Virus record (IMG/VR): IMGVR_UViG_3300031997_002496
Reading direction: 5' to 3' (one strand)
From: a virus
DNA length: 15,828 nt
Shown: in pieces, positions 1 through 15,828 of the stretch
Layout of the letters: every line of letters starts with the position of its first letter
Position numbering within the stretch: the first letter of the stretch is position 1
Translations under genes and position numbers: made by a program
The notes under the pieces: model-generated
The model's input: the letters and a program-made list of their open reading frames with translations, nothing else
The model's database searches: none
Told to the model about the DNA's origin: nothing

Positions 1-40
1 TTTAGCCGGGCCTTCGACCTTCAAGATGTTCTCGCACCAA

Positions 41-301
41 TTAGGCATCGCGTTTGTACTCCATCCTCTGATTCTCTTCCGCGACCAACTTCTCGAACTG
101 CTCGATCAACTTCTGCTTGTTTCCCTTAAGCCCGTACTCCTGCTTCACGCGGGTGAAGCACGAAGGACCTCGGGTCAGTTTCATGCCGGTCTTGAGCTCG
201 GTCTTCATCCCATGCAGCAGGGTGTTCATGCGAAAAAAATTGACTGCCTTCGGACCGTCGAACAACGTCGGCGTTCCGTCCTTCGTTACGCTGATAGTCA
301 A
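41..301 (-). CDS. hypothetical small protein (86 aa)
   Basis: ATG at 299-301 (minus) preceded by AAGGAGG with a 4-nt spacer; stop TAA at 41-43. No family recognised. The N-terminus MTISV is identical to that of the 10188..10613 protein. Confidence 0.6.
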   Translation of the reverse strand: MTISVTKDGTPTLFDGPKAVNFFRMNTLLHGMKTELKTGMKLTRGPSCFTRVKQEYGLKGNKQKLIEQFEKLVAEENQRMEYKRDA

Positions 302-325
302 TGCAGCCTCCTTTGTGTGCAGGGG

Positions 326-353
326 CTTATACCCAAATCACCCCGCTTTTACG
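326..353 (-). promoter_or_regulatory. putative promoter (CGTAAA-N16-TATAAG, read on the minus strand) for gene 41..301
   Basis: Minus-strand reading: CGTAAAAGCGGGGTGATTTGGGTATAAG, followed about 14 nt later by AAAGGAGG and the ATG. A near-identical arrangement sits upstream of gene 10188..10613. It lies in the 76-bp divergent intergenic region 302..377. On the plus strand the same core reads TTATAC and could serve gene 378..731. Confidence 0.4.
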
Positions 354-377
354 GGTGGCCGGGCCTACACTTGGGGC

Positions 378-731
378 GTGAAGACGGTACTGGTAGTAGA
401 CGACGACACCCTCATACGGAGGCTCGTACATGACGCGCTGACCAAGCGTGGGGGCTACGCTGTGCTCGAAGCCGAGGACGGTGTGGACGGGGTAGCGCGC
501 TTTCTGCTGCACAGGCCTGACATCCTCATCACGGACATCTCGATGCCAAACAGCGACGGCTTGGAGATGCTCGACGTTCTCAAAAAAGGAAAGCTGCTCG
601 AAGGCGTCCGCGTCGTCATCATGTCCGGCGTGTTGAACACGGAGACGCTCCGCGCAAAAAATACCGGCGCCGCCGCGCTACTGAGTAAACCGTTCAACCT
701 TCAAGAGCTGTACGATGCCATTGGGGGATGA
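378..731 (+). CDS. stand-alone CheY-like response-regulator receiver domain protein (about 117 aa)
   Basis: C-terminal part of ORF 117..731. GTG at 378 (MKTVLVVDDDTL...) is the first in-frame start after the divergent intergenic region. Receiver motifs occur in canonical order: acidic pocket VVDDD, phospho-acceptor Asp in ILITDISMP (codon 534-536), Ser in VIMSG, Lys in LSKPF. There is no output domain. The exact start is uncertain. Confidence 0.85.
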   Translation: MKTVLVVDDDTLIRRLVHDALTKRGGYAVLEAEDGVDGVARFLLHRPDILITDISMPNSDGLEMLDVLKKGKLLEGVRVVIMSGVLNTETLRAKNTGAAALLSKPFNLQELYDAIGG

Positions 732-734
732 GGC

Positions 735-1010
735 ATGCGTCGAACAAAGCGAGCAGGAATCGGGGAAGAGAAAGTGAAGAAGATTTCCGTCAAGCGACTC
801 CCCCGCAAGACCTCCTTCATTGTGCAGTACTCTGACGGACGTCGAGTAGAAACGTCGTACGTAGAGATCCAAGGAAATGCTACGCTCTACCTGGACCCTG
901 GAACGAAAGAGCCCGTCCTCCGGACAGAAGCAAACGTAAATCTCGGACACGCCACAGGAACCTGCGCGGTATGCGGGGGAGATACAGATGACCAACACGC
1001 CCATGCTTGA
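735..1010 (+). CDS. hypothetical protein (91 aa)
   Basis: ATG at 735, 3 nt after the receiver gene stop, preceded by GGGGATGAGG. It overlaps the next gene by 23 nt. No family recognised; there is a single CAVCGG near the C-terminus. Confidence 0.55.
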   Translation: MRRTKRAGIGEEKVKKISVKRLPRKTSFIVQYSDGRRVETSYVEIQGNATLYLDPGTKEPVLRTEANVNLGHATGTCAVCGGDTDDQHAHA

Positions 1011-3207
1011 CCGCTTCAAGATCGCCGCCAAGCAAAAGAAAGAAAAGAAGAAACCGGCGGAGCCGGAGTCCTTCAAATGGACAAGCGGCCCTGAGGAAAA
1101 AGAAGAGCCGGATGGTGCGGTCATGCGCGCCGCAAAGATGTTCGGTAAGGGTATGGGCGGGCTCGCCGCGGGAAATCTGGCAGCGACGCCTCTGGCCATA
1201 GGTACTTTCGCGCTGGACGACCGCCTCAAAGAGCAGAGGCCTGTAGGTACTCGGCAGATTGCCTCAGAGATGGGGCAGAAGATCGACAAGTATACGCACG
1301 GGGATCCTGGGGGCGGAGTCGGAGCGACCAGGGATGGGAAACTGGTTACGCTCATTCGTACGCGGCCAAAGGACTCAGAAGCCATCAAGGCGCACGAAGT
1401 GGGCCACGTCAAAAACGTTGAGATGGTTGGGAAGATGCCGTGGGGCCTCGCGCGAAGCGGCTCCGGAATGTTGACCAGTCTGAGTGGCCCCGCGGCGGGA
1501 GTCTATTCCGCCGTCGCCGACGACCCGTCGTACACCCCCTCGATGGTGCACCTCGGACTGAGCGCGCCGATCCTGTTGGACGAAGCTCTCGCATCTCTCC
1601 GAGCCCTGCATCACATGACTGGAAAGCATGGCCTCGGTACAGGGATGAAGCGGTCCCTCCCTCTGCTGCCAGCCTTTGGGTCGTATGCGGCGCAAGCCCT
1701 CGCACCGGCCGGAATCGTAGCGCTGCGCCGCTTCCTCAAAAAGAGGGAGGATGAAAAAAAAAAGACCAGCGGGGGAGTAGCCGAGAAAACGGCTAAGATC
1801 ACAACCAAGCTCAAGCCGCACCAACAGCGGGTCGTTGACCGCATGGAAGACGAAGACCAGCCGGGCATTGTGGCGGCCCATGGGTTGGGTTCCGGCAAAA
1901 CGCTGACAAGCCTGGCGGTGCAAGAGGCGCTCGGACTTCCTGCCGACATCGTAACACCTGCGGCCCTCCAGTCGAACTACCAAAAAGAGATCAAAGCTCA
2001 CACCACCAAGCATCCCGAAACACACATTCAAAGCTTGGAGGGCGTCGCTCGTACGGGCGGCTCGGGTCTCAAGAGCCCCTTCCTGGTGGTGGATGAAGCC
2101 CACCGTCTGCGAAATGCGGGCAAGGCTCGCACGGGGATCAAAGCTTCTCCAGCCAAGAAACGCCTCGCCCTCACCGGGTCCCTTCTCTACAACCACCCCT
2201 CCGACGTATCAGGCCCCATCAACATGGTAGCGGGGCGCTCCGTGCTTCCGGAGAACCCCGACGAATTCACTCAACGTTTCCTGCAAGACGTCCCCATGAG
2301 TCGCAGTCTCTGGGAACGTCTCCGGGGTACGCCCGCGTTCTATCAGACCCGTCTCAATCCAAAGTCGGTGGGGTCGCTCCAGGCAGCTCTCGACAAGTAC
2401 GTTGATTTTCACCCCGGTAGCACTGAGGACTTCCCGACGCGAGAAGACGCGACTGTCCGCGTACCGATGACCCGCGACCAGATGAAGCTGTACGAAAACG
2501 TTGGTAAGGATCAACCTGGCTGGCTGCGTCGGAAGGTTCTGATGAACCTCCCACCGACCAAAGCCGAAGCGAAACAGCTCAACGCTTTCCTCACCGGTGT
2601 CCGGCAGGTAGCCAACACAACGCAGGGATTTGACACCAGCGCCCACCCGGCGCACCAGCCGAAGATCGACCGAGCTGTGACAGAGCTGCAGAGCATGCTG
2701 GCGAAGAATCCTCGTGCGAAAGCAATCGTCTACTCGCACTACCTCGAATCAGGGATCGACCCGTACAAGAAGAAGCTTGAGGAACTCCACATCCCGCATG
2801 GTTCTTTCACCGGCGAGATGCCGCGCGCTGAACGGGACCGCATGGTGAAAGACTACAACTCCGGGAAGCTGAAAGCCCTGCTGCTCTCCAGCGCCGGCGG
2901 CGAAGGCTTGGACCTCAAGGGAACTCGCCTCATCCAACTCCTCGAGCCCCACTGGAATCAGGAGAAGCTGAAGCAGGTCATCGGTCGCGGCATCCGCTAC
3001 AAGAGCCACTCCGGCCTCCCCGAGAATGAGCGAAACGTCCTGGTGCAGCGGTACCTCGCAACGCGAGCTCCCTACGGAGCCATGGAGCGCCTGGGCCTAC
3101 GCAAGCCCGGCTACGGCGTAGATGAGTACCTCGATGAGATGGGCGCCCGTAAGGAGCAGCTGAACGAGCAGGTCCGGCGCATGCTGCGAGAGCCACAAAG
3201 TACTTGA
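988..3207 (+). CDS. SNF2-family (SF2) helicase/translocase with an N-terminal HExxH metallopeptidase-like region (739 aa)
   Basis: ATG at 988 after GGGGGAG. SNF2/SF2 motifs occur in order: KPHQQRVV (Q/Ia-like), GLGSGKT (1882-1902), LVVDEAHRLRN with DEAH at 2092-2103, LTGSLLYN, AIVYSHY, SSAGGEGLDL, QVIGRGIRYKS. The N-terminal region of about 250 aa has a Lys/Glu-rich start, then HEVGH (1393-1407) within IKAHEVGHVKN, flanked by Gly-rich or hydrophobic stretches (GMGGLAAGNLAATPLAIGTFAL; LPLLPAFGSYAAQALAPAGIVAL). Confidence 0.9.
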   Translation: MTNTPMLDRFKIAAKQKKEKKKPAEPESFKWTSGPEEKEEPDGAVMRAAKMFGKGMGGLAAGNLAATPLAIGTFALDDRLKEQRPVGTRQIASEMGQKIDKYTHGDPGGGVGATRDGKLVTLIRTRPKDSEAIKAHEVGHVKNVEMVGKMPWGLARSGSGMLTSLSGPAAGVYSAVADDPSYTPSMVHLGLSAPILLDEALASLRALHHMTGKHGLGTGMKRSLPLLPAFGSYAAQALAPAGIVALRRFLKKREDEKKKTSGGVAEKTAKITTKLKPHQQRVVDRMEDEDQPGIVAAHGLGSGKTLTSLAVQEALGLPADIVTPAALQSNYQKEIKAHTTKHPETHIQSLEGVARTGGSGLKSPFLVVDEAHRLRNAGKARTGIKASPAKKRLALTGSLLYNHPSDVSGPINMVAGRSVLPENPDEFTQRFLQDVPMSRSLWERLRGTPAFYQTRLNPKSVGSLQAALDKYVDFHPGSTEDFPTREDATVRVPMTRDQMKLYENVGKDQPGWLRRKVLMNLPPTKAEAKQLNAFLTGVRQVANTTQGFDTSAHPAHQPKIDRAVTELQSMLAKNPRAKAIVYSHYLESGIDPYKKKLEELHIPHGSFTGEMPRAERDRMVKDYNSGKLKALLLSSAGGEGLDLKGTRLIQLLEPHWNQEKLKQVIGRGIRYKSHSGLPENERNVLVQRYLATRAPYGAMERLGLRKPGYGVDEYLDEMGARKEQLNEQVRRMLREPQST

Positions 3208-3232
3208 CGCTGATATACAAATAGTGTCTAAG

Positions 3233-3262
3233 GGCGCTTCCTCGCGGTACCCTGGGAGCGCC
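3233..3262 (+). promoter_or_regulatory. stem-loop abutting the start codon of gene 3264..3521
   Basis: GGCGCTTCC (3233-3241) pairs with GGGAGCGCC (3254-3262) as 9 bp including one G:U, with a 12-nt loop. The 3-prime arm ends 1 nt before ATG 3264 and no Shine-Dalgarno is visible. TATACA at 3214-3219 lies upstream. There is no U-tract, so this is not a classical terminator. Confidence 0.25.
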
Positions 3263-3263
3263 T

Positions 3264-3521
3264 ATGTGGAAACCCGTTGCTCGCGGTGACTGGCCGTTCT
3301 GGGCCTTGGACCTGAACTCGCTCTGGCAACACAAGTCGGGACACTGGCTATCGAGTACAACCAACAGCCACTCAACGCTGTGGGAACTCCGCGCTGTGGA
3401 CGGGAAGACCTTGACGAATCAGATGGACCTTCCCTTCCGTGAAGGGCTGGACGGCGCCCCCGTAGCGTGGGCAAACCTGGAGCTGGATCGGCGAAAGGGG
3501 AGTGTCAATGCTCAGCCTTGA
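3264..3521 (+). CDS. hypothetical Trp-rich protein (85 aa)
   Basis: ORF on the same strand as its neighbours; its stop overlaps the start of the next ORF. No family recognised and no clear RBS. Confidence 0.45.
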   Translation: MWKPVARGDWPFWALDLNSLWQHKSGHWLSSTTNSHSTLWELRAVDGKTLTNQMDLPFREGLDGAPVAWANLELDRRKGSVNAQP

Positions 3522-3699
3522 TGTACAGCTGCGCCGCGCCGCTCTCAACTACGGGAAGTGGCAAAAGAAGGCGAAGGAATCCCAAACCATGAAAGATCGA
3601 ATCCGGTTCGTGCACGCCGAAACAAAGTTGGGTATGGCAGCCCAAGCGGTTTTCGAGAAGGAGCAAAAACGTGAAGCGCGAGGAAGAAACAAAGGCTAG
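3508..3699 (+). CDS. hypothetical basic protein (63 aa from ATG 3508; GTG 3502 possible)
   Basis: AAAGGGGAG (3494-3502) lies 5 nt before ATG 3508. The protein is Lys/Arg-rich and predicted helical. No family recognised. Confidence 0.45.
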   Translation: MLSLDVQLRRAALNYGKWQKKAKESQTMKDRIRFVHAETKLGMAAQAVFEKEQKREARGRNKG

Positions 3700-3880
3700 G
3701 TCCCGCGCTGCATGGCGGGCATGGTACAGACGGCACCACGCCGAAGCGAAGGCATACTACCGGGAACGGTACGCAGAAAAGCTGAAGAAGGAGACCTCCG
3801 AGGAACGCGAACTGCGATTGGCGCAGGCACGCAAACACCAGAAGAAGTACGCAAGTCGTAAAAAGAAAATCAAGGAGTAG
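3671..3880 (+). CDS. highly basic helical small protein (69 aa), possibly nucleic-acid binding
   Basis: GTG at 3671 preceded by GAAGGAG (3656-3662). The sequence AWRAWYRRHHAEAKAYYRERYAEKLKKE...KKYASRKKKIKE is extremely Lys/Arg/Tyr-rich. Confidence 0.5.
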   Translation: MKREEETKARSRAAWRAWYRRHHAEAKAYYRERYAEKLKKETSEERELRLAQARKHQKKYASRKKKIKE

Positions 3881-3883
3881 CCC

Positions 3884-4378
3884 ATGTTCGTCGTACTCGA
3901 TCTTGACCAGACCCTCGCTGACAATGCCCACCGCGCCCATCACGTAGAAAAGGAACCCAAGAACTGGGATGCGTTCTTTGCTCCGGACCTCGTCATCAAA
4001 GACACGGTCATCGTGGGCGCAGAACGTGTCCTCACCCACTTCAATGACTTGAAATACGACTTCGTCATCCTCACAGGACGTAACGAAGATCTCCGCGACA
4101 CGACCATGCGCTGGATCCAAGAGAAGCTGAGCATCACGGTGCTCGATACACACCTGCTCATGCGCCCCAACGGAAACATGCTCAACGCGGCGGAGTTCAA
4201 GCGGGAGCAGCTGCTCAACTTCAAGCAGGGGCTCGAGAATCGAGACAGCGACTTCATCATCATCGATGATGACTCCGCGGTAGGAGCGGCTCTGAGTTCT
4301 TTCGGTGTCGTCCTCAAGGCGCCGGAGTGCTGGCCTCTTCTTTTCCCGGTCCAGGAACCCGAGAAAATCGAAGAGTAG
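3884..4378 (+). CDS. HAD-superfamily phosphatase, T4 Pnkp phosphatase-domain-like (164 aa)
   Basis: ATG at 3884 after AAGGAG. HAD motif I is DLDQT at the extreme N-terminus (MFVVLDLDQTLA, 3899-3913), motif II is ILTGR, and motif III/IV is Lys (FKREQ) followed by IIIDDD. The size and the pattern WDAFF ... LTGRNEDLRDTTMRWI ... LLMRP match stand-alone phage polynucleotide 3-prime-phosphatase/nucleotidase-type HAD proteins. Confidence 0.8.
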   Translation: MFVVLDLDQTLADNAHRAHHVEKEPKNWDAFFAPDLVIKDTVIVGAERVLTHFNDLKYDFVILTGRNEDLRDTTMRWIQEKLSITVLDTHLLMRPNGNMLNAAEFKREQLLNFKQGLENRDSDFIIIDDDSAVGAALSSFGVVLKAPECWPLLFPVQEPEKIEE

Positions 4379-4381
4379 CCC

Positions 4382-4387
4382 TATACT
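4382..4387 (+). promoter_or_regulatory. TATACT -10-like hexamer 5 nt upstream of ATG 4393 (implies a leaderless or near-leaderless mRNA)
   Basis: The sequence is CCCTATACTGGCGCATG. There is no room for a Shine-Dalgarno between the hexamer and the ATG. The same CTATACT heptamer recurs at 5040-5046 and 13896-13902, both in intergenic positions. Confidence 0.35.
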
Positions 4388-4392
4388 GGCGC

Positions 4393-5028
4393 ATGCCGCT
4401 CAACGGGGCATACTCCTGGAAAGAGGACAATCTCTCCCCCGACGAGCGGGTTGACCATTTTTTCAATTTGATTGATCACGCCGTCGAGAACGGAATTCCG
4501 CTAGCTGAGCTGTTCCACCGGAAGCACGTCAAAAGCTTCCTCCTCTATCTCTTGCAACGGTACGACGAGCCCTGTAAAACCTGCAACCTTCGCCCAACTA
4601 AAGGATCAACCACAATGCCCAAGCTGACTCTGACCAGTACGTTTGCCTCGTCCATCGTCATCGGTGATCCGGCCAACATCACCTTCACCTTGCTCCCCAA
4701 AGAGACGAAGTCCGTAGAAGTGACGGATGTCCAACTCCGCCAGCTCACCCCAGGCCTGGAGAAGCTCAAAGGAGCTGGCTGGCTGAACTACGTGGCAGGC
4801 GTCGCGGCTCCCGTCGCTGTCCCAGAGCCCGTCAAGGTGGTCGAAGACGTGAAGGTCGTCGCAGTGCCGGTGGCCCCGCCGCCCGCTCCTGAGCCCGTTG
4901 CCGCCCCTGAACCCGTAGCGGCCCCTGAGCCTGCCGCTGAGGAAGCCGCCGCCCCTGAGGCTCCCGTGGCGAAGGTGGAAGAGGCTCCGAAGCAGAACCT
5001 CTTCGACCGGAAGAATCGCAACCGCTAA
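4393..5028 (+). CDS. hypothetical protein with a C-terminal Pro/Ala/Glu-rich repeat linker (212 aa from ATG 4393; alternative ATG 4615)
   Basis: ORF 4327..5028. The first 22 codons overlap the HAD gene and precede the TATACT element, so ATG 4393 (MPLNGAYSWKED...) is preferred. ATG 4615 (MPKLTLTST...) is preceded by AAAGGA and is an alternative or internal start. The C-terminus is APEPVA-type low complexity ending in KQNLFDRKNRNR. Confidence 0.6.
   Translation: MPLNGAYSWKEDNLSPDERVDHFFNLIDHAVENGIPLAELFHRKHVKSFLLYLLQRYDEPCKTCNLRPTKGSTTMPKLTLTSTFASSIVIGDPANITFTLLPKETKSVEVTDVQLRQLTPGLEKLKGAGWLNYVAGVAAPVAVPEPVKVVEDVKVVAVPVAPPPAPEPVAAPEPVAAPEPAAEEAAAPEAPVAKVEEAPKQNLFDRKNRNR
4885..4968 (+). repeat. 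imperfect 18-bp in-frame tandem repeat encoding (A)PEPVA units
   Basis: The units are gctcctgagcccgttgcc, gcccctgaacccgtagcg and gcccctgagcctgccgct, then a 12-nt spacer, then gcccctgaggctcccgtg. The repeat lies inside CDS 4393..5028 and encodes APEPVAAPEPVAAPEPAAEEAAAPEAPV. Confidence 0.8.
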
Positions 5029-5040
5029 GCCGTTTTTCAC

Positions 5041-5046
5041 TATACT
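5041..5046 (+). promoter_or_regulatory. TATACT -10-like hexamer 7 nt upstream of ATG 5054
   Basis: The sequence is CACTATACTCGGAGGCATG. The GGAGG is only 1 nt from the ATG, too close to act as a Shine-Dalgarno. A transcript starting about 7 nt after the hexamer would therefore be leaderless. Confidence 0.35.
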
Positions 5047-5053
5047 CGGAGGC

Positions 5054-5470
5054 ATGAGCCACCCTCTCGAGAATGCCTACTGGACCGGCCAGGTCGCGGC
5101 CTGTGAATCGTTTGGCGTCAAAGAAGCTGGAGTCCTCGGACAGATCGGCAAGTGGGGCGGCAAAGCCCTGCAATGGGGTGGGCGTGCCGCCGGAGTTGTA
5201 CCGGTCGCCGGTGAGGCCGTCGGCGCTATCGCTGGTGGCCTCGGCGGCGTGATGCAGGGCGCTGCCCAAGGTGAAGGCTGGAAGGGCATGGCCGCTCGCG
5301 GAGCGGCCGGTGCTGCCACTGGCGCGATGCCTCTCGGAGCTGGTCTGGTCGCTGGCGCTGCGAGTGATCTCGCGCTCGACAAGATGCTGGCGAAGAAACC
5401 CCCGGGGCCTCAGAACGCCCCAATGCCGGGGATGATGGGGCAGGGGCACCTTCCGGGGCATGCTGCGTGA
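5054..5470 (+). CDS. Gly/Ala-rich protein (138 aa) with N-terminal Y-x2-G-x2-A-A-x3-F motif
   Basis: ATG at 5054; stop TGA overlaps the next start. The motif AYWTGQVAACESFG is at 5078..5113. It is followed by glycine-zipper-like stretches (AGEAVGAIAGGLGGVMQGAAQG, GAAGAATGAMPLGAGLVAGAAS) and a Pro/Met/Gly tail. Confidence 0.65.
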   Translation: MSHPLENAYWTGQVAACESFGVKEAGVLGQIGKWGGKALQWGGRAAGVVPVAGEAVGAIAGGLGGVMQGAAQGEGWKGMAARGAAGAATGAMPLGAGLVAGAASDLALDKMLAKKPPGPQNAPMPGMMGQGHLPGHAA

Positions 5471-5952
5471 TGTCCCTCTCTCACCACGCATACAGCCTCG
5501 GAGCCTCGGACGCCAAAGTGGCGTTCTTTGGAGAGCTCTACGAGAAGCACATCAAAGGGGATCTTGGCCCCTTCGCGAGCGGTCTCTTCGTAGGGAGCCC
5601 TCTTAGTGCCGCGGCGGCAGGAGCCGCGGGACAAGCTCTCGACACGCCGGCTGGAGGATCAAAGATTCTCCGAAGTATCGGTGTCGGAGCCGGTGCAGCG
5701 GCGGCGAATAAGGTAGTTTCCCCTATCGCTAATTTCGTAGCCCATGCGGTAATGATGGGGCTCAACCCCATTCTGTATTCTTTGCCGGTGTTGGGATACC
5801 CGCCAGTCGCCGCGGCTATTTCGCAGCTGCTCGGAACCGCGATCCACGAGATTCCGACAGGTATCGCCCAGTCGTATGCTGCAACAAAGGGCCGAGCAGC
5901 GGCGCAACATCTTGAGAAGTTCCTACAGAAAAAGGACGTGAGGGTACCATGA
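5470..5952 (+). CDS. Gly/Ala-rich hydrophobic protein (160 aa) with N-terminal copy of the shared motif
   Basis: ATG at 5470 shares its A with the upstream TGA (GTGATG; GTG 5467 is also possible). The motif AYSLGASDAKVAFFG is at 5491..5526. Hydrophobic stretches (SIGVGAGAAAANKVV, MMGLNPILYSLPVLGYPPVAAAISQLLG) may be membrane-active. Confidence 0.65.
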   Translation: MSLSHHAYSLGASDAKVAFFGELYEKHIKGDLGPFASGLFVGSPLSAAAAGAAGQALDTPAGGSKILRSIGVGAGAAAANKVVSPIANFVAHAVMMGLNPILYSLPVLGYPPVAAAISQLLGTAIHEIPTGIAQSYAATKGRAAAQHLEKFLQKKDVRVP

Positions 5953-6563
5953 TGACCAAAGAATGCACCTGCAAGGACGGCAAGAAAGATCCGAAGTGCA
6001 AGGCTTGCTCGAAGGGTGACGTCAACCTGGACAGCTTTCACCGCCTGAATCCTGAGGCCAAGCCCAAGACGGCTGGGCAGTTCAAGCTCGCCGGAGGGAA
6101 CCCCGGACTGTGGGGTGGGCTGAGTCAGGCCACCAAAGACCGCATCCTCAGCGCGGGCAAGGCGGGGCTCACCAGCGCCGTGCTGCCTGCGGCGGGCTCT
6201 GCGCTCGCAGCGGGTCTGGCGGCTGAACCGGGGCAGGGCTGGTCCGACGCGGCGAAGGCAGGGCTCGTGGGCGCAACGGCTGGCGGGCTTGCTGGCGCAG
6301 GACACCACCTCGGCATGACGGGGTCCAGCGACCTGGCGCACAGCTACCAGCGCGGCATCGGCGGCGACGTTCGAAACATGGGCAACTGGGGACGAGAGCA
6401 GATGGGACGCCCACTTCTGGCGCACCCCAACACCCCGCCACCGCCGAAAGTTGTTCCTGCTCCCGATGTGACGCCGACTCCCTCTGTCACCCCTGAAATT
6501 CCGAAGACGGGGATGTTCTACGAGTTCGGGAAGACCGCGGCGCTCTCTGCCTTCGCAATCTGA
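5949..6563 (+). CDS. Gly/Ala-rich protein (204 aa) with an N-terminal Cys knuckle and a C-terminal copy of the shared motif
   Basis: ATG at 5949 in an ATGA overlap with the upstream stop, preceded by GTGAGGG. The N-terminus is CTCKDGKKDPKCKAC (CxC...CxxC). The middle is Gly/Ala-rich and is followed by a Pro-rich stretch. The C-terminus is FYEFGKTAALSAFAI-stop (6519..6554). Confidence 0.7.
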   Translation: MMTKECTCKDGKKDPKCKACSKGDVNLDSFHRLNPEAKPKTAGQFKLAGGNPGLWGGLSQATKDRILSAGKAGLTSAVLPAAGSALAAGLAAEPGQGWSDAAKAGLVGATAGGLAGAGHHLGMTGSSDLAHSYQRGIGGDVRNMGNWGREQMGRPLLAHPNTPPPPKVVPAPDVTPTPSVTPEIPKTGMFYEFGKTAALSAFAI

Positions 6564-6570
6564 GACTCCC

Positions 6571-6756
6571 ATGCCTTTCAAAAGCGAAGCACAGCGCCGG
6601 CTGTTCCACGTGAAGGCTGACAAGGGAGAGATCTCCAAGGACACCGTGAGCGAGTGGGAGCACGCCACCAAGAACAAGAAGAAACTCCCAATGCACGTAA
6701 AGAAGTCCTACGAGCTTGGAAAACAGGCGGCGCTGAAAAGCTTTGCACTGAGGTGA
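6571..6756 (+). CDS. small protein (61 aa) with a KSxAQxR N-terminal motif (DUF3008-like, from memory) and a C-terminal copy of the shared motif
   Basis: ATG at 6571. MPFKSEAQRRLFHVKADKGEISKDTVSEWEHATKNKKKLP resembles the widespread small KS-x-AQ-x-R ... LP proteins of phages and bacteria. The C-terminus is SYELGKQAALKSFALR-stop (6709..6744). No clear Shine-Dalgarno. Confidence 0.55.
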   Translation: MPFKSEAQRRLFHVKADKGEISKDTVSEWEHATKNKKKLPMHVKKSYELGKQAALKSFALR

Positions 6757-6759
6757 GCG

Positions 6760-9700
6760 GTGGGTGAGTACGACCGGGGAGCTCGAGCAGCGCTAGCCCT
6801 CTTCAGCAAGGAGGCCAATACCGGTGTGACCGCGGGCCACGTCAATCCTCTTCCGGTCGCAGGCAGCGGGTTCAATCAAGTAGCACAACAGGGAAATCCG
6901 ATGGCAGGACGGGTCGCCCACTCCCTCGTCGGTGGCGCCACTGGCGGAATTCTCAACGCGATGATGGCCCCCTCAGGGGACCGCATGCGGCAGGGGGCCA
7001 TTGGCTTTGCGTCAGACGCCATCGGAAGCGCCCTGGGCCCTTGGGGGATGATTGCCAGCCCCCTTCTGAACATGGGGCTCCAACAGCTGACATCCTCAAG
7101 TGGGGAAGAGAAGCGCGCTGACCACGCGGATGATCGGCTGAAAGAGCGAATCAAAACGGAGTTCCCGCCGGACACGCTGGCAAAACTCAGAGCACAAGCA
7201 AAAGAACTCGAGCTCGCTCCGGGACGGTACTACCTCCCGATGAAAGACAAGGCCGGGAACACAGCGGCAATTGCAGCGTTCAAGACCGTTGGCCCGAAGG
7301 ATCAGCTGGTACTGGCGACAGTTCTGAAACCCAAGAACAACCCTCCGTCAGGCACATCACTTTCGCACCTGATGAAGCAACCTCTCGGGTCCCAGATTGC
7401 CAAGGTGGATGCGTCCCCCAAGACATACACGATCCGCAAGAACGACGCAGGGCGCCTGACGTGCACCTGCAAGAGCTTCAAGTTCAACCACCGAGCGGCG
7501 GGCACGAACTGTAAGCACATCGACGAGCACCTTGGAAACACGAAGGAGTCTGCGAACCGGTTTGAGCAGTTCCTCCTCAACCAGGGTAACGTCAGCGATC
7601 CTCAGAAGACGCAACTCCGTGGACAGTTCGGACGGCTGACCCCTCGCCCGACGGCGAAGTCGAAGGCCCTCACCAGCCAAGCTTTGGCGCTGGAGCCTGG
7701 TCCGCAGCAAGCAGCGTCTCTGCGGTCCATGCGGACGTTGATGCAGACGCCGCACTACCCGGACAAAGACAGCCTCGAACGAACGCGCCGAATTCACGAG
7801 CTCTCCCTCACACCAAAGCTTCGAGCAATGGGCGGCAAGAGTCTTGACGCTCGGCGTGCTGCGGCGACCGACCCCACGTTCTTCTACGACGAGAAGAAAC
7901 GGTTCGCGACGCCAGGAGAGTACCAGGCCAAGTCGTTACGTCTCGGCGAAGAAACAGCTCCCACAGGGCTCCGGGCCGAACACGTTCTTCGCTCTGCGGC
8001 GGCAGGGAAACCCATCGAAACCAAGCTCTCCCCTGAAGCAGGGCGGCTGGTGATGTACCCAGACGCCTTGAAGGTGCAGCGTGAGCGCCTGAACAAGCAA
8101 CGCACCACCCCCGGCCAAACCAAACCCTGGGACCCCACCGACATGCGCCAGACCCTTGAGCACGAGGGGGCGGAGCGCAAGATGGTTCTCGAAGGCGTGC
8201 GCAGAGGCAAGCCGTCCACAGCGTACTCTTCGCACTGGGGCAGTGAGGCTGACGTCGCGGCGAACCAGGTCGCAGCCAAGGATCCCAAGAGTCAGTGGGT
8301 TCCAAACAACCCCGACTCCTTCATCGAGAAGGAACACTGGGACCGCCTCTACAAGCAGCACGGCGGGACTCGGGGACGCCCCATCCCGTCAGACAGTCGA
8401 GCTTCACGCAGCTTGGATAGATCAATCGCAGGCGTCATGGCGAAGACCCCCTTGACCGAGAAAACGCGGCCAGATCTCACAGCCGCCTTGGACGCAGGAG
8501 TCATGGGAATGCCTCTCCATCCGGAACTCGAAGCGCGTCTGAAGCGTGACTTCACCAAACTGAAGCCGGAGCTCGGTGAAACCTCCGCGCCCTGGGACGA
8601 CGCATCCCGGAGCCAAAAGGCTCTCGAAGTCCTGAAGAGTCGAACCCGGATGAAGACGTCCGCGGAAGGCGTGCGTCACTCTGGTGAACCCATCGACAAC
8701 CAGGAGGAGCCTCAGACCACGGAGGCTCCGATGCCTCCGCCTGAGAAGAAGAAGTCCTGGCTCCCTGCCTTGGGTACCGCGGCGGCGCTGGGACTTGGGA
8801 CGTACGGCCTCCTTCGCCGACCCTCGTTCTCTGCGAACCCCGCCCTGCGGAAAACACAGCAGTTGGCGGCGGAGAAAGGGTTCCACCGCATCGTTCCGGT
8901 GATGAAGTCCACAGATCTCCCAGACCCTGAGGCGGGGTTCCTGGGGCGGCTGCACCACAAGATTCAACCCAAAGTCGATGAGCAGGGCCGCATGAACTTG
9001 CTCAACCGCTTCAAGTTCTGGGCGCAGGAAGGCGGAGAAGCCGTCCCTATCGGGTACACGGACAAAGGGAAGGCGTTCATCCCCAACGGAGGGAAGCCGG
9101 TCAAGACTGAAGGCGTTGTCTTCGGTCGCCCCATGCTCGAGCCGAAGGAACGCAAACTTGTACGGGGTGGGGTGGACATCGAGGGGTCGGCGAAGACCCA
9201 ACGAGCCCTTACCGACATGGGGTTGAAGGGCAAGGGCATGGAAGCAACCCTCCTTCAGCGCCATTCCCCAGGAGCGGCGCCAAAGACGGTCGTCGATCTC
9301 TCCAAGTTCATGGCGCCTCCAAAGGGGAGAGAAACTTCGAACCAGCGGGTTGCGCGGATTCGCGAAATTCAGAAAGCAATGCAGGCAAAATTCAAAGGTA
9401 CGGAGATGGAAGACCACCTCCTCAAACCGACCCTTGGATTCAACTCCGGCGGGAAGTTCCCCATGAGCGGGGACGATTGGGGCAAACACCTCGCCAGGTT
9501 CGACAAAGCCATGGCAGATCCGGCGTTCAAGGCGAAATTTCAGAAAGCCACCCCCGACGAATTCGCCAACATGGTGTGGGACAAGAAGATTCTCGAGGGA
9601 CACACGCTCCACGAGATGCTGAAGAACCCGCAGTCGGCGATTGCTCAGCAGCAGATCCCCAACCGGCTTGGGGAGTGGCGCGTCAACGTTACCAAGGGTG

Positions 9701-10158
9701 AAGCCCCGTTGAGCATGATGGCGCCGCGTGGGGCTACCGACAACCCGATGGAGTCTCTCAAAGAACTGGCAACTGAGGGAGTAAGCCCCTTCAAGATCAA
9801 ACAGTTCGTTGAAGGCCACGTCCGAAAGCTTCCGAAGCACTACCGCGAAGGAACGTACGGCGCTGACGTGATGCCGTACTACACGCCTGAAGGGAAGCTG
9901 GACTACAAATTCGTCGAGCTCAACCCATCAGAGCGGGCGGGGTACCACGGTAGCGCCGGTGGCGGCTCAGGCTTCCTCGACGCCAGCAACATCCCCTGGG
10001 CGGGGCACGCACACTACCGCACGGCGACGGGCCGCCACACGACGCCAGTGGCTATGGCCGGAGGCTTGGCAGCGGCTGGGCTGGGCGGTATGGCGGCTCG
10101 AGCGCTGACGCCTGAGCAGAAGGATGAGGAAGAAGACGCCCCACATCCTGTGGGCTAA
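6760..10158 (+). CDS. 1132-aa multidomain protein: N-terminal shared motif plus Gly-rich region, SWIM-type zinc finger, central region of unknown function, TM segment, C-terminal ATP-grasp-like domain
   Basis: GTG at 6760 after GAGGTGAG. The N-terminus is MGEYDRGARAALALF (motif at 6769..6804). SWIM pattern CxC-x14-CxH is in LTCTCKSFKFNHRAAGTNCKHI (7462..7518). A hydrophobic segment SWLPALGTAAALGLGTYGLL lies at about 8754..8815. ATP-grasp-like motifs lie at about 9400..9990: LLKPTLGFNSGGKF (Lys-containing ATP-binding strand plus Gly loop), IAQQQIPNRLGEWRVNVTKGE (E-x-R-V strand) and YGADVMPYYTPEGKLDYKFVELNPSERAG (Mg-binding x-E-x-N). The C-terminus has a second hydrophobic Gly/Ala stretch and an acidic tail. 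Confidence 0.88.
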   Translation: MGEYDRGARAALALFSKEANTGVTAGHVNPLPVAGSGFNQVAQQGNPMAGRVAHSLVGGATGGILNAMMAPSGDRMRQGAIGFASDAIGSALGPWGMIASPLLNMGLQQLTSSSGEEKRADHADDRLKERIKTEFPPDTLAKLRAQAKELELAPGRYYLPMKDKAGNTAAIAAFKTVGPKDQLVLATVLKPKNNPPSGTSLSHLMKQPLGSQIAKVDASPKTYTIRKNDAGRLTCTCKSFKFNHRAAGTNCKHIDEHLGNTKESANRFEQFLLNQGNVSDPQKTQLRGQFGRLTPRPTAKSKALTSQALALEPGPQQAASLRSMRTLMQTPHYPDKDSLERTRRIHELSLTPKLRAMGGKSLDARRAAATDPTFFYDEKKRFATPGEYQAKSLRLGEETAPTGLRAEHVLRSAAAGKPIETKLSPEAGRLVMYPDALKVQRERLNKQRTTPGQTKPWDPTDMRQTLEHEGAERKMVLEGVRRGKPSTAYSSHWGSEADVAANQVAAKDPKSQWVPNNPDSFIEKEHWDRLYKQHGGTRGRPIPSDSRASRSLDRSIAGVMAKTPLTEKTRPDLTAALDAGVMGMPLHPELEARLKRDFTKLKPELGETSAPWDDASRSQKALEVLKSRTRMKTSAEGVRHSGEPIDNQEEPQTTEAPMPPPEKKKSWLPALGTAAALGLGTYGLLRRPSFSANPALRKTQQLAAEKGFHRIVPVMKSTDLPDPEAGFLGRLHHKIQPKVDEQGRMNLLNRFKFWAQEGGEAVPIGYTDKGKAFIPNGGKPVKTEGVVFGRPMLEPKERKLVRGGVDIEGSAKTQRALTDMGLKGKGMEATLLQRHSPGAAPKTVVDLSKFMAPPKGRETSNQRVARIREIQKAMQAKFKGTEMEDHLLKPTLGFNSGGKFPMSGDDWGKHLARFDKAMADPAFKAKFQKATPDEFANMVWDKKILEGHTLHEMLKNPQSAIAQQQIPNRLGEWRVNVTKGEAPLSMMAPRGATDNPMESLKELATEGVSPFKIKQFVEGHVRKLPKHYREGTYGADVMPYYTPEGKLDYKFVELNPSERAGYHGSAGGGSGFLDASNIPWAGHAHYRTATGRHTTPVAMAGGLAAAGLGGMAARALTPEQKDEEEDAPHPVG

Positions 10159-10182
10159 AAAACGCCCCCAGCTACGGGGGCG
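10157..10182 (-). terminator. intrinsic terminator between convergent genes (full hairpin plus U-tract on the minus strand only)
   Basis: CGCCCCC (10163-10169) pairs with GGGGGCG (10176-10182) across a 6-nt loop. The plus-strand A6 run (10157-10162) becomes a U-tract after the hairpin for the minus-strand transcript ending at 10188. The plus-strand transcript sees the hairpin without a U-tract. Confidence 0.75.
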
Positions 10183-10187
10183 GTACT

Positions 10188-10613
10188 TCACTGAGTCCTG
10201 ACAACCAGGCACCAGTTGGTCCAACGCTTACGGAATGCGTTGTGCGTCATCTTCGTTCCCAAGAGCCGGAGCGGCGCCGGGTCCGCCAGGTAGACGTACT
10301 TCGCGTCACAGCCGTGCACGACGCCGAAGTGGTCGCCGTCGAGATGAACAAGCAGCAGCTTCTCCTTCTTCAGCGCGGCTTGCAGCTCTCGGAATCGCAT
10401 GCGGTAGTTGTGCTGCACGTGAAGCTTTCGCTTGCGAAACGCTTTGATCATCGCATGTACTCGCGTGCCCTTTTCAGGGGTGCACCCAAGCTCACGCTTC
10501 AAGCGGCGGTACGGTGACCGGTCGCCGAAGTGATGAAGGATCATCGCTACAGAGTGCACTCCGCACGAATAGCTGTCGAGCTGAATGGATCTACGGAAAA
10601 CGGATATCGTCAC
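10188..10613 (-). CDS. stand-alone peptidase C39-like (papain-fold, bacteriocin-processing type) cysteine peptidase (141 aa)
   Basis: GTG at 10613 after GGAGG with a 6-nt spacer. The C39 catalytic pattern occurs in order: Gln11 (SIQLD), Cys17 in SYSCGVHSVAMIL (codon 10563-10565), His95 in DGDHFGVVHG, and Asp111 in YLADP. There is no fused ABC-transporter domain and no transporter gene in the window. Confidence 0.75.
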   Translation of the reverse strand: MTISVFRRSIQLDSYSCGVHSVAMILHHFGDRSPYRRLKRELGCTPEKGTRVHAMIKAFRKRKLHVQHNYRMRFRELQAALKKEKLLLVHLDGDHFGVVHGCDAKYVYLADPAPLRLLGTKMTHNAFRKRWTNWCLVVRTQ

Positions 10614-10631
10614 AGAGTACCTCCTTTCTAC

Positions 10632-10660
10632 GGGTTCAGCCCTTATACCCGGAGGGGGCT
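10632..10660 (-). promoter_or_regulatory. putative promoter (CGTAAA-N17-TATAAG, read on the minus strand) for the C39-like peptidase gene
   Basis: Minus-strand reading: CGTAAAAAGGAGCCCCCTCCGGGTATAAG, then 17 nt, then GGAGG and the GTG. It shares CGTAAAA ... GGGTATAAG with the element at 326..353. It lies in the 52-bp gap after the stop of gene 10666..11196. Confidence 0.4.
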
Positions 10661-10665
10661 CCTTT

Positions 10666-11196
10666 TTACGCCGCTCGGAGGTGCTTAGGTGTATTCCGAA
10701 CGGGGTCAGTTTTCAGGTACTCGCACAGCTTCTCCAGCTGATTGGGGGAAATCGTGTACCGCTGCATGCGGCCCTTCTTCCCCTTGGTACGGTACGTCGT
10801 TAGCTTCCAGTCCTGCCGAAGGGCTTCTCGGGCTCGCTTCAGTTGGTACTGGTGGTAGCCTGTCTCTCGAGCAGCGCTCTCCATCGAGAACACGTTTGCC
10901 CTCGTACGCATGTTGAGAGACTGGATCTTCTTGAAGACGCTGGCGGGTGTTCTGTTCAAGATTTTAGCGATCTCTCGAAAACCCCAACGGTCAACCAGAA
11001 CGTACAAGCGAGCAACCTCCGACTGAGACCACTTCTTGTATGTCCCTTCGAAAACTGGGATCTGATTACGCCGCATGAATTTGCCGACGCCGGAACTATT
11101 ACGGCCAAGACGTCGTGCGAGCTCTGCTTTAGACGTAGTACTGCCAAACTGCCAGAGGAATTCGATCTCCTCCGGCGTGAATGCTCCTTTTGCCAT
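10666..11196 (-). CDS. putative DNA-binding regulator with Myb/SANT-like and HTH-like repeats (176 aa)
   Basis: ATG at 11196 after GGTGGGGG. There are three helical DNA-binding-like units: FTPEEIEFLWQFGSTTSKAELARRLGR; WSQSEVARLYVLVDRWGFREIAKILNRTPASVFKKIQSL (W..E...L...W..IA..L.RT pattern of Myb/SANT repeats); and FSMESAARETGYHQYQLKRAREAL. Confidence 0.6.
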   Translation of the reverse strand: MAKGAFTPEEIEFLWQFGSTTSKAELARRLGRNSSGVGKFMRRNQIPVFEGTYKKWSQSEVARLYVLVDRWGFREIAKILNRTPASVFKKIQSLNMRTRANVFSMESAARETGYHQYQLKRAREALRQDWKLTTYRTKGKKGRMQRYTISPNQLEKLCEYLKTDPVRNTPKHLRAA

Positions 11197-11232
11197 AGTA
11201 CCCCCACCACTTAGATTACCTTCCAGCTGCCT

Positions 11233-11305
11233 GGCGACATCAGGTGCACGGCTAGGCCGGAAACCTGTGTCGCCAAGCCAGTGTCGCTGTCGCCGCTACG
11301 GCGAC
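11233..11305. promoter_or_regulatory. cluster of TGTCGCC/GGCGACA repeats (operator-like) plus a 7-bp perfect hairpin upstream of the regulator gene
   Basis: GGCGACA is at 11233-11239. GTGTCGCC at 11267-11274 and GTGTCGCT at 11281-11288 form a direct repeat 14 nt apart. TGTCGCC at 11288-11294 and GGCGAC at 11300-11305 form the hairpin GTCGCCG-cta-CGGCGAC (11289-11305). All lie in the 131-bp intergenic gap 11197..11327. Confidence 0.35.
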
Positions 11306-11327
11306 TTTACTGAGTAGACTGGTGAGG

Positions 11328-11534
11328 TCAAAAGCCTTTCGGCCAAACGCTGTGAACCGCGTGCTCTTTCAAGACAGCGCGGATCATGTTCTCCACCTGC
11401 TTCTTAGGGACCGTGAGATCAGAAGCGGCGGCGCTCATGGCAAGATACAAAGCGTCACCGCCTACGGTGTGTCGGACGAGGTACCGCGTGAACGCGGCAA
11501 GGAGTTCAAACGGGATATCATCTGGTCCCGGTCC
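11328..11534 (-). CDS. protein-like ORF segment with no start codon of its own (probable C-terminal part of the upstream Cys-rich gene reached by a -1 frame change)
   Basis: In the frame of ORF 11328..11753, the last 69 or so codons (DDIPFELLAAFTRYLVRHTVGGDALYLAMSAAASDLTVPKKQVENMIRAVLKEHAVHSVWPKGF) look like real protein. The upstream part of that ORF looks like off-frame translation of the Cys-rich gene. The only in-frame ATG upstream (11636) would give a 175-nt overlap. Confidence 0.35.
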   Translation of the reverse strand, partial: GPGPDDIPFELLAAFTRYLVRHTVGGDALYLAMSAAASDLTVPKKQVENMIRAVLKEHAVHSVWPKGF

Positions 11535-11770
11535 GTGTTGAACAGGCTCGCGCTGCAGCCCTCTCCGATCCCCATCGCCTCCTCCATTTCCTTTTTCAAC
11601 TTCGGCTCCGCGTCGATATACATCCCGCAGCGCCATTGAATCCCCACCTGTCGAAGGTACGGGCAACCCACTTTCTTGTCCCATGTCTTTCCCTCCTCGT
11701 TCATTCGGTAAGCGCTGAAGCCGCAGGGGCCTCGGCGGCATTCGAAACCACACCCTACGCAGTCAGCCAT
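11462..11770 (-). CDS. Cys-rich small protein, CxxCxxCC/YkgJ-like putative metal-binding domain (102 aa in the zero frame)
   Basis: ATG at 11770 overlaps the upstream gene by 8 nt. MADCVGCGFECRRGPCGF ... CPYLRQVGIQWRCGMYIDAEP resembles the CxxCGxCC ... C.[FY]L ... C.IY pattern. The last 25 or so codons (NTDRDQMISRLNSLPRSRGTSSDTP) look off-frame; see the frame-switch finding. Confidence 0.55.
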   Translation of the reverse strand: MADCVGCGFECRRGPCGFSAYRMNEEGKTWDKKVGCPYLRQVGIQWRCGMYIDAEPKLKKEMEEAMGIGEGCSASLFNTDRDQMISRLNSLPRSRGTSSDTP

Positions 11771-12074
11771 CTTTGAGCAACCATTCGGCGATCAAGTTAG
11801 CTACCTTGTTACTTAGCTCCTCGTCGCCGTCCTCCTCCAAGCCACAGATGTAGTGGCAAAAGTTGTGGACGACGTACCGCTCGAGCGACATATCGGGGCT
11901 ATTCCGCCGCCACGCCTCGATGTTCAACCGCACCTCCGGGGGCGACGTGAAGTCGCACCGGTCTGTCGCCGCCGCCGGTTTCACCGCCGGGAACGGCATG
12001 TTGTAGATCCTGCACAAGAGGTTGAACCGCGCCCGTGCCGTCTTGAACAACTTGCTACGCTTTGAAGCCGCCAT
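11763..12074 (-). CDS. hypothetical protein (103 aa)
   Basis: ATG at 12074 preceded by AGGAGG with a 4-nt spacer. It is coupled by overlap to genes on both sides. No family recognised. Confidence 0.6.
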   Translation of the reverse strand: MAASKRSKLFKTARARFNLLCRIYNMPFPAVKPAAATDRCDFTSPPEVRLNIEAWRRNSPDMSLERYVVHNFCHYICGLEEDGDEELSNKVANLIAEWLLKDG

Positions 12075-12273
12075 GCTTCCTCCTGTTGGCGTTTGGGTTT
12101 GCAGCGATGCACGTTGGGCATCGCCGTTCAGTCTTCCCGGACTTGAGCCCGAGCTCCTTCAGGTTGATGCTGTGCCCACAAGACAGCGCCTCTGAGATCG
12201 TGCGCCCGTCTTTGTCACGGATGCACTTCTCGACGGACTTGGTGTTCGGGCTACCGCTTCGGTAGAGGGTCAT
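12055..12273 (-). CDS. small putative zinc-binding protein (72 aa from ATG 12273)
   Basis: MTLYRSGSPNTKSVEKCIRDKDGRTISEALSCGHSINLKELGLKSGKTERRCPTCIAANP contains C-x16-CxH ... CxxC. The longer ORF version (to 12432) adds a Gly/Pro/Arg-rich extension that looks non-coding. The start is uncertain because there is no clear RBS. Confidence 0.5.
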   Translation of the reverse strand: MTLYRSGSPNTKSVEKCIRDKDGRTISEALSCGHSINLKELGLKSGKTERRCPTCIAANPNANRRKHGGFKA

Positions 12274-12520
12274 AGCCCAAGTCCAGGGGTGGTGGCGTGG
12301 TGGGATCCGTGTCCCCCCACCAGCAACACTCGGAAGAGGGAAGCAGCGAAGGCACGCCGATGCAGGTTTTCGTAACCCACCCGTGCCGCCACAACCCGCG
12401 TACCCAGAAGACTGGGGACCCGTAAGCTCCACAAATTCGGTCGGTCAAGGAGAGGGCTCCGCCAACTCCCAACCGAGAATCACCAGGGCTTTGTCTACCG
12501 CGGCCGCTGACGTCCAGAGG

Positions 12521-12748
12521 TCACGTCTCGCCAGCTGATCCTTTACCAGCAGGAGGGACAGAACCTCCTTGTCGGGGATCGGTGCAGAGACCTTCTTTGA
12601 TGTATCTTTCCGCTTGGCGGCCATAGTGTCCTTGTAGTGTCCAGGCCATGCCTGAATCGATTAGCTTTTGGAAGAAGGCCACCTCCTCCGCGCTGGTCAT
12701 CTCGTCGTTCTCGTACTTGATCAGGTCCTCGGTCAAAATCTGATTCAA
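12521..12748 (-). CDS. small conserved-looking phage-type protein (75 aa)
   Basis: TTG start at 12748 in a TTGA overlap with the ligase stop. The pattern ...YENDEMTSAEEVAFFQKLIDSGMAWTLQGHYGRQAERYIKEGLC resembles a small protein family I recall from many phage genomes (E-x-x-x-FF/LF-Q-x-LID-S-G-x-x-W-x-LQG-x-YGR). That recollection is unverified. Confidence 0.55.
   Translation of the reverse strand: MNQILTEDLIKYENDEMTSAEEVAFFQKLIDSGMAWTLQGHYGRQAERYIKEGLCTDPRQGGSVPPAGKGSAGET

Positions 12749-15828: not shown

Follow-up and report, generated by a model that had tools for sequence, protein, structure and literature searches.

Five consecutive genes, o1 to o5, in a 15,828-nucleotide stretch of viral DNA (IMG/VR record IMGVR_UViG_3300031997_002496, hereafter the window) each encode one copy of a short peptide motif near an end of their protein. 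The best explanation, which we hold with moderate confidence, is that the motif is a docking helix joining the modules of a split polyvalent effector or ejection protein, probably as virion cargo. The motif would be the core of an alpha-helical docking tag of about 15 residues, and each separately translated protein of the set would bear a single intact copy, placed at the terminus that is free. The proteins o1, o2, and o3 would be Gly-rich, possibly membrane-active modules, o5 a multi-domain enzyme-like member, and o4 a minimal adaptor composed of an N-terminal domain (KS domain, starting MPFKSEAQRR) and the tag, and nothing else. The set may be seen as a "split polyvalent protein", whose modules would be kept together non-covalently by direct helix-helix pairing or by one common receptor, the equivalent modules being covalently fused behind the KS domain in other phages. 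Its most likely purpose would be the co-assembly of the modules inside the virion, as cargo or ejection proteins to be delivered alongside the DNA.

The motif and the genes that carry it

A first-pass annotation had reported five adjacent ORFs with one terminal copy each of Y-x-x-G-x-x-[A/D]-A-x-x-x-F, three at the N-terminus (o1, o2, o5) and two at the C-terminus (o3, o4). A regular expression search in all six frames of the window retrieved the same five matches, at the same coordinates, and no more. They occur once per ORF and at most nine residues from the end of the protein. The genes and their parts are:

5054..5470, plus strand: o1, 138 aa, Gly/Ala-rich (43% G+A)
5078..5113, plus strand: o1 tag, aa 9-20 of 138 (regular expression match)
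5075..5119, plus strand: extended motif of o1, A-Y..G...A...F-G-V
5467..5952, plus strand: o2, 161 aa; its start overlaps the o1 stop (GTGATG)
5491..5526, plus strand: o2 tag, aa 9-20 of 161 (regular expression match)
5949..6563, plus strand: o3, 204 aa, with a Cys-rich N-terminus
6519..6554, plus strand: o3 tag, aa 191-202 of 204, two residues before the C-terminus
6571..6756, plus strand: o4, 61 aa, KS domain followed by tag
6571..6705, plus strand: N-terminal KS domain of o4, aa 1-45
6709..6744, plus strand: o4 tag, aa 47-58 of 61, three residues before the C-terminus
6754..6762, plus strand: o4/o5 junction, TGA GCG GTG, with one stop codon between the two same-frame genes
6760..10158, plus strand: o5, 1132 aa, multi-domain
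6769..6804, plus strand: o5 tag, aa 4-15 of 1132 (regular expression match)
o5, after the tag and up to aa ~115, plus strand: Gly-rich module
7111..7389, plus strand: folded alpha/beta domain of o5, aa ~118-210
o5, aa 229-254, plus strand: SWIM-like zinc finger (weak match, E 0.07)
~8662..10158, plus strand: C-terminal module of o5, aa ~635-1132, with two weakly hydrophobic segments and a conserved tail ending in PHPVG
10163..10182, no strand assigned: G+C-rich hairpin (8 pairs, followed in the same element by a T-run) separating the convergent genes of o5 and C39
10188..10613, minus strand: stand-alone C39 cysteine peptidase, 141 aa (Pfam Peptidase_C39, E 7.6e-19)

The hairpin marks the end of the o1-o5 block. 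The C39 peptidase beyond it conserves the catalytic Cys and His; its gene is a neighbour and not a part of the tag system. At the o4/o5 junction, a Shine-Dalgarno-like GAGGTGA spans the stop codon, and 24 nt separate the two copies of the tag. In the family of the window, the block is surrounded by genes of replication and repair (SNF2, phosphatase, ligase) with no recognisable head genes adjoining, and no capsid, portal, or terminase gene was found in the ~30 kb examined per genome.

The motif is very unlikely to be a chance match. Around 0.005 matches are expected (0.0045 per shuffle, using residue-shuffled versions of the 24 window proteins), and all five being within 8 residues of an end has p ~9e-6 under uniform placement. 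The N-terminal positions in o1, o2, and o5 are independent of start-codon choice, since in each ORF no possible start codon lies between the start used and the in-frame stop before it. As nucleotide identity between the copies is only 33-61% and identical residues are encoded by different codons, the motif is conserved at the protein level and does not stem from a recent repeat of DNA. A 15-residue PSSM, trained on the same instances that it scores, gave no further match above 14 in the window and none of 22 or more across ~1.4 Mb of unrelated phage DNA. The statement that the rest of the five proteins differ holds for most pairs, in which the motif is the sole common part (hhalign). It does not hold for o1 and the first ~115 residues of o5, which align over 103 columns (hhalign probability 63%, E 7e-5) and are, judging from this alignment, probably paralogous.

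The consensus of the tag is A-Y-x-x-G-x-x-x-A-[LK]-x-x-F-[GA]-[LVI], and two AlphaFold2 models predict that it is a helix. In o4, helices 6-18 and 23-32 (pLDDT 80-86) are followed by a linker and by the tag helix 47-57. In aa 1-267 of o5, the tag helix spans residues 3-21 (pLDDT ~50-57) and the folded domain residues 130-210 (pLDDT 75-91). Positions 1, 4, 8, and 12 would lie inside an 80-degree arc, placing Y1, G4, A8, and F12 on one helical face, where small residues are predicted to be flanked by aromatics. The linker between the KS domain and the tag varies in length.

One tag per polypeptide and the tagged KS protein

The tag was found at the same terminus in every ortholog, across ~15 related phage contigs whose proteins are only 38-65% identical, and it stays conserved while the flanking sequence diverges. 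The N-terminal tag of o1 is kept in the orthologs of L001, L002, L003, L006, L007, and L017 (residues A8, Y9, G12, and A16 being invariant), that of o2 in L001, L002, L147, L149, and L151, and the C-terminal tag of o3 in L001, L002, L003, L006, L007, L017, and L147-L155, always 2-3 residues before the stop.

There is exactly one intact tag per polypeptide, across gene fusions and fissions. When o4 and o5 are separate, as in the window, L002, L003, L017, and L147, both are tagged; when they form a single ORF (L001, L006, L007, L149, P0007, P0011, P0013, P0016), this ORF has a single tag. Separate o2 and o3 are likewise both tagged, and in the o2-o3 fusion of L003 the o2 copy is lost and the C-terminal copy alone remains. 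In L008 and L014 an o1-like module lies inside larger proteins and has a decayed copy lacking the Tyr, with an intact copy at the N-terminus of the same protein. None of 56 database proteins has two copies. In fusion proteins the tag can also be internal, and it is present on modules that are not Gly-rich, namely the KS domain, InPase, DUF6582, and p383. Not every large modular protein of these genomes is tagged: the giant protein of L008 and the SNF2 protein of the window have no tag.

The KS domain is an undescribed recurrent N-terminal element, widespread in phage proteins of diverse kinds, where it forms the very N-terminus. In at least five phage lineages, a tagged KS protein accompanies every occurrence of other tagged proteins. 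The comparison covered 43 dereplicated loci (at least 5 kb) with a KS protein: whenever another ORF was tagged, the KS protein itself bore the tag or a lineage variant of it. As scored, the table of KS tag against other tagged ORFs is 6/1/4/32 (Fisher p 2e-4), and the four seeming exceptions come from three KS tags that are variants under the PSSM cut-off and from one KS protein cut by the contig end. Furthermore, certain modules exist as free tagged proteins in one lineage and follow the KS domain within a single polypeptide in untagged lineages. A C-tagged protein of 138 aa in L163 matches aa 204-341 of a KS-fused protein of L169 (E 2.5e-20), the C-tagged protein of 521 aa of L163 (DUF6582) matches a KS-fused protein of L187 (E 2e-18), and p383 of L001 matches KS-fused proteins of L171 and L172 (E 2e-4). 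In many genomes o5 itself is KS-fused. The tag-bearing lineages are few (~five) and not statistically independent.

The copies also resemble each other within genomes. Position 12 is F in all five copies of the window and L, M, or V in all seven copies of L163 (p 0.0013). Identity at the variable positions of the tag is 0.29 within genomes and 0.21 between them (permutation p 5e-4). This similarity within genomes could result from duplication of the tag inside lineages instead of co-evolution with a partner.

Possible links to virion cargo, and comparison with known systems

The tagged set is probably virion cargo, as we infer from homologies that are two or three steps removed. The tagged protein of 156 aa in L163 is an InPase domain (PF18823, E 5e-25), a domain also found inside giant DarB-like, minor-head, and virion-structural PHROG families. 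DUF6582 is also present in gp45 of crAss001, a virion cargo protein by cryo-EM and mass spectrometry (PMC10172136). In L016-, L209-, and many related jumbo-phage loci, the KS gene lies between RNA polymerase genes and next to the portal, an arrangement that is syntenic with phage Arash. RNA polymerase subunits and the SNF2-like helicase gp217, which is 41% identical to the SNF2 protein of the window, were detected in Arash particles, in a proteome that may include contaminants since it lists 116 proteins with metabolic enzymes among them (PMC10585845). Arash itself has no tag.

The modules are of the same kinds as those of the polyvalent proteins of phages and conjugative elements (Iyer et al. 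2017, PMC5512222): the SNF2 helicase of the window has a zincin-like HExxH insert, and relatives carry InPase, DUF6582, RelE-like, peptidase-like, and Gly-rich modules. Both show rapid shuffling of modules between genomes and a predicted delivery with DNA. However, a polyvalent protein is one giant chain, usually with a domain of MuF or relaxase type as its anchor, whereas many modules are here separate small tagged proteins and the recurrent N-terminal element is the KS domain. The docking domains of modular polyketide and non-ribosomal peptide synthases (PKS and NRPS) are likewise short helices, located C-terminally in one polypeptide and N-terminally in the following one, which join separately encoded modules non-covalently where a multi-module protein is split. 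The tags of o4 (C-terminal) and o5 (N-terminal) similarly flank a split between genes that are a single ORF in relatives. In PKS and NRPS, though, the partners differ, are complementary, and fix the order of modules of a biosynthetic assembly line, whereas in these phages the same motif is at both ends and in all members, and its binding is putative.

Alternative explanations

If the tags do not pair, they may be a targeting signal for a common receptor, all of them binding one assembly protein (scaffold, portal, capsid interior, or another hub). We regard this as possible but rather unlikely. The KS protein would then be one more client, with no binding between tags, and the signal would be a functional equivalent of the capsid-targeting sequence of T4. 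The latter is a short conserved peptide, also in one copy each on otherwise unrelated proteins (IPI-III, Alt), which directs them into one assembly, the prohead core, for injection with DNA. The single tag per polypeptide, the same conserved face in all copies, and the lineage-specific co-variation, expected if a receptor co-evolves, are in line with this. So is the K-E-A that follows many N-terminal copies (FGVKEA, FSKEA, FGMAKEA), which may resemble the sites (x-x-Glu) where prohead proteases of T4 and phiKZ type cleave. However, the T4 sequence occurs at the N-terminus exclusively, and the prohead protease cuts it off after Glu, whereas the tag can be N-terminal, C-terminal, or internal, has no sequence similarity to it, and lacks a consistent upstream Glu site in its C-terminal copies; a protease site and presence in the virion would both be putative for the tag. 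No candidate receptor gene was found to track the tag across lineages, and a receptor alone would explain neither why any tagged protein comes with a tagged KS protein, nor the covalent KS fusions of the same modules elsewhere.

Targeting to a host structure or factor seems improbable, whether the tag were a membrane-proximal helix, a secretion signal, a degron, or an element recognised by a chaperone or protease. Bacterial degrons and secretion signals are typically terminal, and several tagged proteins have weakly hydrophobic Gly/Ala-rich segments (Kyte-Doolittle 1.2-1.5). Yet the hydrophobic moment of the tag is low in o1 and o2 (0.25), a conserved face of small residues (G, A) suits protein packing over lipid binding, and the same motif is found at N-terminal, C-terminal, and internal positions. 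The concerted differences at position 12 between lineages, which track the phage KS protein, make a phage-encoded partner the easier explanation.

The general idea of the first-pass annotation, a short terminal docking or targeting peptide, agrees with the orthologs, the one-tag rule, and the KS fusions. Its three candidate partners do not: the MVP-like shell protein, the ATP-grasp domain, and the C39 peptidase are all unsupported by distribution across relatives. Its lead was a cargo-loading peptide for a vault-like shell, made of the MVP homolog encoded ~5-8 kb away, which we now consider quite improbable. A full-length homolog (Vault repeats and MVP_shoulder, ~850-920 aa) is near the block in every sufficiently long locus of the window family, and bacterial microcompartments do load cargo via terminal amphipathic helices. 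Their encapsulation peptides (at either terminus) and the cargo-loading peptides of encapsulins (mostly C-terminal) resemble the tag in being carried by unrelated enzymes, the former also as a helix with a linker to the cargo. But there is no microcompartment or encapsulin shell gene here, the sole shell-like neighbour is not co-distributed with the tag, and known vault cargo binds via an INT domain of ~160 residues rather than a short helix. Neither the tag nor an o1-o5 homolog is present at 70 other phage loci with an MVP gene (~1.4 Mb, covering 10 kb on each side of it), or in two huge-phage records. Conversely, the collection-wide list of IMG/VR contigs with MVP does not include the tag-bearing L016-like contigs (180-190 kb), and the examined DNA of L016-like, L163, L209, L213, and L226 contains no MVP gene.

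A leader or follower sequence recognised by the C39 peptidase, the ATP-grasp-like C-terminal module of o5, or both, is very unlikely. The peptidase, convergent to o5, is predicted to be active; homologs of the o5 module in P0016-P0018 have weak R2K ATP-grasp matches (E 1.4e-4 to 0.03, under the Pfam cut-off); and o1-like Gly-rich proteins resemble microcin V-type peptides, with a weak Pfam MccV match (E 9e-4) in a Gly-rich protein of L163. Nevertheless, six loci (L006, L007, L017, L148, L153, L155) miss both C39 and the ATP-grasp-bearing C-terminal half of o5 and keep 3-6 tagged proteins each, so both are dispensable for the motif, and C39 co-occurs with the o5 module and not with the tag. Nor is the motif, which occurs at either terminus and internally, followed at a constant distance by a Gly-Gly, Gly-Ala, or Gly-Ser site; the copies of o3 and o4 end 2-3 residues before the C-terminus, leaving nothing to release; and o5 is itself tagged.

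That the motif has no function of its own, being a chance match, a low-complexity Gly/Ala by-product, or the remnant of a duplicated domain, is hardly credible: three of the tagged proteins of the window are Gly/Ala-rich and o1 is a probable paralog of the o5 N-terminus, but the reading is contradicted by the chance count, the conservation between diverging flanks, the carriers that are not Gly-rich, and the gain of a copy upon gene fission and its loss upon fusion.

The peptide tag and its conservation

The window (15,828 bp, about 60% G+C) holds a tightly packed plus-strand gene block, whose five consecutive ORFs we call o1 to o5. The first-pass annotation had reported that each of them carries at a terminus one copy of Y-x-x-G-x-x-[A/D]-A-x-x-x-F, hereafter the tag. 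We searched the six-frame translation of the window and found exactly five matches, one per ORF (5078-5113, 5491-5526, 6519-6554, 6709-6744, and 6769-6804).

Tag-bearing ORFs of the window
5054-5470 (+): o1, 138 aa, Tyr of the tag at residue 9
5467-5952 (+): o2, 161 aa, Tyr of the tag at residue 9
5949-6563 (+): o3, 204 aa, Phe of the tag two residues from the C-terminus
6571-6756 (+): o4, 61 aa, Phe of the tag three residues from the C-terminus
6760-10158 (+): o5, 1132 aa, Tyr of the tag at residue 4

The placement of the tag in o1, o2, and o5 does not depend on the choice of start, since each ORF begins at the first start codon past the preceding in-frame stop. When the 24 window proteins were residue-shuffled, there were 0.0045 matches per shuffle, and the probability that five uniformly placed matches would all sit within 8 residues of an end is ~9e-6. 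The five copies are 33-61% identical at the DNA level and encode the same residues by different codons. Hence, selection acts on the peptide and not on a DNA repeat. The synonymous differences between copies also rule out a DNA-level repeat or a recombination linker. The remainder of these proteins had been described as different from one another. This holds for all pairs but one, since they align over the motif alone. The exception is o1, which is probably a paralog of the N-terminal ~115 residues of o5 (probability 63% in hhalign, E 7e-5).

None of the five proteins matched a family in Pfam or PHROG, even at E-values up to 10, and o4 and o5 had no match among 50,697 phage records. A profile of o5 retrieved no match among PDB sequences and no relative in bacterial and archaeal genomes, and therefore gives no clue to the host. 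The best-conserved part of o5 spans residues ~118-210 (7111-7389, +; ADHADDRLKERI...PGRYYLP...AAFKTV...LATVL), for which AlphaFold2 predicts a confident helix-plus-sheet fold (pLDDT 75-91). The top Foldseek match of the N-terminal model of o5 was to RelE and was discarded as not significant (E 0.45). Residues 229-254 weakly match a SWIM-like CxC...CxH zinc finger (Pfam E 0.07).

We defined the window family from homologs of o4 and o5 in the protein database and from syntenic loci in the IMG/VR, JGI, ENA, and Logan assemblies. It comprises phage contigs of up to 168-190 kb (L001-L003, L006, L007, L017, and L147-L155). All relatives are uncultivated contigs, of which 20-30 kb each were examined. 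Identity between the proteins of the family and their window counterparts is as low as 38-65%, yet every ortholog of o1 to o5 has the tag at the same terminus. Upstream of the block, at a distance of 6-8 kb and past the left end of the window, family genomes encode more tagged proteins: proteins of 312 and 142 aa with N-terminal copies and one of 111 aa with an internal copy. A kinase-like nature of protein p312 of L001 found no support in Pfam.

We scored the tag with a 15-residue matrix (PSSM) trained on the same instances. True copies score 22-35, cleanly apart from background, and ~1.4 Mb of unrelated phage DNA gave no match of at least 22. The RNA polymerase of Arash-like phages contains a similar segment (AKKAYEDRNDAAMASF), which scores only 16-21 and has Arg for Gly4. 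We regard it as a look-alike. This segment (AKxAYExRNxAAxASF) belongs to a conserved stretch of the polymerase that immediately precedes the NRAPTL motif, and is found at L020 6724 (residue ~1374 of Arash gp206) and at the same position in 12 IMG/VR loci (L037-L070). A loose resemblance to the tag, with wrong spacing and unscored by the PSSM, is also seen in the 37-residue N-terminal extension (…DYYALVKGAATEAFSFL…) of the C39 peptidase of L001 (15445-15978, -). The gene directly upstream of o1 (4327-5028, +) is conserved in all loci of the family. Its product combines an Ala/Pro-rich region of repeats (PEPVAAPEPVAAPEP) with a C-terminal end that is basic and conserved (FDRKNRNR), and has no Pfam or PHROG family and no tag.

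The alignment of 28 tag instances from the window and related loci gave the extended consensus A-Y-x-x-G-x-x-x-A-[L/K]-x-x-F-[G/A/S]-[L/V/I]. On an alpha-helix, positions 1, 4, 8, and 12 of the tag fall within an 80-degree arc, and the resulting face has two small residues, in G-x-x-x-A spacing, between two aromatics. Such a face suits tight helix packing, not lipid binding, and in o1 and o2 the tag has a hydrophobic moment of no more than 0.25. AlphaFold2 predicts the tag as helical in both proteins modeled, at residues 3-21 of o5 (pLDDT ~50-57) and at residues 47-57 of o4 (pLDDT 64-69). In the o4 model, a well-predicted helical hairpin is followed by a linker, which differs in length by as many as five residues between family members, and then by the tag helix.

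One tag per polypeptide

The most informative result is that a polypeptide carries one intact tag. The ORFs o4 and o5 are in the same frame, and the sequence between them reads TGA-GCG-GTG; a Shine-Dalgarno-like GAGGTGA overlaps this stop codon. Where they are separate (the window, L002, L003, L017, and L147), there is a tag at the end of o4 and another at the start of o5. Where they form one ORF (L001, L006, L007, and L149, and the database homologs of o5 P0007, P0008, P0013, and P0016), there is a single, internal copy. Split and fused forms are interleaved among close relatives, and the change must therefore have happened more than once. Similarly, o2 and o3, which carry an N-terminal and a C-terminal tag, respectively, are separate in the window, L001, and L002, and are fused in L003, where the C-terminal copy alone is left. 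In the distant loci L008 and L014, an o1-like module lies inside a larger protein and is preceded by a decayed copy lacking the Tyr; the same protein has an intact F-x-x-G-x-x-x-A-x-x-x-F at its N-terminus. None of the 56 database proteins retrieved has two copies. The presence of one intact copy per polypeptide shows that the peptide is needed once per translated chain. Hence, the tag behaves as an address label or a connector, not as an element of the fold.

The tags of a genome also resemble each other. Position 12 is Phe in all five copies of the window and Leu, Met, or Val in all seven copies of L163, a locus of another lineage (Fisher p 0.0013), and the lineage of L209 has D7, L9, and A10 added in all copies. 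Over the 11 variable positions, the mean identity is 0.29 within genomes versus 0.21 between them (permutation p 5e-4). This fits co-evolution with one partner or among the tags themselves, and could also result from the spread of a lineage's own tag by duplication.

Candidate partners and known targeting systems

Three partners of the tag had been suggested in the window: a shell protein homologous to the major vault protein (MVP), an ATP-grasp domain in o5, and a C39-like peptidase encoded convergently to o5. Judged by distribution, the tag is independent of all three. The MVP homolog is found near the block in every locus of the window family long enough to show one. However, this co-occurrence is restricted to the family. 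A collection-wide scan identified 75 IMG/VR phage loci with an MVP gene, in contigs up to 430 kb, and the 70 loci outside the family have no tag and no homolog of o1 to o5 within 10 kb. Two huge-phage records with MVP likewise have neither. Conversely, no MVP gene was seen in the other tag-bearing lineages (20-30 kb per locus), and the tag-bearing contigs similar to L016 are not among the MVP-bearing contigs of the collection. Vault cargo binds through an INT-type MVP-interaction domain, whereas the tag is a helix of 12-15 residues and o1 to o4 have no Pfam domain. The role of MVP in phages appears unrelated to the tag and, set apart from the tagged proteins, the MVP gene needs its own explanation.

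The window MVP gene (14888-15828, -) runs off the window end. Full-length copies in L001 (18634-21393), L002 (9200-11881), and L003 (17647-20307) encode proteins of ~850-920 aa, and the phage homologs contain Vault repeats and an MVP_shoulder domain. The gene recurs in huge-phage records of 462 kb and 735 kb (LR756500, LR756501, and LR756503). As far as we could find, the literature mentions MVP in two gut-phage cases only. Beside the MVP gene of L002 lies a gene (12608-14623, -) for a 671-aa DUF8224 protein (phrog_1735, E 4e-267). It has ~52% identity to proteins of 485 cultivated phage records, including Caulobacter phiCbK-like phages and many Salmonella and Klebsiella phages, and is the strongest link of the window family to cultivated phages.

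The C39 peptidase matches its Pfam family with E 7.6e-19 and has conserved catalytic Cys and His. Both this gene and the C-terminal module of o5, to which the ATP-grasp label refers, are present in the window, L001, L002, L003, L014, and L149. Neither is found in L006, L007, L017, L148, L153, and L155, which have 3-6 tagged proteins each, and the contigs of L006 and L007 are not among the matches of a collection-wide C39 scan. The peptidase therefore tracks the C-terminal module of o5 and not the tag. The tag persists in six loci lacking C39, and where the module with the ATP-grasp label is missing, which argues against both as partners. The label itself comes from sub-threshold Pfam matches to R2K, in homologs only. 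The strict co-occurrence of the module (8662-10158, +) and the stand-alone C39 gene (10188-10613, -), present together in 6 loci and absent together in 6, suggests a separate functional pair. In the module, two Gly/Ala-rich segments of weak hydrophobicity are accompanied by an acidic stretch and by a conserved terminal ...PHPVG or ...PHPAG, and the pair may serve the processing of this tail.

The tag had also been read as a leader or follower sequence for a modifying enzyme. In substrates of C39 peptidases, the N-terminal leader terminates in Gly-Gly, Gly-Ala, or Gly-Ser, spaced at a fixed distance from hydrophobic positions that are conserved, and these substrates obligatorily co-occur with C39. 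The tag differs in both respects: o1, o2, and o5 lack a site of this kind after the motif, the two other copies are C-terminal, and C39 is dispensable. Leaders of the graspetide type are recognized by a co-encoded ATP-grasp ligase, whereas the tag is kept without the C-terminal module of o5. We consider this reading unlikely.

Cargo signals offer closer comparisons. Microcompartment and encapsulin systems encode a shell protein (BMC-H/T/P or an HK97-fold encapsulin) and target cargo by a short amphipathic helix at either terminus, with a poorly conserved linker. Like their peptides, the tag is a short terminal predicted helix with a variable linker, with a low hydrophobic moment in o1 and o2. 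A Pfam search of the ten largest window ORFs and of neighbor genes in related loci revealed no BMC or encapsulin shell gene. The T4-type capsid-targeting sequence occurs only at the N-terminus of the cargo and is removed by the prohead protease at a conserved x-x-Glu immediately behind the signal. In contrast, the copies of o3 and o4 are 2-3 residues from the C-terminus, and the copy of o4-o5 fusions is internal. Many N-terminal tags are followed by K-E-A, which is missing in o2 and in some orthologs, and no prohead protease gene was seen in the 20-30 kb examined per contig. In function, the tag comes closest to the T4 capsid-targeting sequence, the encapsulation peptides of microcompartments, and the docking domains of split megasynthases, but by their defining features it is a member of none of these systems.

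The KS protein and possible links to the virion

The o4 protein consists of a 45-residue domain from its first residue on (6571-6705, +; MPFKSEAQRR), followed by the tag. We refer to it as the KS domain, and to any protein containing it as a KS protein. It is an undescribed and very widespread phage module: a metagenome scan gave at least 230 relatives and more than 599 pattern matches. The domain is at the extreme N-terminus in all relatives found, and most of these are fusions to very diverse C-terminal modules, in proteins of 53-745 aa (including those of L147-L226). The fusion partners include J-domain-like, peptidase-like, DUF6582, and Gly-rich modules, among others. A weak, repeated match of the KS domain to the N-terminus of a PHROG annotated as virion structural protein (E ~0.2) was not counted as evidence, and a match of a KS protein to gp383 of phage 201phi2-1 was insignificant (E 5).

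The KS domain is followed by the tag in at least five lineages: the window family, the L016/L152-like phages, L209/L213/L226, L163, and L156/L170/L174. It is exactly in these lineages that other terminally tagged proteins are found in the locus. For example, L163 encodes seven tagged proteins, four with N-terminal and three with C-terminal copies, the KS protein itself included. Among 43 dereplicated KS loci of at least 5 kb, the table of tagged KS proteins versus other tagged ORFs is 6/1/4/32 as scored, and its Fisher p of 2e-4 overstates the independence of the data, given the small number of lineages and their relatedness. Four loci seem to deviate: in three, the KS protein has a lineage-variant tag that scores below the matrix cut-off, and in the fourth the contig end truncates it. 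Other tagged ORFs are never seen beside a KS protein that is untagged.

Modules that are tagged and free in one lineage occur covalently fused behind the KS domain in lineages without the tag. In L163, a C-tagged protein of 138 aa aligns with residues 204-341 of the KS protein of L169, which has 745 aa (36% identity, E 2.5e-20), and the DUF6582 part of a C-tagged protein of 521 aa matches the KS protein of L187 (E 2e-18). The protein p383 of L001, whose N-terminal tag is a variant, has matches in the KS proteins of L171 and L172 (E 2e-4), and o5 is fused to KS in many genomes. Following the usual logic of gene fusions, the KS protein and the tagged proteins work together, and where no covalent link exists the tag would be the evident way to connect them. 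Docking domains, terminal elements by which two polypeptides bind each other, appear where multi-module proteins are split. The tags likewise lie at split points, be it between o4 and o5 or o2 and o3, or between modules free in one lineage and KS-fused in another.

We propose that the tag is a docking helix, present once per chain. Around o4, the KS-handle protein, or jointly with it, the tag would hold together polyvalent effector or ejection modules that form a split set, and this complex would then probably be loaded into the virion. From these patterns we infer physical binding, by direct pairing of tags or through a shared receptor, and packaging. Polyvalent proteins combine several unrelated modules in one polypeptide, among which SNF2, zincin peptidase, and InPase (Iyer et al. 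2017, PMC5512222), and are thought to be packaged and injected. The window and its relatives recall this class by an SNF2 protein with an HExxH-containing insert, by a tagged InPase in L163, and by PHROG matches to DarB-like and minor head proteins. The o5 protein and its homologs of 1,041-1,482 aa (P0005, P0006, P0008, P0016, and P0017) are likewise multi-module. In contrast, o1 to o4 are single modules with a tag, which is why we describe the set as split.

Several links, all indirect, point to the tagged proteins being internal virion or ejected proteins. The tagged InPase of L163 (156 aa, PF18823, E 5e-25) is a domain found as an internal module of giant phage proteins in the PHROG families of DarB-like antirestriction, minor head, and virion structural proteins. 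DUF6582 is also present in gp45 of crAss001, the cargo protein C1, which cryo-EM and mass spectrometry showed within the capsid and the tail (PMC10172136). In the loci of L016, L209, and many related jumbo phages, the KS gene comes immediately after a fused gene for RNA polymerase beta/beta-prime, beside the portal gene. More tagged small proteins follow a second polymerase gene in these loci, with KS between the two. This KS/polymerase/portal module is syntenic with Salmonella phage Arash, whose polymerase subunits and helicase gp217 were detected in purified particles (PMC10585845), and the SNF2 protein of the window is 41% identical to gp217. On the other hand, the block of the window family lies among replication and repair genes, with no head genes seen in the 20-30 kb of each contig, and a whole-genome scan of Arash revealed no tag system. 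Besides, the Arash particle proteome of 116 proteins (PMC10585845) may include contaminants. A comparison of the Gly-rich modules with the structural protein p1130 of L016 gave no support for homology.

A more general reading, which we regard as tentative and rather unlikely, is that several large uncultivated phage lineages use a universal, portable 15-residue plug-in helix, of which a single copy at either terminus would suffice to dock any protein onto the KS handle, making it virion cargo that is injected. Giant covalent polyvalent proteins would then become a non-covalent, re-assortable kit and, if the connector is transferable, the tag would be a natural programmable label for phage cargo loading. 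To our knowledge, little is known about the loading of proteins by large phages, apart from the T4 capsid-targeting sequence, P1 Dar, MuF fusions, and crAss cargo. The tag and the KS handle would allow the direct listing of candidate cargo and effectors in metagenomic phage genomes, would explain the swapping of effector modules between genomes, and would offer a small peptide testable for the loading of foreign proteins.

The window's SNF2 helicase, of 739 aa, contains at 988-1800 (+) an N-terminal insert of ~266 residues with Gly/Ala-rich segments and a zincin-like HEVGH motif. L006 shares this insert, whereas most orthologs lack it (480 aa in L001 and L003), and a similar insert-type module sits in the neighboring giant protein of L008 and L014. 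This distribution is module shuffling of the polyvalent-protein type. The Gly/Ala-rich o1 to o3 would fit channel-forming ejection proteins. A Gly-rich protein of L163 (9079-9795, +) has a sub-threshold Pfam match to microcin V (E 9e-4), which echoes the colicin-V-like composition of o1 to o3 and hints that these modules are membrane-active.

Follow-up and report, generated by a model that had tools for sequence, protein, structure and literature searches.

In the window, the 15,828-nucleotide stretch of viral DNA analysed here (IMG/VR record IMGVR_UViG_3300031997_002496), a small gene encoding 61 amino acids and a giant gene encoding 1132 amino acids lie one behind the other in frame 1, separated only by the stop codon TGA (6754-6756) and a single codon, GCG (6757-6759). 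This arrangement raises the question whether one gene was recently cut in two, whether ribosomes pass the stop codon to produce two isoforms, or whether two genes share a frame by coincidence. An earlier note made from the letters of this DNA had described the shared frame and had pointed out that read-through would place two copies of a common motif 8 residues apart. Both observations were confirmed from the window sequence: the motif comprises 12 residues, and its copies YELGKQAALKSF (6709-6744) and YDRGARAALALF (6769-6804) would flank the junction in the hypothetical read-through product. Our analysis indicates that the two ORFs are probably real, separately initiated genes of one operon, that they represent the split form of a protein which is fused elsewhere and are translationally coupled, and that the shared frame is a side effect of their spacing. 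The features on which this argument is built are listed in Table 1.

Table 1. Coordinates of the genes, domains, motifs and junction elements in the window.
Feature	Position	Strand	Evidence or remark
Small gene, 61 aa, stop TGA	6571..6756	+	N-terminal module and C-terminal motif helix
Portable N-terminal module, aa 1-45	6571..6705	+	Profile search
Motif copy 1, YELGKQAALKSFALR, C-terminus of the small protein	6709..6753	+	Predicted helix 46-57
Shine-Dalgarno-like GAGGTGA	6750..6756	+	Read from sequence
Stop TGA and 3-nt spacer GCG	6754..6759	+	Stop and spacer codons both differ among relatives
Giant gene, 1132 aa, GTG start	6760..10158	+	ORF listing, Pfam scan, AlphaFold2 of aa 2-271, comparison with P0070
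Motif copy 2, YDRGARAALALFSKE, N-terminus of the giant protein	6769..6813	+	Predicted helix 2-20
ADHADDR domain, ADHADDRLKERI...LSHLMKQP	7117..7380	+	Alpha-alpha-beta-beta-beta fold (AlphaFold2), pLDDT about 90
SWIM-like zinc-finger motif, CTCKSFKFNHRAAGTNCKH	7435..7521	+	Pfam SWIM (PF04434) below curated cut-off
Same motif, N-terminus of gene 5054..5470	5078..5113	+	Pattern scan
Same motif, N-terminus of gene 5467..5952	5491..5526	+	Pattern scan
Same motif, C-terminus of gene 5949..6563, directly upstream of the small gene	6519..6554	+	Pattern scan
Control junction TAG-CCC-ATG, AAGGAG ahead	3878..3886	+	In-frame stop/3-nt spacer/start between unrelated genes 3671..3880 and 3884..4378
GC-rich hairpin with T-run, terminator-like	10163..10182	. 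(called on - strand)	Between the convergent giant and C39-peptidase genes

The shared frame by itself carried little information. A one-in-three chance of coincidence had been allowed for it, and frame sharing at this junction does not exceed that chance. The same punctuation of stop, 3-nt spacer and start also joins unrelated neighbouring genes. One such control junction, leading into the PNKP-phosphatase gene, was found in the window itself, and others occur at further gene boundaries in the relatives. Homologous loci were located with the ADHADDR domain of the giant protein as the marker.

The comparison of fused and split homologues that had been proposed revealed both kinds, with at least 15 fused and 14 distinct split ones. 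Fused homologues are L001/L002 (1482 aa), L003, L004, L092, L095, L096, L097/98 and L102, together with P0001, P0002, P0005-7, P0021 and P0070. In L082 the small gene has been precisely lost. L001 is 73% identical to the window over the N-terminal half of the giant protein, and five genomes, those of the window, L001, L003, L004 and L006, have one gene order: SNF2 helicase, PNKP phosphatase, Gly/Ala-rich genes, this locus, DNA ligase. In the split form, the small protein ends 3 residues past the F of the motif and the body opens with the second motif copy. Since both fused and split homologues exist, the two ORFs appear to be parts of one functional unit. When viral and genome contigs were scanned with the domain alignment, no further close locus turned up; the genome contigs yielded a single remote match, 39% identical, on a Myxococcota MAG contig of 2.4 kb. 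A tblastn search of 50,697 GenBank phage records with both proteins was negative, and the family is known only from metagenomes. The two genes belong to an uncultivated phage of about 170-190 kb.

The junctions of the 14 distinct split loci divide evenly, seven being in frame and seven out of frame. In-frame relatives of the window are L105/106, L107, L108, L112, L091 and L093. The out-of-frame loci show an ATGA overlap (L083, L087, L090), TGATG (L084) or a stop plus 2 nt (L006, L099, L111), and the window and its relatives together display spacings of -4, -1, +2 and +3. Across the split loci the homologous stop is TGA, TAG or TAA; within the in-frame clade five loci end the small gene with TGA and two, L091 and L112, with TAG. 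In this clade any of G, T, C and A can stand at +4, and GCG, TGT, CGC, TGC, AGC and CCG occur as spacer codons. A downstream start, GTG or ATG, occupies the homologous position in 7/7 in-frame loci, with freely varying codons next to it, and GAGG or GGAG stands 5-6 nt ahead of the start in the stop+2 and stop+3 loci; nine relatives show it, L091, L093, L105, L107, L108, L112, L006 and L099 among them.

A recent split, in which a nonsense mutation or small duplication lately broke a fused ancestral gene of this genome, is unlikely on this evidence. It could draw on the existence of fused homologues, one of them as close as L001 (73%), and on the motif found on both sides of the break, as a duplication would leave it. 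However, the suggestion of the earlier note to this effect was not borne out, the same junction, from the end of the small protein with its Shine-Dalgarno codons over the 3-nt spacer and start to the second motif, being common to lineages that differ at 39-95% of their synonymous sites. Among the split lineages the small gene showed dN/dS values of 0.06-0.25 at pS of 0.39-0.95; it is under purifying selection, with synonymous sites near saturation. Moreover, the two motif copies have separate consensus sequences that are conserved across many phages, Y[DE]xGVxxALxxF[AG]L[RE]-stop for copy 1 (25 copies) and Y[DE]xGAxAALAxFSK for copy 2 (16 body copies).

The direction of change also speaks against a recent split. 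In a neighbour-joining tree of the ADHADDR domain the in-frame loci formed one clade, with the fused L092 and L002 nested beside L091 and with L006 (+2) basal. L092 equals L091 minus exactly 54 nt, an in-frame deletion comprising motif copy 1, stop, spacer and ATG and bounded by short GCGT.CGACG-like repeats; L002 retains the old ATG-TCT-GAC and a mutated CTGAG..ATG junction. L092 and L002, the fused genes closest to the window, branch inside the split clade and still bear traces of its junction, and so look like derived re-fusions. An origin of the fused genes by recombination between the motif copies was considered and rejected: the fused proteins carry the pure copy-2 type, and L092 differs from L091 by a deletion of copy 1, stop and start.

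Programmed read-through is less probable still. It would have a set share of ribosomes decode the TGA to yield a 1195-aa fusion with two tandem motif helices beside the short product, that is, two isoforms. A lone UGA does stand between two in-frame ORFs with no further stop, the layout of in-frame stop, one codon and start recurs in 7 distinct loci of the window's clade, and fused proteins are clearly functional in relatives. UGA is, in addition, the leakiest of the stop codons (PMC7026636). Yet in the other 7 distinct split relatives the small and giant genes are out of frame with each other, a finding which the earlier note had itself named as refuting its proposal and which leaves it unsupported, and the in-frame loci form a single clade. 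TAG replaces TGA in two of these, L091 and L112, and what is conserved at the junction is the start codon and the Shine-Dalgarno sequence of the downstream gene. A leaky context was defined here as UGA with C or A at +4, A at -1/-2, or a downstream stimulatory RNA structure; the window reads AGG-UGA-G, with G at +4 where C would be favourable, and the spacer codon shows no constraint. All 14 tabulated natural fused proteins carry one motif copy each, of the copy-2 type, and none has two in tandem.

RNA folding and tRNA searches led in the same direction. The window junction, examined for a read-through stimulator or a start-masking hairpin, folded no better than shuffled sequences (z = +1.07), and the consensus structure of seven sequences reached only -6.5 kcal/mol with an unfavourable covariation term (+1.29). 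No suppressor tRNA was detected, as the contig and the examined loci of relatives contain no tRNA except a tRNA-Ile in L006. The in-frame +3 spacing is kept in 7/7 distinct members of the window's clade despite the near-saturated synonymous sites, a pattern that selection for the in-frame arrangement would equally yield; since, as a rough neutral expectation, about one indel would fall in a 3-nt spacer over that tree, spacer conservation has no power to discriminate. A -1 frameshift fusing the out-of-frame L006 genes at the A-rich AAGAAAAAGAAAAAG upstream of their junction was rejected as well, the shifted frame skipping motif copy 1 and the run not being conserved elsewhere. Low-level incidental read-through of the in-frame UGA probably adds some fused product because this stop is the leakiest; the unprogrammed rate normally lies below 1e-4 per stop codon (PMC7026636).

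Two further explanations have practically no standing. The first, that TGA is recoded as an amino acid by an alternative code, selenocysteine or a phage-encoded suppressor, finds a precedent in the stop-codon recoding reported for some large phages. However, TGA is the commonest stop in the window, where it terminates 12 of 22 genes at conserved C-termini (SNF2 helicase and DNA ligase included), and no long window ORF needs it as a sense codon; the homologous junctions use TAG and TAA, no SECIS-like hairpin lies 3' of the TGA, and the contig holds no tRNA. The second, that the TGA is a mistake of sequencing or assembly or that mutation has inactivated a gene in decay, would be conceivable for a window that originates from a metagenome assembly. 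However, the TGA is not an assembly error: the source contig L109 is 99.99% identical to the window over 15.8 kb, and L110, a second assembly under another run accession and perhaps from the same sample, is 100% identical over 2722 nt with the junction included. Moreover, 13 other distinct loci have a stop at the homologous position, and both parts are under purifying selection or conserved at full length.

The reading that two separately initiated genes are coupled agrees with the signals at the junction itself. The end of the small gene, with the final codons CTG AGG and the stop, supplies GAGGTGA, whose GAGG core precedes the GTG by 6 nt. As these codons and the TGA form a Shine-Dalgarno sequence, a ribosome finishing the small gene would restart, or a new one would bind, at the GTG 3 nt downstream. 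From this arrangement we infer independent initiation at GTG 6760 and coupling by reinitiation. Coupling of this kind would deliver the two products in a fixed ratio, and a spacer of exactly 3 nt places the two genes in the same frame as a by-product of the spacing. Across the split loci the ORFs are co-directional and -4 to +3 apart. The window and nine relatives have a ribosome-binding site where the upstream ORF ends, and the downstream start is conserved in every in-frame locus. Translational coupling is most efficient at spacings of -4 to +3 nt (review, PMC12548453), and every spacing observed here falls inside this range. The small and giant products most likely act as a complex, a Rosetta-stone argument suggested by the fused forms, and the amphipathic helix Y-x-x-G-x-x-x-A-L-x-x-F borne by each part may hold them together or target a common partner.

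Neighbouring genes of the operon are arranged in a similarly tight manner, being joined by GTGA and ATGA overlaps (5467-5470 and 5949-5952). Neither a promoter nor a convincing terminator was found within 5054..10158; the hairpin behind the giant gene may end this operon. The C39 peptidase encoded beyond it (10188..10613, - strand) was considered as a motif-processing enzyme and rejected, there being no conserved double-glycine site after the motif.

Among the closest known systems are short-spaced pairs translated by termination and reinitiation (Huber et al., 2019, 2023, as reviewed in Brown and Wade, 2025, PMC12548453), which, to go by the title of Huber et al. (2023) cited there, often encode subunits of one complex. 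The locus resembles them in the co-directional ORFs at -4 to +3 nt and in the Shine-Dalgarno sequence within the end of the upstream ORF, and its relatives use the typical ATGA and TGATG forms at the same place. It differs in that the +3 form of the window is generally less common than -4 or -1, and in that each partner bears a copy of one short helix motif where the break lies. Fission/fusion (Rosetta-stone) pairs likewise consist of two blocks encoded by one ORF or two adjacent ORFs depending on the genome, with conserved synteny and, as here, with recurrent switching among closely related genomes (L091 versus L092; L111, L083, L082 and L003). In contrast to such pairs, the split forms here hold an extra, diverged junction helix that the fused forms lack, and the N-terminal block is a portable module occurring on unrelated proteins as well.

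Recoding systems offer two further comparisons. In double-stranded DNA phages, isoform pairs are made by programmed frameshift or read-through, and lambda provides an example in its tail assembly chaperones G/GT. As in that case, a short and a long product could in principle share one start codon; however, the window junction has no slippery site or conserved recoding signal, the unique part of the long product amounts to 1132 aa with its own start, and the layout is not family-wide. The A1 protein of coliphage Q-beta results from UGA read-through of the coat gene at about 5% (PMC7026636). There too a phage gene ending in UGA is followed by an in-frame open reading frame, whereas the downstream gene of the window has a start and a Shine-Dalgarno sequence and its relatives are out of frame or carry TAG or TAA. 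The Q-beta extension is not known to have a start codon or a Shine-Dalgarno sequence of its own.

The small protein begins with the module MPFKSEAQRR..GEIS..EWEHATKNKKKLPMHV and ends with motif copy 1. An identical protein, P0023, had already been called as a gene on the source contig, and its stand-alone homologues, 61-70 aa long, number at least 20. Its AlphaFold2 model consists of three helices (residues 6-18, 23-32 and 46-57) with a mean pLDDT of 81. Searches of the small protein against Pfam, PHROGs and NCBIfam revealed no family (one non-significant PHROG match, E=0.038), its profile gave a chance match only among PDB sequences (E=1.5), and Foldseek of the model against the PDB returned nothing below E=4.7. 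A full-text literature search for the peptide FKSEAQR retrieved no papers. The N-terminal module, for which Pfam, NCBIfam and the PDB yielded no family match, was widespread in a profile search, which returned 2049 cluster representatives at E<=1e-3. In the top 150 of them it begins at residue 1 nearly always, in proteins of 56-1041 aa, and it is also joined to unrelated proteins such as an SNF2 helicase, DUF5661 proteins and glycine-zipper proteins.

In the front half of the giant protein, motif copy 2 is followed by Gly/Ala-rich helices, the ADHADDR domain and the SWIM-like CxC..CxH; the remainder comprises a long middle region, transmembrane-like segments and a possible ATP-grasp-like C-terminus. 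The ADHADDR domain alignment (A1) has a mean column identity of 73%. The sequence pattern of this domain had raised the suspicion of a RelE/DUF4258-like toxin fold, but Foldseek gave RelE without significance (E about 0.4, probability about 0.2) and found no significant fold match in the PDB. The Pfam SWIM score was 13.1 bits against a cut-off of 19.6 (E=0.071); the cysteines and the histidine of the signature CTC..C.H are kept in relatives. Pfam gave no match to an R2K-clade ATP-grasp in the giant protein of the window. The fused homologue P0070 matches R2K_3 at E=1.4e-4, below the cut-off, and this region aligns to window residues 651-1094 with 25% identity, the ELNP of the window being a possible ExN motif.

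The helix motif is not confined to the junction. The pattern [YH]..G...A...[FY] matched five times in the six-frame translation of the window, whereas 200 shuffles averaged 0.56 matches and never gave more than 3, and this repetition exceeds chance. The five copies, confined to the + strand and to positions 5078 to 6804, each sit at one end of a protein, and the five genes concerned are consecutive: those starting at 5054, 5467 and 5949, the small gene and the giant gene. The copy at the C-terminus of the gene directly upstream recurs in its counterparts in L003, L082 and L083. The invariant Y, G, A and F fall on one helical face, around a small-xxx-small core G-x-x-x-A. A tentative and rather doubtful extension of the coupled-pair reading is that the helix serves as a modular docking or sorting tag, such that the copies on the split halves pair or bind one partner and rebuild the fused protein non-covalently, with the MPFKSEAQRR module as a portable handle. 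If true, this would account for the free switching of the locus between fused and split states, and the module of about 2000 clusters would be an N-terminal handle attached by the tag to varied cargo proteins.

For annotation, the two ORFs should stay separate genes, neither merged nor flagged as a recoding site. The proteins are uncharacterised; they feature an N-terminal module of wide distribution and a helix motif at their termini, and the giant one adds the ADHADDR domain, a SWIM-like motif and possibly an ATP-grasp domain. In closely related uncultivated large phages the locus lets a single protein be followed, as a clean natural series, through its fused and split states, which is useful for learning how genes of phages come apart and join again and through which short elements the pieces go on working together.

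The small gene (a 61-aa ORF) and the giant gene (1132 aa) share a reading frame, with only the codon GCG between the stop of the former and the GTG start of the latter, as the earlier note had described. A 12-residue helix motif, Y-x-x-G-x-x-x-A-L-x-x-F, was located on both sides of this junction (YELGKQAALKSF before the stop, YDRGARAALALF after the start), and in a hypothetical read-through product its copies would lie 8 residues apart, also as claimed. The TGA is reproducible: the window is 99.99% identical to its source contig, ena:ERZ27247761:k141_2973883 (21.1 kb), and, over 2722 nt that span the junction, 100% identical to a second assembly, from run SRR9617604, which may come from the same sample. 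The Shine-Dalgarno sequence of the window, GAGGTGA (6750-6756), is formed by the last sense codons plus the stop, which also accounts for the L-[R/E/G] ending conserved among the small proteins.

Relatives were gathered by scanning viral and metagenome contigs for sequence patterns, by using the small protein and the giant N-terminus as queries in protein searches, by exact-protein look-ups with flanking DNA and by profile search. The comparison of fused with split homologues proposed in the earlier note was decisive, since both forms exist. Three architectures were found: fused, split and small gene absent. The fused proteins are encoded by one ORF comprising the N-module (residues 1-45 of the small protein), a single motif and the body. 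In the split architecture (14 distinct loci), the small protein is 61-70 aa long and stops about three residues past the motif F, and the body gene opens with a second motif copy. Taken together, the sequences indicate an unremarkable case of translational coupling at the junction, between two genes that tend to split and fuse.

Features of the window and of its relatives (L, relative loci or contigs; P, homologous proteins)
Feature	Position or state	Strand	Description
SNF2 helicase	988..3207		N-terminal HExxH region
PNKP-type phosphatase	3884..4378
Gly/Ala-rich proteins	in window		a run of them
Motif copies	5078-5113, 5491-5526, 6519-6554, 6709-6744, 6769-6804	+	pattern match
Small ORF	6571..6756	+	61-aa product MPFKSEAQRRLFHVKADKGEISKDTVSEWEHATKNKKKLPMHVKKSYELGKQAALKSFALR; stop TGA 6754-6756
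Giant ORF	6760..10158	+	GTG at 6760, 1132 aa, same frame as small ORF
Terminator-like hairpin	10163-10182		downstream of giant gene
C39 peptidase	10188..10613	-
ATP-dependent DNA ligase	12745..13863	-
Major-vault-protein (MVP)-like gene	14888..15820	-	C-terminal part
Junction, window	in frame (+3)		TGA-GCG-GTG
Junction, L105/106	in frame (+3)		TGA-TGT-GTG
Junction, L107	in frame (+3)		TGA-CGC-GTG
Junction, L108	in frame (+3)		TGA-TGC-GTG
Junction, L112	in frame (+3)		TAG-TGC-GTG
Junction, L091	in frame (+3)		TAG-AGC-ATG
Junction, L093	in frame (+3)		TGA-CCG-ATG
Junction, L006	out of frame		TAA-AA-ATG
Junction, L099	out of frame		TAA-AG-ATG
Junction, L111	out of frame		TGA-CC-GTG
Junctions, L083, L087, L090	out of frame		ATGA overlap
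Junction, L084-86	out of frame		TGATG overlap
Fused examples			L001/L002 (1482 aa), L003 (247 aa), L004 (246 aa), P0070 (1041 aa)
Further fused examples			L092, L095, L096, L097/98, L102, P0001, P0002, P0005-7, P0021
Small gene absent			L082, L088
Compared indel sites	L091 2566-2686; L082 2990-3010		versus L092; versus L083/L111

Programmed read-through of the TGA, which the earlier note had considered as a source of two isoforms, was unsupported. Half of the split relatives carry the two genes out of frame, the outcome that the earlier note had named as refuting this reading, and all in-frame loci fell into one clade of a neighbour-joining tree of the ADHADDR domain (a conserved domain of the giant protein, 7117..7380), so the shared frame is a single inherited state rather than a repeatedly selected one. 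Within this clade the stop varies (TGA in five loci, TAG in two), the base following it is G, T, C or A, and the spacer, if translated, would add A, C, R, C, C, S or P. Every locus of the clade has GTG or ATG at the start position and GAGG or GGAG invariably 6 nt upstream of it. The spacings seen between stop and start (-4, -1, +2 and +3 nt) are all within the range of the most efficient coupling (PMC12548453). The RNA fold of the junction was no better than that of shuffled sequences (z = +1.07), and the consensus fold of seven sequences was weak (-6.5 kcal/mol) with a positive, unfavourable covariation term. Leaky termination is associated with A at -1 and -2 and C at +4 (PMC7026636), features that the window context AGG-UGA-G lacks. 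Finally, a read-through product would carry two tandem motif copies, an arrangement absent from all 14 natural fused proteins that were tabulated, whose single motif is of the copy-2 type. In the small-gene linker of the out-of-frame locus L006 (6130-6150), an A-rich run, AAGAAAAAGAAAAAG, encodes KKKKK and resembles slippery frameshift sequences; it is not conserved in other loci. Recoding of TGA was excluded as far as the sequence at hand allows, because TGA ends 12 of the 22 window genes and the contig encodes no tRNA genes.

The punctuation of stop, 3-nt spacer and start is generic in these phages. A second in-frame junction of the window, AAGGAG-TAG-CCC-ATG (3878-3886), joins a 69-aa ORF (3671..3880) to the unrelated PNKP-phosphatase gene, which shows that the arrangement is generic in this genome. 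In L083, L084 and L111 the same punctuation links the small gene to the gene before it, and it was found at other neighbouring pairs in relatives.

With a dN/dS of 0.06-0.25, the small gene shows purifying selection, and synonymous divergence among the in-frame loci amounts to 39-95%, so the split junction is old. The interpretation in the earlier note was partly supported: fused and split forms are indeed related, read-through lacks support and a recent split does not hold. The locus L092, about 83% identical to L091 in DNA, lacks exactly 54 nt of it (copy 1, TAG, AGC and ATG) through a deletion between short similar repeats; being in frame, this deletion removes one motif copy, the stop and the start and thereby fuses the genes. 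In fused L002 the old start, ATG-TCT-GAC, is still present, as is what mutation has left of CTGAGG..ATG. Those fused genes that are closest to the window therefore look derived. In L082, which clusters tightly with L083 and L111 in the domain tree, the whole small gene was lost precisely, and the upstream gene (...ATYLR-TGA-CCG-GTG) now joins the body. The locus has thus changed state repeatedly, by clean indels in these relatives, and in the clade of the window the change went from split to fused, opposite to a recent split.

The pattern [YH]..G...A...[FY] occurred five times in the six-frame translation of the window, whereas 200 shuffles gave 0.56 on average and never more than 3; the repetition is real. 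All five copies lie at termini of products (5054..5470, 5467..5952, 5949..6563, the small ORF and the giant ORF). Written as Y-x-x-G-x-x-x-A-x-x-x-[FY], the helix motif stands at the N- or C-terminus of each of five successive products of the Gly/Ala-rich operon. Relatives share this pattern; in L003, L082 and L083, for example, the gene that precedes the small gene ends in ...YQAGADAALATYLR. Copy 1 (Y[DE]xGVxxALxxF[AG]L[RE]-stop) and copy 2 (Y[DE]xGAxAALAxFSK) are distinct and each conserved. On a helical wheel, the invariant Y, G, A and F lie inside a 60-degree arc with a G-x-x-x-A core, a geometry that would be compatible with helix-helix packing.

Profile search with the N-module retrieved 2049 cluster representatives (E<=1e-3; clusters at 50% identity); among the best 150 the module nearly always begins at residue 1, in proteins of 56-1041 aa. 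The module, MPFKSEAQRR..GE(I/M)S..EWE..T..K.LP (window 6571-6705; L002-L081; P0060-P0204), matched nothing in Pfam, NCBIfam or PDB and represents a large uncharacterised family. It stands alone (46-80 aa) or heads unrelated proteins, among them an SNF2 helicase (L009), DUF5661 proteins and glycine-zipper proteins. P0101 (5438 aa) contains six matched stretches, the top-scoring one being internal (residues 3401-3459). AlphaFold2 predicted three helices for the small protein (pLDDT 81), the third being the motif; family and fold searches gave no match. The giant N-terminus is predicted to begin with the motif helix, followed by a disordered linker and Gly/Ala-rich helices; an alpha-alpha-beta-beta-beta domain, modelled with confidence, and a SWIM-like unit come next. 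Its model had no significant PDB match. Where the giant C-terminus aligns, the fused homologue P0070 showed a sub-threshold R2K_3 ATP-grasp match; this part is 25% identical to window 9700-10030 (giant aa ~980-1090), which holds ELNP, a possible ExN motif. The ATP-grasp assignment is only a lead, and together with the SWIM-like motif it hints at a protein-modifying enzyme.

The window is phage-like, its syntenic relatives are IMG/VR viral contigs of 168-190 kb, and the small and giant proteins had no match in any deposited GenBank phage. The MVP-like fragment, cut at the window end, matched MVP_shoulder (E=5e-19), and a 904-aa version in L084/L085 (4716-6606) also matched Vault repeat families. 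The SNF2 helicase carries an N-terminal extension of ~260 aa with a metallopeptidase-like motif, HEVGH; in tblastn the extension aligned to L003 only (64% identity, full length), and with L001, L004 and L006 the alignment was confined to the helicase core, from residue 267 on (77-84% identity). The C39 peptidase domain is stand-alone (E=8e-19), convergent with the giant gene and kept at the same position in L006 and L001; a double-glycine substrate was looked for and none was found. The sole ADHADDR match in genome collections, a distant one (39% identity), was L118 (JBMOIG010000350.1), a 2.4-kb contig in a Myxococcota MAG, a very weak hint to the host.

The region 5054..10158 looks like one operon, with gene junctions GTGA, ATGA, +7 and +3, no promoter-like site seen inside it and a single, weak terminator-like site on the + strand (5754-5772). 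Under the coupling model that we infer from sequence, ribosomes would first translate the small gene, and at the TGA the same ribosome would restart at GTG 6760, or a new one would be recruited there, via the Shine-Dalgarno overlapping the stop. The output of the giant protein would thereby be tied to that of the small protein. As UGA is leaky, traces of a fusion protein are likely made by read-through, with no sign of being required. Since fused versions are common, it is very likely that the small and giant proteins work as a unit, with the duplicated terminal helix as the leading candidate for holding them together or routing both to one partner. Some modest interest attaches in its own right to the uncharacterised module, to the motif and to the giant protein.
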